This document shows, piece by piece, positions 1 through 64,000 of a stretch of 64,000 nt of DNA. A program made the translations under genes and the position numbers. The notes beneath the pieces were generated by a model. The model did no database searches, was not told the origin of the DNA, and saw nothing but the letters and a program-made list of their open reading frames with translations. Numbering within the stretch: the first letter of the stretch is position 1; each line of letters opens with the position of its first letter. Origin of the DNA: an uncultured delta proteobacterium. Its GTDB lineage: Bacteria > Myxococcota > Myxococcia > Myxococcales > Myxococcaceae. The stretch lies in assembly GCA_963776345.1 (NCBI GenBank), contig CAVZMH010000020.1, positions 44,626-108,625 of the forward strand, read 5' to 3'.

Positions 1-345
1 TCGCGGGGAGCGGTGGACCGCCGTCCGCTCATCCGCCGGGTGGCGACGCGGGTCCACAACGGCCTGCTCCGGCTCCTGCTGGGGTTCCAGGGCACGGACA
101 CCCATGGGCTGAAGGCCTTCCGGCGCGAGCGGCTGCTCCCCGTGGTCCGCGCCTGCGTGGTGGACCGGGACGTCTTCGCCTCCGAGTTCGTGGTGCGGGC
201 CTGGCGGGGCGGGTTCCGGGTGCTGGAGATCCCCATCCAGCTCGCGGAGAAGCGCGAGCCCTCCATCAATCTCATGAAGCGAGTGCCCAACGTGCTCCGG
301 CAGGTGGCGAAGCTGGTGTGGGTCATCCGGGTGCGAGGCGGCTGA
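1..345 (+). CDS. Glycosyltransferase family 2 (DPM1-like), C-terminal fragment; 5' end lies outside the window
   Basis: Frame open from base 1. [16 protein letters not shown] and FRVLEIPIQ resemble the GT2 catalytic and C-terminal regions. High GC3. Confidence 0.7.
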
Positions 346-352
346 GCGGCGG

Positions 353-1321
353 ATGCCCGGGCTGGCCTCCATCTCGGTGGACCTGGACGGGCTCGGGCAC
401 TACGCGGCCATCCACGGCCTCGACGCGGGGGAGGTGTCCGCCGAGGCCCGCGCGCTGGTGCACCAGGTCGCGGTGCCGCGCTTCGCCGGGCTCCTCGAGG
501 GCGTGGGCGGACGGGGCACGCTGTTCGTCATCGGCGGCGAGGTGGACGAGGCGGCGCGCGGGCCGCTGGGCCAGGCGCTCCGTGGCGGACACGAGCTGGC
601 GAGCCACAGCCACGCGCACGACTACGCGCTGTCCCGCGCCGCGCCGGAGGACATCGACCGGGACCTCGCCCGGGCCGAGGGGGTGCTCTCCGGGCTGGGC
701 GCGCCCGGGCCGCTCGGGTTCCGCGCGCCCGGGTACACGCTCTCGCCGGCCCTGCTCCAGGCCCTGGCCGCCCGCGGCTACGCCTACGACGCGAGCATCT
801 TCCCCGCCGCGCCGTACTGGGCGGCCAAGGCGCTGACCCTGGGGTGGCTCCGGCTCCGTGGCCGGCGCTCGGCGGCCATCCTCGACAGCCCCCGCGTCTT
901 GCTGGCGCCGCGGCTGCCCTACCGGCCGGACCTCGCGCGGCCCGAGCGGCGGGGGACGGCGCCCCTGCTCGAGCTGCCGATGTCAGTGACGCCGGGGGGA
1001 CGGGTCCCCTTCATCGGGACCTTCGTGGTGCTCGCTCCCTGGCCGATGGTGCGCGGTGCGTACGCCCGGCTCCGGAAGGGGCCGTTCCTCTCGCTCGAGC
1101 TGCACGCGGTGGACCTCCTGGGCCCCGAGGACGGGCTCCCGGCAGCGGTCGGCCGCTCCCAGCCGGACCTCCGGCTCCCCCTGGCGATGAAGCTCGGCCG
1201 GCTCCGCGAGGTGCTGGAGTGGGCGGCGCGGGACTTCGAGCTCGTGCCGCTCCGGGAGGCCGCCCGGTCGCTGGACGGACCGGGCACGTCCCCAGTTCCC
1301 GCGGACGCCGCGCGCAACTAG
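353..1321 (+). CDS. Polysaccharide deacetylase (NodB-fold) family protein
   Basis: 322-aa ORF. SISVDLDG at the N-terminus and a HELASHSHAHD His-cluster are typical of the deacetylase fold. It follows the GT2 gene after 7 nt. Confidence 0.75.
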   Translation: MPGLASISVDLDGLGHYAAIHGLDAGEVSAEARALVHQVAVPRFAGLLEGVGGRGTLFVIGGEVDEAARGPLGQALRGGHELASHSHAHDYALSRAAPEDIDRDLARAEGVLSGLGAPGPLGFRAPGYTLSPALLQALAARGYAYDASIFPAAPYWAAKALTLGWLRLRGRRSAAILDSPRVLLAPRLPYRPDLARPERRGTAPLLELPMSVTPGGRVPFIGTFVVLAPWPMVRGAYARLRKGPFLSLELHAVDLLGPEDGLPAAVGRSQPDLRLPLAMKLGRLREVLEWAARDFELVPLREAARSLDGPGTSPVPADAARN

Positions 1322-1402
1322 GTCAGGGCGGCCGCGCTCGGGGTCCGGGTAGGGTTGGTCTGGCGGGCTGCAGTCGGCGGGGTCACGGCGGCCGCAGTCA
1401 GC
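1322..1402. repeat. Single copy of the GCGGCCGC-CCTGACC intergenic repeat family, in reverse orientation
   Basis: GGTCAGGGCGGCCGC...GGTCACGGCGGCCGCAGTCAGC starts directly after the stop codon. It aligns with the reverse complement of the units at 42940-43341 and 61071-61420. Confidence 0.75.
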
Positions 1403-1419
1403 TAAAAGGGCCCCGGGCC

Positions 1420-2268
1420 ATGTTCGAGCGCTTGAGCGAGGAGACGAGGAAGCGGCTGAAGCGGCTCACCCTGGAGCTGGCCGGGGACCGCGGTCCGGCG
1501 CTCGAGGCGATGGCCCACCACAGCACCGGCGAGTTCGGCGTGGACCCGTTCGGCTTCGACCCGGACTACGCGCTCTCGGCCATCGCGCCCTTCGTTTGGC
1601 TGTACAAGAAGTACTTCCGGGCGGAGACCCACGGCATCGAGCGGGTGCCCTCGGGGCGGGTGTTCCTGGTGGGCAACCACGCCGGGCAGATCCCGATCGA
1701 CGGGGCGATGGTGGGCGTGGCGATGCTCGTCGATCACGACCCGCCGCGGCTGGTGCGGGCGATGACCGAGAAGTGGGCCGCCTCGCTGCCCTACATCTCG
1801 ACGCTGTTCGCCCGGAGCGGGCAGATCGTCGGCACGCCCGAGAACTGCCGTCGCCTCCTCCAGAGGGACGAGGCGGTGATGGTCTTCCCCGAGGGCGTGC
1901 CAGGCATCAGCAAGCTCTGGCCCGAGCGCTACCAGCTCAAGGACTTCGGCCTCGGCTTCATGCGGCTGGCGCTGGAGACGGCCACCCCCATCGTGCCGGT
2001 GGCGATCATCGGCTCGGAGGAGCAGGCCCCCGCGGTGCTGAACCTCCGCTCGGTGGGCAAGCTGATCGGCTTCCCGGCGCTCCCGGTGACGGTGACGCCG
2101 ATTCCGCTCCCCACCAAGTACCGGCTCTACTTCGGGGACCCGCTGGTCTTCTCCGGGAGCGCGGACGACGAGGACGCCGAGCTGGACAAGAAGGTCCGGG
2201 TGGTGAAGACCACCCTGCAGGGACTGCTCCAGCAGGGCCTCGAGGAGCGGCAGCACGTCTTCTGGTGA
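1420..2268 (+). CDS. Lysophospholipid / 1-acylglycerol-3-phosphate acyltransferase family (PlsC-like)
   Basis: ATG at 1420 (MFERLSEE...) lies inside the longer Arg-rich ORF 844..2268. It has an NHAGQIPID (HX4D-type) motif and an FPEGVPG motif. Confidence 0.75.
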   Translation: MFERLSEETRKRLKRLTLELAGDRGPALEAMAHHSTGEFGVDPFGFDPDYALSAIAPFVWLYKKYFRAETHGIERVPSGRVFLVGNHAGQIPIDGAMVGVAMLVDHDPPRLVRAMTEKWAASLPYISTLFARSGQIVGTPENCRRLLQRDEAVMVFPEGVPGISKLWPERYQLKDFGLGFMRLALETATPIVPVAIIGSEEQAPAVLNLRSVGKLIGFPALPVTVTPIPLPTKYRLYFGDPLVFSGSADDEDAELDKKVRVVKTTLQGLLQQGLEERQHVFW

Positions 2269-2278
2269 GCGGCCAGCC

Positions 2279-3226
2279 ATGAGCCCCGAGTCACGACAGG
2301 TGGTGGTGGTCACCGGGCTCAGCGGGAACCTGGGCCGCACCCTGACCAAGCTGCTCCACCGGACCGAGCGCATCGTCGGCCTCGACCGCCGGCCGTTCCC
2401 CGGCGCACCCAAGGACGTGGAGCTCTTCCAGCTCGACCTCCGCAAGAAGAAGGCCGAGGACGTCTTCCGCATCCACGAGGTGAAGGCGGTCATCCACATG
2501 GGGATCATGCACGACCCCCGGATGTCCTCCGAGGAGCACCACTCGTTCAACGTGGTGGGCACCACCCGCGTCCTGGACGCGGTGGCGAAGTACGGGGTGA
2601 AGAAGGTGGTGGTGCTCTCCTCGGCCGACGTCTACGGCCCGAGCCCGGACAACTCGAACTTCCTCACCGAGGACGCGCCCCTGATGGCGGCCTCGCGCTT
2701 CTCGGGCGTCCGCGACCTGATCGAGGTCGACATGCTCGCCCACGGCTTCTTCTGGCGGCACCCGGACATCGAAACGGTCATCCTCCGGCCGGTGCACATC
2801 TTGGGGCCGACCATCCGGAACGCGCCGTCGAACTACCTGCGCCTGCGCCACCCCTGGGTGCTGGCGGGGTTCGACCCGATGCTGCAGCTCATCCACCAGG
2901 AGGACGCCGCGCGGGCGATGGTCGAGGCGCTCAGGCCGGGGCTGAGGGGCGTCTACAACGTCGTTGGTCCGGGTGAGGTGCCGCTGTCCGCCGTGCTCCG
3001 CGAGCTCGGGCGGACGCCCATCCCCGTACCGCATCCCCTCGCCCGCCCGCTGCTGGGCGCGCTGTTCCGCTACCGGCTGGCCAACTTCCCGCCCCCGGAG
3101 CTGGACCACATCCAGTTCCTCTGCATGGTGGACGGCAGCCGCTGGCGCGCCGACGTGGGCTGGGTGCCCCAGCACTCGATGAAGGACACCATCCGCTCGG
3201 TGGACGGCGAGCGGGCCGCGGCGTAG
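2279..3226 (+). CDS. NAD-dependent epimerase/dehydratase (extended SDR)
   Basis: VVVVTGLSGNLG Rossmann motif. 315 aa, with SDR-like layout throughout. Confidence 0.8.
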   Translation: MSPESRQVVVVTGLSGNLGRTLTKLLHRTERIVGLDRRPFPGAPKDVELFQLDLRKKKAEDVFRIHEVKAVIHMGIMHDPRMSSEEHHSFNVVGTTRVLDAVAKYGVKKVVVLSSADVYGPSPDNSNFLTEDAPLMAASRFSGVRDLIEVDMLAHGFFWRHPDIETVILRPVHILGPTIRNAPSNYLRLRHPWVLAGFDPMLQLIHQEDAARAMVEALRPGLRGVYNVVGPGEVPLSAVLRELGRTPIPVPHPLARPLLGALFRYRLANFPPPELDHIQFLCMVDGSRWRADVGWVPQHSMKDTIRSVDGERAAA

Positions 3227-3417
3227 CAGCTCCACGGCCGCCCCGGCGGGGGGGAGAGCGACGCGCGGCCCCGGGTGCGTTGAACGGACTCGTGTCCTGC
3301 CCTGAGGACGTCGGGGTCTTGGGGGCGCGAGCGCTCGCCCACGACCGGGCGGCCTCCGCGATCCGGGGCGCTCCGGGGATGCACGGGTCGCCCGCCGGCC
3401 GAACCGAAGTCGTCGAT

Positions 3418-3472
3418 AGAAAGGAAACTCACCTGTCTATTCCCGCGAAATAGACAGGTGAGTTTCCTTTCT
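3418..3472. repeat. Perfect 24-bp-stem, AT-rich hairpin/palindrome with a 7-nt loop
   Basis: AGAAAGGAAACTCACCTGTCTATT (3418-3441) pairs without mismatch with 3449-3472. Loop is CCCGCGA. A related copy lies at 33437-33492. Confidence 0.9.
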
Positions 3473-3724
3473 TCCTCGTGCCCCTCGGAGCGCCCGGAGC
3501 CACTCCCTCCGTGGCAACCTGCCACCGCCCGGAGCTCGGGCCAGCCACGCGCCCCGGCACCCAGGGTCCGATCTTCCGGGGAAGCCCGGCTCTCCCTGGG
3601 CAGCGCAGGCGCTTCGGCAGTCGTCACGACGACCGCGACAACAATGTCGTGGTTCGGGGCGCGGGTCACTCAGACTCCGAGGAAACTCGGCAGCCAATAT
3701 CCTGAAATCACCCGGGATGCCGCG

Positions 3725-3740
3725 TGGCACCCGCCTTGCT
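3725..3740 (+). promoter_or_regulatory. Sigma-54 (-24/-12) promoter
   Basis: TGGCAC-CCGCC-TTGCT is an exact match to TGGCAC-N5-TTGCW. It lies in a 595-bp non-coding spacer. Confidence 0.55.
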
Positions 3741-3750
3741 CACTCCTGAA

Positions 3751-3828
3751 CCCGTGAGGGCGTCCCATCGGGGGACGCCCGACGCCCACCGTCCCGGCCG
3801 GCCCCGGGGCGGTGGGCGCTTTTATTTG
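3751..3828 (+). ncRNA. Candidate sigma-54-dependent small RNA (~78 nt, two GC hairpins plus a U-tract)
   Basis: The predicted start is ~12 nt after the -12 element. Hairpin 1 is 3758-3766/3772-3780. Hairpin 2 is 3783-3791/3810-3818, followed by CTTTTATTTG. No plus-strand ORF. Confidence 0.4.
3783..3828 (+). terminator. Intrinsic terminator, plus-strand orientation
   Basis: CGCCCACCG...CGGTGGGCG stem with an inner CCCGG/CCGGG extension, then CTTTTATTTG. The minus-strand side has no U-tract. Confidence 0.65.
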
Positions 3829-4241
3829 CGGGGCGCGAGGTCCGGGTAGGGCCCGCCCTGCATCGACTCGAGGCGCCACTGCCCGTCCCGGGCGACCCAG
3901 GTGGCCTTCGCCTCCTGGACCTGCTCCGACGCCGACGGCAAGCGGAGCCACCGCCAGCGGGCGGTCACCACGCTGCGCTCCCCGTCGGCGCTCGGCGTGA
4001 CGTCGAGCAACTCGATGTCGGTGATGCTCAGGTCCGAGGCGTCGCGGGCGCGCGCGGCGAGGAACTCGCTCCGCCGCTCGGGGACCAGCAGCTGGGCCAC
4101 GGCGGCGGACTCGCTCCAGCGGGCCTTCAGCTGGAAGTCCTCGTAAGTGCTCTTGAGTGCGCTCTGCGTGGCCCCCCCTTGGTGACATCCCACGACACCG
4201 AGGAGCAGGCAGGCGAGGAGGGGGCGCGTGGTAGCCTTCAT
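3822..4241 (-). CDS. Small lipoprotein of unknown function
   Basis: MKATTRPLLACLLLGVVGC has a signal peptide and lipobox. It is the internal ATG (4241) of the longer ORF 3822..4868. Confidence 0.75.
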   Translation of the reverse strand: MKATTRPLLACLLLGVVGCHQGGATQSALKSTYEDFQLKARWSESAAVAQLLVPERRSEFLAARARDASDLSITDIELLDVTPSADGERSVVTARWRWLRLPSASEQVQEAKATWVARDGQWRLESMQGGPYPDLAPRK

Positions 4242-4253
4242 CGGCTGACAACG

Positions 4254-7200
4254 ATGCCCGAATCCCTGGTGGAGCGGTACGAGCAGCTCCTCGCCACCAA
4301 TCCCACCTCCACCCTCTTCGTGGAGCTGGCTCGGGTGCTCGTCGAGCAGGGTGAGAACGCCCGCGCGGCCGAGGTGTGCCAGCAGGGGCTCGTTCACCAT
4401 CCGGACAGCATCCACGGGTACGTGCTCTGGGGGAAGGCCCTCATCAGCCTGGGCCGCCCCGCCGAGGCGATGGAGCAGTTCGACCGGGCGGTGGCGGTCG
4501 ACCGGTCCGACCCGCTCGCATACCACCTCATCTCGGAAGTCCTGGTGAGCAAGGGGCTGTACCGCTCGGCGCTGCCGCTGCTCCGCAAGGCGGTGGCCCT
4601 CTCGCCCGGGGACGACGAGGTGAAGACCTGGCTCGAGCAGACCCAAGGGGCGCTCGCCGGCGGCCCGGTCCCCACCGTCCGGCCGGCGGTGCTGGACAAC
4701 CCGCCCGAGCGGCCCCTTCGTCCGCGGGCCAACGGCAGCCCCACCGGGCGCAACGCCGCCGTCCGGTCCACCCGGACCGGGAGCCTGCCGCCGCCGCCCC
4801 CGCCCGAGGCGCTGAGCGAGGCGGCAGGGGAAGACGCCGCTGCCCGAGCGAACGGGGTCGGGTTCCATCCCCGCGGCGGGCGACGGTCCGACGACGCCCG
4901 GTCCGAGCGATTACCCGGCGAGCGCCGTCGCCGCGAGCGAGGCCGGGCCGACCGGGGTGGAGACCGGGCCGCTCGCCGAGCCGAGCCTCCTGGCCGACGT
5001 GCCCGATGCCCCCGCGCCGACGGGCGCCATCCCCGCGGTGAAGCGGCCGCTCGCCACCGGCACCACCGAGGCCATCGCCAAGGAGTACGAGAAGGCGCTC
5101 CGGGCCAAGGTGGCCGAGAAGGCACGAGACAGGAGCTGGATCCAGGTCCACGCCCTCAAGCTCGCCATCGCCACCGTGACGCTGGTGGCCCTGGTCGCGG
5201 GCGGGCTCGTGTACCGGCACACCCGGGCGGTCAACCAGGGCCGGAACCTGGCCGACGCGCTCGCCAGCGCGCGCAAGGCGCTGGCGCTGGACACGGCGGC
5301 GGGCGACCGGGCGGCGCTCGAGTCGCTGGCCCAGGCGCTCCGGATGGAGGAGGACAGCCCCGCGGCCTGGGACCTGACCGCCTACGCCCGCGCGGCGCTG
5401 GCGGACGAGCACGGCGGCACCGCGCAGGACCGCGCCCAGGCCGTGACCGCGCTCGGGCGCCCGAAGGCGGGCTCGAGCCACCCGGGCCTGGTCCTGGTGG
5501 CCCGGGCGATGGCCACGGAGGGCGCCGAGCGGGACGCCGCACGGAAGGCCATCCTCGAGTCGCCGCTGGACCTCTCCGAGGTGCACGACGCGGCGGGCCG
5601 GCTGCTCCTGGCCAAGGGCGACCCCAAGGCCGCGGTGCTCCACTTCAAGCGCGCGCTGGAGCTGAACGCGGGGAACGTCCGGGCCCTGGTGGCGCTCGGC
5701 GACTACTACCGCGAGGCGGGCGACGACGCCGCCGCGCTCACCGTCTACTCCAGCGCCGAGCAGCTCTCGCCGGACCACCCGGGCCGGGCGCTGGGCGAGG
5801 CCGAGAGCCGGCTCGCGCTGGAGCAGGACGTCACCCAGGCCCTGGCCGAGGTGGACAAGCTGGTGCCCGAGTCGCTCACCCCGGAGATGGCCGCCCGGCG
5901 CGCGCTGGACCGCGGGCGGCTGCTCTCGGCCAACGGGGCGCACGAGCAGGCGGTGAAGGTGCTCACCGAGGGCGCCTCCGGCGGGAAGCGGGCCTTCGAC
6001 TTCCAGGTGGCGCTCGGCGACGCGCTCCGGGCGAGCGGTGACCTCACCGCGGCGCAGAAGGCGCTCGAGGCGGCGGTGAAGCAGAGGCCGAAGAGCGAGG
6101 AGGCGAAGGAGGCCCTGGGCCGGGTGCTGCTCGGGCGCGACCGCGAGCGCGAGCTCCTGCAGCGCTTCGCCGACGACGCCGGTCGGCGGATGGCCCTCCT
6201 CCGGGGCGTCGCCTGGGGCCGGCTCCGAGATTGGAAGCGGGCGCGGGCCGAGCTGGCGAGGACCTCGGTCTCGGGGAAGTACCCCATCGAGGCGGTGGCC
6301 TGGCTCGCGCTGGCCGATGCGGCCGAGGGCGAGCCGGACAAGGCGCAGACGGTGCTCGAGCGCACCCTGGGGGCGGCGAAGCGGCCGAGGGCGGACGTGG
6401 CGGTGGCGCTGGGGAAGGTCTACTGGCAGCGCGGCATCCTGGACCGGGCCAAGGCCCAGTTCGAGGGCGCGAGCCGCGACCCGCGCGACTACGAGGGCGC
6501 GTGCGCCCTGGGCCGGCTGCTCTGGGTGTCGGGCTCCCCCGAGCGGGCGGTGGAGCCGCTCCAGCTCTCCATCCAGCGGAACCGGAGCCACGGCGAGAGC
6601 CGGCACGCGCTCGCCCGGGTGTACCTGGCGCTGGCCAAGCCGGCCGAGTCGCTGGCCCAGGCCGAGGCGTGGGCGGCGGAGAACCCCTCCAGCGCCGCCG
6701 CGCACAAGGACGTGGCGCTGGCCCTGGCGCAGGAGGGCAAGTGGAAGGAGTCCGAGACGGCGCTGAACCGCGCGCTGAAGCTCGACCCGCAGGACGCCGA
6801 GTCCCACCGGCTCCGGGCGAGCGTCCTCTTCGCCCGGGGCGACGGGCGCGGCGGCTTCGCGGCGCTGCAGAAGGCGAACACCCTCGCCCCGAAGGACAGC
6901 GAGGTGTTCTGCGCCATCGCACGGGCGTTCGTCCGGCAGGGCAATCTCCAGCAGGCGCAGAAGGCCTACCAGGCGGCGGTGCGCGAGGAGCCGGCCAGCG
7001 TGTGCGGCTTCGCGGGCGACGTGCTGCTCAAGCCGGCCGCGGGCAAGCCGCAGCTCTCGAAGCTCCAGGGCCTGTCGTCGGCGGCGCCGCGGGCGACGGA
7101 TCGCGCCTGGGCAGCGGTCGCCGCGTCGCGGGTGGCGCTGGCGGCGGGCCGGGTGCAGGACGCCAAGCACAGCGCCGAGCTTGCGGTGGAGCTCCAGCCG

Positions 7201-7482
7201 TACCTCTCGGACGCGGCGCTCGCCCAGGGGCTGGTGCTCCGGAAGCTGCGCGACGAGACGAAGGCCCGCGAGCTCCTGGTCAAGGCGGTGCAGCTCGATC
7301 CCTCCGACGGGCCGGCCCGTCTGGCGCTCGCCGACGCGCTCGCCGCCGGGGGTGACACCGACGCTCGCCGGGCGTACGAGGAATACGTGAACTTCACCCG
7401 CCTCGCCGCGAAGTCGCCGGACATGGCCCGGGTCAAGAAGCTGCTGCCGGCCCTCAAGAAGCGGGCGGCCCGGGCGCCGTGA
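4254..7482 (+). pseudogene. Large TPR-repeat membrane protein, reading frame interrupted near 4855 as sequenced
   Basis: The N-terminal TPR part (MPESLVERYEQLL..., frame 0) turns into Arg-rich junk after ~4860. Frame 1 opens after TGA 4813-4815 and carries a P/A/G linker, a TM helix (LAIATVTLVALVAGGLVY) and many TPRs up to 7482. Confidence 0.6.
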
Positions 7483-7832
7483 ACCCGCGGCGCTTCCTCC
7501 AGGTCGTCGCCGGGAATGCGCTGGCGCTCTCGGCGCTGTACCTCGGCATCGGGGTGGTGGTGGAGGCCCTCCGCGTCCAGGCTCCCTCGGCCGGGGTGAT
7601 GCGGGTCTCGTACGCGCTGGACGCGCTGCCGGCACGGGTGCTGGAGCGGCTGGGGCTGCTGCTCCCGCTGCGCGAGGCCTACACCGACGGGCGCATCGGC
7701 GAGGCCGTGGTGCGGCTGGTGTTCGGGGCCACGGCGGTGGGATTCGTGTTCGTGCTGGCGCTGGGGCTCGCGGCGATGACCTTGCTGGTGCGCGAGCTGG
7801 TGATCCGGCGGCGGCATCCCGTCGAACCCTGA
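7479..7832 (+). CDS. Small integral membrane protein
   Basis: 117 aa with two hydrophobic helices. GTGA overlap with the TPR gene stop. Confidence 0.6.
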   Translation: MNPRRFLQVVAGNALALSALYLGIGVVVEALRVQAPSAGVMRVSYALDALPARVLERLGLLLPLREAYTDGRIGEAVVRLVFGATAVGFVFVLALGLAAMTLLVRELVIRRRHPVEP

Positions 7833-8248
7833 GCCGGGCCGAGCTGTGGCGAGCTGCGAGGTTCTGACGGGCGCGGGCGCGGCGCGGGTTCGAGCGGTGC
7901 CGATCTGTCCGACGCTGATCGGCCCCGAGCGGAGGCGGTTTCGAGGGCGTGCTCGCCCGGAGCCCGAAGTTGCTATGTCCACGATTGCTCCGGACCTGCT
8001 CGCCTCGGGGGAGGCTTCCCCGGCGCGCAAGTCCGGCGTGGCTCGATCAGCCACACTCCCTGCCCCGGGCCGGCCGGGTGCTCGCGCGTGTTCGGTCCGG
8101 GCGCCCGCTGTCCGCGGCGCCGCTCTACGGCTGCCGCTCGTGCCGTTCGCCCGGAAGGCAGACCCCGTCAGGGTCTGGCGCCGCCTCGAAGGTGATCGCC
8201 CCGCAGTGACAGCGTCCGTCGATCCGCATTCTGTGTTCGCTCAGAGCC

Positions 8249-10276
8249 TCAGCCCGCGCTTCCGCCCTCGGCCTTCGGGGCGTGGTCGCGGGCGCCGCGG
8301 CAGATCTCCACCACCTTCGGGCCGAAGCGCTCCCAGCTCGTCGCCCCCGTCCCCTTCACCGCGAGGAAGTCCTCGCGGTTGAGCGGGAGCGCCGTGGCGA
8401 GCGCCTGCAGCGTCTTGTCGTTGAAGAGGATGAACGGCGGCAGGTCCAGGTCGCGCGAGAGGTCGCGGCGGAAGCGGCGCAGCGCCTCGGCGGCCTGGTC
8501 GTTCATCGGGCCCTCGGCGACGCGCTCCTTGGACTTGTAGATGCTCGACTTGGTGGTGGTCCGCGCCGGCGGAGGCTCGACCCGCGTCCGCGTGCCGGAG
8601 CAGACGTCACAGCCGTTGCACTCGAGGTCCCGGGTGTCCTCGCCGAAGTAGTTCAGGACGAAGGCCCGCCGGCAGGTCTTGGCGTAGGCGTAGTCCGTCA
8701 TCCGGCGGAGGAGGAGCAGCGCCCGGCGCTCCTGGCGGCGCACCCTCTCCAGCGAGAGGTCGAGGGCGTGGAATGGCAACCGCTGCAGCGGCCGGATGGC
8801 TCGGCCGGCGAAGGGCTTCCGGACCGAGATGGCCTTCGCCCGCTCCAGCGCCGAGAGCGCCCGCCGCAGGTCCTTGTCCGGAAGCCCCACCCGGGCGCAG
8901 AGGGCCCGGAGCTGGATGGAGAGCGTGCCGTCGCCCGCCTCCGCCTGGAGCGCCTCGAGCAGCGCCTTCGCCGACCGGGCGTGGACGTCCGCCTTCGGGT
9001 CCAGCACCCGGATGCCGTACGCACCGGCGCCCGGGGCCTGCATCTCCAGCAGGCCCTCGCGCTCGAGGATGCGCAGCGCGGCCGAGACCTCGAACTCGCT
9101 CGCCCCCACCGCGCTGGCCAGCGCCTCCTGCCCGCGGGCGAAGACCTCCGCCGTCTGGAGCACGTTCCACACGTCGGCGATGACCGCCTCGGAGGGGTGG
9201 TTGCTCTCGATGAGCCGCTCCTGGGTGAAGACGTCGGCGTGGTTGAAGAGGAGCAGCGCGTGGGCCGGTTTCCCGTCGCGTCCGGCCCGACCCACCTCCT
9301 GGTAGTAGGCCTCCACCGCGCGCGGGATGTTGGCGTGGATGACGAAGCGAATGTCCGGCTTGTCGATGCCCATCCCGAAGGCGTTGGTGGCCACCGCCAC
9401 CGCCGACGGGTCTCCCATGAAGCGGTCCTGCGCCCGGTGCCGCTCCGCCTCGTCCATGCCCGCGTGGTACACGACCGGGTCGTGCCCGCGGAGCCGGAGC
9501 GCGGCCTGCATCGCGTCCGCCTGCTTCCGGGTGGCGCAGTAGACGATGCCGCTCCCGCCCTCGGCGATGAGCCGGGCGCAGGCCGTGCGGCGCTCCTCGT
9601 CCCCCGAGATGCGCAGCACCTCGAGGAAGAGGTTGGGGCGGTCGAACCCGGCGACGAAGACCCGCGGGTCCTTCATCAGGAGGCTCTTGACGATGTCCTC
9701 CCGGACCTCCGGGCTCGCGGTCGCGGTGAGAGCGACCGTCCTGGGCGGGCGAAGCCGCTTCCGGACCTGCCCCAGCAGCGCGTAGTCGGGCCGGAAGTCG
9801 TGCCCCCACTGGCTGATGCAGTGGGCCTCGTCGACGGCGAGGAGCTCGACGCCGACCTCGCCCAGCGCCTCGAGGAAGCTCGAGCTCCGGAAACGCTCGG
9901 GGGCCACGTAGACCAGCCGGTACGCCCCGGCGCGCATCTTCCGGATGCGCTCGGCGCGCTCGAGCTCGGGGACGGTGGAGTTGATGAGCGTCGCCGAGAT
10001 GCCGCGGGCCTCCAGCTGCTCCACCTGGTCCTTCATCAGGGAGATGAGCGGGGAGACGACCAAGGTCAGGCCCTTCAGCATCACCGCCGGCAGCTGGTAG
10101 CAGAGGCTCTTCCCGGCGCCGGTGGGCATCAGCACCACCACGTTGCGTCCGGCGAGCACCGAGTCCACCACCTCGGCCTGGCCCGGCCGGAAGGCGGTGA
10201 GTCCAAACGATTTCTCGAGCTCCGCGCGCGCGTCGTCGTGGAACCGGAGCGGCTCCGTCATGCTCCGCATCTTCAC
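8249..10276 (-). CDS. recQ: ATP-dependent DNA helicase RecQ
   Basis: MPTGAGKSLCYQ (Walker A), VDEAHCISQWGHDFRP, a Cys-rich RQC zinc region and a C-terminal HRDC domain. The GTG start forms a GTGA overlap with the radC stop, with GGAGG 6 nt upstream. An ATG at 10270 is the alternative start. Confidence 0.9.
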   Translation of the reverse strand: MKMRSMTEPLRFHDDARAELEKSFGLTAFRPGQAEVVDSVLAGRNVVVLMPTGAGKSLCYQLPAVMLKGLTLVVSPLISLMKDQVEQLEARGISATLINSTVPELERAERIRKMRAGAYRLVYVAPERFRSSSFLEALGEVGVELLAVDEAHCISQWGHDFRPDYALLGQVRKRLRPPRTVALTATASPEVREDIVKSLLMKDPRVFVAGFDRPNLFLEVLRISGDEERRTACARLIAEGGSGIVYCATRKQADAMQAALRLRGHDPVVYHAGMDEAERHRAQDRFMGDPSAVAVATNAFGMGIDKPDIRFVIHANIPRAVEAYYQEVGRAGRDGKPAHALLLFNHADVFTQERLIESNHPSEAVIADVWNVLQTAEVFARGQEALASAVGASEFEVSAALRILEREGLLEMQAPGAGAYGIRVLDPKADVHARSAKALLEALQAEAGDGTLSIQLRALCARVGLPDKDLRRALSALERAKAISVRKPFAGRAIRPLQRLPFHALDLSLERVRRQERRALLLLRRMTDYAYAKTCRRAFVLNYFGEDTRDLECNGCDVCSGTRTRVEPPPARTTTKSSIYKSKERVAEGPMNDQAAEALRRFRRDLSRDLDLPPFILFNDKTLQALATALPLNREDFLAVKGTGATSWERFGPKVVEICRGARDHAPKAEGGSAG

Positions 10277-10998
10277 TGTTTGCCTCCAGCCGTCAACGCC
10301 TCTCCCGACACGGGCGGGAGCACGTGGAGGAGCCCGGCCCGGGCCAGCGAGACGTACCGCCCGGCTCCGACCACCAGGTGGTCGAGGACGCGGAGGTGGA
10401 AAATTCTGGCACCAGCCTGCAGCTCGCGGGTCAGAGCCAGGTCGGCCTCGGAGGGCTCGGGGTCTCCCGACGGATGGTTGTGGGCGAAGATGACCGCGGT
10501 GGCCCGCGCGCCGAGCGCCGCCCGGAAGACCTCGCGGGGGTCCACGGTGCAGGCGTCCGTCGTCCCCTCCGCCACCCGCGCGTCCGCCAGCAGCACGTTC
10601 CGGGTGTTGAACGACAGGACGTGGAACACCTCGCGCCGGAGCAGCGCGATGCGGGGCGCGAGGTAGCGGTACACCTCGCCGGCGGTGCGGAGCCGGGGCC
10701 GGCCGTCCGGGGCCAGGTGGGCGCGCCGGGCGAGCTCGAGCGCGGCCAGCACCTGCGCGGCGCGCTCGCGTCCGAGGCCCGCCGCGCTGCACAGCTCCGA
10801 GGGCTCCATGCTCGCCAGCGCCCGGAGCCCGCCCGCGGCGGCGAGCAGCGACTCGCCCAGGCCGCGCACGGTGCGGCTCTTGCCGCCGAAGAGCAGGCCG
10901 AGGAGCTCGGCGTCGTCCAGCGCCCCCGGCGCCCGGAGCAGACGCTCGCGCAGCGCCTGCACCGTTCCGTCCTCGGTCTCGGAAGCCCCCCGCTCCAC
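10273..10998 (-). CDS. radC: RadC-like JAB/MPN domain protein
   Basis: HNHPSGDPEPS JAMM motif. N-terminal helix-hairpin-helix-like region. Confidence 0.85.
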   Translation of the reverse strand: MERGASETEDGTVQALRERLLRAPGALDDAELLGLLFGGKSRTVRGLGESLLAAAGGLRALASMEPSELCSAAGLGRERAAQVLAALELARRAHLAPDGRPRLRTAGEVYRYLAPRIALLRREVFHVLSFNTRNVLLADARVAEGTTDACTVDPREVFRAALGARATAVIFAHNHPSGDPEPSEADLALTRELQAGARIFHLRVLDHLVVGAGRYVSLARAGLLHVLPPVSGEALTAGGKQ

Positions 10999-11085
10999 GG
11001 TCCCGGAAGGGGAGCAAGCGACGTGCCCGGGGCCCCCTGTGAACGAAGGTTCAGCGCGCCGTCCGGAGTGCCGGCCGCGAGGGTC

Positions 11086-11547
11086 CTAGAACTTGGACAT
11101 CGCGAACAGCGCCTTCATCTTCTCGTTGGTATCGCGCAGGCGGGCGGAGAGCGTCCGCACCAGCGCCCAGAGCACCGAGTACGCGAGCTCCTTGTCGGTG
11201 AAGAGGAGCTGGTCCAGCGGATCCCGGCCGATGCGGAGCAGGACCGCCTCTCCCTCGTGGGCGATGGCGTCCGCCGACCGCAGGCCCTCCTCGACCACCG
11301 CCATCTCGCCGAACGCTGCCCCGGGCTCGAGGATGGCCAGCGCCTCCTCACCCATCCCCGGGAGCTGCCGGGAGATGCGGACCTTGCCCTCGACGACCAC
11401 GTACATCGACGCGCCCGGCTCGCCCTCCCGGAAGACGTACTTCCCTCGGGAGACCCGCTCGGCCTCGCAGAGGGCGGCGAGCTTCTTGAGCTGGGCCTGG
11501 CTCAACCCTTCGAACAGCGGCACCCGCGCGAGCAGGTCAAGATTCAT
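11086..11547 (-). CDS. Stand-alone cyclic-nucleotide-binding domain protein
   Basis: 153 aa. VPLFEGLS...FREGEPG...FGEMA is a cNMP-binding fold pattern. Confidence 0.8.
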   Translation of the reverse strand: MNLDLLARVPLFEGLSQAQLKKLAALCEAERVSRGKYVFREGEPGASMYVVVEGKVRISRQLPGMGEEALAILEPGAAFGEMAVVEEGLRSADAIAHEGEAVLLRIGRDPLDQLLFTDKELAYSVLWALVRTLSARLRDTNEKMKALFAMSKF

Positions 11548-11582
11548 GGCATTCGTGCCACCCTCGTAGCACTCTTTCCGCC

Positions 11583-12545
11583 ATGGCCGACACCGTGCAT
11601 GCCGTCACCATCATTGGCTCCGGGCCCGCGGGGTACACCGCCGCCATCTACGCTGCCCGGGCGAACCTCCACCCCGTCCTCTACGCCGGCGGCCCCGCGA
11701 TGGACGAGCCTGCCAGGGTTCCGGGCGGTCAGCTGATGATCACCACCGATGTCGAGAACTACCCGGGGTTCCCCGAGGCCATCACCGGCCCGGAGCTGAT
11801 GGAGCGGTTCAAGGCCCAGGCCGAGCGGTTCGGGACGGTCATCCACATGGAGAACGTCACCCAGGTGGACCTCTCGGCCCGGCCCTTCACCCTCCAGGAC
11901 GAGAGCGGACGCACCCTGAAGACCCAGACGCTCATCATCGCCACCGGCGCCTCGGCGAAGTGGCTGAACGTGCCCGGCGAGGCCGAGTACACCAACCGCG
12001 GCGTCTCGGCCTGCGCCACCTGCGACGGCGCCTTCTTCAAGGGCGAGGAGGTCTTCGTGGTGGGCGGCGGGGACACCGCGATGGAGGAGGCCACCTACCT
12101 CGCGAAGATCGTCAAGAAGGTGACCGTGCTGCACCGCCGTGACCAGTTCCGGGCCTCGAAGATCATGCAGCACCGGGTGCTCGGCAATCCGAAGATCTCG
12201 GTGGTCTGGAACACCGTGGTCGAGGAGGTCCTCGGCGACGGCAAGCGGATGACCGGCGCCCGGGTGAAGAACGTGAAGACGGGCGAGGTGATGACCCTGA
12301 GCGCTGGCGGGCTGTTCGTGGCGATCGGCCACCGGCCGACCACCGGGTTGTTCGAGGACTGCCTCGAGACCCACGAGACCGGCTACCTCAAGACCGTGCC
12401 CGGCAGCACCCGGACCAGCGTGGACGGCGTCTTCGCCTGTGGCGACGTGCAGGACTCGGTGTACCGGCAGGCGGTCACCGCTGCCGGAACCGGCTGCATG
12501 GCCGCCATCGAGGCCGAGCGCTTCCTGGTGGAGCACGGGGCGTGA
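11583..12545 (+). CDS. trxB: Thioredoxin-disulfide reductase
   Basis: [15 protein letters not shown] motif, CATCDG redox-active site and a [15 protein letters not shown] motif. Confidence 0.92.
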
Positions 12546-13726
12546 CTTCCCCCGGGAAGCCGGCCACCGTGGCCATCCACGCCGGGAGCCGGCTCCCGGA
12601 GAGCAGCGCGGTTCCCATCACCCCGGCGGTCTACCCGGCGGCGGTGAGCTGGTTCGACTCGGCCGACGAGCTCGACGCCGCGCTGGACGGCAAGGACTTC
12701 GTCTACACCCGCATCCGCGGCGAGAACTCGGTGCTGCTCGAGGAGGCGGTGGCCGCGCTCGAGGGCGCCGAGGCGGCGGCGGTCTTCGGCAGCGGCATGG
12801 CGGCGCTCCGGGCGGTCTTCGACGCTCAGGGCCTCGCCCCTGGCGACCGGGTCGTGCTGCCCCTCGACGGCTACGGCGCCACGCGGGCGCTGTTCAAGCG
12901 GCTGGCCGAGCAGCAGCGGGTCGAGCTGCATGCGCTGAAGCTCAGCGACGGGTCGGCGACCGAGCGCATCGCCGCCATCCGTCCGAAGCTGGTCCTCGCC
13001 GAGAGCATGACCAACCCGCTCCTCGCGGTTCCGGACCTCCCGGCCATCGCCCGGGCGGCGCACGGAGTGGGCGCGGCGTTCGTCGTCGACGGGACGTTCA
13101 CCTCGCCGGTGCTCCAGCAGACGCTGACCCAGGGCGCGGACTACGCGCTGCACTCGACCACCAAGTGGATCAACGGGCACTCGGACGCGACCGGCGGCGT
13201 GGTCTCGGGGACGCGGGCGCGCATCGAGCCGCTCCGTGGCGCCCGGGTGCTCGAGGGTGCCCTGCTCGGTCCCTTCGAGTCCTGGCTCACGCTCCGTGGC
13301 CTCCGGACGCTCCCGGTCCGGATGGCGGCTCACTGCACGCACGCGCTGCACGTGGCCCGGCGGCTCCGCGAGAGCGGGCGCATCGCCCGGGTCGTCTACC
13401 CCGGGCTCCCGGACCATCCGGACCACGCGACCGCGCGCGGCCTGCTGAAGGGCGGGTTCGGCGGGATGGTGGCCTTCGAGATCGCCGGCGCGGGCCGGGC
13501 CGAGTCGTTCCGCTTCCTCGAGGCGCTGGAGCTCTGCCGCCCGGCGCCCTCGCTCGGCGACGTGACGACGCTGGTGATGCATGCGGCCAGCGCGAGCGCC
13601 CGGCGGCTCACGCCCCAGGAGCGCGCGGCGGCCGGAATCGGCGAGAACCTCATCCGCGTGTCGGTGGGACTCGAGGATCCGGACGACATCGCCGAGGACC
13701 TCCTCCAGGCGGTGGGCCGGCCATGA
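12542..13726 (+). CDS. Cys/Met-metabolism PLP-dependent enzyme (cystathionine gamma-synthase/lyase family)
   Basis: [15 protein letters not shown]-lysine motif. GTGA overlap with trxB. Confidence 0.8.
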
Positions 13727-14166
13727 AGATGGTGGACGTCGGCGGCAAGGAGCGCACCGAGCGCGTGGCGGTGGCCACGGCCCGGCTGCGGATGCAGCCC
13801 GAGACCGTCGCTCGCATCCGGGACGGCCGGGTGGAGAAGGGCGACGTGCTCGCCGCGGCCCGGCTCGCCGGGGTGATGGCCACCAAGCGCACCCCGGACC
13901 TGATTCCCCTCTGTCATCCCATCGCCCTCACCGGGGTGACGGTCGAGGTCACCCTGGACGAGGAGGGCGCGCGCGTCCGGGCCGAGGTGAGGACGCTCGA
14001 CCGCACCGGCGTGGAGATGGAGGCCCTGACCGCGGCGGCGACCGCGGCGCTGACCATCTACGACATGGTGAAGAGCGTGGACCGGGGGATGGTCATCGAG
14101 TCGGTGCAGCTGGAGCACAAGGCCGGCGGCCGCACCGGCACCTGGGACCGCGGCGCGGCAGGGTAG
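13723..14166 (+). CDS. moaC: Cyclic pyranopterin monophosphate synthase MoaC
   Basis: MKMVDVGGK...[14 protein letters not shown]...[10 protein letters not shown] is MoaC-typical. ATGA overlap with the upstream gene. Confidence 0.9.
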
Positions 14167-14178
14167 GGCGCACGCTCG

Positions 14179-14940
14179 ATGTCCATCGCGCCGGTGGAGG
14201 TCGCCCTCGACGTCCTGCTCGGCGCGGGCATCGGCGTCCTGAGCGGCATCGTGGGCATCGGCGGCGGGCTGTTCATCATCCCGCTGCTCGGGGTGGCGTT
14301 CGGCCTGACGCAGCAGCGAGCGCAGGGGACGGCGCTGGTGATGGTGGTGCCGAACGTGCTGCTCGGGCTGTGGCGGTACGCGCGCTACCGCGGCTTCGAC
14401 CCCCGGGGGGCGCTGGTGCTCTCGCTCTCGGCGCCGGTGTTCACCTACCTCGGCGCCCGGATCGCCACCGCGGCGCCGTCGAGCACGCTGCGCATCGCCT
14501 TCGCCGGATTCATGCTGGCGCTGGCCGTCTTCTACGGGCTGCGGAGCCGCTCGGCCGAGCTCCGCATCGACCCCGAGGCCCGGCTGCCCGGGCGGCTGGC
14601 GGTGGCGCTCGGGGTGGTGGGCGGACTCGTCTCGGGGCTGTTCGGCGTGGGCGGCTCGCTGTTCGCGGTCCCGCTGATGACCACCCTCCGGGCGATGGGG
14701 CAGGCCACGGCGCAGGGGATGGGGCTGGCCCTGGTCGCGCCGGGGACGGTGGTGAACCTCTGGGTGTACGGGCGGGCCGGGAACGTGGACTGGGTCCGCG
14801 GGATCGCGCTCGCGGTGGGCGGCGTGGCGACGATGCCGGTCGGGGTGGCCATCGCCCACCGGCTCCCCGAGCGCGCGCTCCGCGCCATCTTCGGAGCGGT
14901 GGCGCTGGTCAGCGCGGTGGGGCTGTTCCTCCGTCGCTGA
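14179..14940 (+). CDS. TauE/SafE (DUF81) family anion exporter membrane protein
   Basis: 253 aa, multi-TM, with duplicated GIGGG / GVGGS helices. Confidence 0.8.
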   Translation: MSIAPVEVALDVLLGAGIGVLSGIVGIGGGLFIIPLLGVAFGLTQQRAQGTALVMVVPNVLLGLWRYARYRGFDPRGALVLSLSAPVFTYLGARIATAAPSSTLRIAFAGFMLALAVFYGLRSRSAELRIDPEARLPGRLAVALGVVGGLVSGLFGVGGSLFAVPLMTTLRAMGQATAQGMGLALVAPGTVVNLWVYGRAGNVDWVRGIALAVGGVATMPVGVAIAHRLPERALRAIFGAVALVSAVGLFLRR

Positions 14941-15030
14941 ACGAGGTCGGGCTCAGCTCAGCGCGAGGAGCGCGGCCAGGCTGGCCACAGCGCCACTGCC
15001 CGTGCCGTGGCCACGCCCCGGAGGATGGGG

Positions 15031-15660
15031 TCAGTGCGGCGCGCCGACGAACCAGATCTCGCTGATCACGGTCACCCGCAACGTCCGGCCCTCGCCGAGG
15101 ACGACCTTCGCGTATTCGCCGGGCAGGAGCCGGGTGGCCGCCTCCTGGGAGGGCCGATCGACCCGGATCGGCACTCCGCCGGGCGGGATCTCCACCTCGC
15201 TCGCGGGCTCCACGCGGATCACCTGGGCGAATCCGGTCCCGGCGTGCACCAGGTACAAGCGATCCGGCGTGCCCAGCGCCCGATAGGCGAGCCCGCGGCC
15301 GACGATCGGGGCGACGCGGTCCTCGCGCTCGAGCTGCACCCGGACCCCGTCGGTCAGCCTTCGACCCTCGGGGCTCTCGGCCCCGAAGCGCCATAGCGCG
15401 CCGGTGAGGTGCTGCCCGGCCCGGGTGCTCGCCGGGACCTCGACCACGAGGCGGTACTCGGCGTCGTCGAAGCCGCGGCTCTCGGGGAGCTCGAGGTGCG
15501 TCACCCGCACCCGGGCCAGCCGCAGCGAGTCGCCCGGGCCCGCCGGACCGATGAGGAGGAAGGTCGCCTGCCCGCTGCCGAAGAGGAGCGGCCCCTGACG
15601 CGCCCGCGCGGCCTCCGGCGACAGGGTCAGCGAGAGCACCAGCGCCAGGACCGCGCTCAT
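15031..15660 (-). CDS. Secreted protein of unknown function
   Basis: MSAVLALVLSLTLS signal-like N-terminus. ATGA overlap with the NUDIX gene stop. Confidence 0.6.
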   Translation of the reverse strand: MSAVLALVLSLTLSPEAARARQGPLLFGSGQATFLLIGPAGPGDSLRLARVRVTHLELPESRGFDDAEYRLVVEVPASTRAGQHLTGALWRFGAESPEGRRLTDGVRVQLEREDRVAPIVGRGLAYRALGTPDRLYLVHAGTGFAQVIRVEPASEVEIPPGGVPIRVDRPSQEAATRLLPGEYAKVVLGEGRTLRVTVISEIWFVGAPH

Positions 15661-16199
15661 GGGAACAGCCCCTGGACCGCGGCCTGGCACATCGTCGCCA
15701 GCACCAGCGCGTGGGTGATCTCCCCGCTCGCCACACGCTCCCGCAGCGACGCGGAGGGAACGAGCTCCACCCGGATGTCCTCTCCCGGGTCGAGCCGCGG
15801 CTTACCCTTCCGCCGGCAGTCGAGGGCGAGGAACGAGTGCAGCCGGTTCTGCTGGATGGCCGGATTGGGATGGCACACGCCGAGGAACACCAGGCGCCCG
15901 GGAACGAATCCCGTCTCCTCCTCGAGCTCGCGGGCGGCGGCGAGGGCCGGCGTCTCTCCGGGGTCCACCATCCCGCCGGGGAGCTCCAGGGTGTCGGCGG
16001 CGATGCCGGCGCGGAACTGCCGGACCAGGATGGCCTCTCCCCCGCCGGTCACCGCCAGGACGTTCACCCAGTCCGGGGCGGAGATGATGACCCGCGGGTG
16101 CTCGCGCCCGTGGCCGTCCTCCATCGCGTCCTCGCGGATGCGGAGGATGGTGAAGTCGCGCTCGTCGCCTCGGCGGAGGGTCCGCCAGCCGGTGCTCAA
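15657..16199 (-). CDS. NUDIX hydrolase (ADP-ribose pyrophosphatase-like)
   Basis: Nudix box GGMVDPGETPALAAARELEEETG. The TTG start at 16199 forms a TTGA overlap with the upstream stop. An ATG at 16286 would overlap the upstream gene by 90 nt. Confidence 0.75.
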   Translation of the reverse strand: MSTGWRTLRRGDERDFTILRIREDAMEDGHGREHPRVIISAPDWVNVLAVTGGGEAILVRQFRAGIAADTLELPGGMVDPGETPALAAARELEEETGFVPGRLVFLGVCHPNPAIQQNRLHSFLALDCRRKGKPRLDPGEDIRVELVPSASLRERVASGEITHALVLATMCQAAVQGLFP

Positions 16200-17038
16200 T
16201 TCAGGAACTCCAGCCGGTGGCGGAGCGCCTGGGCGGTCAGCTCGAGCTGCGCCTGGTCCGGTGCGTCGGGCGACAGCTCGAGGCACCGCTCCACGTCCTT
16301 CAGCGCCGCGCGGTACGCCCCGAGCGCGGAGAGGATGGTCGCCCGGGCTCGCAGCTCGCCGGGATGGTCGGGATGGAGCTGGAGGAGGAGGTCGACCGCC
16401 CGCGCCGCGCGCTCCCCTTGCGTCCGCTCCAGCCAGGAGCGCTTCACGTTGTTCAGCATCCGCCAGACGATGACCTTCGCCGGCGCCGGCGTCAGCAGCC
16501 GCGGCTGGAACCTGACTTGCGGAGCGACCGTCGCCAGGAGGTCCTGGCAGCCGGCCTCGGTGAGGATCTTCCCACCCTGGAACGGGTCCAGGACCAGCTT
16601 CCCGTCCTCCGACGGGCAGGCGACGAGGAAGTGGCCGGGGAACGAGACGCCGAAGAGGGGAACGCCCGCCCGTCGCGCCACCTCCAGGTAGACGACGGCG
16701 AGGGTGATGGGGAGCCCCTTCTTCCGGGCCAGCACCCGGTCGAGGAAGCTGTTCTCGGGCGCGTCGTAGGTGTCGGTGTCGCCCCAGAGGCCTTCCTCGT
16801 CGGCGAGGATCCGGCGGAGCGCCTGGGCCCGGCCGAGCGCGTCGAGGCGGCCGGGCTCGAGCGCCCCCACCCGCGCCCCCAGCGCGTCGAGGGTGTGCAG
16901 CACCTGGCCGACGTCCAGCGCCTCGTCCTCGAGGGCGGCGACCGCGCAGGCCGCCAGGTCGAGCCGCGGCGGCTCCGAGCCGAGCCCCTCGGACAGGAGC
17001 GCGCGCGCCCGGTTGCTGTGGAGGGCCAGGCTGCGCAT
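16196..17038 (-). CDS. SirB1/YchA-like transglutaminase-like plus TPR protein
   Basis: 280 aa. GLPITLAVVYLEVARRAGVPLFGVSFPGHFLV core with a C-terminal TPR. Confidence 0.7.
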   Translation of the reverse strand: MRSLALHSNRARALLSEGLGSEPPRLDLAACAVAALEDEALDVGQVLHTLDALGARVGALEPGRLDALGRAQALRRILADEEGLWGDTDTYDAPENSFLDRVLARKKGLPITLAVVYLEVARRAGVPLFGVSFPGHFLVACPSEDGKLVLDPFQGGKILTEAGCQDLLATVAPQVRFQPRLLTPAPAKVIVWRMLNNVKRSWLERTQGERAARAVDLLLQLHPDHPGELRARATILSALGAYRAALKDVERCLELSPDAPDQAQLELTAQALRHRLEFLN

Positions 17039-17283
17039 CAGGGAGCCGTTCGCCTCCGGTGCTCGGCCCGGAGCGCGATCTGCGCCGCGACCAGGCCGCT
17101 GAGGAGCCCGTCCTCGAACTCGAAGGTGGGGTGCGCCTTCAGCTCGGGGAAGTCGTGCGGGTTGAGCACGTCGTCCGGCCCGAGGTTGGGCACCGCCTCG
17201 CGGGCGAGCCGCAGCACCTTGGTCCGCTGCTGCGAGATCATCTGCTCCAGCAGGGCCTCGGCGGCCGGGAAGAAGTCGTCCAC
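17038..17283 (-). CDS. Small conserved-looking protein of unknown function
   Basis: GTG 17283. High GC3. Its stop overlaps the next start (TGATG). It is the only non-junk part of the long ORF 17038..18882. Confidence 0.5.
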   Translation of the reverse strand: MDDFFPAAEALLEQMISQQRTKVLRLAREAVPNLGPDDVLNPHDFPELKAHPTFEFEDGLLSGLVAAQIALRAEHRRRTAP

Positions 17284-17364
17284 CCCGTTTTCATGCCCCC
17301 CCGGTACCCCGCCGGTCAACCTGGGGCCCTTGGCGGCGGCCCCGGGCGGGGTAGTCTGCCCGGC

Positions 17365-17799
17365 ATGGCATCGCCGCATCGTCTCGAGACCGAGGAAGCC
17401 GTTCGCGCCCTGGTGAAGCGCATCAAGCGCGTGGCGGTGCTGGGCATCAAGACCGAGGAGCACTCGGATCAGCCGGGCTTCTACGTGCCCGAGTACCTGA
17501 GCTCGGTGGGCATCGAGGTGGTGCCGGTGCCCGTGTACTACCCGGAGGTGAAGGAGATCCTCGGGAAGCCCGTGTACCGGCGGCTGGTGGACATCCCCGG
17601 GGAGCTGGACCTGGTCGACGTGTTCCGGAAGCCCAAGGACCTCGAGGCGCACGTCGAGGACATCCTGGCCAAGAAGCCGAAGGCGGTCTGGCTGCAGGCC
17701 GGCATCCGGAACGACGCGGTGGCGGACCGGCTGGCGGCGGCGGGCATCGACGTGGTGCAGGACCGCTGCCTGATGGTGGATCACCGCCGCTACGCCTGA
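17365..17799 (+). CDS. CoA-binding domain protein (YccU/YneT family)
   Basis: RVAVLGIKTEE...VDVFRKP...AVWLQAGI pattern. ATG at 17365 inside ORF 17059..17799. Confidence 0.8.
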   Translation: MASPHRLETEEAVRALVKRIKRVAVLGIKTEEHSDQPGFYVPEYLSSVGIEVVPVPVYYPEVKEILGKPVYRRLVDIPGELDLVDVFRKPKDLEAHVEDILAKKPKAVWLQAGIRNDAVADRLAAAGIDVVQDRCLMVDHRRYA

Positions 17800-18045
17800 G
17801 CATCGCCCCGGAAAACGAGGACCCGCAGCTGGCCGCCGCGCTCGGGTGGCTCCGATCCGGCCGAGCGACGACGCACGACGCGCTCGACTCACCGCGCCGC
17901 GCTGGAGCCCGCCCGGGGGCGTCCACCCGGCCGGCCGTCGGCCACGCCGGATCGGGTGCCCCGGCTCCCCCAGGAGCACAGGTCGCCGTCGCCCCGACTT
18001 GCGGCTTGCCGCCGCCTCTCCATCGACGTATGAACACCCATTGAT

Positions 18046-18935
18046 ATGGAGTCCCTCTCCCAGTCCTTCCGTGCCCTCGGCGACCCGACCCGGCTCCGCA
18101 TCCTCCGCCTGGTGGCCGCGGCGCCGCTGAACGTCTCCGAGCTGGTCTCCGTCGTGGGGGTGGCCCAGTCCTCGGTGAGCCACCACCTGGGCAAGCTTCG
18201 CCAGCTGGGCCTGGTCCGCGAGGAGCGCGCCGCGGGCTTCACCTACTACTCGCTGGCGGTGGACGCGGGCGACGTCCAGGCGCCGCTGATCAAGATGGCC
18301 TGCGAGGCGGAGGACGGCACCGGCGACCTGGCCCGGCTCAAGGACCTGCTCCGCCAGCGGGAGGACCGGCAGATCCTGAACGAGCGCCTCCTCGAGCCCG
18401 GCCAGTCCTGGTTCCTCTGGGCGAGCGCGCTCGCCTCGCTGCTCCCGCCGCTGGACGTGGCCGACTTCGGCTGCGGCACCGGCGTGCTCAGCACCTCCAT
18501 CGCCCGCTGGGCACGCTCGGTGGTGGCCATCGACCAGAACCGCGCGGCGCTGGCCCAGGCCCGCGCCCGTGCGAAGCGCGAGGGCCTCCGCAACGTGACC
18601 TTCCTCCGGGAGGACCTGCACCACCTCTCGCTCCCCTCGGGGAAGACGGGCCTGGTCGTCCTCTCCCAGAGCCTGCACCACGTGGAGGAGCCGGCCGCGG
18701 TCCTCGGCGAGGCGGCGCGCATCCTCGCCCCCGGCGGGAAGGTGGTGGTGCTGGAGCTGATGACGCATCAAGAGACCTGGGTCCGCGAGCGTCTCGGCCA
18801 CCGGCACCTGGGCTTCGAGCCCGCCGAGCTCGAGTCCGCGCTGCGTGCCGCCGGGTTCGAGTCGCTCACCCGCGAGGTGCATCCGCGGCAGGCGAGCTCT
18901 CCCTTCCGGGTCTTCCTGCTCACGGGGGAGAAGCG

Positions 18936-18939
<4 letters not shown>
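18046..18939 (+). CDS. sahR: ArsR-type wHTH fused to a SAM-methyltransferase-like domain (SahR-type methionine-cycle regulator)
   Basis: [13 protein letters not shown]...[14 protein letters not shown] wHTH, then a [10 protein letters not shown] class I MTase motif. It lies directly upstream of metH with an ATGA overlap. Confidence 0.65.
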
Positions 18940-22419
<3,480 letters not shown>

Positions 22420-22420
22420 C

Positions 22421-23452
22421 ATGGCCAACGTCCGAGCTGCCCTGGCGCTGCTCCCGCGGGGAGCCATCACCGGCATCGGGAGCCTGCCGCACACCCAGAT
22501 GGAGCTGGCGCTGCAGATGGCGCTGGCGGTGGACGTGCCGTACCTGCCCCAGCTCCCGACGGAGAACCCCTCCGAGCTGATGGTGCCCGCGGCGCTGGAG
22601 GGGCTCCCCGGGCTGCAGGCCGCGGACGATGGCTCCTGCACCGTCGACCTCGAGGCCTGGGAGGCGGGGCGGGGCGCGCTCGACGCGCGGATCGACACCG
22701 CGCTGCGCACCGGTGACGCCTCCGGGTTCCTGCCCGGCGTCGCCTCCACCCGGGCGCTCCGGCCGTTCCTCTGGGAGGTGCGGGAGCGCAAGCTGGCCTT
22801 CGCCAAGGCGCAGCTCGCCGGACCGGCCACGGTGCGGTGGAGCTCGCGGCTGTCGACCGGCGCGCCGCTGTCCGACCACCCGGGACTCGATGCGCAGGTC
22901 TTCCGGCTGGTGCTGGTGCGCTCGCTGGCCCTGGTGCAGGCGCTCCGGGCGGCCGGGGCGACGGCGGTCTTCTACCTGGACGAGCCCGGGCTCTACGCGC
23001 TGGACACCAGCGACGCCGCGCACCTCGCGGTGCTCTCCGAGCTCCGGTTGCTGGTCTCGGCGCTCCGGCAGCAGGGCGCGCTGGTCGGTCTGCACTGCTG
23101 CGGCAACACGCGGTGGAGCGCGCTCCTGGACCTGGGCATCGACCTGCTCTCGTTCGACGTCCGGCTGTCGCTGGACGCGGTGCTGGACGAGCCCCGGGCG
23201 GTGAAGCGCTTCCTCGACCAGGGCGGGGCGTTCTCGCTGGGCCTGGTTCCCACGGACCTGGGCCAGGAGGCGGATTCGCAGGAGCTGGCCCGGGCGGTGG
23301 AGACCTCGTTCGCCGCCGCGCTGCCGGATCGCCCCGAGGCGCTGCGTCAGTTCCTGGCCACGCCGGCGTGCGGGCTGGCCATGCGCTCGGTGCTCGAGGC
23401 CGAGCGGATCTTCGAGCAGCTCAGGGCCGCGCGGTCAGCCCTGCTGCGCTGA
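22421..23452 (+). CDS. MetE/UROD-like (zinc thiol-methyltransferase fold) protein of unknown function
   Basis: GIGSLPH near the N-terminus, LHCCGN and TPACGLA motifs that resemble MetE/MtaA-type Zn ligands. Starts 2 nt after the metH stop. Confidence 0.55.
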
Positions 23453-23456
23453 GCCC

Positions 23457-23780
23457 TCAGCCGCAACCGGCCAACAGCTCGCGCTCGGCCTGCGTCCAGT
23501 TCTCCGAGTCCCGGCCAGCGACGCACCCGGTCTGGAGCCAGATCTCGTAGGCGCGGCGGGCAATCTGCTCCTCGGTGGGCAGCGGCCGCGGGGGGACCGA
23601 GACGCGGTGCAGCTCCGACTTGCGCGGGGCCGGGATGGCGGCGGCGCCACGCGGGGGGCGCGGGGCGGGCGCGGGCCGGGCGGCGTGCGGCGCTCCGGTC
23701 TCGGTGGCGATGGCCGTTGTCCGGCTCGAGCCGGACGGCTCGCGGGTGTCGGCTGCGGTGGAGTGTCTCTTCGACGGCAT
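23457..23780 (-). CDS. DUF2934-type small protein
   Basis: C-terminal EEQIARRAYEIWLQTGCVAGRDSENWTQAERELL matches the DUF2934 pattern. ATG at 23780 with GAGGAAGGGA upstream. Confidence 0.6.
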   Translation of the reverse strand: MPSKRHSTAADTREPSGSSRTTAIATETGAPHAARPAPAPRPPRGAAAIPAPRKSELHRVSVPPRPLPTEEQIARRAYEIWLQTGCVAGRDSENWTQAERELLAGCG

Positions 23781-24066
23781 TGGCGGTGCGTCCCTTCCTC
23801 TTCTTCTCCACCCGGAAGGCCGGGTCCGTCCAGACACGGGGTGTCGCCCGACATTGAGCGAACCGCGAAAAGCCAGGCAATGTTCCGCACAAGACGCGGG
23901 GCGTCGTCCATAGACCGAGGGTGCAACACGGGGGCGTGTTCCAGGGTCCAAGGCACAACGCAGAGCGTCATGCTGGCCGGCAACGCGTCCGTCGCTGCGG
24001 TCTCCTTTTCGCTGGTACGGAAAGACGGGGTGACCTACTCCGGACGACCCGCTGAGGAGTGAATCG

Positions 24067-25245
24067 ATGCACGCCCGTCGCCTCGTCCTCGCCATCGCCG
24101 CCCTCGCCCTCGCCGCCTGTCAGCAGAGCAAGCCCGGGCGGATCGGCATCATCACCGCCCTGACCGGCAGCCAGCAGGCCTTCGGCCAGGCCCACGACCG
24201 CGGGTTCGAGATGGCGCTGGAGGAGATCAACGCCGCCGGCGGCGTGCTGGGGAAGCCCCTGGAGATCGTGAAGTACGACGACCAGAGCAAGGCGGACAGC
24301 GCGGCCCAGGGCGTGGCGAAGCTGGTGGACCAGGACAAGGTGAGCACGCTCATCGGCTCGTACTCGTCCGAGAGCACCAAGGCCATCGTCCCCCTGGTCG
24401 CCCGGCGCGGGGTGCCGCTCCTGATGCCCACCGCGACCGCGGACAACGTCCTCGAGAACACCCAGGGCTGGAGCTTCCGCCTCTGCTCCGGGGCGACCGA
24501 CTACGCCAACGGCATGGTGAGCTTCTGGAAGGACGCCGGCACGCCGAAGAGCCTTGCCATCGTCTACGAGAACACCAACTTCGGGCAGGCCAACGGCGCG
24601 GCGATGAAGAAGGCGGCCACCGAGGCGGCCATCCCGATCGTCGCCGACGAGTCGTACACCGCGAAGTCCCCGAGCTACACCGCGATGCTCCAGAAGGTGA
24701 AGGAGAAGTCGCCCGACGCCATCTACTTCGCCAGCTACCTGCTCGACGCCACCAGCCTCATGCACCAGTCGCGGCAGGTGGACGTGAACGCGCGCTACTT
24801 CAGCGCCGCCGGCACCGGCTTCAGCACGCCCGAGTTCCCCACCGAGGACAAGGGCGCGGGCAAGGACGCCGAGTACACCTTCAGCGTGACCCAGTGGATG
24901 CCCGAGTCGAAGTGGCCGGGCAGCGCGCAGTTCGCCGAGAAGTTCAAGGCCCGGTACGGCTCCACCCCGGCCTACCACGCGGTGCAGGCCTACACCGCGC
25001 TGAAGGTGATGGCCGCGGCGGTGAAGAAGGCCGGGAAGTGGGACCCCATCGCGATCCGCGACGCGCTCAAGGCGACCGACATGCCGGAGACCACCTTCGG
25101 CCCGGTGAAGTTCGACGCCCGGGGGCAGAACCTCCATCCGGTACTGGTGACGCAGATCCAGAAGGGGAAGTACGTCATCGTCCACCCCAGGGCCGAGGCC
25201 ACCGGGGATCCGATCGTCCCCACCCCGAAGTGGAACGAGCGCTGA
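24067..25245 (+). CDS. Branched-chain amino acid ABC transporter substrate-binding lipoprotein (LivJ/K-like)
   Basis: LALAAC lipobox. Type I periplasmic binding fold. First gene of a five-gene liv-type operon. Confidence 0.85.
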   Translation: MHARRLVLAIAALALAACQQSKPGRIGIITALTGSQQAFGQAHDRGFEMALEEINAAGGVLGKPLEIVKYDDQSKADSAAQGVAKLVDQDKVSTLIGSYSSESTKAIVPLVARRGVPLLMPTATADNVLENTQGWSFRLCSGATDYANGMVSFWKDAGTPKSLAIVYENTNFGQANGAAMKKAATEAAIPIVADESYTAKSPSYTAMLQKVKEKSPDAIYFASYLLDATSLMHQSRQVDVNARYFSAAGTGFSTPEFPTEDKGAGKDAEYTFSVTQWMPESKWPGSAQFAEKFKARYGSTPAYHAVQAYTALKVMAAAVKKAGKWDPIAIRDALKATDMPETTFGPVKFDARGQNLHPVLVTQIQKGKYVIVHPRAEATGDPIVPTPKWNER

Positions 25246-25246
25246 C

Positions 25247-26110
25247 GTGTCCTTCCTGCAGGCCTTCCTCAACGGCCTGCTGGTCGGGGGCGTCTACGCG
25301 CTGATCGCCAGCGGCATGGCGCTGATCTTCGGCGTCATGCGCCTGGTGAACTTCGCCCACGGCGCGTTCCTGATGCTGGGGACCTACCTCGGCTACTACG
25401 GCTGGACGCTGCTGGGGCTGAACCCGTACCTCGCCTTCCCGCTCTGGGGCGCGGTGCTCTTCGCCCTGGCGGTGGGCACGTACTGGCTCCTGGTCCGCCG
25501 GGTGATGGGGGCCAGCGATTTCTTGCAGATCCTCCTCACCGAGGGAATCAGCCTGACGATCATCGGCGCCGCGCAGCTGGCCTTCGGGGCGGACTACCGG
25601 CAGATCAACCTCCCCATCGCCAACCGCATCACCTCGCTCGGTCCGCTGCACTTCAGCGTGGGCTACATCCTGAGCTTCGCGGTGTCGGTGGCGCTGGTGC
25701 TGACGCTCCGGCAGTTCCTCGCCCGCACCGAGATGGGGCGAGCCATCCGCGCCGTGGCCCAGAACCGGACCGTGGCCCCGCTGATGGGCATCCGGGTGGA
25801 GCGGGTGTCGGCCATCACGTTCGGGCTGGGCATCGCCTGCGCCGGTGTGGCCGGGGCGCTCCTGCTGCCCATCTTCTGGACCAACCCCACCGTGGGCGCT
25901 CCGTACACGCTCAAGTCGTTCGTCATCGTGGTGCTGGGAGGGATGGGCAGCGTGCAGGGCGCGGCGCTGGGCGGGCTCCTGCTCGGGGTGGCCGAGCAGT
26001 TCACGGCCTACACCTGGGCCGACCGCTACACCGAGGTGGTCAACTTCATCCTCTTCCTCGCGGTGCTGCTCTTCCGGCCCCAGGGACTCTTCGGAGGGAA
26101 GGGCGCGTGA
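25247..26110 (+). CDS. livH: Branched-chain amino acid ABC transporter permease
   Basis: 287 aa, multi-TM, LivH-like (LNGLLVGGVYALIASG). Confidence 0.85.
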   Translation: MSFLQAFLNGLLVGGVYALIASGMALIFGVMRLVNFAHGAFLMLGTYLGYYGWTLLGLNPYLAFPLWGAVLFALAVGTYWLLVRRVMGASDFLQILLTEGISLTIIGAAQLAFGADYRQINLPIANRITSLGPLHFSVGYILSFAVSVALVLTLRQFLARTEMGRAIRAVAQNRTVAPLMGIRVERVSAITFGLGIACAGVAGALLLPIFWTNPTVGAPYTLKSFVIVVLGGMGSVQGAALGGLLLGVAEQFTAYTWADRYTEVVNFILFLAVLLFRPQGLFGGKGA

Positions 26111-27063
26111 GCCGGCTTCCCTGGTGGCCGACGGTGGTCTTCTTCGTCGCACTGACCAGCATGCCGCTGTGGATGCACGACGGGTACATCCTCCAGCTCG
26201 TGTTCCGGGTGGTGGTGTTCGCGGTGCTGGGCATCGCCTGGAACTTCGTGGGTGGGTACGCCGGCCAGCTGAGCCTGGGCCACGTGGCGTACTTCGGCAT
26301 CGGCGCCTACGCGATGACCCTCTCCACCGAGCGCATCGGCTGGAACCCCTGGCTGGGCGTGGTGCTCGGCGCGGTGCTGGCGGCGGTGGCGGCGCTGCTC
26401 ATCGGGAGCATCACCTTCCGGCTCCGCGGGCCGTACTTCGCGCTCTCCACCATCGCCACGGCGGAGATCATCCGGGTGCTGGTGCAGAACCAGGACACGC
26501 TGACCCACGGCGCGGTGGGCACCAACGCCCCGCTTCTCTTCCAGGCCCCGGACCTGGACGCCAAGTTCTTCTTCGGCGCCATGCCGCTGCTGGGCGGGGC
26601 CTTCGCCCTGGCCACGTGGATCCACACCTCGCGGTTCGGTTACCGGCTCCGGGCCATCCGGGAGAACGAGAACACCGCGATGGCGGTGGGTGTGAACCCG
26701 GCGGTGGACAAGCTCCTGGCTCTGATCCCCAGTGCGATGGTGACCGCGCTCGCCGGGAGCATGTACGCGAGCTACTTCAGCTTCGTGGGGCCGGACACGG
26801 TGCTGAACATCGAGATCTCGGTCCAGGCGGCGCTGATCGCCATGCTCGGCGGCGCGGCCACGGTCTGGGGGCCGATCCTCGGCTCCATCGTGCTCACCCT
26901 CACCGCGGAGATCTTCAAGAACTACTTCGAGCACACGCACCTGGTGGTCTACGGGCTCTTGCTGGTGGTGGTGGTGGTGTTCCTCCCGGGCGGGGTCATC
27001 TCGCTCTTCCAGCGGCGGTGGCGGTTCCGGCGGCAGGCCGGCCCCATCGGCGCGCCGCAGTAG
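26107..27063 (+). CDS. livM: Branched-chain amino acid ABC transporter permease
   Basis: 318 aa, multi-TM (GYAGQLSLGH motif). GTGA overlap with livH. Confidence 0.85.
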   Translation: MSRLPWWPTVVFFVALTSMPLWMHDGYILQLVFRVVVFAVLGIAWNFVGGYAGQLSLGHVAYFGIGAYAMTLSTERIGWNPWLGVVLGAVLAAVAALLIGSITFRLRGPYFALSTIATAEIIRVLVQNQDTLTHGAVGTNAPLLFQAPDLDAKFFFGAMPLLGGAFALATWIHTSRFGYRLRAIRENENTAMAVGVNPAVDKLLALIPSAMVTALAGSMYASYFSFVGPDTVLNIEISVQAALIAMLGGAATVWGPILGSIVLTLTAEIFKNYFEHTHLVVYGLLLVVVVVFLPGGVISLFQRRWRFRRQAGPIGAPQ

Positions 27064-27072
27064 GCCCTGGCC

Positions 27073-27813
27073 ATGGCGCGGATCCTCGAGTTCGAGAAGG
27101 TGAGCAAGCGGTTCGGCGGTCTGCTGGCGACCAACGAGGTCAGCTTCCACGTCGACGAGGGGGAGATCGTCTTCCTGATCGGCCCGAACGGGGCCGGGAA
27201 GACCACCGTCTTCAACCTGATCACCGGGTACGTGAAGCCGGACGCGGGCACCATCCGCTTCGCTGGCCAGGACATCACCGGGAAGGAGCCGTACCAGGCG
27301 ACCCGGCTAGGAATCGGGCGGACCTTCCAGGTCGTCCAGCCGCTGCCGGCGCTCACCGTGCGCGAGAACGTGATGCTGGGGACGTTTCTCAAGCACAAGC
27401 GCCGGGCGGACGCCGCGGCCCGGGCGGACCAGGTGCTGGAGTTCATGGGGCTGCGTGCGCGCGCCGACCAGCTGGCCAGCGGGCTGCCGCTGGCGCAGCG
27501 CAAGCTCCTGGAGGTGGCCCGGGCCATCGGCACCGGAGCGCGCCTCCTGCTCCTGGACGAGGTGATGGCGGGGCTGAACCCGCGCGAGGCCGAGGAGGTG
27601 GTGGCGCTCATCAAGCGGCTCCGCGAGTTCGGCATCACCAGCGTGGGCGGGGTAGAGCACATCATGCGGATCGTGATGTCGCTCGCCTCGCGGGTGGTGG
27701 TGCTCGACCAGGGGCGGAAGATCGCGGAAGGACCGCCGGCCGAGGTGGTGCACGACCAGAAGGTCATCGAGGCCTACCTGGGCACCAAGTTCGTGGCCGG
27801 GGGCGCGCGATGA
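27073..27813 (+). CDS. livG: ABC transporter ATP-binding protein
   Basis: GPNGAGKTT Walker A, LLLLDE Walker B. LivG-type C-terminus. Confidence 0.88.
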   Translation: MARILEFEKVSKRFGGLLATNEVSFHVDEGEIVFLIGPNGAGKTTVFNLITGYVKPDAGTIRFAGQDITGKEPYQATRLGIGRTFQVVQPLPALTVRENVMLGTFLKHKRRADAAARADQVLEFMGLRARADQLASGLPLAQRKLLEVARAIGTGARLLLLDEVMAGLNPREAEEVVALIKRLREFGITSVGGVEHIMRIVMSLASRVVVLDQGRKIAEGPPAEVVHDQKVIEAYLGTKFVAGGAR

Positions 27814-28520
27814 CCGCCCTCCTGGAATTGAACGAGGTGGTGGCCTTCTACGGGGACTTCCAGGCCCTGTTCGGGGTGAGCTTCGAGGTGCGCCCCAACG
27901 AGGTGCTGGCGATGCTCGGGGGCAACGGCGCGGGGAAGACGACCTGTCTCCGGGTCATCTCCGGGCTCCTGCGCCCGCGCTCGGGGACGGTGCGCTTCGA
28001 GGGGAAGGACATCACCCGGACCGCGCCGGACACCATCGTCGACCTGGGCATCGCCCACGTGCCGGAGGCGCGGCAGCTCTTCCCCGAGATGACGGTGGAG
28101 GAGAACCTCTACCTCGGCTCGCAGCTCCGGCGGGCGCGCGCCCACCGGGCGAGGAACCTGGAGCGGATGTACGCGCTCTTCCCCCGGCTCGCCGAGCGGC
28201 GGAAGCAGCTCGCGGGCACGCTCTCGGGAGGCGAGCAGCAGATGGTGGCCATCAGCCGGGCGCTGATGTCCGAGCCCAAGCTCCTGATGCTCGACGAGCC
28301 GTCGCTCGGGCTCTCCCCGAAGCTGACCGAGCAGACGCTGGCCGCGGTGCGGGAGATCGGCAAGTCGGTGACGGTGATGATCGTCGAGCAGAAGGTGATG
28401 GAGGGGCTGGAGATCTCCGACCGGGGGTACGTCATCGAGCACGGGAAGCTGGTGAAGGAGGGCGCGGCGGCCCAGCTGATCTCCGACCCCGGCATCCGAG
28501 AGGCTTACCTCGGGCTGTGA
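27810..28520 (+). CDS. livF: ABC transporter ATP-binding protein
   Basis: GGNGAGKTT Walker A, LSGGEQQ signature, LLMLDEPS Walker B. ATGA overlap with livG. Confidence 0.88.
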   Translation: MTALLELNEVVAFYGDFQALFGVSFEVRPNEVLAMLGGNGAGKTTCLRVISGLLRPRSGTVRFEGKDITRTAPDTIVDLGIAHVPEARQLFPEMTVEENLYLGSQLRRARAHRARNLERMYALFPRLAERRKQLAGTLSGGEQQMVAISRALMSEPKLLMLDEPSLGLSPKLTEQTLAAVREIGKSVTVMIVEQKVMEGLEISDRGYVIEHGKLVKEGAAAQLISDPGIREAYLGL

Positions 28521-28906
28521 GAACCTGGCGAGCCACGGCGGTCGTCTTGCTCCCCCTGGCGCTCGGCGCCTGCGCCCGCTCGTCTTCGCCCACGGACGGC
28601 ACATCGGGCGGCGTGGTCGCCCCGGCCCCGACGGCAGGACGGGAGCCTTCGGTCCCGACGACCGCCTCTCCGTCCGCCGCTCCCGCGGGGGAGGCGGGGC
28701 CTCCGGTCGGGGAGGCCGGCGCGGCGGGCAGGAGCTGCCGCACCGATGCCGAGTGTGGGCGGGGCAAGGTCTGCGCAGGCTGTGGAGACGGGAAGATGGA
28801 GTGCGTCGGCGGGTGCAGCTCGTCGGCCGACTGCCCGGCGGGCCAGAGCTGCGTCCAGGTCCAGTGCGTCCGCTGTCCGTGCCCCGCGCAGTGCATGAAA
28901 CGTTGA
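28517..28906 (+). CDS. Cys-rich lipoprotein (myxobacterial disulfide-repeat-like C-terminus)
   Basis: LPLALGAC lipobox. The C-terminus CRTDAECGRGKVCAGCGDGKMECVGGCSSSADCPAGQSC has about 14 Cys. GTGA overlap with livF. Confidence 0.65.
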   Translation: MRTWRATAVVLLPLALGACARSSSPTDGTSGGVVAPAPTAGREPSVPTTASPSAAPAGEAGPPVGEAGAAGRSCRTDAECGRGKVCAGCGDGKMECVGGCSSSADCPAGQSCVQVQCVRCPCPAQCMKR

Positions 28907-28932
28907 GCCGGCGGGGGCACACGGAGGGTTTC

Positions 28933-30015
28933 ATGGGCCAGGTCGTGACGGTGCTCGCGCTGCTCCTCTCCGGCCTGGCCCGGGCCGAGGCGCCCGGCCT
29001 CGCGGTCCAGGTGCTCGGCTCCGGCGGACCGCGCCCCTCCGCGCAGGCCTCGAGCGGGACGCTGATCCTGGTGGACGGGGTGGCGCGCATTCTGGTGGAC
29101 GCCGGCCCCGGGACATTGCTTCGGGCCGGAGAATCCCAGGTGGACCTGTCGCAGCTCGACACGGTGCTCCTCACCCACCTGCACACGGACCACTCGGTCG
29201 AGCTGCCCTCGTTCGCGACGGTGCGCTCACTCGATGGCCGCGGCACGACGCGCCTGCGGGTCGTCGGCCCGGACGGGAACGCCGCGTTCCCGTCCACCCG
29301 CGCATTCGTCTCGGCCCTGCTCGGACCGCAGGGCGCGTTCCGTTACGTGCGGCACTTCGGGGCCGAGCTCACCATCGAGGCGATGGACGTCCCGGCGGGT
29401 CCGCGGGCTGCGCCGAAGCAGCTCGCGCTCGGCGAGGGTCTCGTCGTCACCGCGCGGGGTCACCACCACGGGGACGCACCGGCGGTTGCCTACCGCATCG
29501 AGCACGCCGGCAAGACGGTCGTCCTCACCGGCGACGTGGACCCGTCCGGACTCTCCTCCGTGGAGCAGCTCGCGTCGGGGGCGGACCTCCTGGTCATCAG
29601 CTGCTCGGTCCTGGACCCACCGGACTCGCCGCCGGGGCTGTACGAGCGCCACAGCCCACCGTCGGCGATCGGCCGGACGGCCGCGCGCGCCCGGGTGAAG
29701 GCGCTGCTCTGCACGCATCTGCCGCCGGCGGTGAGGGCGCATTCGGATGCGCTCCGGCGCTCGCTCGCCGCGGGCTTCCCGGGCCCGGTCACGCTGGCCA
29801 CGGACGGGCTCGTCGTCCCGGTCGCTCCGGCGGGCGCGCCTGTCGGCCCGTGCCAGACGGACGCGGACTGCTCGCCGGCCCAGTCGTGTCTCTCGAGCGG
29901 CAGCCGGAGGGCGTGCGTCGCGGACTGCCGGAAGACGGGCTGCGGCGGGGGAGGAAGATGCGTCGAGGTGCACGAGTGCCGGATGGGTCCGTGCCCATGG
30001 GTCTGCGAGCGCTGA
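28933..30015 (+). CDS. Secreted MBL-fold metallo-hydrolase with a Cys-rich C-terminal module
   Basis: Signal peptide, then a THLHTDH metallo-beta-lactamase motif. C-terminal CQTDADCSPAQSC...CRMGPCPWVC. Confidence 0.75.
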   Translation: MGQVVTVLALLLSGLARAEAPGLAVQVLGSGGPRPSAQASSGTLILVDGVARILVDAGPGTLLRAGESQVDLSQLDTVLLTHLHTDHSVELPSFATVRSLDGRGTTRLRVVGPDGNAAFPSTRAFVSALLGPQGAFRYVRHFGAELTIEAMDVPAGPRAAPKQLALGEGLVVTARGHHHGDAPAVAYRIEHAGKTVVLTGDVDPSGLSSVEQLASGADLLVISCSVLDPPDSPPGLYERHSPPSAIGRTAARARVKALLCTHLPPAVRAHSDALRRSLAAGFPGPVTLATDGLVVPVAPAGAPVGPCQTDADCSPAQSCLSSGSRRACVADCRKTGCGGGGRCVEVHECRMGPCPWVCER

Positions 30016-30132
30016 CGGACGCATCAGCGACGCGCGGAGCGTTCGACAACCAGCGCTACTTCGGCCAGGAGTGCGTGCCAGCCAGCTGAACTCGCCGCCG
30101 GGCCGTCCTAGACTTCCCCAGCGAGGCGGACG

Positions 30133-30852
30133 ATGCGCTCGGTTCGCTCGGTCATCGTGGTGCTCTTGCTCGGAGGCATCGCCGGCGCCGGCGGCCCTGA
30201 CGCCGGCCCTGCGCCGGACCGCCGCGCCGCCGAGCGGCTGCAGATGGTCGAGCGGTACATCGCGTCCGAGGGGATCCGCGACCCGGCCACACTCCAGGCG
30301 ATGCGGACCGTCCCTCGCCACGAGTTCGTGCCCCCGGGGCTGGTGGGCGTGGCCTACGAGAACCGCCCGCTGCCCATCGGCCTCGGTCAGACCATCTCCC
30401 AGCCGTACATCGTGGCCTACCAGACCGAGGTCGTCCGCCCCCGCGAGGGCCTCAAGGTGCTCGAGGTGGGGACGGGCTCGGGCTACCAGGCCGCCGTCCT
30501 CGCCGCCGCCGGAGCGCGGGTCTACACGATGGAGATCTTCGCCGAGCTGGCCACCACCGCGCGGCAACGCCTGGAGCGGCTGGGCTACCGCGCGACCGTG
30601 CGCCACGGCGACGGCAACCTGGGCTGGCCGGAGGAGGCCCCCTTCGACGCCATCGTGGTCACCGCCGCGGCCTCCCACGTCCCTCCGGCGCTGATCGAGC
30701 AGCTCAAGCCCGGGGGACGGATGGTCATCCCGGTGGGGAGCATGTTCGGCGCCCAGAATCTGCTCCAGGTCGACAAGGACGCCTCCGGCACGGTGCGAAC
30801 CCGCATCCTGCTCCCGGTCGCCTTCGTGCCGATGCTGAGCGGCCTCCGGTGA
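30133..30852 (+). CDS. pcm: Protein-L-isoaspartate O-methyltransferase with a signal peptide
   Basis: TISQPYIVA and VLEVGTGSGYQAAVLA motifs. Confidence 0.88.
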   Translation: MRSVRSVIVVLLLGGIAGAGGPDAGPAPDRRAAERLQMVERYIASEGIRDPATLQAMRTVPRHEFVPPGLVGVAYENRPLPIGLGQTISQPYIVAYQTEVVRPREGLKVLEVGTGSGYQAAVLAAAGARVYTMEIFAELATTARQRLERLGYRATVRHGDGNLGWPEEAPFDAIVVTAAASHVPPALIEQLKPGGRMVIPVGSMFGAQNLLQVDKDASGTVRTRILLPVAFVPMLSGLR

Positions 30853-30883
30853 GCTCGCCGGAGCAGCGGGGGCTGACGACCCG

Positions 30884-33246
30884 GTGGTCACGCTGCTCTC
30901 CGCCGCCACGACCGCGTACGAGATCCTCCTGGTCCGCCTCTTCGGCGTGGAGCAGTTCCACCACTTCGCCACGATGGCGATCGGCGTCGCGCTTCTCGGG
31001 CTCGGCGCCAGCGGCACGCTGGGCGCCCTCCTTCCGCCGGCAGACGCTGGGGCGGCGGGACGCCGGCTCCGCGTCGCCGCGATCGCCACCGCGCTGGCCC
31101 TGGTCGCCTCGCCCTGGCTCTCCCACCGGGTGAACGTCGAGCCGACCCAGCTGCCCTTCGAGCGGGGCCAGTGGCTCCGGCTGGCGGTGCTCGTCGCGGG
31201 GCTCGCGCTTCCCTTCCTCGCCGGGGGTCTCGCCACCCTGACCGGCTTCGTGCTCGCGCCCGGCCGCACCGGCCGCCTCTACGGCGCGAGCTTCGCCGGG
31301 GGCGCGCTGGGAGTGGCGCTCGCCCTGGTCGTTCTCTTCGTGCTCCCGCCGGCGAGGTCGCTCGTCCTCCCGCCGGTGCTCGCTGCCCTGGGGGCGATGG
31401 CCCTCGGGTGGCGGAGCGTGGCCGGGTCGCTGGCCGCGGTCGGGGGGCTCGTCGGGGCCTGGCTCTTCCTCGGGCCGGGATGGGACGCTCAGCTCAGCCC
31501 GTACAAGAGTCTCCCGCAGCTCTCGGCGCTCCCCGGCGCGCGCCGGGTCGCCGAGCGCTTCAGTCCCCTGGGATGGGTCCTGGCCATCGAGGCGCCGTCC
31601 TTTCACGCCGCGCCCGGCCTGTCGCTGGCCTTCCACGGGAGCTTCCCCCGGCAGACCGCGCTCCTGCTCGACGGAGACGTCGCCGGGGCGGCCACCGACC
31701 TGACCGATCCCGGAGCGGCGGCGCTGGCGGCTGCGCTCCCGACCTCGGTGCCGTACGCGCTGGCCGAGCGCCGTCGCGTCCTCCTGGTCGGGGTGGGTGA
31801 TGGGCTCGACCTCGAGGCGGCGCTCGAGTCCGGCGCCGAGCGGGTGATGATGCTGGAGCCAAACCCGGACCTGCTTCGCCTCGCCCGCGAGCTTGGCCGT
31901 CTCAAGTTCTGGCAGGAGGGGCCGCTCGAGGATCGGGTCGGTCAGGCCCGTGCCGTCCTGGCCCGCGGACGGGAAACGTTCGATCTCATCTCGCTGGCCC
32001 CCGCCACGGGCCACGGAGCCTCGGTGGGCGGGGTTCGCGCCCTGGAGGAGGACTTCCTCCACACGGCCGATGCGTACGAGCTCTTCCTGCGCCACCTCGA
32101 GCCGGAGGGCGTTCTCTCGGTCACCACCTGGCTGTCGACTCCGCCCCGGGAGAGCGTGCGGACCGTGCTCACGGTCGGGGAGGCGTTGCGGCGACTCGGC
32201 CATCCTCCGGCGCTCAGGCTGATCGTTCTGCGGAGCTGGGGGACGGTCACCGTGCTGGCGCGGCCGGTGGCCTTCAGCGCCGGGGAGCTGGCGCAGGTGC
32301 GTGCTCTGGCCCGTGAGCGCGGGCTCGATCTCGACTGGCCACTGGAGGAGCGCTCCTCCGAGCTCCCGTTCAACGTGCTCGAGGACACCTCGCTCCGGCA
32401 GGCCGCGGCCGTCACCACCCGAACCCCGGAGGACGCGGCCCGCTTCGCGGCGGGGTACCCTTTCGACGTGGCGCCGGTGGACGACGCGCGGCCCTATCCG
32501 CACCACTTCCTGAGGCTGAGGAGCATCCCGGCGCTGGTGCAAGGCGCCCGGGGCTCGTGGCTTCCCTTCGCCGAGTGGGGCCCGATCGCGATGCTCGCGA
32601 CGCTGGTGCAGACCGCCCTGGTCGCGATGTTGCTCCTGGTGGTTCCAGTCGCGGTGTGGGGGCGCCGCACCGGACGGACCGCTCCGTGGTGGGCGTTGCT
32701 TGGGTACTTCGGAGCGCTGGGGTTCGCGTACATGGCGGCGGAGGTCGCGGCCATCCAGCAGCTCGGGCTGCTCCTCGGTCATCCGGTCTACGCGGTGGCG
32801 GGGGTCCTGGTGGTCTTTCTGCTCTGCTCCGGCGTGGGGAGCGCCTGGTCCGACCGGCTCCAGCCCTCGGCGGGCCGTGGCGCGTGCGTGCTCCTCGCGC
32901 TCCTGCTTGCGGGATGGCCGTGGGGCTGCTCGGTCTCGTGCACCGGCTCGAGCCGGTTGCGATGCCAGTCAGGATCCTCGCGATCCTGGCCGCCCTGGCT
33001 CCAGCGGCCTTCCTGATGGGAGTGCCGTTCGCGCTTGGACTCCGGCGGCTCGCTCCGGAGGGTGGGGCGCTGGCCTGGGCCTGGGCGTCGAACGGCTTCG
33101 CCTCGGTGGTCGCCGCGCCGCTGTCCGCCCTGCTGTCGCTGGAGCTTGGTTCCCGGGTCCTCCTCGCGTCCGCCGCGGCGGCGTACGCGCTGGCGGGCGC
33201 GGTGATCTGGGCGGCGGGACGACAGGGGGCACGCCGCCCGGCGTGA
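30884..33246 (+). pseudogene. Polytopic membrane spermidine-synthase-like protein, with a frameshift near 32913 as sequenced
   Basis: N-terminal TM bundle and a central SpeE-like region (VLLVGVGDGLDLEAAL). After ...ACVLLALLLAG the frame becomes junk. The adjacent frame continues MAVGLLGLVHRLEP...WASNGFASVVAAPL... with more TM helices up to 33246. Confidence 0.65.
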
Positions 33247-33436
33247 CTGGCCGGAACAGGCGAGCGGCAACGCGTCGCTCGCGACTCGAGGGCTGCCGCC
33301 TGGACCGAGTGCGTCTCTCACGCCCCCGGCGTGCAGCGAGCCCGAGTCGTCGCATCATCGCCCGGACGGTGCCCCCCGGGTCGACCGCCTCACCACGTCC
33401 CACGGCCCCGGGGGCTCCGCCGGCCCGGCGACTGGA

Positions 33437-33492
33437 CAGGAAACGTACCTGACTATTCCCACGGAGATGATCAGGTGACTTACCTGACTTTC
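33437..33492. repeat. Degenerate second copy of the AT-rich ACCTG-containing element
   Basis: CAGGAAACGTACCTGACTATTCCC...ATGATCAGGTGACTTACCTGACTTTC aligns with 3421-3471. Three ACCTGA/TCAGGT half-sites. Confidence 0.7.
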
Positions 33493-33519
33493 GAGAGGGT
33501 TCCCCGCGCGCGCCCGGGC

Positions 33520-34179
33520 TCAGACGCCGGTCACCAGGCCCACCGGACAGCTGACGCCGGTGCCGCCGATGCCGCAGTACCCGCCCGGATTCTTGGCCAG
33601 GTACTGCTGGTGGTAGTCCTCGGCGTAGAAGAACTCCGGGGCCTGGCGGATCTCGGTGCTGATGCGGCCGTGCCCGGCGGCGGCGAGGACCTTCTGGTAC
33701 GCCTCCCGGGAGGCCTCCGCGGCCCGGCGCTGCTCCTCGTCGAAGGTGTAGATGGCGCTCCGGTACTGCGTGCCCGCGTCGTTGCCCTGGCGCATGCCCT
33801 GGGTCGGGTCGTGGCCCTCCCAGAAGGCGCGGAGCAGCTTCTCGTAGCTGGTCACCTTCGGGTCGAACACCACCAGCACCACCTCGGCGTGCCCGGTGCG
33901 GCCGGAGCAGACCTCCTTGTAGGTGGGGTTGGGGGTGAGCCCGCCGGCGTAGCCGACCGCGGTCACCGTCACGCCGGGCGCCTGCCAGAAGAGCCGCTCG
34001 GCGCCCCAGAAGCATCCCATCCCGAACAGGGCCTGCTCCTTGCCCGGCCACGGCCCGACCAGTGGCTGGCCGTTGACGAAGTGCCTGTCGGGGACCGGCA
34101 TCCGCGCGCTCCGGCCCGGGAGGGCCTCGGCGGCGGTGGGGAGGGTCAGCTTGGCGGATCTCGACTCGAAGTAGCCCAT
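33520..34179 (-). CDS. msrA: Peptide-methionine (S)-S-oxide reductase MsrA
   Basis: GMGCFWGAE active-site motif. ATG at 34179 is preceded by AAGGTGAG. The ORF extends to a GTG at 34188. Confidence 0.9.
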
Positions 34180-34244
34180 GACTCTCACCTTCTAAGGCGC
34201 GCCCCCCGGGCGTGCCAGACTCCCCTGCTACGCGAGGTTCCTCG

Positions 34245-34928
34245 ATGAGGTTACGCACGCTCGGTCCCTACCTGATGCTCGTGCCGCCGGCGGTGGCGCT
34301 GATCCTCCTCGCCGACCAGTTCCCGTTGCGGATGCCGGTGCACTGGGACGCCGCCGGCAGGCCGAACGGCTTCTTTCCGCGCACTCCGCTCGCGCTCGCC
34401 TTTCCCCTTCTGCTCCTCGGGGGGATCTTGCTCCTGTTCGACGCCATCGCGGCGAGCAGCGGACGGACGGGGCCGGACTCGGTCGGGGAGGGCGTCCGCC
34501 GGCTCCTCGGGCCGATTCGCTGGGTCCTGGCGCTCATGGCGACGCCCGCCGCATTCGCCCCGCTGTGGGGGCCGACGCCGGTCCTGGTTGGCGCAGCAGC
34601 GCTGGTGGTCGTCGTGGTGGTGCAGATCGCCCGTGCCCCGCGCATCACGCCGGCCAGCGACGATGGATGGCGCGGCGGACTGTTCTACGTGAACGCCGCG
34701 GATCCGCGGCTGCTGGTGCCGAAGCGCTCGGGGTACGGCTGGACCTTCAACTTCGCGCGCCCCCTCGCGTGGGTGTTGCTCGCCGTCCTGATACTCGGGC
34801 CTCTCCTGGTCGTGCTCCTCGTGGGGCTCGGCCGCCTCCCAGCGTTGAAAGCGTTGAAAGCGTTGGGCAGCGGGCTGCGGATCCATCAGCCAGTTGCATC
34901 TGGCGTCGTCGCTCCGGAAACCTGGTAG
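34245..34928 (+). CDS. Integral membrane protein with a DUF1648-like N-terminus
   Basis: [15 protein letters not shown] motif after the first TM. Four or five hydrophobic helices. Confidence 0.65.
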
Positions 34929-34954
34929 CCGGAACATTCTCCGGAGGGAGGGCC

Positions 34955-35482
34955 ATGGGCTGGGCAGACGGGCTGGGTCAGGTGCTGCAGAACGTGCTGG
35001 GTGGCAATGCCTCGGAGGCGGACGTCCACGCGGCCTTCGACAAGGTCGCCGGCGCGGCGCCCCACGGGGCGCTCGCCGAGGGGATCAGTCATGTCTTCAA
35101 CTCGGACCAGACACCGCCCTTCGAGCAGATGGTGGGCGGGCTCTTCGGGCAATCCTCGCCGGACCAGAAGGCGGCGCTCCTGAACCAGGTGCTGTCCAGC
35201 CTCGGCCCGGCCGCGAGCCAGGTGCTCGGGGGCGCGGGTGGTCTCGGCGGGCTCGGGGGCCTCGCCAGCGTGCTCCAGGGCGGAGGGACGGTGTCCGCGG
35301 CCCAGGCGCAACAGGTCTCGCCGCAGGTGGTCGAGGGCCTCGCCGCGAAGGCGCGGGAGATCAACCCGGGCATCGTCGACGCGATCTCGGGCTTCTACGC
35401 GAAGAACCCGGCGCTGGTGAAGGCCATCGGCGCCGGCGCGCTGGCGCTGCTGATGTCGAAGCTCTCCAAGGGAGGCCGTTGA
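34955..35482 (+). CDS. Gly/Ala-rich protein of unknown function
   Basis: ATG at 34955 preceded by GGAGGGAGGG. 175 aa. High GC3. Confidence 0.6.
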   Translation: MGWADGLGQVLQNVLGGNASEADVHAAFDKVAGAAPHGALAEGISHVFNSDQTPPFEQMVGGLFGQSSPDQKAALLNQVLSSLGPAASQVLGGAGGLGGLGGLASVLQGGGTVSAAQAQQVSPQVVEGLAAKAREINPGIVDAISGFYAKNPALVKAIGAGALALLMSKLSKGGR

Positions 35483-36465
35483 TGCGCGGCTCGCTGCGTG
35501 CGTCGGTGCTGCTGCTCGCGCTGTCCGTGGTCCTCCCGCGTCTGGCGCTCGCCGACGACGCGGCCGAGGTCACCTGCAAGGACGGGACGAAGAGCAAGGG
35601 CGGGAGCGGTGCATGCAGCGGCCACGGCGGCGTGGACAAGAGCGCCTCGAAGGCCAAGAGCGAGCCGAAGCCCAAGAGCGAGAGCAAGGCTAAGAGCAAG
35701 AGCGAGAAGAGCAAGTCCGCTGCGTCCGCCGAGGCCGCGCCGGCCACGGCGAGCGCCGGCGAGGCCGGCGAGACCGAGGTCACCTGCAAGGACGGGACGA
35801 AGAGCAAGGGCGGGAGCGGCGCGTGCAGCGGCCACGGCGGCGTGGACAAGAGCGCCTCGAAGGCCAAGAGCGAGAAGAGCGAGTCGAAGAGCAAGAGCGC
35901 GTCCTCGTCCAAGTCGAAGAGCATGTCCGCTCCGTCGGCCGAGGCCGCGCCCGGCGCGGCGAGCGCCGGCGAGGGTGGCGAGACCGAGGTCACTTGCAAG
36001 GACGGGACGAAGAGCAGGGGCGGAAGCGGCGCGTGCAGCGGGCACGGCGGCGTGGACAAGTCGGGCGGAGCCGCTGCGTCCACCTCGAAGTCGAAGAGCG
36101 CTCCGGCGGCCGAGGCTGCGGCGCCCGCTGCGGCGAGCGCCGGCGCGGCCGAGGTGACGTGCAAGGACGGCACGAAGAGCAAGGGCGGAAGCGGCGCCTG
36201 CAGCGGGCACGGCGGCGTGGACAAGTCGGGCGGAGCGGCTGCGGCGAGCGCGGCGGCCCCGGCGGCGGCTCCTGCGCCCGCGGCTCCGATAGCTCCGGCA
36301 GCAGTGCCCGCTCCGACGAAGACCACCAGCGCTCCCGCCGAGGAAGGCGGGCCGGCGACGGCGAAGTGCAAGGACGGGACGCTCAGCTACTCCAAGCACC
36401 ACACCGGCACGTGCTCGAACCACGGCGGCGTCGCGGAGTGGCTCGACGGCTCGCAGGCGCACTGA
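35482..36465 (+). CDS. Secreted protein with five tandem DUF3761-type modules separated by K/S/A-rich linkers
   Basis: Signal peptide. Four copies of EVTCKDGTKSKGGSGACSGHGGVDKS plus a C-terminal CKDGTLSYSKHHTGTCSNHGGV. TGATG overlap with the upstream gene. Confidence 0.8.
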   Translation: MRGSLRASVLLLALSVVLPRLALADDAAEVTCKDGTKSKGGSGACSGHGGVDKSASKAKSEPKPKSESKAKSKSEKSKSAASAEAAPATASAGEAGETEVTCKDGTKSKGGSGACSGHGGVDKSASKAKSEKSESKSKSASSSKSKSMSAPSAEAAPGAASAGEGGETEVTCKDGTKSRGGSGACSGHGGVDKSGGAAASTSKSKSAPAAEAAAPAAASAGAAEVTCKDGTKSKGGSGACSGHGGVDKSGGAAAASAAAPAAAPAPAAPIAPAAVPAPTKTTSAPAEEGGPATAKCKDGTLSYSKHHTGTCSNHGGVAEWLDGSQAH

Positions 36466-36500
36466 CCCGGGCTGGCGACGAGCGCCGGCCGACCTGATCG

Positions 36501-36929
36501 CTAGCGAATCGGATCGACGAGTCGGAGGCCGTCGAAGCGCGTGAAGTCGCGGTCGGTGGTGGCGAGCGCGGCGCCGTGCTCGATGGCCAGCGCTGCGAGA
36601 TGGGCATCGGACACCAGAGGTCCACGCGCCTGGCTCGCCGAGAGAAGACCGACCAGGATCTCCCAGTGGCCCGGCCCCGGGCCGGGCACGACGACGCACG
36701 GAACCTCCAGCCAGGAGGAGACGATCTCCGTCGCCTCCGCGATGGAGAGAGGACGGGTCAGGACGCGGGGGTTGGTCGAGATCCGCACGAAGGCCAGGAG
36801 CACCGCCCACGGAAGCCCGACCGGGGCGGAGCCCGAGAATTGCTCCTCGAGCCACGAGCGCGCGCCCCGGTGGCGGCGGGAGGTCGCGTCGTAGGCGTAC
36901 AGGAGGAGATTGGCGTCGACGATCGTCAA
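36501..36929 (-). CDS. vapC: PIN-domain ribonuclease toxin VapC
   Basis: (L/M)TIVDANLLLYAYD...LVSDAHLAALAIEHGAALATTDRDF carries the PIN acidic residues. A TTG at 36929 is a candidate start. Confidence 0.8.
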   Translation of the reverse strand: MTIVDANLLLYAYDATSRRHRGARSWLEEQFSGSAPVGLPWAVLLAFVRISTNPRVLTRPLSIAEATEIVSSWLEVPCVVVPGPGPGHWEILVGLLSASQARGPLVSDAHLAALAIEHGAALATTDRDFTRFDGLRLVDPIR

Positions 36930-37172
36930 CGGTGCGACGGCCCCTCGACCTGCTTCGAGCAGCCCGCCGATGTCGTCGTACTCGAGCCCGGGGCGAAGCC
37001 CGAGGTCCCGCGGCTTCACCCGGAACGGTGCGCGCGTGCCGGTGCGTCGAGCGTTGAGAGCGAAACGCAGGAGCTCGTTGACCACCTGCTTGAACGGACG
37101 TCCCGACTTCCGGGCCTCGCTCTGCACCCGCGCGGCGACGTCCTCCTCGAGCGTGAGCGTCGTCCTTGGCAC
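36926..37172 (-). pseudogene. vapB: RHH antitoxin VapB. A 1-nt insertion near 36953 fuses it in frame to vapC as sequenced
   Basis: PRTTLTLEEDVAARVQSEARKSGRPFKQVVNELLRFAL is a ribbon-helix-helix. The +1 frame after LLE reads QVEGPSHR-stop, and that TGA overlaps the vapC TTG (TTGA). Confidence 0.65.
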
Positions 37173-37178
37173 ATCAAG

Positions 37179-37206
37179 ATGCTATTGAGAGGCATCATGA
37201 TGTCAA
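37179..37206 (-). promoter_or_regulatory. Sigma-70-like promoter of vapBC (TTGACA-16 nt-TAGCAT), probably leaderless
   Basis: Minus-strand TTGACA at 37206-37201 and TAGCAT at 37184-37179. The GTG start at 37172 is only 6 nt past the -10 element. Confidence 0.45.
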
Positions 37207-37496
37207 CGACCCCGCAGCGCGTCGGCGAGCACGGCCGCCTCGTTCGCCCGGAAGCGAGCCTCGGTCCTGAGCGAGGGAGGGGTCCCGGATCGCTCCTCGG
37301 TCCCGGTCCAGAGCGTCCGGCGGCGCTCGCACTCCGCGACGCAGGCCAGCCGCTCCTGCCGGACCGCGGTCCGGAGCGCCGTCTCCAGGCGGTGCGCCAG
37401 GTCCTCGACGCTGGCTCTGCCCAGCGAGGGATGAGCGCGGAGGATGTCCGCGGCGATCATCCCCGCGAGCGCGGTGAGCGAGAATTCCTGCTCCAC
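37203..37496 (-). CDS. Small protein of unknown function
   Basis: GTG at 37496 with GGAAGGAGG 6 nt upstream. High GC3. 97 aa. Confidence 0.6.
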   Translation of the reverse strand: MEQEFSLTALAGMIAADILRAHPSLGRASVEDLAHRLETALRTAVRQERLACVAECERRRTLWTGTEERSGTPPSLRTEARFRANEAAVLADALRGR

Positions 37497-38552
37497 GGCC
37501 TGCCTCCTTCCGGTCCGTGGCCAGCGAGGACGCGCTGGAGCACGGCCTGCATCGCGGCGGACACGCCGAGCGTCTCAATCTCCCCGGCAGTCGCCCAGCG
37601 CGCCCCGTCCGGGGGCTCGAGACGCTCGACCTCGTAGATCTCGAAGCGTGAGCGCGCGGTGGGTCAAGGTCCGCTCCACGCGCCCGAGCGGGCGGAGCGC
37701 CTCGCCCATCTCCGGCCAGCGGGCGCGCAGCGCCTCGACCTCGCTGCCCGGCGCGCACTCGACGCCCGGGAGCTCCCAGAGCCCGCCGAAGAGTCCCGTC
37801 CCGTGACGGCGGACGAGGAGCACCGCCTCGCCCTTCCGCGCCGCCGCCACGGCGAGATGCAGCGCCCGGCGGGCAGTGCGGACCTTCGGCGCGGGGATGT
37901 CCGCCACCCGGCCGGTGGCGAGGGCGACGCAATGGGCCCGCACCGGGCAGAGGAGGCACGTCGGCTGCTCGGGCCGGCACACGGTCGCGCCGAGCTCCAT
38001 CAGCGCCTGGTTCCAGTCGCCCGGGCGCTCGCCCTGGACCAGCGCCTCGGCCAGGGCCCACAGCGCCTTCTCGCGCCCGGCGTCTCCCGTCGCCCCCTCG
38101 ATGCCGAACAGCCGGGCGAGCACCCGCGCCACGTTCCCGTCGACGAGCGGGACCTCGCGCCGGAAGGCGATCGAGGCCACCGCACCCACCGTGTACCGTC
38201 CGAAACCGGGCAGGGCGCGGAGCGCCTCCACGTCGTCGGGGAGCTGGCCCCCGTGTCGCTCGACGACGGCCTGCGCCGCCCGGTGGAGATTGCGCGCCCG
38301 CGCGTAGTAGCCGAGCCCGCGCCACGCGGCGAGCACCTGGTCCAGGCTCGCCCGGGCCAGCGCGCCCACGTCGGGGAAGCGGGCGAGGAACGCGGTCCAG
38401 TACGGAAGCACCACCGAGACCTGGGTCTGCTGGAGCATCACCTCGCTCACCCAGATGCCGTAGGGGTCGCGGGTGCGCCGCCAGGGGAGATCCCGGGCCT
38501 GCGCGTCGTACCAGCCGAGCAGCGCGGAGCGGAGCTCGGTGGGCGCCGGCAC
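37457..38552 (-). pseudogene. mutY: A/G-specific adenine glycosylase MutY, with a frameshift near 37646 as sequenced (the as-read ORF stops at 37575)
   Basis: HhH-GPD region (GLGYYARARNLH, LPGFGRYTVGA) and a 4Fe-4S loop (CRPEQPTCLLCPVRAHC). After THRALTL the frame turns to junk. The +1 frame gives EIYEVERLEPPDGARWATAGEIETLGVSAAMQAVL, a NUDIX-like C-terminal domain. Confidence 0.8.
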
Positions 38553-38633
38553 GCTCGCTCGCCGCGTACGCCGCCCCGGCCTCGTTCGCCCCCCGCTGAC
38601 AGGGGCCCGGGCTACAGTCCTCTTCGAGCCGAG

Positions 38634-39632
38634 ATGGGCCAGAACGTCCTCACGAACGACTTCAGCTGGTCGAAGAGCCGCCACGAGAAGTTCCAGGACT
38701 GCCGGCGGGCCTACTACCTCCATTACTACGGGAGCTGGGGCGGCTGGGAGGACGGCGCGCATCCCGAGCTCCGCCAGCTCTGGGTGCTGAAGAAGCTCGC
38801 CAACCGCTTCAACTGGGCGGGCAGCGTGGTCCATGCGGTCATCAAGGATGCGCTGCTCGACGTCCGCGCCGGGCGGCGGCCGGACGCGGCGCGGGCCATC
38901 GTCCGGGCGCGGGCCGTCATGCGCGAGGACTACAAGCACTCGCGCGCCCGGGCCTACTGGAAGGAGCGCCGCCGGCTCGAGTTCATGGGCCTGATGGAGC
39001 ACGAGTACGGCGAGCCTCTGCCGGACAGCGAGTGGAAGCGGACCTGGGACGGCGTGGAGGCGGCGCTGACCTGGTTCTTCCAGTCGCCGTGGCTCGAGCG
39101 GGCGCGGGCGCTGCAGCCGCAGCAGTGGCTGGAGGTGGACGAGGGCGCCGACCACAGCTGGTTCGAGATGGACGGGGTGAAGATGTTCGCCATCCCGGAC
39201 TTCGCCTTCCGCGACCACGACGGCCACATCACCGTGGTGGACTGGAAGACCGGCGCGCCGCACACCGGCTACGAGGACCAGGTGGTGGGCTACGCGCTGT
39301 ACCTCGCCCACCGGCACCGGGTGGAGCCGCAGCAGATCCGCTGCCGGCTGGTGTTCCTCAACGCCGGGCAGGAGGTCGAGGTCCCGGTCGACGCGCAGAC
39401 CATCGAGCACTTCTCGGTGAAGTTCCGCGAGTCGGTGCAGCGGATGCGCGAGCTCCTGGTCAACGCCGCGGCGAACACCCCGCTCGACGCCGCGCAGTTC
39501 CCGATGACCGAGGAGCTCTCGCAGTGCGCCCGCTGCGCGTTCCGCCGCGCGTGCGGTCGGCAGAGCGTGACCTTCGCCTCGCTCCCGCCGCGGCCGCCGC
39601 AGCCGGAAGAGCCGAGCGTCAGCGCCGCCTAG
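38634..39632 (+). CDS. PD-(D/E)XK nuclease with a Cas4/AddB-type four-cysteine cluster
   Basis: An N-terminal Cys (FQDCRRAYY) plus a C-terminal CARCAFRRAC (CX2CX5C). IPDFAF...VVDWKTG nuclease core. Confidence 0.7.
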   Translation: MGQNVLTNDFSWSKSRHEKFQDCRRAYYLHYYGSWGGWEDGAHPELRQLWVLKKLANRFNWAGSVVHAVIKDALLDVRAGRRPDAARAIVRARAVMREDYKHSRARAYWKERRRLEFMGLMEHEYGEPLPDSEWKRTWDGVEAALTWFFQSPWLERARALQPQQWLEVDEGADHSWFEMDGVKMFAIPDFAFRDHDGHITVVDWKTGAPHTGYEDQVVGYALYLAHRHRVEPQQIRCRLVFLNAGQEVEVPVDAQTIEHFSVKFRESVQRMRELLVNAAANTPLDAAQFPMTEELSQCARCAFRRACGRQSVTFASLPPRPPQPEEPSVSAA

Positions 39633-39633
39633 C

Positions 39634-40497
39634 CTAGCGGCCGTGCGCGATGCGGCGGACCACCACGCCCGCCGCGTTCATCCCGAACACGCTGGTGACA
39701 AAGCCCACGCTGCCGTTCACCTGGGTACGGTGATCGCAGGTGTGGAAGTCGTTCTCGCGGCTCGGGCAGACGCAGAGGAAGCCCTCAGTCGCCGCGTCGT
39801 AGGTGAGGGGGACCGGGGTCCGGGGCGGCTCGACCGAGTAGACGGCGGTGATGCCTGTGCGCCGGTCGGTCTCCAGGCCGTACTTTCGCTTGAGGAGCTT
39901 CCGGACGTCCTTGGCCAGCGGGTCCATGATGGTCTCCGAGAGGTCGTCGACCCGGATGGCGGTGGGGTCGAGCCGGCCGGCGGCGCCCATGCTGCTCACC
40001 ACCGGGAGCCCGAGCTGCACGCAGCGGTGCAGGAGGTGCAGCTTGGCCTTCACGTTGTCGATGGCGTCGACCACGAAGTCCCAGCCGGGCTGGAGCAGCT
40101 GCTCGGAGCTCTCGGCGCGGTAGAACTCGGCGACCGGCTCGACGCTGCAGTCCGGGTTCACCTCGCGGCAACGCTGGGCCATGAGCTCGGCCTTGCTCTT
40201 GCCCACGGTGCGCACCGTCGCGTGCAGCTGGCGGTTGAGGTTGGTGACGCAGACCTCGTCGAAGTCCACGAGCGTGAGGTGTCCCACGCCGCTCCGGACC
40301 AGCCCCTCCACCGCATAGCTGCCGACGCCGCCGAGGCCGAAGACGACGACCCGGGCCCGGGCGAGCCGCTCCATGGCCTCGTCCCCGAGGAGCCGGCCGG
40401 TGCGGTCCCACCGGCGCGAGAGCCGGAAGGCGCGCGCGGTCTCGTCGCCGGGGCGTGGTGCCGGCGGGGTGGAGGGACGGAGCGAGGGAGCGGTCAT
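39634..40497 (-). CDS. tcdA: ThiF/MoeB-family tRNA threonylcarbamoyladenosine dehydratase (TcdA/CsdL-like)
   Basis: VVVFGLGGVGSYAVEGLVRSGVGHLTLVDFD Rossmann motif. TcdA-like C-terminus. Confidence 0.75.
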   Translation of the reverse strand: MTAPSLRPSTPPAPRPGDETARAFRLSRRWDRTGRLLGDEAMERLARARVVVFGLGGVGSYAVEGLVRSGVGHLTLVDFDEVCVTNLNRQLHATVRTVGKSKAELMAQRCREVNPDCSVEPVAEFYRAESSEQLLQPGWDFVVDAIDNVKAKLHLLHRCVQLGLPVVSSMGAAGRLDPTAIRVDDLSETIMDPLAKDVRKLLKRKYGLETDRRTGITAVYSVEPPRTPVPLTYDAATEGFLCVCPSRENDFHTCDHRTQVNGSVGFVTSVFGMNAAGVVVRRIAHGR

Positions 40498-40679
40498 GGG
40501 CGGCCCTTCTCTAGCGCGTCCGGGTCGGCGGTGCGCGGGCCCGTCCCACGGGCCCCCGGGACGGCCCCGGGCGACGACCTGGCGCTCGGGCAGGAGGCGG
40601 TCGGCTCGTCGCCGGGAGCGTCGGTCTGCAGTCGCGGGGGACTGTGGACCTGGCTGGGCGACGGCTCGCGCGGGCGTCC

Positions 40680-41466
40680 TCAGAGACGGAAGGCGGGGAA
40701 CAGTCGCCGGGCATTCTCGGCCACCAGCGCTCCCGTGGCCGCGACGGAGTCCCCGAGGGCCGCCGCGGTCGACTCGACCACCCGGACCAGGAACGCCGGC
40801 TCGTTCCGGCCGCCCCGATGCGGCGCGGGGGCCTGGTCCGGCGCGTCGGTCTCGACCAGCAGCCGGTCGCGGGGGGTGAGCCGGAGCGCCTCGACCGGCT
40901 TCCGCGCCCCGGGCCAGCTCACCGGTCCGGCGAAGCTCAGGTGGCACCCGCGGGCGACGTACGCCGCGACTCGGGCCGGGCCTCCGCTGTAGCTGTGCAG
41001 CACCACGCCGGCCTCGGGCAGCTGCGCGTGGGCGAGCCACTCCTCCAGCGCGGGGTGCGCCCTCTGGCAGTGAAGGAGGAGCGGGAGCCCGTGCTTCCGG
41101 GCGAGCCGTGCGTGTGCCTCGAGCACCCGGACCTGCCGCTCCATCGGAGCCCCGGGGGCGCTGGGCCCGTCGAGCCCGCACTCTCCCACCGCGACCGCAC
41201 CGCCGCTGGCCAGGAGCGCGTCCAGCCGCTCGAGCGCGGGTCCGTCACCTTCCTCGGGCAGCTCGGGCAAGCAGCTGCGGGTGGATGCCGAGTCCGACCT
41301 GGACGCGGCGGTCGCTCCGGGGCAGCGCCAGCAGCGCCTCCCAGGCGTCCGGCCCGATGGCCGGGACCAGGATGCCCTCGACACCTGCCGCCCAGGCGCG
41401 CCCGAGCACCGCCTCGCGGTCCGGGTCGAAGCGGGGGACGTCCAGGTGGCAGTGGGTGTCGATCAG
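40680..41466 (-). pseudogene. tatD: TatD-family metal-dependent hydrolase, with a frameshift near 41260 as sequenced
   Basis: LIDTHCHLD...GLGIHPQLL is in one frame. PELPEEGD...VAVGECGLD...LLLHCQRAH...LVETDAP is in the next frame. The only start candidate before IDTHCH is a CTG at 41466, with GAGG 9 nt upstream. Confidence 0.75.
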
Positions 41467-41513
41467 CCGGCCGGCCCTCGTGGCAGAGCAGCCGACCCTA
41501 GGCCGGCCGGACG

Positions 41514-41723
41514 CTACTGGACCAGGACGATGCGCGCGTGCGCCGCCCGGCCAATCTCCCGGGACGAGAGCAGGCGGGCCACGTCCCTCACCTCGTTGCC
41601 CACCGTGTCGAAGGCGGCGACGATGAGCTCGCCGAGCGTGGTCTGCACCGCCTCCTGGTGCGCCCTTGCCTTCCGCGTCAACCGCTGCAGCCGCGTGCCC
41701 TTCTTCCCCGATGACTTGCGCAT
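41514..41723 (-). CDS. Small basic protein of unknown function
   Basis: ATG at 41723 preceded by GGAGAG. 69 aa. High GC3. Confidence 0.5.
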   Translation of the reverse strand: MRKSSGKKGTRLQRLTRKARAHQEAVQTTLGELIVAAFDTVGNEVRDVARLLSSREIGRAAHARIVLVQ

Positions 41724-41943
41724 GGTCTCTCCGTAATCGCCGGGCCGGTGTCCGGCAGCTGTGTCCAGGCCCCGGAGCGGCCACTGTGCCGTCCAGGGTC
41801 TGACCGGAAGGTGTGTCCTTCGCCGGAGTCCGTGACACCGCGCGTCCGGGACCGGCCTGCAACGGGGCATCCCCGCGTCATCAGGAGCCTCCGAGGAACC
41901 CTCTCCCCGCGAGACGGGGTGGGGTGGTACGCCCTCCCACCAG

Positions 41944-42921
41944 ATGCGGATGCACGTGCTCTTCCACGACAACTGCTTCGACGGCGCGGCCAGCGCCGCC
42001 GTGTTCTCGCGCTTCTACCGGGAGCGCATCCGTCCGGACGCGACGCTCACCTACCAGGGCCTGTCACACCAGGCCAACGGCGCCCCGGTGCTCGAGTCGG
42101 CGTTCCAGGGGGACGAGAACGCCATCGTCGATTTCCGGTACAGCCAGTCGCCCGGGCTGACCTGGTGGTTCGACCACCACGCCTCGGCCTTCCAGACGCC
42201 GGGGGACGAGGCCCACTACCGGGCGGACACCTCGGGCAGGAAGTTCCACGACGCGCGGCGGAAGAGCTGCACGGTGTACCTCGCCGACGTGGCGCGGGCC
42301 CGCTTCGGGTTCGACCCCGGGCCGATGACCGAGCTGCTCGAGTGGGCGGAGATCATCGACGGCGCGCAGTTCCCGAGCCCGCAGATGGCGGTGGGCCTCC
42401 GCGAGCCGGCGCTCCAGCTCATGACCGTGCTCGAGGCCAACCACGATCCGGAGCTGATCCCCGAGGTCATTCGCCTGCTCCAGCGCCACACCCTCTCCGA
42501 GGTGGCGTCGCGTCCGATGATCCAGGAGCCGTTCCGTCCGCTGCTCGAGCGGCACCAGCACAACCGCGAGCTGGTCCGGAAGAAGGCCGCCATCGACCGG
42601 GGCGTGGTCTTCTTCGACGTGGCCGACGAGGGCCTGGACGCGATGAACAAGTTCATCGCCTACGACCTCTTCCCGGAAGCGCGCTACGTGGTCTGGGTGG
42701 GGCGCGGCGCCAAGCGGGCCAAGGTGTCCATCGGCAGCAACCCCTGGCGCCCCGAGCTCCGGCGGCACGACCTCTCCGCCATCGCCGAGCGCTGGGGCGG
42801 TGGTGGGCACCCGGTGGTGGCGGCGATGAGCTTCAAGCCCGAGGAGCTGCCCCGGGCCCGCGAGGCCGCGCGGTCCATCGTCGAGGAGCTGCGCGCCGAG
42901 CCCGTGTCCGCCTCCGCCTGA
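41944..42921 (+). CDS. DHH/DHHA1-family phosphoesterase
   Basis: HDNCFDG (DHH motif I-like), DHH at WWFDHHAS, and a C-terminal WGGGGHP DHHA1 motif. Confidence 0.7.
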   Translation: MRMHVLFHDNCFDGAASAAVFSRFYRERIRPDATLTYQGLSHQANGAPVLESAFQGDENAIVDFRYSQSPGLTWWFDHHASAFQTPGDEAHYRADTSGRKFHDARRKSCTVYLADVARARFGFDPGPMTELLEWAEIIDGAQFPSPQMAVGLREPALQLMTVLEANHDPELIPEVIRLLQRHTLSEVASRPMIQEPFRPLLERHQHNRELVRKKAAIDRGVVFFDVADEGLDAMNKFIAYDLFPEARYVVWVGRGAKRAKVSIGSNPWRPELRRHDLSAIAERWGGGGHPVVAAMSFKPEELPRAREAARSIVEELRAEPVSASA

Positions 42922-42938
42922 GCCCGGGGGGATACTGT

Positions 42939-43347
42939 CGGAGACACTGTGCCGCGGCCGCCCTGGTCTCGACGGCTGCGGGCCTGAGAGTCTTCGACCA
43001 GGACCTCGGGCGCGGCCGCGGACGACACTGTGCTGCGGCCGCCTGGTCTCAACGACTGCGGGCCTGAGAATCTTCGACCAGGACCTCGGGCGCGGCCGCG
43101 GACGACACTGTGCTGCGGCCGCCCTGGTCTCGACGACTGCGGGCCTGAGAGTCTTCGTCCAGGACCTCGGGCGCGGCCGCGGACGACACTGTGTCGCGGC
43201 CGCCCTGGTCTCGACGACTGCGGGCCTGAGAGTCTTCGACCAGGACCTCGGGCGCGGCCGCGGACGACACTGTGCTGCGGCCGCCTGGTCTCGACGGCTG
43301 CGGGCCTGAGAGTCTTCGACCAGGACCTCGGGCGCGGCCGCCCTGAC
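42939..43347. repeat. Tandem array of five 80-81-bp units of the GCGGCCGC repeat family
   Basis: Units start at 42940, 43020, 43100, 43181 and 43262, each with a few substitutions. Each unit has two NotI-type GCGGCCGC sites and a CCTGGTC/GACCAGG inverted pair. The array fills the whole DHH-maf spacer. Confidence 0.92.
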
Positions 43348-43914
43348 CTACAGGAGCGGGAACCCGCGGGCCCGGAGCATCCGGACCACCGGGAGCATCG
43401 GGAGCCCCTGCACCGAGGTGCGGTCGCCCTCGAGCCCGGAGACCAGCGCCTGCCCCCGGCCCTCGATGCGGTAGCCGCCCGCGCAGCCACGCCACTCCTC
43501 GGTGTCGAGGTAGCGCTCCAGCTCCTCGGCGGTGAGCGGGTGGAAGCGCAGCGTGACGACGTCGAGCTCGAGCTGCTCGTCGCCCCCGCCCACCAGCGCC
43601 ACGGCGGTGAGGAGGCGGTGCGCCCGGCCGAGCAGCGCCCCGAGCTGGGCGCGCGCCGCGTCCCGTGACTCCGGCTTGCCAAGCACCCGGCCATCCACCT
43701 CGGCGAGCTGGTCGGCGCCGAGCACCAGCGCGTCCGGGCGTCGCTCGGCGACGGCGCGCGCCTTGCGGAGCGCGAGCATCCGCACCGAATCCTCGATCCC
43801 CGTTCCCTCGGGGAGGTCCTCGTCCACGCCCGGCGCCTCGACGGAGTAGGGCACCCCGAGCGCGTCGAGCAGGGCCCTGCGGGCCGGCGAGGTGGAGGCG
43901 AGGAACAGGCGCAT
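43348..43914 (-). CDS. maf: Maf-like nucleoside triphosphate pyrophosphatase
   Basis: MRLFLASTSPARRALLDALGVPY...GADQ...GGYRIEG pattern. Confidence 0.85.
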   Translation of the reverse strand: MRLFLASTSPARRALLDALGVPYSVEAPGVDEDLPEGTGIEDSVRMLALRKARAVAERRPDALVLGADQLAEVDGRVLGKPESRDAARAQLGALLGRAHRLLTAVALVGGGDEQLELDVVTLRFHPLTAEELERYLDTEEWRGCAGGYRIEGRGQALVSGLEGDRTSVQGLPMLPVVRMLRARGFPLL

Positions 43915-44032
43915 CGCGGAGCAGGCTCTCTCACACGGTGCCGCGGCGCGCTGCAAGCTTTGCCGACCCACCGGGCCGGGGATGACCCACCCCCTCCGGT
44001 GCGGGGATCCCCGGAACTCGGGACCTTGGTGA

Positions 44033-44049
44033 TGGGACAATGGTTTGCA
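44033..44049 (+). promoter_or_regulatory. Possible sigma-54 promoter ahead of the pilus minor-pilin cluster
   Basis: TGGGACAATGGTTTGCA has GG-N10-GC spacing and a TTTGCA -12 element, but an imperfect -24. It overlaps the TTG start of the longest ORF. Confidence 0.3.
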
Positions 44050-44800
44050 CTGTTCGGCGGTCGCGATGGACCGGCGAATGGCAAGGAGGCGGAGGCACCC
44101 GCGCGGCGCGACGCTCCTGCTGTCGCTCGGGGTGGTGACCTTCCTCACCCTCGGCGCCATCACCACGCTGAACCTGATCACCGCGCAGTCGGATCCCGCG
44201 GGACAGGATCGCCGGGCAAAGGAGGCCTTCTTCGCTGCGGAGGCCGGGCTGGCCGAGGCGCGGGAGTGGCTCCGGCTGCAGACCGCGGCCATCCCCTCGC
44301 CGCAGCCGACCAACGCCATCCTCGCCGCGCTGGCCCCGGCCACCGACGTGGGCGGCTCGACCGACCCCTGGTACCAGATTCCGCTCGGCAACACGCCGGA
44401 TGCCTGGGTGGCCTACACGCTCTCCCGTGCGCCCGACGCCAATGGCGCCCAGGCGCTGGACACCGGGGTGACCGCCGCCGGGCTGGAGCTCACCGCCTCG
44501 GACGGCACGCAGTACCTGGCGTACCCTGACGCCTCGCGCGTCACCTACCGCGTCTTCCTCCGCGACGACGACGACGGCGACGGCGACCCCACGGTGGACT
44601 CGAACGGCACCGTCTGGCTGGTGGCGGTGGGCCAGGTGCAGGTGGGCCTCGGCGTCCCGGTGCAGGCGGTGGTGCGCGCGCTGGTCCGTCCCGGCACCGG
44701 CGCGGTGGGCACCGGCTACAGCTACTCCGACAAGATCTGGGACCCCGTTCACCTGAACGAGAACGCCCCCATCAACGCCAACACGACCACCAGTCTCTAG
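44045..44800 (+). CDS. PilX-like pilus assembly protein (PilX_N domain)
   Basis: RGATLLLSLGVVTFLTLGAITTL...AFFAAEAGLAEAREWL. The true start may be the ATG at 44066 or 44078. Confidence 0.65.
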   Translation: MHCSAVAMDRRMARRRRHPRGATLLLSLGVVTFLTLGAITTLNLITAQSDPAGQDRRAKEAFFAAEAGLAEAREWLRLQTAAIPSPQPTNAILAALAPATDVGGSTDPWYQIPLGNTPDAWVAYTLSRAPDANGAQALDTGVTAAGLELTASDGTQYLAYPDASRVTYRVFLRDDDDGDGDPTVDSNGTVWLVAVGQVQVGLGVPVQAVVRALVRPGTGAVGTGYSYSDKIWDPVHLNENAPINANTTTSL

Positions 44801-44809
44801 AGGCCCGAC

Positions 44810-45265
44810 GTGCTTCGCATCGCTCTTGTGGCATCCATCATCGTCTCGCTGCCCGCGCTCGCCGCGAACGCCACCGTGGGCGCCGAGGCGTTCGCCTCGG
44901 GCTGCAGTCGCTGCCACGCCGCGACGCAGGTGCCGGCGGGCGCGACCGAGCCGCATGCCGACCGGCGGAACGCGCGCCCCGGCGCCGGGCCCGACCTGAC
45001 CGAGGCGCTCATCGCCCAGGGCTACGACAAGGTCCGGGCGTGGATCGAGAAGCCGGGTCGCGCGAACCGCGAGACGACGTGCGACACGCGGCAGGTCCCG
45101 CCGGCGCAGCTCGACGACCTGATGGCCTATCTGGTCTCCCAGGTCGTCCCGGCACAGCCGTCGCGGAAGGAGCGGCTCCGCGGGAAGCTGTCCGAGGAGC
45201 AGGCCCGGGCCGCGGCGGCCGGAGTCCCGACCGCACGCGCACGGAAGGGGGGGAGGCGGCCGTGA
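44810..45265 (+). CDS. Secreted monoheme c-type cytochrome
   Basis: Signal peptide plus a CSRCH heme-binding motif. Class I-like C-terminal helix (LDDLMAYL). GTG start. Confidence 0.75.
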   Translation: MLRIALVASIIVSLPALAANATVGAEAFASGCSRCHAATQVPAGATEPHADRRNARPGAGPDLTEALIAQGYDKVRAWIEKPGRANRETTCDTRQVPPAQLDDLMAYLVSQVVPAQPSRKERLRGKLSEEQARAAAAGVPTARARKGGRRP

Positions 45266-48200
45266 AGCGCACGATGATCGCCGCGGTCGCGCTGCTCTCC
45301 TGCGTGGCGATGGTGGCCCACGCAGGCAGCCTGGCCGCGCTCTGCCAGGACAGCCTGGCCCAGAATCGCCAGCCCGACTTCGCCGATGGCGGGTTCCAGA
45401 GCCTGAAGACGGTGCAGGTGGTGGGGACCCCGGCGGTGCTGCGGCTGAACACCAACCTCGACGTGCTGAACCCGCAGAAGATCCAGCTCCCGTTCGATCA
45501 GAACGTGAGCATCAGCTACGTCTACGAGGCCGGTGGAGCGGGCTGGGCGCTGGGATGGCTCTACGCGGACGACCTGGTGAAGCGCGGGTACCTGGACGCG
45601 AACGGGAACCTGCTCGACTCCGACGGCGACGGCATCCCCGACTTCCACGAGGACATCTACAACCTCTCGCAGAACCGGTACGTCGGGAAGTACCGCAAGT
45701 GCGGCGCCACGCCGCCCACCTTCACCTGGAACGGGGTGAACCTCGTCGAGCCGGAGATCGCCACCGACTCCTGTGGCACCACCTTCGGCACCACCAGCAA
45801 GACGGCCATCCTGGCCGACGGCGGGATGGGCTCGGTCTCGGGCTGGCAGGTGGGGAAGGCCAGCGGGAGCACGCCCACCACCCCGACCGTCGAGTACACC
45901 GACAACGGGCTGTACGCGCGGATCCCCAACCTCCTCGAGCCCGCGGACCCGCTGAACGGGGGCCTGGGCCTGGGCCACCTCATCTTCCTCAACGCCGACG
46001 ACGACAGCGACACCACCACCAAGGCGCTGGTCCCGGTCGCGGACATCTCGAGCAAGGTGGACGGCGTGCCGGACTACGACGTCAGCGCCTACGACGGGAA
46101 CGGCCGGCTGCTCCCCGCGGGCAGCAATCCCGATCCCGGCGTGTCGCTCTACGACCGCACGCTCAACCTGGGCACGCTCCCGGGGAGCAGGGAGATCATC
46201 TTCTACCTGGTGGTCTACTACACCAGCCAGGGTCAGGCCGGCTGCCTCGGCCGCGTCGGCGGCGTCTGCAAGCTCTGGCTCAACACGCCGGTCGTCGTCC
46301 ACTTCAGCCGCACCGACCTGAACATGGACGAGAACCTCAACACCGCGAACCCCGCGGCCACGGTGGACATCGGGTGCGGGTATCCGAATACATGTAGTCT
46401 GGACGGTGGGACGTATACCGGCTGGCTCGACTCGGCGACCCTGACCCGCCTCGCGGCGCCGGACGGCGGCTACGGGCTGACCATGCCTCACGAGGTGGTG
46501 AGCGTTCCCCGTTCCAGCACCAACCGGATGCCGCACGTCATCGTGGGCGCGCCGAGCACCGATCCCTTCCGGTGGATCATCGGGTTCGAGGACCTGAGCG
46601 GCGGCGGTGACCGCGACTTCAACGACGTGGTCTTCCAGATCAACAAGAGCAACGGCGGGACGGTGACCTCGGGGATCGTGTCGAACGACATCAGCCCCAC
46701 CGACGTCCAGAACCTCACCATCACCAACATCCGCTTCAAGAAGGACGACAACGCCATCTACCAGGCCAGCGGTCCGGCCAACGCGTGCAGCGGGCCGCCC
46801 AAGGCCAGCATCGACTACTACGTCGCGGTGGACTGCAAGGTCTGCGCGAGCGGGGTCTGCACCGAGAACCCCAACCCCTCGTGGACGCGCGTGCCGCTGC
46901 CGGCGGGCAACCCGTCCGAGGTGACCTTCAACGTCCTCGACCTCGGCTTCACCGGCTCGCAGCTCTGCTGGCAGGCGCGGCTGTCGAGCCCCAACCAGTA
47001 CTGCCAGCCCACCATCAACAGCGTCTCGGTGGGCTATCAGGCGGTGCGCTCGGGTTCCTACTCGCGGTCCAGCCTCTCCACGGTGGGCAACGCCTTCGTC
47101 TACGGGACCTACGAGACCCCGGGACAGGGCTGGACCGGCCCCTGGCCCACCAGCCCGCCGGCGCCGTCCACGCGGAACTACGACGGCAAGCCCGACCTGA
47201 GCACCCGCGGGCACCTGTACCTCAAGTCCATCTACGATCCGGAGGCGCCCACGCTGACTCACTCCGTGCAGCGCTGGGACTCGGGCGGACAGCTGGTCAC
47301 CGACCTCACCGCCGGCTCGCCGTCGAGCCGCCGGCTCCTGACGGTGGACTCGACCGGGAAGATCGCCGCCCTCTCCACGGTGAACGCGGCCGAGGACCTG
47401 CTCCTCCCTGCGACCCAGCTCTGCCGGGTGAATGGCGGAAGGTACGTCTTCGACCTCAACGGCGACGGGGTCTGTACCTCGAGCGATCGCGACTTCGTGA
47501 AGGACTGGCTCTATGGCTGGGAGGACAACCAGCCGCCCGGGCCGGTGGGCAGCCGCCGCGCCTGGCCGATGGGCGGGGTGAACCTCTCCACCCCCGCGGT
47601 GGTGGGGCCGCCGACCTATCCGTCCTGGTATTACAACACCACCGGCGACGAGCAGACCGCGTTCCAGACGCGGTTCGTCAGCGGCGTCCTCAACGGGAGC
47701 CCGCTCTCGGCGCGCAACACGTACACCTACGTCAACACCAGCAGCGGCATGCTCCACGCCTTCGCCGCGGGCCACTACTCGCCGGCCACCTCGGACCCGT
47801 GCCTCGGGCAGCGCGGCACCACCCTGTACCGGGGCTTCTTCCAGCCCACCGGCGCCTGCGTCCCCCCCCCCGGCATCAATCCCCGGAACTACGGCACCGG
47901 CGCCGAGCGCTTCGTCTTCCTGCCGCGGAGCCTGCTCGGGCGGTACGTGAACAGCTACGTCGGGCCCACCATCACCGGCGCGCCGTCGGCCTCGCTCGAC
48001 GCCTCGCCGGCGGTGGCGGACGTGGACCTCGGCGGCCTGGGCTCCAGCGTGCTGCCCTGGACCATCAGCAACAAGCTGGGCCAGGGGGCCAAGACGATGC
48101 TCGTCTCCGCCGCCGGCCGGGGCCAGAGCACGGTGTTCGCGCTCGACATCACCCAGCCCGATCTCGACACCTACCCCATCTTCCAGTGGGAGTTCGACAT

Positions 48201-49260
48201 GAACTCGGTCAACAGCGCGTTCGCCAGCGCGCGGCTGGGCAACCCGAGCGCGCTCCTGCCGGACACCAACGGGACGCGGCATGCGCCGGTGGTGGCGCGG
48301 GTGGACTTCGGGAGCAGCGGCTCCGCCGACTGCGGGACCGGCACGGGGAGCTGCCGGAAGTGGGTGGCGGCGGTGGCGACGGACTACCTCCCCGCCTCGG
48401 GGTACGCCGGCGCCATCTACCTCATCGACCTCACCACCGGCGCGCCGGTGGTGGTGAACGGGAAGCAGGTGGGGGTGGTGCCCCTGGAGCAGGGCGAGGG
48501 CGTCGGCGGTGAGCCGGCCTACGGCGACGCCACCCCCGGAGACGGCACCTCCGACGTTCTCTACGTGCCCTCGACCAGCGGGCGGGTGTACCGGCTGAAC
48601 CTGAGCAAGCGGGACGAGAGCCAGGCGCTCGGCTCGCGCATTCCCAAGTGCCTCATCGCCAGCGCTCCGCTCGCGGTGGGCGGGGCCGACGGGCCGCTGG
48701 AGGAGATCCACTCCGGTCTGGTCTCCCGGCCGGGCCCGATCACCGACGGCAAGTCCACGGTGATGTTCTTCTTCGGCACCGCGGACAGCCCGGACGATCC
48801 GTACGACGCGACCGCCTCGAGGTACTACGTCTTCGGCTACACCGATCCCGATCCGCTCGGCACCTGCCCCAGCGCGCCGGTGGCTCCCACCTGGAGCCAG
48901 GCGCTCGACGCGGGACAGCGGGTGTGGGGCGGGGTCTCGCTGGACTCGAACTACGTCTACGTGACCACCGCGGTGGGCAACGCCGCCGACGCCTGCAACC
49001 TCAGCAACAACGTGAGCGGCAAGTATTACAGCTTCGGCCAGGGCGACGGAACGGCGCAGTCCGGCAGCGGCAAGGACCTGGGCGGCCACTCGCTCAACTC
49101 TCCGGTCATCTACGACGGCCACGTGCTCAGCGTCAGCGTCACCGGGCAGGCCACGGCCTACGGCGACGCCGCCTGGAACAACAAGACCAACTTCACGCCA
49201 GCCACCGCGCCGAGGGTCATCCTGTGGGACGTGTCGACACAGTCGCAGCTCCCCAAGTGA
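45262..49260 (+). CDS. pilY1: PilY1/PilC-like tip adhesin with an N-terminal DUF4114-type domain
   Basis: Signal peptide, DSDGDGIPD Ca-loop-like motif and IGFEDLSGGGDRDFNDVVFQI (DUF4114 signature). The C-terminal propeller-like region has SSGMLHAFAAG and GRVYRLNL. GTGA overlap with the cytochrome stop, with GGAGG upstream. Confidence 0.75.
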   Translation: MKRTMIAAVALLSCVAMVAHAGSLAALCQDSLAQNRQPDFADGGFQSLKTVQVVGTPAVLRLNTNLDVLNPQKIQLPFDQNVSISYVYEAGGAGWALGWLYADDLVKRGYLDANGNLLDSDGDGIPDFHEDIYNLSQNRYVGKYRKCGATPPTFTWNGVNLVEPEIATDSCGTTFGTTSKTAILADGGMGSVSGWQVGKASGSTPTTPTVEYTDNGLYARIPNLLEPADPLNGGLGLGHLIFLNADDDSDTTTKALVPVADISSKVDGVPDYDVSAYDGNGRLLPAGSNPDPGVSLYDRTLNLGTLPGSREIIFYLVVYYTSQGQAGCLGRVGGVCKLWLNTPVVVHFSRTDLNMDENLNTANPAATVDIGCGYPNTCSLDGGTYTGWLDSATLTRLAAPDGGYGLTMPHEVVSVPRSSTNRMPHVIVGAPSTDPFRWIIGFEDLSGGGDRDFNDVVFQINKSNGGTVTSGIVSNDISPTDVQNLTITNIRFKKDDNAIYQASGPANACSGPPKASIDYYVAVDCKVCASGVCTENPNPSWTRVPLPAGNPSEVTFNVLDLGFTGSQLCWQARLSSPNQYCQPTINSVSVGYQAVRSGSYSRSSLSTVGNAFVYGTYETPGQGWTGPWPTSPPAPSTRNYDGKPDLSTRGHLYLKSIYDPEAPTLTHSVQRWDSGGQLVTDLTAGSPSSRRLLTVDSTGKIAALSTVNAAEDLLLPATQLCRVNGGRYVFDLNGDGVCTSSDRDFVKDWLYGWEDNQPPGPVGSRRAWPMGGVNLSTPAVVGPPTYPSWYYNTTGDEQTAFQTRFVSGVLNGSPLSARNTYTYVNTSSGMLHAFAAGHYSPATSDPCLGQRGTTLYRGFFQPTGACVPPPGINPRNYGTGAERFVFLPRSLLGRYVNSYVGPTITGAPSASLDASPAVADVDLGGLGSSVLPWTISNKLGQGAKTMLVSAAGRGQSTVFALDITQPDLDTYPIFQWEFDMNSVNSAFASARLGNPSALLPDTNGTRHAPVVARVDFGSSGSADCGTGTGSCRKWVAAVATDYLPASGYAGAIYLIDLTTGAPVVVNGKQVGVVPLEQGEGVGGEPAYGDATPGDGTSDVLYVPSTSGRVYRLNLSKRDESQALGSRIPKCLIASAPLAVGGADGPLEEIHSGLVSRPGPITDGKSTVMFFFGTADSPDDPYDATASRYYVFGYTDPDPLGTCPSAPVAPTWSQALDAGQRVWGGVSLDSNYVYVTTAVGNAADACNLSNNVSGKYYSFGQGDGTAQSGSGKDLGGHSLNSPVIYDGHVLSVSVTGQATAYGDAAWNNKTNFTPATAPRVILWDVSTQSQLPK

Positions 49261-49775
49261 GGAGCCGGCGCGGGACCACGCTCATCGAGGTGATGGCCGC
49301 CATGGGCGTGATGGCCATCGGCATCGCGGCGATCGGATCGCTGGTGCTCGCGGCCAGCTCCCAGAACCGGCGGACCCTGGCCATGGCCCAGGCGGAGGCG
49401 GTGGCCCAGCGTGAGCTGGAGCGGGTGCTGGCGCTGGGATGCAGCAACGGGAACTCGGACACCGCCTTCTGCGACAACGTGCGCGCCCTGGACCGGACCG
49501 GGTACGACGTGGCCTGGGGCGTCTCCACGCTCCCCGGGACGGCGCCCACCGCCGCGACCCGTCCGTACCACGTGGACATCGACGTGGACGGACCGGGCGA
49601 CTGCAACGGCGCCCCGTGCTTCGAGGGCGGCGAGACCGGCGCCCCGATCCTCGCCCGGACGCTGGTGCCCGGCCAGCCGCCGCCGCGCCTGCTCAACGTC
49701 CGGGTGACGGTGAGCTGGACCGAGCGGGACCGGCCGCGGCAGGCCGTGGCGCTCCAGACGCGGGTGGCCCCATGA
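49257..49775 (+). CDS. Type IV pilus minor pilin (PilV-like)
   Basis: Prepilin leader RRGTTLIEVMAAMGV. GTGA overlap with pilY1. Confidence 0.75.
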   Translation: MRSRRGTTLIEVMAAMGVMAIGIAAIGSLVLAASSQNRRTLAMAQAEAVAQRELERVLALGCSNGNSDTAFCDNVRALDRTGYDVAWGVSTLPGTAPTAATRPYHVDIDVDGPGDCNGAPCFEGGETGAPILARTLVPGQPPPRLLNVRVTVSWTERDRPRQAVALQTRVAP

Positions 49776-50944
49776 CCCGGCGCGGCTTCACCCTCATGGA
49801 GGCCATGGTGGCCAGCGCCATGGGCCTGGTGGTCCTCACCGCGACGCTGACCGTGGGCGTGCAGCTCCAGCGCAAGGCCATCTTCGAGCAGCAGAGCTCG
49901 CTCATCCAGGGCGGGACCCAGGCGGTGGCCGAGTTCTTCGGGCCCATGCTCCAGCGCGCGGGCGAGGGGATGGGCAACGCCCGCATCAACCTCGGTGGGA
50001 ATGCCTTCGTCTACGCCATCCAGGTGACCACCGGGGACACCTTCGGCGGCTTCCCCGGCTTCTCCCCCCCGCCGCCGGCCTACGCCGACCGGATCTCCGA
50101 CTCGCTCCAGCTCCGGTGGGGCGACCCGACCGCGGTGGTCTCGCTCGGCGCCTGCGCGCTCTCCGGGGCGGACGGCGGCACGGGTGGTTTCTCCCGCGAG
50201 AGCTCGGGGCTGTGCACCGTGACCCAGGCGAGCGCGCTCGACGCCGGCACCCCGGTGTTCGTGGTGAACCCGGACCTCCCGGAGGCCTGCTCGCAGATCG
50301 TCACCGGCCCGGCCGGGTCCGAGACCCCCGGGGTGCACGCGGCCACGCTGCCGGCGACGCCCTACCCGAACTCGACCGACGCCCCGGCGGGCGACGGCTG
50401 TGCGATGGGCGGCTCGCTGTTCGCCACCCCGCGAACGGTGGTGATGCCGGCCGGCGGCGTCACCTTCCGGGTCAACTGGGAGAGCGGCGCACCGGTGCTC
50501 GAGTACACCAACCGGGCGCCGCCGCTTCCCGGCGACACCTGGACCGAGGTGAGCCGCGACGTGGAGCAGATGACCGTCGCCCTCGGAGTGCACGACCTCA
50601 CCGCGGACGCGGGAGTCCCCATGACCTGGTACCCCGGCGCGGACGGGGGCGTGCCGATCGACCAGTGCCTGGGCGCGAGCCCGAGCGGCAGCTGCGCGGT
50701 CCCGGGCGGGATGGGCCCTCCGGCGCTGGACCCGACGACCTGGGACGCCCTGATGCGGCGGGTGCGGGCGGTGGAGGTCCGGCTGGTGGCGCGCTCGAGC
50801 CGGCGCGAGCGGCCCGATGCCATGGCAGCGGACGGCGGGAGCTTCGTCCGCGACGAGGACGGGAACCCGGACGATGGCTTCGTCCGCCGGACGCTGGTGC
50901 TGACGCTCGCCCCGCGAAACTACCAGCTGGCGGGGAGCTTCTGA
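49772..50944 (+). CDS. Type IV pilus minor pilin (PilW-like)
   Basis: Prepilin leader RRGFTLMEAMVASAMGL. 390 aa. ATGA overlap. Confidence 0.75.
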   Translation: MTRRGFTLMEAMVASAMGLVVLTATLTVGVQLQRKAIFEQQSSLIQGGTQAVAEFFGPMLQRAGEGMGNARINLGGNAFVYAIQVTTGDTFGGFPGFSPPPPAYADRISDSLQLRWGDPTAVVSLGACALSGADGGTGGFSRESSGLCTVTQASALDAGTPVFVVNPDLPEACSQIVTGPAGSETPGVHAATLPATPYPNSTDAPAGDGCAMGGSLFATPRTVVMPAGGVTFRVNWESGAPVLEYTNRAPPLPGDTWTEVSRDVEQMTVALGVHDLTADAGVPMTWYPGADGGVPIDQCLGASPSGSCAVPGGMGPPALDPTTWDALMRRVRAVEVRLVARSSRRERPDAMAADGGSFVRDEDGNPDDGFVRRTLVLTLAPRNYQLAGSF

Positions 50945-51531
50945 TGACCCGCCGGGCATTCACCTTGCTCGAGGCGATGACCACCTGCGCGATCATCGCC
51001 GTCCTGGCCGCCCTGGCGATGGAGAGCTGGGATTCGGCCATCGCCCGGGCGCGGGCCAACGACGCGGTGATGGGCGTCTACGGACAGCTGCTCGCGGCAC
51101 GGAAGATCGCCCGCACGCACAACCAGCCGGTGCGGCTGGCGATGGTGCCGGACGGGGGCGTCACCCTCGCCCGCTGGGAGCGGCTCCCGTGTGACAACGA
51201 GGTCTTCGGGCTCGGCTGCCCCTCCGCCGCCTGCGCCACCACCGACGCCTGCGGCGGAGGCTCGTGCCCCTGCCGGGACACGGGCGACTGGGTGACGGTG
51301 CCGTCCACCGTGGACCTCAGCGCCTGGGCGGGTCTGTGCTTCCGGGGCGGCACCGGTCAGGCGGTGCCCCGGGTGGCGGGGGTGGGCGACTGTCTGGCGC
51401 CGCCCCCTGCCGGCGCGCTCGGCCTCCGGGCCGGCATCGCCCATCAGAACGACCAGCAGCTGCTGCTCGAGCCGCTGAGCGGGCAGCCGAGGCTGCTGTC
51501 CTGCAGCACGGGGGACGCCGGCTGCAACTGA
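50944..51531 (+). CDS. Type IV minor pilin (FimT/GspH-like)
   Basis: Prepilin leader RRAFTLLEAMTTCAIIAVLAALA. TGATG overlap. Cys-rich C-terminus. Confidence 0.7.
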   Translation: MTRRAFTLLEAMTTCAIIAVLAALAMESWDSAIARARANDAVMGVYGQLLAARKIARTHNQPVRLAMVPDGGVTLARWERLPCDNEVFGLGCPSAACATTDACGGGSCPCRDTGDWVTVPSTVDLSAWAGLCFRGGTGQAVPRVAGVGDCLAPPPAGALGLRAGIAHQNDQQLLLEPLSGQPRLLSCSTGDAGCN

Positions 51532-51587
51532 GGGTCGCGCGGGCGGACCTGGACTGACGGGGTCGGGTCGTCTGTTACATTGAGAGG

Positions 51588-52796
51588 ATGCTTCGCCGGC
51601 TCGGTCTTCTCTGTCTCCTCTGCGTGGCGTCTGCCTGTCACCGGGCGACGCCGGCGGAGGCCCCGGCGAAGAGCGCGGCCACCAACCCCGGCCTCCCCAC
51701 CGCCCCCAGCCACCACCCGTCGCGCCCGCCCCCGGTGGAGCCGCTGGCGGTGTGCGACGCGCGGGGTCTCGACCCGCTCGACGCGGCGCGGGCGGCGTAC
51801 GACGCCCGGGAGTACGACCGGGCGCTCTCCTGCGCCGCCGAGGCCTCGGCGAAGGCGCCCGACGAGCCGGACGCGCACAGCGAGCGGGGCGCGGCGCTCT
51901 CGGCGCTGGGCCACTTCGAGGAGGCCAAGCTGGCCTATGCACGGGCGCTGGCGCTCGACCCGGAGCACCTCGATTCGCTGCTCGGCGCGGCGCACCTCTA
52001 CGGGGTGAGCCTCCCCAGCACCCGGGACAACGACGAGCTGGCGTTCGTCTACGCCGAGCGGGGGCGGCAGCTGGCCCGCGAGGCCGGCGACGGTGAGCTG
52101 GCCGCGCAGTTCGCCCTGCTCGGGGCCATGGCCGCCAACGACCTCGGCGAGGCGCAGGTGGCGCTCGAGCGGAGCGAGGAGGCCGGCGAGGAGCGCGCCA
52201 GCGACGCGGACGTGGCCTACGAGCGGGCGGTGGCGCTCTTCGAGCTGTGCCGCTTCAAGGAGGCGCAGGAGGCCTTCACCCGGCTGCTCTCGGACGACGA
52301 GCACGGGGCGCACGCCCACCAGCACCTCGGGCTGCTGCTGGAGCGGGAAGGGAAGCTGACCGAGGCCGAGGCGCACCTCCGGAAGGCGCACCAGCTGTCG
52401 CCGGAGGACTTCCCGGCGCCGCAGCTCCTCTCGGAGAAGGAGTTCCGCCGCGAGGTGGACCGGGCGCTGGCCGGGCTGCCGGCGGACATGCGGAAGGACC
52501 TCGGCGGCATCCCGGTGACGGTGGAGGACATCCCCAAGGCCGAGGACCTCCTGGAGGGCGACCCGCCGCTGTCTCCCACCATCCTCGGGCTCTTCCGCGG
52601 GCCGCCCATCGGCGAGTCGTGCAGCGCGGACGACGGCCCGGTGTGCCGCTCGGTGGTGGTGTACCGGAAGAACCTGGCCCGCGCGGTGAGCTCGCGCGAG
52701 GAGCTGGAGGAGCAGATCCGGGTGACGCTGCTCCACGAGATCGGGCACCTCCGGGGCGAGGACGACCTGGAGCTCGCCGCGCGCGGGCTCGAATGA
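51588..52796 (+). CDS. Lipoprotein with TPR repeats and a C-terminal zincin (DUF1025-type) metallopeptidase motif
   Basis: LLCVASAC lipobox, TPR region and C-terminal LLHEIGHLRGEDD. Confidence 0.7.
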   Translation: MLRRLGLLCLLCVASACHRATPAEAPAKSAATNPGLPTAPSHHPSRPPPVEPLAVCDARGLDPLDAARAAYDAREYDRALSCAAEASAKAPDEPDAHSERGAALSALGHFEEAKLAYARALALDPEHLDSLLGAAHLYGVSLPSTRDNDELAFVYAERGRQLAREAGDGELAAQFALLGAMAANDLGEAQVALERSEEAGEERASDADVAYERAVALFELCRFKEAQEAFTRLLSDDEHGAHAHQHLGLLLEREGKLTEAEAHLRKAHQLSPEDFPAPQLLSEKEFRREVDRALAGLPADMRKDLGGIPVTVEDIPKAEDLLEGDPPLSPTILGLFRGPPIGESCSADDGPVCRSVVVYRKNLARAVSSREELEEQIRVTLLHEIGHLRGEDDLELAARGLE

Positions 52797-53981
52797 GCTC
52801 CGAGCGTCGCGGTCCTCCGCCGGCGGTCCGGGTGTCGGCGGACGGGGCCCGCGCGCTCCGGCACCTCCGGCCCTGGGTCTGGAGGAAGGACGTGCTCGAG
52901 CCGCCGGACGCGCCCGGGGGCGCGGTGGTGACGGTGGTCGACCCACGGGGGCAGCCGGCGGGGCAGGCGCTGTGGGCGGCCCGGAGTCCGCTCGCGCTGC
53001 GGCTCCTCACCCGGCGCTCTCCGGCGGACGAGCGCGTGGACGCAGGGTGGTTCCGGGCCCGGCTCGAGGCGTCCATCGCCCGGAGGGCGCCGCTCGGGCG
53101 CGAGGCGCTCCGGCTGGTGCACGGCGAGTCCGACGGGTTGCCGGGCCTGTTCGTGGACCGCTACCGCGACCGGCTGGTGCTGCAGACCCTGTCGGAGGGG
53201 ATGGACGCGCAGAAGGAGGCGCTCGCCGCGGCGCTGGTGGAGCTGACCGGCGCGGTCCAGGTGGTCTGCCGCGACGACGGCTCGGGGCGCGACTTCGAGC
53301 AGCTCCCGCGCGAGTCGCGCGTGCTGCGAGGCCCAGCGGACGCCGAGGCGGAGTGGCGCGCGGGCGAGAACGTCTTCCGCGCCGACTTGCTCCGGGGACA
53401 TGAAGACCGGAGCGTTCCTGGACCAGGCGGAGAACCACCTCCGGGCGGGTGAGCTCGGCCGCGGTCGCGCGCTGGATGCCTTCAGCTACCACGGTGGGTT
53501 CGCGCTGGCGCTGGCCGGGCGGTGCGACTCGGTGCTGGCGCTGGAGCAGGACCCGGCGGCGGCGGCCCGCCTCGCCGACAACGTGCGGCGGAACGGCCGG
53601 AGGAACGTCGAGGCCCGCGAGGCGAACGCGTTCGACGTGCTGCACCAGCTGGACCGGGACGGCGAGCGGTTCGACACGGTGGTGCTCGACCCGCCGGGGC
53701 TGGCGAAGCGCAAGGAGGGTCCGAGGACGGCGCTGCGTGCCTACCGCGAGCTGAACGTCCGGGCGCTGCGCCTGCTCCGGCCCGGTGGGCTGCTGGTCAC
53801 CTGCTCCTGCTCGGGGAAGGTGAAGCTTCCGGACTTCGAGGAGATGTTGCTCGAGGCGGCGGACGACGTGCGGCGGCCGATCCAGATCCTCGAGCGGCGC
53901 GGGCCGGCGACGGACCATCCGGCGCTCGGTGGATTGCCGGAGACGGAATATCTGAAGGCGTTCTTCGTCCGGCCGCTCTGA
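52793..53981 (+). pseudogene. rlmI: 23S rRNA m5C methyltransferase RlmI-like (PUA plus class I MTase), with a frameshift at 53401 as sequenced
   Basis: ...VFRADLLRGH in one frame and MKTGAFLDQAEN...VLDPPG... in the next. Deleting T53401 gives LLRGQKTGAFLDQ, the family motif. Confidence 0.8.
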
Positions 53982-54018
53982 GCGCTCGGGCCGTCCTGCT
54001 CTTCGGGCGGCCTGCGCT

Positions 54019-54056
54019 GAGCGACACCGGCCTCGGGGGGGACGCCGGTGTCGCTC
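54019..54056 (+). terminator. 13-bp perfect GC hairpin downstream of rlmI, with no U-tract
   Basis: GAGCGACACCGGC (54019-54031) pairs with GCCGGTGTCGCTC (54044-54056). Confidence 0.35.
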
Positions 54057-54141
54057 GGGCAGGTGAGTGGGGGTTCGGGCCCTGACCCAGGCCTCGGCCC
54101 GACCCGGGGCAGGCTGCAACGGCTGCGGCCGGGGCCGGCTT

Positions 54142-54267
54142 CAGCGCTCAAGATGCTATAGCACTCTCGCCTACTGAGAGTGCGAGTTGATCCAACGTAA
54201 GCACCTGACTCGTCGTGGAGGCAAACACTCAGGGTGTATGGAGCGTGCTATAGCATCTTGAGCGCTG
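54142..54267. repeat. 126-bp low-GC element with 23-bp perfect terminal inverted repeats (MITE-like or structured RNA)
   Basis: CAGCGCTCAAGATGCTATAGCAC at 54142-54164 is the exact reverse complement of 54245-54267. The 80-bp interior has further local hairpins. Confidence 0.85.
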
Positions 54268-54415
54268 GAGGCAGGCGGCCCGGCACTGTCGACCGCTCAT
54301 CGACCGGCGTCCCGGGGTGGCTCCCAGGCGCATGCGCTCGATGAGTTCCGGCGCGCGCTCGCGTCTACCCCAGCGACGTCCGCAGTTGAACGGACCCAGG
54401 AACTGGAGAGAGACG

Positions 54416-54901
54416 ATGGCGGTGACGCAGAAGATCAGGCCGATGCTGTGGTTCGACGGCAAGGCGGAGGAGGCGGCGCGGTTCTACGTCTCCCTCTTCC
54501 CCGGCTCGAAGATCCTCGAGATGACGCGCTTCGGCGAGACCGGCCCCGGTCCGAAGGGCTCGGTGATGACGGTGAGCTTCCGGCTGGGAGACCAGGAGTA
54601 CGTCGGGCTGAATGGTGGTCCGCAGTTCAAGTTCACCGAGGCCATCTCGCTGGCGATCGAGTGCGAGACCCAGGAGGAGGTCGACCGGCTCTGGAGCGCG
54701 CTGACCTCGGGCGGCGGGCAGGAAGGGCAGTGCGGCTGGCTCAAGGACCGCTACGGGCTCTCGTGGCAGGTCGTCCCGTCGGCGCTGATCCGCGCGGTCA
54801 GCGGGCCGGATCAGAAGAAGGCCGACCGGGTCATGGCGGCGGTGATGACCATGCAGAAGATCGACCTGGCGCGGATCGAGGCTGCCGCGCGGGGCCGTTG
54901 A
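54416..54901 (+). CDS. VOC-family protein (PhnB / 3-demethylubiquinone methyltransferase-like domain)
   Basis: KIRPMLWFDGKAEEAARFYVSLFPGS...FTEAISL...CGWLKDRYGLSWQVVP. GGAGAGAG upstream of the ATG. Confidence 0.8.
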   Translation: MAVTQKIRPMLWFDGKAEEAARFYVSLFPGSKILEMTRFGETGPGPKGSVMTVSFRLGDQEYVGLNGGPQFKFTEAISLAIECETQEEVDRLWSALTSGGGQEGQCGWLKDRYGLSWQVVPSALIRAVSGPDQKKADRVMAAVMTMQKIDLARIEAAARGR

Positions 54902-55020
54902 CGCGGGCAGGCGTCGGCCCGTTCGTTGCAGCCCGCCAGCGCACCGGCCGAGGCCAGGCCGCACCTCTGCAACCCGTCCGGTGACACGGACGCTGTCGTC
55001 CCCTCGGAGCAATGACCGTC

Positions 55021-55536
55021 CTACTTGCCCGGAGGCGAGGCGCCGGTGGCCGCGGCCCTCGGCGCCGCCGGCCTGCTCAGGTTCGACGCGTGGAGGTGGA
55101 CGATCTTCCACCCCGCGTCCAGCCGCTCGAGGATCATCGTCCGCCGCCCCACGGTCTCACCCTGCGGCAGATGAAACGTGACCAGGGCGATCTTGTCGGA
55201 CAGCAGCTGGATCCGGACGTCCCTCGGGGCCAGCGTGAAGTACGGCGGCGCGGTCCTGCCCGAGTTCCTGCGGATCCGCTCGAACACCACGGCCCAGGCG
55301 CGCTCGAAGCTCTCGGGCGAGTCGGTCCGGAGCACGTTCGGCGGGGCGGGATGGAACACCGTCGCCCCCTCGGCGAAGCAGGAGCGGAAGGCGGGCCAGT
55401 CGAGCGCCTCGAACGCGCGGAGGAACGTGTCGACCGCGGCGCGCACCTCGGCCGTCGCCGCCTCCGGGGCCGGGGGGTCCGCGAGCGCTGGACCGCCGGC
55501 CAGGAGCAGCAGGCCGCCGGCGAGGAGGGCTCTCAT
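55021..55536 (-). CDS. Secreted SnoaL/NTF2-like (DUF4440-type) protein
   Basis: Signal peptide MRALLAGGLLLLAGGPALA. ...WKIVHLHAS C-terminal pattern. ATGA overlap with the restored SRPBCC stop. Confidence 0.65.
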   Translation of the reverse strand: MRALLAGGLLLLAGGPALADPPAPEAATAEVRAAVDTFLRAFEALDWPAFRSCFAEGATVFHPAPPNVLRTDSPESFERAWAVVFERIRRNSGRTAPPYFTLAPRDVRIQLLSDKIALVTFHLPQGETVGRRTMILERLDAGWKIVHLHASNLSRPAAPRAAATGASPPGK

Positions 55537-55992
55537 CCCGCCACCGCGACCGCCGGCGCCCCGAGCCGACGGAGCGTCTCCTCCAGCGACCTGGTGAACA
55601 TCCGCTTCCCTCCGAGCGCGAGCAGGAGGGAGACGATCCGCCCCTTGAGGTTCTTCGGCCGCCGGTCGAACTCGAACCGGACCCGGCTCCCGCTGCCCAC
55701 GGCCTCCACCTGGTACCGCCACCAGCTCCCCGGCGAAGGCGTTCGAGTCCTCGACCTCGATGAGCACCACGCCGGGCTCGCTCCAGTCGTACCGGGTGCG
55801 CTCCCAGACGCCGCCCAGCACCGCGGTCCCCTCGGTGACCTCGGCCTCCGTCTTCCCGACCGAGTGCACCTGGTAGAGCTTCGGGGAGAGGTTCGGCCAG
55901 AGCTCCGGCCGGCGCGGGCTGAAGTCGGTCAGGGCCCCGAGGATCACCTCCGGCGGAGTCGACGAGGTGACCTCTCCCGAGACGCGCGCCAT
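55533..55992 (-). pseudogene. SRPBCC (polyketide cyclase/START-like) protein, with a frameshift in a G4 run at 55728-55731 as sequenced
   Basis: MARVSGEVTSSTPPEVILGALTDF...DSNAFA is followed by junk. The +1 frame gives GSWWRYQVEAVGSGSRVRFEFDRRPKNLKGRIVSLLLALGGKRMFTRSLEETLRRLG and stops at 55533. Confidence 0.7.
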
Positions 55993-56004
55993 GGACGGCC
56001 CTCC

Positions 56005-56514
56005 TCAGCCCGGGAGCCCGAGCTCCTTGCGCAGCCGGGCGGTGATCTCGAAGTACTCCTTCCGCGGGAAGCCCACGTTGAGGATGTGGAAATCCTTCTT
56101 CGAGAGACCCACGCAGCCGAAGCAGTAGTTGCAGTCGGAGAGGTTGCGGGACAACACGAGATACGCCGAGTGCGTGCACGACTCGCATTGGAGGAGGTAG
56201 GCGGACGACTGGCAGCCCTTGCTCTCCCGGCAATGGCTGCAGTTGCTGCAGCCGTCGCAGTCCACGCAGTGCGTACACTGGTAGCAGCCCACGCAATCGC
56301 GGCAGAACATGCAGTTGGCGCAGCGCTCGCAGTCCTTGCAGGCGTAGCTGCCGGGGTTCCCCGGGTCCTCGGCGAAGGCGCGGCCGAGCGCGGCCAGCTG
56401 GTCGAGGAACTCGCGGCGGCCGAGGCGCGCAACCGCGGCGCGGGCCTCCCTGGCCTGGTTGTCGATCTCGGCGGTGGACGGGCGGACGGGAACGCGCGCG
56501 GGGGAGGCGGCCAT
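56005..56514 (-). CDS. Cysteine-ladder protein (19 Cys, 13 of them in an unbroken C-x2-C series), function unknown
   Basis: CKDCERCANCMFCRDCVGCYQCTHCVDCDGCSNCSHC, then further CxxC pairs. 169 aa. High GC3. Confidence 0.7.
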   Translation of the reverse strand: MAASPARVPVRPSTAEIDNQAREARAAVARLGRREFLDQLAALGRAFAEDPGNPGSYACKDCERCANCMFCRDCVGCYQCTHCVDCDGCSNCSHCRESKGCQSSAYLLQCESCTHSAYLVLSRNLSDCNYCFGCVGLSKKDFHILNVGFPRKEYFEITARLRKELGLPG

Positions 56515-56576
56515 CGGTCGTTCCCCGGACTCTAGCAGCGCCGTCGGTCCCCGACGCTATACGCGTCCGTCCCTGC

Positions 56577-58592
56577 TTGGACCTCTCCGGCCTGAACCCT
56601 CCACAGCGTCGTGCCGTCACCACCACCGAAGGCCCGGTCCTGATAGTCGCGGGGGCGGGGAGCGGGAAGACGCGGGTCATCACGCACCGCATCGCCTGGC
56701 TCCTCGACCAGGGAGTCTCCGCCCGCGCCATCCTCGCGGTGACCTTCACCAACAAGGCCGCCGCCGAGATGAAGGAGCGGGTGGTGCGGCTGGTGGGGCA
56801 GGGCGCACAGGCGCTCACCGTCTGCACCTTCCACGCCTTCGGGGCCGAGGTGCTCCGGCAGCACGTCCACAAGCTCGGCTGGCCGCGGAGGTTCGCCATC
56901 GCCGACAGCTCCGATCAGATCTCCCTCGTCCAGCGCGCGCTGCGCGAGCGGTCGATCGACGGGAAGCGCGACTTCGATCCGCGCCGCATCCTCACCGCCA
57001 TCAGCCGGGCGAAGATCGCCGCTCGGGCGCCGAGCGTCGAGGGCGATGCGCCGAGCGACGCGGAGATCGCCGCGGCCGAGGTGTTCCCGCTCTACCAGCG
57101 GGGGCTGAAGGCACAGGGAGCGGTGGACTTCGACGACCTGCTGCTCCTGCCGCTCCGCCTGTTCCGCGAGCACCCGGAGGTGCTGGGCAGCCACGTCCGC
57201 CGCTTCCGGTATCTCATGGTCGACGAGTTCCAGGACACCAACGGCTCGCAGCTGGAGCTGGTCCGCCAGCTCGCCGGGGAGCGGCGGAACGTCTGCGCCG
57301 TCGGCGACGACGACCAGTGCATCTACGGATGGCGCGGCGCCGAGGTGCGGAACATCCTCCGCTTCGAGGAGGCCTTCCCGGGCGCCACCGAGGTCCGGCT
57401 GGAGCAGAACTACCGCAGCGTGCCCGCGGTGCTCGAGGCGGCGCACGGCGTCGTCTCCCAGCTCCCCGAGCGGCGGCCGAAGAAGCTGTGGACCGCGAGA
57501 TCGGAGGGACCGAAGGTCTCGCTGGTCGTCACCCCCGGCGAGGACGACGAGGCGGAATGGGTGGCCCGCAGCATCGAGCAGCGGCTCGCGCGCGGCGTCC
57601 GGCCCGACGACATCGCCGTGCTCTACCGGACCAACGGCCAGTCCCGCCCCTTCGAGGAAGCATTCCGGGCCCGCGGCATCCGGCACGAGGTCGTGGGCGG
57701 CACCGAGTTCTTCGACCGGCGCGAGGTGCGCGACGTGCTCGCCTACCTCAAGCTCCTCGCCAACCCCGCGGACGAGGTCTCGCTCCTGCGCATCGTCAAC
57801 GTGCCGGCGCGCGGCATCGGCGACGTCACGGTGGAGCATCTGGTCGCCCACGCCCGGGGCCGCGGGCAACCGCTCGCCGAGGTCCTGGCGTCTACCGGGT
57901 CCGTTCCCGAGCTGACCCCGGGCGCGGCGCGGGCGGTGAAGGAGTTCTCCGACCTGATCCACCGGACCCGGGGGCGGCTGCGCACCGAGCCCCTCTCGAC
58001 CGTCGCGCGGGCGCTCCTCCACGAGATCGGCTTCGAGGCCGCGGCCCGGGTGAGCACCCCGTCGGCGACGGCGGCGGACCGGAAGCTCCGGGGCGTGGAG
58101 GGCGTGCTCGGCTCGCTGGAGCAGTTCGAGCGCCGGGAAGGGCCCCGGTCGGACCTCCGCACTTACCTAAACCGGCTCTCGCTCGACACCCGGGAGGAGG
58201 AGGACGGGCCCACTCCCGCGCGGGTCACCCTCCTGACCCTCCATGGCGCCAAGGGCCTGGAATTCAAGACGGTCTTCCTGGTGGGCATGGAGGAGGGCTT
58301 CCTCCCCCACGGGGGCATGCAGGGCGAGTCCCAGAACCTCGAGGAGGAGCGCCGGCTCTGCTACGTGGGCATCACCCGGGCCCGGGAGGAGCTGATCCTC
58401 ACCCGGGCCGCCGCCCGGCTCCGGCGGGGCCGCGAGGTGCCCCGGACGCCCTCCCGGTTCCTCGCCGACATCCCAGAGGCCGTCCTCGAGGTGTCTGACA
58501 CCACGGTTCCGCCCCCGGGGCCTCCCGGCGAGGCCGAGCAGGGCTTCTTCCGGAGCCTCAAGGCCCGCCTCCAGGGAGGCCCACTCCCCTAG
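56577..58592 (+). CDS. uvrD: UvrD/PcrA/Rep-family ATP-dependent DNA helicase
   Basis: AGAGSGKT Walker A, DEFQDTN, YRS..., TLHGAKGLEF and LCYVGITRA motifs. TTG start. Confidence 0.9.
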   Translation: MDLSGLNPPQRRAVTTTEGPVLIVAGAGSGKTRVITHRIAWLLDQGVSARAILAVTFTNKAAAEMKERVVRLVGQGAQALTVCTFHAFGAEVLRQHVHKLGWPRRFAIADSSDQISLVQRALRERSIDGKRDFDPRRILTAISRAKIAARAPSVEGDAPSDAEIAAAEVFPLYQRGLKAQGAVDFDDLLLLPLRLFREHPEVLGSHVRRFRYLMVDEFQDTNGSQLELVRQLAGERRNVCAVGDDDQCIYGWRGAEVRNILRFEEAFPGATEVRLEQNYRSVPAVLEAAHGVVSQLPERRPKKLWTARSEGPKVSLVVTPGEDDEAEWVARSIEQRLARGVRPDDIAVLYRTNGQSRPFEEAFRARGIRHEVVGGTEFFDRREVRDVLAYLKLLANPADEVSLLRIVNVPARGIGDVTVEHLVAHARGRGQPLAEVLASTGSVPELTPGAARAVKEFSDLIHRTRGRLRTEPLSTVARALLHEIGFEAAARVSTPSATAADRKLRGVEGVLGSLEQFERREGPRSDLRTYLNRLSLDTREEEDGPTPARVTLLTLHGAKGLEFKTVFLVGMEEGFLPHGGMQGESQNLEEERRLCYVGITRAREELILTRAAARLRRGREVPRTPSRFLADIPEAVLEVSDTTVPPPGPPGEAEQGFFRSLKARLQGGPLP

Positions 58593-58675
58593 GTCCGCTT
58601 GACTTGGGGCGCCAAGACCTCTACATCGCCCGTCTTTTCCGGGGGGCACCCCCTCCGGTGCCGGAGTGTCTCCAG

Positions 58676-59122
58676 ATGTCGAACCGGACGTACAGCGCGA
58701 GGCCCGCGGACGTGAAGCGGGCGTGGCACGTCATCGACGTGAACGACAAGGTGCTCGGGCGTGCCGCGAGCCAGATCGCTGCCCTGCTCAAGGGCAAGCA
58801 CAAGCCCATCTACACCCCGTCGATGGACACCGGTGACCACGTCATCGTCATCAACGCCGCGAAGGTGAAGGTCACCGGCTCGAAGGAAACCAACAAGCTC
58901 TACCACCGGCACCCGCGGGCCGGCTTTCCGGGCGCCCTGAAGACCACCAACCTCGCGGCGCTGCGTGCGCGGCACCCTGAGGACGTGATCGTCAACGCCG
59001 TTCGCCGGATGCTCCCCCGCAACGCGCTGGGCCGGCAGATGATGACCAAGCTCAAGGTCTACCCGGGCGAGCAGCATCCGCACGCCGCGCAGAAGCCCGA
59101 GCCGCGCCAGGTGGAGGCCTGA
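58676..59122 (+). CDS. rplM: 50S ribosomal protein L13
   Basis: [37 protein letters not shown] at 58676 inside ORF 58604..59122. Confidence 0.93.
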
Positions 59123-59130
59123 GGTCCACG

Positions 59131-59532
59131 ATGCCGATCCAGAACGAGAACGGGTTCTACGCCACCGGCCGCCGCAAGGAGTCCACGGCCCGGGTGTGGG
59201 TGAAGGAAGGAAGCGGGGCCATCGTGGTCAACGGCCGCCCGCTCGACGAGTACTTCGGGCGCGAGACCTCGAAGATGATCCTCAACCAGCCGCTGCAGAT
59301 CCTCGAGCAGGTGGGCAAGGTCGACGTCACCGTCAACGTGGTGGGCGGCGGTCTCTCCGGCCAGGCCGGCGCCATCCGCCACGGGCTCAGCCGCGCGCTG
59401 TGCCTCCTGAACCCCGAGTTCAGGAACCCGCTGAAGAAGGCCGGCTTCCTCACCCGTGACGCCCGCGTGGTGGAGCGCAAGAAGTACGGTCAGCCCGGCG
59501 CCCGCCGTCGGTTCCAGTTCAGCAAGCGCTAG
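59131..59532 (+). CDS. rpsI: 30S ribosomal protein S9
   Basis: [10 protein letters not shown]...[19 protein letters not shown]...[18 protein letters not shown]. Confidence 0.95.
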
Positions 59533-59650
59533 GTCAGGGTCAGGGCGGCCGCAGTCGAGGTCCGCGTCGGGGTGGCGTCAGGCGGGCTGCAGTCGGCGAG
59601 GTCAGGGCGGCCGCAGTCAGCGAAGCAGCGGCCGCAATCCGGCCGTTTCA
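59533..59650. repeat. Copy of the GCGGCCGC-CCTGACC repeat family (reverse orientation) directly after the rpsI stop
   Basis: GGTCAGGGTCAGGGCGGCCGC...GGTCAGGGCGGCCGCAGTCAGC...GCGGCCGC. Three NotI-type cores. Confidence 0.75.
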
Positions 59651-59711
59651 GGCATGTAGGCCGGGCCCGCACAGGCGGGGTCGCTCGCCCGGGTGCTAGG
59701 CTTCCGGGGGC

Positions 59712-61070
59712 GTGGAACTCAACGAGATCCTCCAGGTCGCGCTGCGCGGTGGCGCGAGCGACATCCATCTCAAGGCCGGTCTGCCCCCGATGTTCCGGGT
59801 GGACGGCTCGCTGGTCCCCCTGAAGGACGGCAAGCGCCTCCCTCCCGAGGAGGTGGCGCGCATGGCCTTCGGGATCATGAACGAGTACCAGCGGGACAAG
59901 TTCAAGAACTCCAACGAGGTGGACCTGGCCTACGGCGTCCCCGGGCTCGGCCGCTTCCGCGTGAACGTGTTCCAGCAGCGCGGCACGCTCGGGGCCGTGC
60001 TCCGCGTCATCCCCTTCAAGGTGATGACCATCCGGGATCTCCTCCTGCCCCCGGTGCTCGAGACCATCGCGCTCGAGGAGCGCGGCCTGGTCCTGGTCAC
60101 CGGCACCACCGGCTCGGGCAAGAGCACCACGCTGGCGGCGATGATCGATCACATCAACGCCAACGAGACCGATCACATCATGACCATCGAGGATCCGATC
60201 GAGTTCCTCATCCGCGACAAGCGCTCGATCGTGAACCAGCGAGAGGTGGGGGTGGACACCGTCTCCTTCAGCCAGGCGTTGAAGAGCGCGCTCCGCCAGG
60301 ACCCGGACGTGATCCTGGTGGGCGAGATGCGTGACCTCGAGACCATCGAGACGGCGCTCACCGCCGCCGAGACGGGCCACCTGGTCATGTCCACGCTCCA
60401 CACCCTGGACGCCACCGAGACCATCAACCGCATCGTCTCGGTGTTCCCGCCCTACCAGCAGAAGCAGGTGCGGCTGCAGCTGGGGAGCGTGCTCAGGGCG
60501 GTCATCTCCCAGCGGCTCGTCCCGCGCGCCGACGGCAAGGGCCGCGTCGCCGCGGTGGAGGTGCTGAAGGCCACCGCCCGCGTCCGCGAGCTGATCGCGG
60601 ACAAGGACCGCACCAAGGAGATCCCCGACGCCATCGCGCAGGGTCACCAGACCTACGGGACCCAGACCTTCGACCAGTCGCTGATGAACCTGGTGCGCCA
60701 GAACATCATCACCTACGACGAGGCGCACCGGCAGGCGACCAACCCGGACGACTTCGCGCTCCGGTTCAGCGGCATCAGCGCCACCAGCGACTCGCGCTGG
60801 GACGACTTCGAGGGCACCCAGGACGGGAACTCGGCCCCGGGCAGCGTGGCCTTCGCCCAGCGCGGCGCCCCTCTGCCCGCGCCGGCTCCGGGCCCGGCGC
60901 CGTCCCCGGCCGCTGCGGCCCCCCGGCCACCCGCCCCGGGCGCCGGGACGCCGCTCGGGCGCATCAACCCCACCACTCCGAAGCCCGGGGCACAGCCCGC
61001 GGCGCGCCCCGCCGGAGGGTCCACCGGCCTGCCCGCGGCGGACGACGACTTCCACATCGAGCGGTTCTGA
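59712..61070 (+). CDS. pilT: Type IV pilus retraction ATPase PilT with a ~90-aa Pro/Ala-rich C-terminal extension
   Basis: GTTGSGKSTT Walker A, DPDVILVGEMRD Walker B, AAETGHLVMSTLHT. GTG start. Tail APGPAPSPAAAAPRPPAPG...DDDFHIERF. Confidence 0.9.
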   Translation: MELNEILQVALRGGASDIHLKAGLPPMFRVDGSLVPLKDGKRLPPEEVARMAFGIMNEYQRDKFKNSNEVDLAYGVPGLGRFRVNVFQQRGTLGAVLRVIPFKVMTIRDLLLPPVLETIALEERGLVLVTGTTGSGKSTTLAAMIDHINANETDHIMTIEDPIEFLIRDKRSIVNQREVGVDTVSFSQALKSALRQDPDVILVGEMRDLETIETALTAAETGHLVMSTLHTLDATETINRIVSVFPPYQQKQVRLQLGSVLRAVISQRLVPRADGKGRVAAVEVLKATARVRELIADKDRTKEIPDAIAQGHQTYGTQTFDQSLMNLVRQNIITYDEAHRQATNPDDFALRFSGISATSDSRWDDFEGTQDGNSAPGSVAFAQRGAPLPAPAPGPAPSPAAAAPRPPAPGAGTPLGRINPTTPKPGAQPAARPAGGSTGLPAADDDFHIERF

Positions 61071-61428
61071 CGGACACCGTGCCGCGGCCGCCCTGACCTC
61101 GACGGCTGGCCGCGGGCCTGAGGGCTCAACGACCAGGACCTCGGACGCGGCCGCCCTGACCTCGACCAGCTCGGCCGGACACCCGCCGCAGCCGTGCCGC
61201 GGGCTGACGGACGACTGTGCCGCGGCCGCGCGGGTTCTGACGGACACCGTGCCGCGGCCGCCCTGACCTCGACGGCTGCGGGCCTGAGGCTCAACGACCA
61301 GGACCTCGGACGCGGCCGCCCTGACCTCGCCCGGTTCTGACGGACACCGTGCCGCGGCCGCCCTGACCTCGACGGCTGCGGGCCTGAGGCTCAACGACCA
61401 GGACCTCGGACGCGGCCGCCCAGACCTA
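61063..61428. repeat. Segmentally duplicated array of the GCGGCCGC-CCTGACC element, including copies of both flanking gene termini
   Basis: GGTTCTGACGGACACCGTGCCGCGGCCGCCCTGACC recurs at 61063, 61233 and 61333. The first instance contains the pilT stop. A degenerate copy of the 3' end of the minus-strand gene lies at 61153-61202. Confidence 0.9.
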
Positions 61429-62113
61429 GACCAGCTCGGACAGCGCCCGCCGCAGCCGTGCCCGGCGCAGCGGCCCGATGAGCCGCATCTCGGCGAGGTG
61501 ATCCACGAACTCGGCGAGCGCCCCGCGCTGCTCCGGCTCCAGCCGGGCGGCCGCCGCCTCGAGGTGCTCGCGGGACACCGAGATCCGGCCCCTCGGACCA
61601 GGCCACCCCGCAGAGCGACTGCGCCGCGATGCGGCGGCTCCGCCGCTCGGCGCCGTCCTGTCCACCGGCGAAGGCGTTCTCCAGCGCGGTCACCCGGTCC
61701 GGGGTCAGGATCGCCAGCGCGGCGAGCGTCTCCAGCGACTCGGCCACGAACGCCGCGTCGAAGCCGTCGGCCGGCAGGTCGTCGCCGAAGGCCTCGTCGA
61801 GCAGCACCGCCCCGAGGAGCGCGTCCACTTGCTCGGGTGTCGCCCCCTCCGCCTCCAGAGCGCCGCGTGCGCGCTCGAGCGGGCCCACCAGCCGCTCGTC
61901 GTCGCCGAGGACGGTGGTGGCGGTGTGCGCGGCGAGGACCAGGAGCGCGTTCTGCGCCTCCTCCGGCGGGTGCGCCTTGCCTGCGGCCCGCTCCACCGCG
62001 GACCAGAGGTCCGGCCGCGCCCGCGCCGCCAGCACGAATGCCTGGTCGGTTGGCTCGTCCGGCGCGCAGCCGTTCCGGCGCTGCCAGACGCCCCACGCGG
62101 TCTGGAAATCCAT
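61426..62113 (-). pseudogene. Protein of unknown function, with a frameshift between 61585 and 61610 as sequenced
   Basis: MDFQTAWGVWQRRNG...RRIAAQSLCGVAW is in one frame. RISVSREHLEAAAARLEPEQRGALAEFVDHLAEMRLIGPL...SELV-stop is in the next. An alternative ATG lies at 62137. Confidence 0.5.
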
Positions 62114-62142
62114 GTACCGTCCGAGGGCGGGGTGCATGCACC

Positions 62143-62610
62143 GTGAGGCGTAACACCGCTGGAGCCACCGGGGGAACGGGTCTTCGAGCGCTGCGCACGC
62201 TCGCTCGCCGGGAGGTGTCCACGGCCGCGCTGCGGGAAGCGCTGCGTCGCGCCGGGCTGTCCGAGCCCGAGGTCGAGGCCGAGCTGGAGGCCGCGGTGCG
62301 GCTGGGGGCCCTCGACGACCGCCGCTCGGCGCGCGCCCGGGCGCTGGCCCTGGTGCTCCGGGGCGGCTGGGCCCGCGACGCGATGGCTGCCCGCCTCGTT
62401 CAGCAGGGTTACCCGCCGGCGGTGGCGGAGGAGGCGCTCGCCGAGGCCATCCGCGACGAGGGATGGGACGCTCGCGCCGCGGCCGCCCGGGCCATCGTGC
62501 AGGGCGAGCCGCCCCGGCGCTCCGCTCGAAGGCTCCTGGCCCGGGGCTTCGCCAGGGCCCTCGTCCGGGAGCTGCTTCCCGGGGTGGAAGGGATGGAGGA
62601 AGGAGGCTAG
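62143..62610 (+). CDS. recX: Recombination regulator RecX
   Basis: Three-repeat helical pattern (ALRTLARREVSTAALREALRRAGL...LGALDDRRSARA...RRLLARGFARALV). The GTG start is uncertain because the frame is open from 61498. Confidence 0.6.
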   Translation: MRRNTAGATGGTGLRALRTLARREVSTAALREALRRAGLSEPEVEAELEAAVRLGALDDRRSARARALALVLRGGWARDAMAARLVQQGYPPAVAEEALAEAIRDEGWDARAAAARAIVQGEPPRRSARRLLARGFARALVRELLPGVEGMEEGG

Positions 62611-62611
62611 G

Positions 62612-63403
62612 GTGTTCGCCCTTTCGATGCGCCTGCACCGTCTCCTCCCGCTCGCCGCCCTCGTCCTCGTGCCCGCCTGCGGCCTGTTCGCCAACAACGG
62701 CGACTTCGGCGAGCCGGATTACGCCAGCGAGGCGAGCACCAACCTCAAGCGCGGGGACGAGGCGCTCGACTCCAGCCAGTACCAGCTGGCCGAGAAGTAC
62801 TTCGAGTACGTGAAGACCAAGTTCCCGTTCCTCGAGGCCTCGCGGCAGGCCGAGCTCCGGCTGGCCGACGTGTCGTTCGACCGGGAGCTCTGGACCGAGG
62901 CGGCGGACCGCTACAACGGCTTCGTGAAGCTCCACCCCACGCACCCCAAGGTGGACTATGCGGCGTACCGCGCCGCCCTGTCCTACTACCGCGACACGCC
63001 CAGCGACTGGTTCATGCTCCCCTCCTCGAGCGAGAAGGACCAGACACAGGTCCGGGCCGCCTGGGAAGCGCTGAACACCTTCACCAAGACCTACCCGCAG
63101 TCCCAGTACATCGAGGACGCCCGGAAGAAGCAGACCCAGGTGCGCGAGCGCCTGGTGGGTCACGAGGTCTACGTGGCCGATTTCTACGAGAAGCGCGATC
63201 GCTGGTCCGCCGCCGCGAGCCGCCTGGAGACCGTGCTGCAGAAGTACCCCGGCCCGGACGACGAGAAGTACCTCTTCCGGCTGCACGACCTGTACTCGCG
63301 GCTCAAGGACCAGAACCGGGCGCGCGATGCGCTCCAGCGGGTCATCACCCGGGTCCCGGGCTCGCCCGCAGCGGAGAAGGCCCGCCAGATGCTCGGCTCG
63401 TGA
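62612..63403 (+). CDS. bamD: Outer membrane protein assembly factor BamD
   Basis: LVLVPAC lipobox. TPR-like YfiO pattern (YQLAEKYFEYVKTKFPF..., YIEDARKK...HEVYVADFYEKR). Confidence 0.85.
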   Translation: MFALSMRLHRLLPLAALVLVPACGLFANNGDFGEPDYASEASTNLKRGDEALDSSQYQLAEKYFEYVKTKFPFLEASRQAELRLADVSFDRELWTEAADRYNGFVKLHPTHPKVDYAAYRAALSYYRDTPSDWFMLPSSSEKDQTQVRAAWEALNTFTKTYPQSQYIEDARKKQTQVRERLVGHEVYVADFYEKRDRWSAAASRLETVLQKYPGPDDEKYLFRLHDLYSRLKDQNRARDALQRVITRVPGSPAAEKARQMLGS

Positions 63404-64000
63404 CCCCCGCGGGCGGCGAGCGCCGCGGCACCCGCGCGGTGGCGGTGCTGCTCGGGCTCGCCGTGCTCGCCGGGGCCGTGTGGGCGCTCCTTCCGCGCCT
63501 GCTCGGCGCCGCGGGCGGGCCGGAGCCGGAGCTGGTCTCGGCGCTCCGGACCGCCGAGCTGTCCCGCGCGCCCATCGCGGTGCCCGGCGGTCCGCCGTTC
63601 GAGCCGCGGAGCCTGCGCTTCGACCGGTTCAGCGCCACGGTGGACGGAGACCGGGCCTCGGTGGTGGCCACGCTCGACGCCTCCGGTGTGTCCGGCGGGG
63701 TGCAGGTGTCGTCCCTCGGACGGGAGAAGGTCCAGTTCGTACGACGCGGTGGACGGTGGACCCCGGACGGACCGCTCGCGCCGGCGCTGGCGGGGGCGCT
63801 GGGGGCGCTCTGGCGACGGGCGGCGCTGCTCTCCGGCAGCTCCCCGGACGCGCTCGGGCCGATGGTGGTCGCGACCGACCGGGAGCGGTCGCTCTCGGAC
63901 GCACGGCTCGAGCCGGTCCTCCGCCTCCCGGACCACCGGTGGGAGCCGCGCGCCTGGTACCTCCGCTCCGAGCGCGGGGAGGTGCTGGTCACCGAGGAGG
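63400..64000 (+). CDS. Membrane-anchored protein of unknown function, 3' end outside the window
   Basis: GTGA overlap with the bamD stop. The frame is open to the end of the window. N-terminal TM AVAVLLGLAVLAGAVWALL. High GC3. Not in the ORF track because no stop codon is reached. Confidence 0.55.
   Translation, partial: MTPAGGERRGTRAVAVLLGLAVLAGAVWALLPRLLGAAGGPEPELVSALRTAELSRAPIAVPGGPPFEPRSLRFDRFSATVDGDRASVVATLDASGVSGGVQVSSLGREKVQFVRRGGRWTPDGPLAPALAGALGALWRRAALLSGSSPDALGPMVVATDRERSLSDARLEPVLRLPDHRWEPRAWYLRSERGEVLVTEE

Follow-up and report, generated by a model that had tools for sequence, protein, structure and literature searches.

A predicted sigma-54-dependent small RNA gene conserved in the Myxococcus-Archangium-Cystobacter-Stigmatella group

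Positions 3632–3828 of the 64,000-nucleotide stretch of DNA analysed here (the window) very probably constitute a genuine, independently transcribed sRNA gene of the sigma-54 type. This assessment was reached by sequence comparison, since the following elements are all kept across genera: (i) an enhancer, (ii) a sigma-54 promoter, (iii) a short leader, (iv) a covarying RNA and (v) a one-sided terminator (Table 1). By the same comparisons, the RNA represents a family that is conserved in the Myxococcus-Archangium-Cystobacter-Stigmatella group. An earlier reading of this DNA, hereafter the initial annotation, had proposed a sigma-54-driven orphan sRNA of ~78 nt, analogous to Pxr, and the conserved features point to such an RNA and support that reading. 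The predicted assignment of the RNA to the enhancer-dependent sigma-54 sRNAs, which are a known class, is likewise well supported.

Table 1. Features of the predicted RNA locus in the window and of its counterpart in Myxococcus xanthus DK1622 (CP000113.1)
Feature	Position	Strand	Description
NAD-dependent epimerase/SDR gene	2279..3226	+	Pfam PF01370; conserved upstream neighbour of the RNA
Candidate enhancer (UAS)	3632..3653	.	Imperfect palindrome ACCGCGACA-ACAA-TGTCGTGGT, core CGACA-N4-TGTCG
Sigma-54 promoter (predicted)	3725..3740	+	-24 TGGCAC (3725-3730), spacer CCGCC, -12 TTGCT (3736-3740)
Predicted transcription start and unpaired 5' leader	3750..3757	+	Start ~3750-3752; leader ends GUGA
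Hairpin A	3758..3780	+	9-bp stem GGGCGTCCC (3758-3766)/GGGACGCCC (3772-3780), 5-nt loop AUCGG
Linker GA	3781..3782	+	Joins hairpins A and B; G nearly invariant, A the majority base (alignment A1)
Hairpin B	3783..3818	+	3783-3797/3804-3818, 15 bp, 13 G-C, hexaloop CCGGCC
T-tract CTTTTATTTG	3819..3828	+	Expected RNA 3' end; shares positions with the stop codon of the lipoprotein gene
Convergent lipoprotein gene	3822..4241	-	139 aa, lipobox LLGVVGC, tail-to-tail with the RNA
Large TPR-protein gene	from 4254	+	Start codon 12 nt from the lipoprotein start codon
DK1622 enhancers	CP000113.1 2,282,927-942 and 2,282,972-987	+	Two CTGACA-N4-TGTCAG sites
DK1622 promoter	CP000113.1 2,283,084-098	+
DK1622 predicted transcript	CP000113.1 start ~2,283,109; ends ~2,283,230 and 2,283,305; expected sizes ~120 and ~197 nt	+

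Relatives of the locus were collected by two routes. A protein search with the epimerase yielded 80 genome loci, each from a distinct species, drawn from Myxococcus, Corallococcus, Pyxidicoccus, Hyalangium, Archangium, Vitiosangium and many Myxococcaceae MAGs; the epimerases of the nearest relatives were 93–97% identical to that of the window. A metagenome search with the RNA-only pattern CCATNGGGG...CGGCCGGCCCCG, which is independent of the neighbouring genes, yielded 99 contigs. Together with a few named complete genomes that were consulted directly, the survey comprised approximately 190 loci, nearly all of which displayed a GACA-N4-TGTC enhancer and a GG-N10-GC promoter, followed by a two-hairpin module of ~62 nt. 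The unit is present in M. xanthus DK1622, Corallococcus, Archangium, Cystobacter and Stigmatella. A covariance model built from the alignment (R1) detected one copy in the window at 94.3 bits, and scores of 90–94 bits were obtained for DK1622, Stigmatella aurantiaca DW4/3-1, Cystobacter fuscus and Melittangium/Archangium primigenium. The order epimerase, palindrome, sigma-54 promoter, RNA, convergent lipoprotein and TPR gene was kept wherever the flanks sufficed, and among the 99 motif-only metagenome contigs no RNA was found in any other context, as far as their flanks permitted. A repeated or mobile element (REP or MITE) was considered and rejected, given the single copy in the window and the location of 99/99 metagenome hits at the same syntenic position.

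The hallmark of a sigma-54 promoter is GG at -24 and GC at -12 (GG-N10-GC), with the consensus TGGCAC-N5-TTGCW, and transcription from such a promoter needs RpoN together with ATP hydrolysis by a cognate activator. In M. xanthus, rpoN is an essential gene. The TGGCAC-N5-TTGCT of the window had been named an exact sigma-54 element in the initial annotation, and it is one: the 64-kb window contains one exact match to the consensus against 0.01 expected from shuffles. The GG-N10-GC signature was retained wherever the related loci yielded a promoter. Exactly one TGGCAC-N5-TTGC, always on the plus strand, was present in 56 of the 80 genome loci, ~100–200 nt past the epimerase stop codon and up to ~880 nt past it where insertions are present, and most of the remaining genome loci with sufficient sequence or the RNA carried GGCAT-N5-TTGC at the same place. 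The motif-only metagenome contigs had a promoter at the expected position in 93 of 99 cases; the other six comprised three that are too short upstream and three further loci (L099, L102 and L116). Two other sigma-54-like matches were noted, one at 50955, a chance match within the coding sequence of a pilin-like protein, and one at 11013 on the minus strand, which may be the true promoter of another gene.

Sigma-54 enhancers are typically inverted repeats located ~80–150 bp upstream and bound by an enhancer-binding protein. The palindrome of the window has this classical layout and is a candidate binding site for a sigma-54 activator: its GACA-N4-TGTC core (3636–3649) lies 89 bp 5' of the promoter GG, and CGACA-N4-TGTCG occurs in the window as a sole copy where 0.09 are expected. 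In most related loci a GACA-N4-TGTC repeat was observed at -89 (the clade of the window) or at about -100 (elsewhere). A second copy, ~46 bp further 5' at about -147 or -157, is present in many of them. The repeat is usually unique per ~9-kb locus, and its commonest form across the loci is CTGACA-N4-TGTCAG. The intergenic DNA around enhancer, promoter and RNA is otherwise poorly conserved. A palindromic insertion of ~390 nt, found between the epimerase stop codon and the enhancer in the window and in two related loci (L002 and L003), has left all three elements intact. A search for the GAFTGA signature of sigma-54 activator genes returned none in the 64-kb window nor in 189 related loci (1.2 Mb).

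The start of the RNA was placed 11–13 nt past the -12 GC, on the basis of the usual sigma-54 spacing between the -12 element and the start. Among loci of the short form described below, the distance from the promoter GG to the loop of hairpin B is constant at 70–72 nt and leaves a leader of ~8 nt, the sequence of which varies among loci except for a GU-N-A directly 5' of hairpin A. From this arrangement we infer that the RNA is transcribed, that its transcription depends on sigma-54 and an activator, and that it has the 5' and 3' ends given in Table 1. An enhancer-binding protein encoded elsewhere in the genome would bind the inverted repeat and activate sigma-54 RNA polymerase at the -24/-12 promoter; transcription would then start at ~3750 and stop at hairpin B and its U-tract at ~3826, producing an RNA of ~77 nt with two adjacent hairpins.

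Both hairpins had been described in the initial annotation, and both were recovered, hairpin A with its 9-bp stem exactly where it had been placed and hairpin B with its inner extension, as a stem of 15 bp. Positions 3750–3828 (79 nt) fold with -55.8 kcal/mol (z = -4.8), and 0 of 200 shuffled sequences were as stable. An intrinsic (Rho-independent) terminator consists of a GC-rich hairpin and, directly behind it on the transcribed strand, a U-tract, and hairpin B with CTTTTATTTG has precisely this composition on the plus strand, which was the only strand on which the terminator scan called it. On the minus strand, hairpin B is followed by TCGGGCG and no U-tract, in agreement with the one-sidedness noted before; the TAA of the convergent lipoprotein gene also lies within the T-tract as had been claimed, reading TTA at 3822–3824. 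T-tracts were found 3' of the last module in all loci. A scan against Rfam had been proposed as a further check, and Rfam 15 at the gathering threshold gave 0 matches in the window or in eight related loci; at permissive E-values the best hit in the window and related loci was ncS035, which scored 19.5 bits where its threshold is 79.

The alignment of 79 distinct modules (A1), which contains zero gaps, revealed that the two-hairpin structure forms standard pairs in 95.6% of cells (94.7% in hairpin A and 96.2% in hairpin B), as opposed to only 39–59% in slid controls, in which the 3' partners were moved by 1–3 columns. Double-sided changes were present in 13 of the 24 pairs (170 cells), distributed as 5/9 in hairpin A and 8/15 in hairpin B, and 0 of 500 column shuffles matched the observed values. 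RNAalifold, run independently, produced the same two hairpins with compensatory changes in 11 of 22 pairs, and left the recurrent internal mismatches 18:34 and 49:66 unpaired; the latter, located in hairpin B, is unpaired in 35 of the 79 sequences. The family hence displays the compensatory changes across homologues that identify a structured RNA. Conservation of the promoter and of the stems at syntenic loci, with compensatory changes in the latter, was the test that the initial annotation had set for its proposal, and the proposal passed it.

Compared with an ordinary terminator, the pattern of conservation is inverted: variation, with compensation, is found in the lower stems, and the apical parts are invariant. 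The invariant segments are the apical CCAUNGGGG of hairpin A and, in hairpin B, the apical CGGCCGGCCCCG together with the basal CGCCC/GGGCG. Across the family loop A reads AUNGG and loop B CCGGCC, and since the N of loop A takes all four bases, this loop contains no conserved start codon. This bears on the claim that no plus-strand ORF lies between promoter and terminator, which was not literally correct, as a mechanical ORF at 3724–3849 (GTG start, 41 aa) overlaps the unit, but which stood in that this ORF is not a gene: its start lies within the promoter, the only conserved AU-triplet is AUN with any base as N, and the variation of the stems is compensatory and not synonymous. A small ORF in module 1 of M. 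xanthus (AUG in loop A, 20 codons) was rejected because the third base of the triplet is found as all four bases.

The number of modules per transcript varies. A single module is the commonest state (147/164 loci), and the short form, with its leader of ~8 nt, is that of the window. The long form, which is found in Myxococcus, Corallococcus, Pyxidicoccus and part of Archangium, has an extra 5' hairpin with a stem that also covaries. In Myxococcus and Pyxidicoccus, two or three modules are arranged head-to-tail with a period of 71–72 nt behind a single promoter; the T-runs behind the internal modules are weakened (UUUCUUGUA), and the last module has a full T-tract. The DK1622 copy is located at 25% of the chromosome. 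The enhancer palindrome, the invariant loops and the tandem modules of Myxococcus are features beyond those of the initial annotation.

With regard to function, the ~62-nt two-hairpin module would be the functional unit, and we infer that the RNA acts in trans, as a riboregulator with the invariant loops, CCAUNGGGG and the C-rich CGGCCGGCCCCG, as its probable recognition surfaces. The likeliest mode would be loop (kissing) pairing with G-rich mRNA segments close to the ribosome-binding site, for which the C-rich loop B is the best candidate. In M. xanthus, Hfq is reported to be absent, and the mRNA sites contacted by its sRNAs lie close to Shine-Dalgarno sequences (preprint 10.1101/2025.09.11.675593). 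These two reports, the invariance of the loops and the precedent of NrsZ are the reasons for which loop pairing in trans is favoured. The unpaired stretches are short for a classical seed (loops of 5 and 6 nt and a variable leader of ~8 nt), which counts against loop pairing. Confidence in that specific mechanism is tentative and a little under even, and the blended proposition, of an sRNA gene whose product is a loop-pairing riboregulator, is moderately favoured.

By analogy, the nearest mechanistic precedent for loop pairing would be NrsZ of Pseudomonas, a sigma-54/NtrC-dependent RNA with 1–6 repeated stem-loop modules and a conserved loop, of which one module suffices for function and for which loop (kissing) pairing has been proposed (PMC4253122). 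The likeness lies in the sigma-54 promoter, the variable number of repeated modules and the conserved loop. However, the two RNAs have no sequence relation, the NrsZ loop motif ACAGGCAG is absent from the present family, and nrsZ is located beside ntrC. The modules of NrsZ are separated by spacer hairpins and are processed apart, whereas those described here abut and each carries a terminator-like hairpin, and the organism of the window has a single module. The family is hence not a member of NrsZ; the modular principle alone is common to both, and only in Myxococcus and Pyxidicoccus.

The invariant loops could instead bind an RNA-binding protein, for which the RNA would serve as a decoy with modules that multiply the sites, in the manner of CsrB or RsmY/Z. 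We regard this as unlikely, although several observations accord with it. Invariance is concentrated in the loops of both hairpins and in the pairs that close them, against covariation in the stems; the recurrent mismatch 49:66 of hairpin B has been kept, the single-stranded regions are very short, and there are 1–3 modules per transcript; adjacent invariant loops and tandem modules suit protein binding about as well as they suit pairing. Sponge RNAs of the CsrB/RsmZ type possess multiple GGA motifs in their hairpin loops. The family resembles CsrB, RsmY and RsmZ in its repeated hairpin units, conserved loops and variable unit number, but its loops, AUNGG and CCGGCC, contain no GGA of the CsrA/RsmA type, its units mostly number one to three, and it has no Rfam match to them. 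Moreover, the single module of most loci would make a weak sponge, and no candidate gene for an RNA-binding protein was found near the RNA. Trans-acting loop pairing remains the preferred reading of the invariant loops.

The neighbouring genes were inspected for a role of the RNA in cis. The epimerase gene is the last of a cluster of polysaccharide-deacetylase, acyltransferase and epimerase genes, and its end, at 499 bp before the promoter, agrees with the distance of ~500 bp to the nearest upstream plus-strand gene that had been given before. A Pfam search with the 139-aa lipoprotein returned no match. The stop codon of the convergent ORF lies 3–86 nt (median 13) past hairpin B in 157 of 164 loci, and hairpin B is the sole structure near the 3' end of the lipoprotein gene. 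The start codons of the lipoprotein and TPR genes are so close that the promoter of the latter must be located within the lipoprotein gene or past it. In the original annotation of DK1622, the TPR ORF is stretched up to the RNA. Further out, the recognisable neighbours are housekeeping genes only (trxB, metH and a liv-type transporter).

An action of the RNA on these neighbours, be it by occasional read-through from the sigma-54 promoter into the TPR gene, as an antisense to the lipoprotein gene or by control of the 3' end of the lipoprotein mRNA, would be in keeping with the short distance between hairpin B and the lipoprotein stop codon, with the close spacing of the lipoprotein and TPR start codons, with the DK1622 annotation of the TPR ORF and with the order epimerase-RNA-lipoprotein-TPR in motif-only hits that have enough flank. 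It is nevertheless highly unlikely. A terminator of 15 bp with 13 G-C pairs and a U-tract is very strong, and past the two or three tandem terminators of Myxococcus next to no read-through would be expected. The search for an antiterminator pairing shared across the family was negative, the complementarity of a 5' GGGCG to CGCCC in the window being absent from other clades, and the invariance of the loops is left unexplained by a pure terminator role.

In most loci no separate terminator is obvious for the epimerase operon, so the RNA could partly arise as its 3' UTR; read-through from the epimerase gene may add RNA in this way, but the conservation of promoter and enhancer argues against it as the sole source. 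That the RNA is nothing but a 3'-UTR remnant with an inactive promoter, in a bidirectional terminator shared by the epimerase operon and the lipoprotein gene, is scarcely credible in spite of that lack of another terminator and of a hairpin B that abuts the convergent stop codon, for an idle promoter and enhancer would not persist at fixed spacing across families, nor stay intact while the flanks diverge and take up a ~390-nt insertion, and neither the invariance of the loops and of a second hairpin upstream nor a U-tract on one strand only is normal for such a terminator.

Two further classes of RNA were considered and rejected. ANTAR-type leaders contain two short hexaloop hairpins (A1 and G4 conserved), and the second hairpin is in competition with a terminator further downstream; here loop A numbers 5 nt, the terminator is formed by hairpin B, and a conserved alternative pairing was not detected. 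Type III toxin-antitoxin RNAs (ToxI-like) consist of tandem repeats followed by a co-directional toxin gene, whereas the present RNA is single-copy in most genomes and its downstream gene is convergent. A comparison was also made with sigma-54-dependent sRNAs of other bacteria. GlmY/GlmZ have GlrR/QseF as activator, with the GlrR site TGTC-N10-GACA, and the activator of Qrr1-5 is LuxO. Like them, the RNA of the window would be a small RNA with a -24/-12 promoter and an enhancer-binding protein at upstream repeats; unlike them, it belongs to an unrelated lineage, differs in sequence and structure, and is not matched by their Rfam models. The enhancer also differs from the GlrR site, in that GACA-N4-TGTC has the opposite arrangement of half-sites and a different spacing. 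GlmY has been documented as a sigma-54-dependent sRNA (PMC3162934).

The closest comparison within the lineage is Pxr, whose 108 nt form three stem-loops (PMC5684412, PMC5568312). Its SL1 and SL2 are conserved and its terminator, SL3, varies, the criterion for homology with Pxr including an 8-bp conserved segment of SL3. Its gene lies between pxrR/nla19 (Mxan_1078) and Mxan_1079/1080, adjoining that of its activator, and has a predicted sigma-54 promoter next to the NtrC-like regulator gene (PMC5684412, PMC5568312). The window RNA resembles Pxr in its occurrence in the Cystobacterineae, with a similar taxonomic range, and in having a region for enhancer binding upstream of a predicted sigma-54 promoter (PMC5684412, PMC5568312). 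Both are small multi-hairpin RNAs that end in a terminator and are tandemly duplicated in some genera. The differences are nonetheless clear: (i) the RNA described here follows an epimerase gene (~2.283 Mb in DK1622) with no activator gene nearby, (ii) its conserved part consists of both 3' hairpins with the loop of the terminator, the conserved motifs are different, and a 5' hairpin is optional, and (iii) several modules share one promoter, in contrast to the pxr paralogs of Cystobacter, each of which has its own.

A query covering the 3' 66 nt of Pxr, rebuilt from published primers and thus leaving out SL1 and SL2, gave local alignments within the range of shuffled sequences. Identity with Pxr was ruled out by the locus, with its epimerase and lipoprotein neighbours, and by this 3' sequence; the initial annotation had anticipated a different molecule, and the comparison bears it out. 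The searchable literature yielded no functionally characterised myxobacterial sRNA other than Pxr and no relevant paper on the invariant loop sequence. The candidate sRNAs of a TRIC-seq preprint are probably different loci, their tags lying at ~66% and ~30% of the chromosome, as estimated by locus-tag arithmetic, against 25% for the DK1622 copy. Whitworth and Swain are said to have surveyed the non-coding RNAs of DK1622 in 2020, and it is possible that the RNA was already sighted as an anonymous transcript.

Alongside Pxr, the predicted RNA would provide a second sRNA family, of similar phylogenetic breadth, for which a sigma-54 promoter is predicted. Its enhancer motif, CTGACA-N4-TGTCAG, could lead to the activator and to the rest of its regulon. 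To our knowledge, most sigma-54 activators of myxobacteria are without known direct targets. These bacteria are exceptionally rich in such activators, of which ~53 have been reported for M. xanthus (PMC3162934). Since the RNA has an exact address in the genetically tractable DK1622, the prediction is directly testable, and the invariant loops, covarying stems and variable module number together give rise to a hypothesis on which nucleotides bear the function. It is conceivable, though doubtful, that the family represents a second myxobacterial master-switch RNA beside Pxr, modular and loop-presenting, controlled by an orphan enhancer-binding protein and acting in an unusual Hfq-less mode on a lineage-specific trait. 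Were this true, the mode would be the capture of mRNAs by GC-rich kissing loops or the titration of an RNA-binding protein, and the trait may be one such as development, predation or cell-envelope remodelling.

Copy number of the two-hairpin module (a unit of approximately 62 nt) in the predicted sigma-54-driven small RNA was found to vary among the relatives. Three tandem modules follow a single promoter in Myxococcus qinghaiensis, Pyxidicoccus caerfyrddinensis and others, whereas M. xanthus carries two; therefore, close species differ in copy number. One three-module RNA lies in a Myxococcus-type locus within records labelled 'Comamonas sp. KCTC 72670 / JC664' (BNCN01000011.1; protein P0130 in our set). 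Proteins from these records group with those of Myxococcus, and the genome is probably mislabelled.

In the long form of the RNA, which has an extra 5' hairpin, the loop of that hairpin contains GGGCC in Myxococcus, Corallococcus (where the motif reads GGGCCGG) and Archangium; the motif is absent in Hyalangium-type sequences. GGGCC is complementary to the invariant apical loop of the terminator hairpin (CCGGCCC), though a GC 5-mer is weak evidence. The motif could make an intramolecular loop-loop contact or mimic the target.

Coordinates of the features compared in the window and in related loci
Feature	Record	Position	Strand	Remark
Three-module RNA	L041	5170-5402
Three-module RNA	L030	5196-5427
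Three-module RNA	L034 ('Comamonas')	5168-5400
Three-module RNA	L134
5' hairpin loop with GGGCC	L024	5135-5165		equivalents in other loci
Second sigma-54-like element, GGGCACGTCGCTTGCT	window	11013-11028	minus	intergenic gap directly upstream of minus-strand ORF 10273-10998
GGCAT-N5-TTGCT match	window	50955-50969		within pilin-like coding sequence (MTRRAFTLLEAMTT...)
Insertion (~390 nt)	window	3240-3630		core hairpin 3418-3472
TPR-protein gene	window	4254-7482		apparent frame change somewhere in 4700-4957; strongly coding part 4957-7482
DK1622 locus	L183, CP000113.1	2,281,805-2,285,257
Upstream cluster	L081	1-3924
Upstream cluster	window	353-3226

The second sigma-54-like element may be a genuine promoter of a protein-coding gene. 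The GGCAT-N5-TTGCT match was rejected as a promoter; the DNA there merely encodes the prepilin N-terminal motif, and the resemblance is due to chance.

An apparent change of reading frame was observed in the TPR-protein gene, within a low-complexity stretch of very high GC content (0.8+). The N-terminal TPR part follows the frame of position 4254, and the strongly coding part (GC3 0.98) is in a different one; the explanation is a frameshift or an assembly error, or else the presence of two separate genes. In relatives, the gene is called as a single protein of 1,038-1,426 aa. In the GenBank record of M. xanthus DK1622, a 1,426-aa TPR ORF spans the opposite-strand 150-aa lipoprotein gene and reaches nearly to the RNA terminator; the calls in other records are a protein of 1,240 aa and, separately, the lipoprotein. 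Because of this call, older promoter surveys may have assigned the sigma-54 promoter of the RNA to the TPR gene.

Between the epimerase stop codon and the enhancer lies an insertion of nested inverted repeats surrounding a perfect, relatively AT-rich 24-bp palindrome. It is common to the window, L002 and L003 and is missing in the other aligned close relatives (L001, L007 and L009). The central arms are wholly different among the three carriers, yet self-complementarity is kept in each. The insertion has the appearance of a MITE-like or long-hairpin element; alternatively, it is possibly a terminator of the epimerase operon.

Further upstream, the conserved cluster encodes an amine-oxidase/phytoene-desaturase-like protein and a family-2 glycosyltransferase, together with the epimerase and two further enzymes, a polysaccharide deacetylase and an acyltransferase; it looks like a modification pathway of the glycolipid or carotenoid-glycoside type.

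Follow-up and report, generated by a model that had tools for sequence, protein, structure and literature searches.

A Probable TfcP Orthologue in a PilY1.1-Type Pilus Operon of an Uncultured Myxococcaceae Bacterium

Introduction

Why would a gene for a c-type cytochrome lie within an operon of minor pilins? We met this arrangement in the window, a stretch of 64,000 nucleotides from contig CAVZMH010000020.1 (assembly GCA_963776345.1). The original prediction treated the embedded cytochrome as an unexplained addition to a PilY1 cluster and suggested that the pilus tip or priming complex might be redox-active. In Myxococcus xanthus, however, cluster_1 (pilX1-tfcP-pilY1.1-pilV1-pilW1-fimU1) contains the already characterized cytochrome TfcP (Mxan_0363), an accessory factor of PilY1.1-type clusters, and its genes were found by RT-PCR to form an operon (Herfurth et al., PNAS 2022, PMC8833165). 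The operon in the window and its cytochrome are an ordinary further member of this published system, and the arrangement is not new. From sequence and by analogy with M. xanthus, we consider it highly probable that these genes, ordered pilX-tfcP-pilY1-pilV-pilW-fimU, make up a type IVa pilus priming/tip-complex operon of the PilY1.1 ("cluster_1") type in an uncultured Myxococcaceae bacterium, and that its heme protein is a TfcP orthologue that would stabilize PilY1 and take no part in electron transport.

Results

Gene calls, Pfam searches and BLASTP against M. xanthus placed six genes on the plus strand, with the identities and order that had been predicted:

44066..44800, + strand, pilX-like minor pilin, 244 aa from the probable ATG start at 44066 (alternative TTG at 44045)
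44810..45265, + strand, probable tfcP orthologue, noncanonical monoheme cytochrome c, 151 aa, GTG start
45262..49260, + strand, pilY1, PilY1.1 type, 1332 aa, GTG start
49257..49775, + strand, pilV-like minor pilin, 172 aa, GTG start, leader RRG/TTLIE
49772..50944, + strand, pilW-like minor pilin, 390 aa, ATG start, leader RRG/FTLME
50944..51531, + strand, fimU/GspH-like minor pilin, 195 aa, ATG start, leader RRA/FTLLE, with Ala at -1

The prepilin leaders of the last three genes and the coupled junctions from the cytochrome onward (GTGA, GTGA, ATGA and TGATG) are exactly as first described. Position 44033, given earlier as the start of the region, is a mere stop-to-stop ORF boundary and not the start of pilX. 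The pilX and cytochrome genes are separated by 9 nt that include a GAGG. Third-position GC was 0.91-0.96 across all six genes (0.94 in pilX) versus only 0.62-0.77 in the long antisense ORFs, such as one of 1331 aa at 45127-49122, and we therefore regard the latter as shadow ORFs.

All six proteins matched their M. xanthus cluster_1 counterparts one-to-one, reciprocally and in the same order, at 32-41% identity (BLASTP); the two clusters also resemble each other in how stops and starts overlap around tfcP and pilY1. The minor pilins were 36% identical to PilX1 (E = 1e-26), 38% to PilV1 (E = 2e-27), 34% to PilW1 (E = 1e-46) and 37.5% to FimU1 (E = 2e-20). PilX, whose prepilin-like leader G/ATLLL is without Glu5, scored 24 bits against PilX_N, just below the 25.5-bit cut-off; it is 84-90% identical in five MAG loci. 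PilV matched N_methyl at 23.5 bits and TIGR02523 PilV at 24 bits, under the cut-off of the latter model. The Pfam matches of PilW to N_methyl and PilW were both weak, and FimU matched N_methyl at 21.4 bits and TIGR01708 GspH weakly.

The published hallmarks of TfcP are a signal peptide, a single CxxCH, a distal Cys that replaces Met, and a linker rich in Pro followed by a basic C-terminal helix (PMC8833165). The cytochrome in the window carries these defining features, with a signal peptide at residues 1-19 (ALA/AN), a Pro-rich linker at about 113-117 and a basic C-terminal extension at 118-151. Its heme-binding positions are encoded as follows:

44903..44917, + strand, codons of the heme-attachment motif C32-S-R-C-H36, read from the translation
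45080..45082, + strand, codon of Cys91, the predicted distal axial heme ligand, in the context TTCDTRQ, 59 residues past C32

M. xanthus TfcP has the same three-part architecture and a similar size (153 aa versus 151 in the window), with C31xxCH where the window has C32xxCH, the distal Cys at the same number, and TGCDTRL around it. Identity to this characterized protein is only 32% over 114 residues (BLASTP, E = 4e-9), so that functional equivalence is inferred. The ORF has 29 close homologues, and a profile of its clade found 64 representative proteins at E <= 0.001, including P0161, which closely resembles M. xanthus TfcP, at E = 3e-18; judged by its sequence conservation, the ORF is more than a chance reading frame. 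In the alignment of TfcP homologues C32, C35, H36 and C91 were invariant: CxxCH was present in 56 of the 56 family sequences covering that column, and Cys stood at the C91 column in all 57 aligned short family sequences. The adjacent D-T/P-R was strongly conserved across the 57. No conserved Met or His was found near Cys91, the residue aligned with M105 being Met in only 7/57. A loop, NARPGAGPD, is invariant in, and peculiar to, the TfcP proteins of the uncultured clade to which the window belongs.

The fold appears to be that of a class I cytochrome. The protein scored 25.8 bits against Pfam Cytochrom_C (cut-off 21.3), and its best PDB sequence matches were cytochromes c6. The AF2 model was mediocre (pLDDT 69, falling below 50 at residues 86-89 beside Cys91). 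All of its top 47 Foldseek matches were c-type cytochromes or cytochrome c domains, at probabilities of 0.97 or less and E values of 0.13 or more, which are not significant. Like canonical class I proteins (c6, c2, mitochondrial c and the NirS cytochrome c domain), among which its best sequence and structure matches lie, the protein has one CxxCH near the mature N-terminus, a helical fold and a C-terminal helix of the pattern (D/E)xL(x)(Y/F)L. Unlike them, it has an invariant Cys for the distal Met, an extra charged C-terminal helix (predicted by AF2 at 119-136, in a tail with 11 K/R versus 3 D/E) and a pilus-related context that is neither respiratory nor photosynthetic; the potential of its M. 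xanthus orthologue, about -310 mV, also sets it apart.

Conservation of the cytochrome in orthologous clusters was one of the comparisons on which the original prediction staked a pilus role, and the gene was present throughout the nearer PilY1 group. In every fetched locus of that group (L001-L005, from MAGs; L007/L008, M. xanthus; L009; L010, an Archangium MAG; L012; L013, C. coralloides; and L014) a TfcP-family gene lay directly upstream of pilY1, L005 ending short of pilY1 itself. In each locus where the pilY1 start was read, L003 not being among them, the end of tfcP overlapped or abutted it. A TfcP HMM confirmed the small ORFs in L009, L010 and L012-L014 at E values of 1e-35 to 1e-49. 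No tfcP lay between pilX and pilY1 in L011, the single fetched locus with a more distant PilY1, which is probably of PilY1.2 type. The cluster_1-type arrangement is present in Corallococcus, in a genome labelled M. stipitatus and in Archangium, and the position of tfcP is kept in at least five named taxa plus several MAG lineages. A 2026 study likewise describes tfcP immediately upstream of, and translationally coupled to, pilY1.1 as a conserved organization of the PilY1.1 type only (PMC13190605); the window shares it but differs from the other clusters in belonging to an uncultured clade known from metagenomes only. The proteins closest to those of the window were 83-89% identical for PilY1 and 58-74% for TfcP, except for one TfcP from a sequencing-run assembly that was 98% identical.

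PilY1 was 41% identical to M. xanthus PilY1.1 over its full length (BLASTP), about 86 residues shorter, and read from a GTG homologous to the ATG of relatives. It has a signal peptide (AHA/GS), an N-terminal region with DUF4114 (33.2 bits, Pfam), which M. xanthus PilY1.1 shares, and a C-terminal PilY1 beta-propeller. A Pfam search did not find PF05567 in it, but the family profile matched the C-terminal domain of P. aeruginosa PilY1 (3HX6, a beta-propeller) at E = 1.5e-10. Out of its 23 Cys, the median number for clade 1.1 (PMC13190605), 18 align with Cys of the M. xanthus protein, which has 24. Three of its segments are placed as follows:

45616..45642, + strand, N-terminal loop D119-S-D-G-D-G-I-P-D127, the sole strict DxDxDGxxD match in this PilY1 (regex)
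46567..46644, + strand, DUF4114 core, residues 436-461, ...GFEDLSGGGDRDFNDVVF... (Pfam match)
48526..48555, + strand, variant C-terminal calcium loop D1089-A-T-P-G-D-G-T-S-D1098 (alignments)

In the family as a whole, the loop aligned with the N-terminal one is rich in D/N (M. xanthus has DSNNNGIFD, for instance), and the DUF4114 core segment is nearly invariant in 16 relatives. The C-terminal loop aligns with DLDRDGNYD of M. xanthus and DNNSDGVAD of P. aeruginosa, but is 10 residues long with Thr where D/N is expected. This variant occurred in 7/7 proteins of the window's clade, whereas a survey of full-length PilY1 relatives found Dx[DN]xD[GN]xx[DE] kept in 100 of 114. The altered loop is the one modest difference that sets this uncultured Myxococcaceae clade apart.

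Discussion

M. xanthus TfcP is a soluble protein of the periplasm that binds heme with His/Cys ligation, Cys91 being the distal ligand, and has a low potential (Em about -304 to -320 mV). It promotes calcium-dependent stability of PilY1.1; that stability and piliation require TfcP at low calcium only, and high calcium fully bypasses it (PMC8833165). By analogy with these experiments, the protein in the window would likewise be loaded with heme under His/Cys ligation, lie in the periplasm and stabilize PilY1. Together, the four minor pilins and PilY1 would build a short stem to prime the extension of the pilus, and this stem would remain at the pilus tip. The TfcP orthologue, exported via Sec, would bind a single heme c covalently at C32xxCH36 and use Cys91 as sixth ligand; this ligation would make the cytochrome very low in potential and structurally "inert". 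Soluble in the periplasm, it may transiently contact newly exported PilY1 and aid its calcium-dependent folding or stabilization, making piliation possible at low environmental calcium, while itself staying out of the pilus and carrying no electrons. In this clade PilY1 does not retain the canonical calcium motif at its C-terminus, the presumed route of TfcP action, so the mechanism may differ here in its calcium-linked part.

That departure makes an input other than calcium conceivable, and the heme could instead be a redox or small-molecule sensor that switches ligation in response to periplasmic redox state, a gas or a thiol ligand and so gates PilY1 stability and piliation, beside or instead of calcium. 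A signalling role was left possible in M. xanthus, some His/Cys cytochromes having been proposed as sensors (PMC8833165), and the distal Cys with its D-T/P-R is conserved beyond the evident need of a purely structural heme. We nevertheless judge a sensor improbable: the calcium bypass in M. xanthus is complete, the substitutions C91H and C91M simply make the protein unstable (PMC8833165), and the operon holds no partner signalling gene.

Less probable again is the originally suggested role in the pilus, in which the cytochrome would belong to the PilY1/minor-pilin complex as a structural component and make the pilus tip conduct electrons, for example for extracellular metal reduction. Its gene does lie inside the operon, coupled to pilY1, and does encode a heme-attachment motif. 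This idea is not supported, however, because M. xanthus TfcP is periplasmic, low in potential, promotes PilY1.1 stability and was detected neither in pili after purification nor at the pilus machine; TfcP-sfGFP was active and non-polar (PMC8833165). Outer-membrane electron conduits, the same authors note, rely on canonical His/His or His/Met hemes. The protein in the window carries only one heme and shares the His/Cys signature of TfcP, and it has no pilin-like N-terminus and hence no evident route into the filament. The experiments proposed with the original prediction have in fact been performed in M. xanthus, with results that speak against a redox or tip role. Nor did the assumed lineage rich in metal respiration find support here: the genomes nearest to the window come from MAGs that bear the label Myxococcaceae or 'uncultured delta proteobacterium', and among cultured bacteria its nearest kin are Corallococcus, Myxococcus and Pyxidicoccus. 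These nearest relatives are Myxococcaceae, which are not known metal respirers.

We give least credence to an unrelated respiratory cytochrome c gene as a passenger between pilX and pilY1, a reading that the generic Cytochrom_C assignment and the c6 matches would allow but that is contradicted by the conserved synteny and tfcP/pilY1 overlap, by the invariant Cys in place of the axial Met, and by the M. xanthus deletion, which abolished cluster_1-dependent motility with normal growth (PMC8833165).

The TfcP-containing operon resembles the fimU-pilVWXY1E operon of P. aeruginosa in its four minor pilins with prepilin leaders and its PilY1 with a C-terminal beta-propeller, the calcium loops being aligned in the 3HX6 match. 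The P. aeruginosa operon has another gene order and no cytochrome, and its PilY1 has an N-terminal vWFA instead of DUF4114 and a canonical calcium loop (DxNxDGxxD). From M. xanthus cluster_1 the operon also differs in the divergence of TfcP, in its neighbors (Maf and a TPR/zincin gene, versus Mut7-C and IleRS in M. xanthus) and in the residue at -1 of FimU, which is Gly in FimU1.

A six-gene minor-pilin/PilY1 operon containing a cytochrome c

Because the window is about 72% GC, mechanical ORF lists were full of shadow ORFs, and we used codon-position GC to tell real genes from artefacts. Six plus-strand genes, all with a third-position GC of 0.91-0.96, make up the pilus operon.

Genes of the pilus operon, as read from translation of the window
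44066 (probable start, ATG) to 44800, plus strand: PilX-like protein
44810-45265 (GTG start), plus strand: cytochrome (tfcP), 151 aa, with a signal peptide and C32SRCH36
45262-49260 (GTG start), plus strand: PilY1-like secreted protein, 1332 aa
49257-49775, plus strand: PilV-like prepilin, leader RRG/TTLIE (slash, cleavage site)
49772-50944, plus strand: PilW-like prepilin, leader RRG/FTLME
50944-51531, plus strand: FimU-like prepilin, leader RRA/FTLLE

This confirmed the six-gene pilus and cytochrome operon of the original prediction. The gene set, the order and the prepilin leaders all stood, as did the overlapping junctions, which on translation read GTGA, GTGA, ATGA and TGATG exactly as described. 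The predicted start at 44033 did not stand; it is merely an upstream stop boundary, and pilX probably begins at the ATG at 44066. The gap between pilX and the cytochrome gene is 9 nt and includes a GAGG. Pfam recognized Cytochrom_C in the 151-aa protein above the cut-off (25.8 bits) and PilX_N in the PilX-like protein slightly below it (24 bits). Unrelated housekeeping genes flank the operon, a divergently transcribed maf on the upstream side and a gene for a TPR/zincin protein on the other, and the six pilus genes therefore form a discrete unit.

Three long antisense ORFs that run over the pilus genes, at 45127-49122 (minus strand, 1331 aa), 49217-50959 (minus strand, 580 aa) and 43931-44956 (minus strand, 341 aa), were rejected as shadow ORFs typical of high GC. 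Their GC was highest at codon position 1 and only 0.62-0.77 at position 3, as against 0.91-0.96 in the sense genes. A promoter and terminator scan of 43300-52000 gave 0 plus-strand sites, which tells us nothing at 72% GC and with promoters that are not of the E. coli kind, and tRNA and Rfam scans of the whole window found no RNA genes.

The operon is a divergent relative of M. xanthus cluster_1

A system of this kind is already known and has been characterized experimentally. Cluster_1 of M. xanthus codes for PilX1, PilV1, PilW1, FimU1 and PilY1.1 together with an additional ORF, Mxan_0363, the product of which is TfcP (Herfurth et al., PNAS 2022, PMC8833165). RT-PCR established that cluster_1 is an operon in M. 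xanthus, and the tfcP ORF is kept in the minor-pilin/PilY1 clusters of other Myxococcales (PMC8833165). Starting from the PilY1 homologue P0070, we obtained the M. xanthus locus and compared its six proteins with those of the window by BLASTP. Each of the window proteins matched its positional counterpart.

Window proteins compared with the proteins of M. xanthus cluster_1
PilX-like protein and PilX1: 36% identity, E = 1e-26
Cytochrome and TfcP (Mxan_0363): 32% identity over 114 aa, E = 4e-9
PilY1-like protein and PilY1.1: 41% identity over full length, E = 0.0, 911 bits
PilV-like prepilin and PilV1: 38% identity, E = 2e-27
PilW-like prepilin and PilW1: 34% identity, E = 1e-46
FimU-like prepilin and FimU1: 37.5% identity, E = 2e-20

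The window locus is thus a divergent member of this system from an uncultured Myxococcaceae lineage. NCBIfam has no model specific to TfcP, PilX or the window PilY1. A TfcP profile built from the window clade (the window and its close relatives from uncultured Myxococcaceae) had 64 matches at E <= 0.001 among 1.84 billion representative proteins, one of them being P0161 (E = 3.4e-18), which closely resembles M. xanthus TfcP. Cluster look-ups of ten distant representatives of the family yielded only two names, one "Myxococcaceae bacterium" MAG and one "cytochrome c2". A genome scan also gave a gammaproteobacterial match (L006, 36% identity over 72 aa), which we rejected as a false positive because it sits within an opposite-strand helicase gene (1449 aa) and has no TfcP HMM match; it therefore lends no support to TfcP outside Myxococcota.

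The cytochrome gene is conserved upstream of pilY1

The original prediction put forward synteny as its main check and named absence of the cytochrome from orthologous clusters as a result that would speak against it. We found the opposite. In all five loci from MAGs of uncultured Myxococcaceae or "delta proteobacterium" (L001-L005), pilX is followed by tfcP, and L001-L004 carry the whole order pilX-tfcP-pilY1-pilV-pilW-fimU, while L005 stops at a contig boundary right after tfcP. Stop and start codons overlap at every junction read in the MAG loci. Identities of the L001-L005 proteins to those of the window were 84-90% for PilX, 64-73% for TfcP, 87-89% for PilY1, 78-83% for PilV, 75-85% for PilW and 68-85% for FimU. 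TfcP has thus diverged much faster than PilY1 or PilX, and its changes within the clade are concentrated at the two ends (signal peptide and C-terminal tail), with an NARPGAGPD loop that is invariant in the clade. The pilY1 orthologue of L003 (10490-14455, MAG MFD01872.bin.2.2) aligned to the window PilY1 as seven pieces with shifting frames, which suggests either frameshift errors in the assembly or a pseudogenized gene.

The arrangement recurs beyond L001-L005.

Further loci with the tfcP arrangement
L007 and L008: M. xanthus
L009 and L012: two separate clusters of one genome labelled M. stipitatus
L010: an Archangium MAG
L013: C. coralloides
L014: a metagenome contig

In L009, L010, L012, L013 and L014, the small ORF gave E-values of 1e-35 to 1e-49 with the TfcP HMM, carried a CxxCH and a distal Cys, and overlapped the pilY1 start at its 3' end. 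Every fetched locus of the nearer PilY1 group had tfcP between pilX and a DUF4114 pilY1, and this shared synteny across the fetched loci indicates that the cytochrome is conserved in orthologous clusters. These observations are in keeping with a 2026 survey, in which tfcP immediately upstream of pilY1.1 was a conserved organization of the PilY1.1-type cluster only (PMC13190605) and the genes of that cluster were translationally coupled (PMC13190605). The single fetched locus of the more distant PilY1 group, L011 (C. macrosporus CP022203), had no gene between pilX and pilY1. Directly downstream of its fimU, at 11853-12182, lies a canonical-looking 109-aa monoheme cytochrome c with a CxxCH and an MMKP Met pair at 80-81 (Pfam Cytochrome_CBB3/Cytochrom_C).

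The two clusters of the genome labelled M. stipitatus (GCA_021412625.1, contig JAKCFI010000003.1) lie about 400 kb apart, with TfcP genes at 4519-5004 of L009 and 3516-4001 of L012 and PilY1 proteins of 1337 and 1433 aa, respectively. L012 is syntenic with M. xanthus cluster_1, sharing the flanks Mut7-C and IleRS. M. stipitatus has been described with a single cluster (PMC8833165); the pair seen here points either to duplication of TfcP clusters or to differences between strains.

The window cytochrome carries the TfcP signature

M. xanthus TfcP is described as having a type I signal peptide and a cytochrome c domain, in which there is a single CxxCH and Cys91 stands where the distal Met would be (PMC8833165), and a charged C-terminal helix beyond a short Pro-rich stretch (PMC8833165). 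By inspection, the window protein begins with a signal peptide, MLRIALVASIIVSLPALA followed by ANA, that combines a basic residue with a hydrophobic core and an A-x-A; this N-terminus is also present in 21 relatives. Its sole CxxCH, C32SRCH36, is invariant in the clade, and in an alignment of 57 short family sequences the motif was found in 56/56 of those covering that column. C91, 59 residues past C32, was Cys in 57/57 aligned sequences, usually in the context T-x-C-D-T/P-R. The cysteines are at 31, 34 and 91 in M. xanthus TfcP (153 aa) and at 32, 35 and 91 in the window protein (151 aa). M105 is the sole Met that the window protein has in its C-terminal half, and just 7/57 aligned sequences have Met there; a weak alignment to cytochrome c6 puts the distal Cys no more than 2 residues from that protein's axial Met. 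A Pro-rich linker is followed by a charged C-terminal extension; the tail from residue 114 (PAQPSRKERLRGKLSEEQARAAAAGVPTARARKGGRRP) has 11 K/R and 3 D/E, and residues 119-136 are modelled as a helix by AF2.

The AF2 model as a whole is of moderate confidence (pLDDT 69). When it was compared with the PDB by Foldseek, the 47 best matches were without exception c-type cytochromes or cytochrome c domains, with probabilities of at most 0.97 and E-values of 0.13 or worse; most were cytochrome c6, mitochondrial cytochrome c or the NirS domain of this type. This result fits a cytochrome c fold, although it is no proof alone; profile-to-PDB sequence matches of the family were likewise cytochromes c6.

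A probable PilY1.1-type protein with an altered calcium loop

In the window PilY1, DUF4114 (PF13448) was detected at residues 436-461 with 33.2 bits against a 27-bit cut-off, and the segment GFEDLxGGGDRDFND is conserved in the DUF4114 region. Pfam applied to the single window sequence found DUF4114 only, with no PF05567 match. A profile of 16 PilY1 relatives did match, through its positions 781-1125, the C-terminal beta-propeller of P. aeruginosa PilY1 as seen in crystal structure 3HX6 (E = 1.5e-10), and the alignment takes in the calcium loop. Relatives of 41-47% identity have precomputed PF05567 matches. The clades that bear DUF4114 are PilY1.1 and PilY1.2, and the median cysteine count of clade 1.1 is 23 (PMC13190605). 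Of the 23 Cys in the window protein, 18 occupy columns common to M. xanthus PilY1.1. The window protein scored 1001 bits (41% identity) against M. xanthus PilY1.1 (P0070) and at most 745 bits (34-37% identity) against the group named 'pilus assembly protein PilY'. By sequence comparison and high Cys content, it appears closer to PilY1.1 than to PilY1.2. The PilY1 of L011, which lacks tfcP and belongs to the 'pilus assembly protein PilY' group, is probably PilY1.2-type.

In M. xanthus PilY1.1, the motif D1165xDxDNxxD1173 is required for calcium-dependent stability (PMC8833165). The C-terminal Dx(D/N)xDGxxD (calcium-binding motif 1) is absent from the window PilY1. In its place, at window 48526-48555, is the loop D1089-A-T-P-G-D-G-T-S-D1098, one residue longer and with Thr at the D/N position, compared with DLDRDGNYD in M. 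xanthus PilY1.1. All 7 clade members (the window and six close relatives) share DATPGDGTSD. A survey of 114 full-length PilY1 relatives found Dx[DN]xD[GN]xx[DE] kept in 100. The remaining exceptions carried different variants (a 7-residue insertion in the homologues P0086 and P0092, and DxDxxNG or DxDxDS in others), so we rejected the idea that loop variation is unique to the window clade. Three of the four acidic positions can be aligned, and DATPGDGTSD may therefore still bind calcium. The sole strict DxDxDGxxD match in the window PilY1 is N-terminal, at residues 119-127, where all relatives have a loop rich in D/N.

Possible function of the window cytochrome

Covalent heme, His/Cys ligation and an Em of about -310 mV are known only for M. 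xanthus TfcP, as are PilY1 stabilization at low calcium and absence from the pilus (PMC8833165). Stability of that protein depends on heme binding and the distal Cys, and calcium at >=1 mM bypasses it (PMC8833165). By homology, the window TfcP would be exported and loaded with one covalent heme with His36 and Cys91 as ligands, and would act as a soluble periplasmic monomer of Em about -310 mV, outside the pilus and its machine. At low calcium it would promote calcium binding and so raise PilY1 stability, which in turn would widen the calcium range for cluster-supported motility. The calcium step is the least secure part of this scheme, since the window PilY1 calcium loop is altered.

A sensor role for the His/Cys heme is improbable; it is the only mildly novel reading that remains, and it is compatible with the published M. 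xanthus work (PMC8833165). The PilY1 site of the clade is remodelled (DATPGDGTSD), yet the TfcP signature residues are all retained, so the essential job of TfcP in the window clade may not be the promotion of calcium binding. It could be that of a calcium-independent folding chaperone, or of a redox-sensing gate through which the low-potential His/Cys heme acts on PilY1 stability, but we consider such a departure from the M. xanthus model improbable. If the redox gate were real, pilus priming would be tied to periplasmic redox state. The original prediction had cast the cytochrome as non-canonical and possibly a redox-active part of the pilus tip, a framing that the characterized TfcP system supersedes, accurate as the gene anatomy was. 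For the M. xanthus orthologue, a redox-active tip complex is contradicted by three observations, since the protein does not occur in purified pili, is not localized to the poles and has a very low potential (PMC8833165), and the window TfcP, without a pilin-like N-terminus, has no evident route into the filament. That the gene is an unrelated respiratory passenger is contradicted too, since its place just ahead of pilY1, with overlap, is conserved and the axial ligand of its product has been replaced.

A cytochrome c translationally coupled within a minor-pilin/PilY1 operon was dissected by experiment in 2022 and surveyed again in 2026, and the finding matters little alone. What the window adds is a divergent TfcP orthologue (32% identity) from an uncultured lineage, a CxxCH and distal-Cys signature that is invariant over roughly 55 clusters at 50% identity, metagenomic sequences included, and a natural PilY1 calcium-loop variant alongside a fully intact TfcP, a possible comparative test of the model in which TfcP stimulates calcium binding.

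Minor pilins and a further pilus gene

Pfam N_methyl scored 23.5 bits in PilV, 20.0 in PilW and 21.4 in FimU against a cut-off of 21.2, leaving PilW narrowly below. All three have a prepilin leader and Glu at +5, the exception being the -1 residue of FimU, where codon 5 (50956-50958) specifies Ala (MTRRA/FTLLE). All four MAG FimU orthologues have Gly at this position (RRG/FTLLE, KRG/FTLLE, RRG/ITLLE). Gly at -1 is normally needed for efficient cleavage by prepilin peptidase, so the window FimU may be poorly processed, or the Ala could stem from sequencing or assembly.

The gene at 59700-61070 on the plus strand, some 8 kb downstream of the operon, encodes a type IVa pilus ATPase of the PilT/PilU family (TIGR01420, 475 bits). 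Its 456-aa product extends about 100 residues further C-terminally than the 343-position family model and could belong to the PilT paralogues that myxobacteria typically have.
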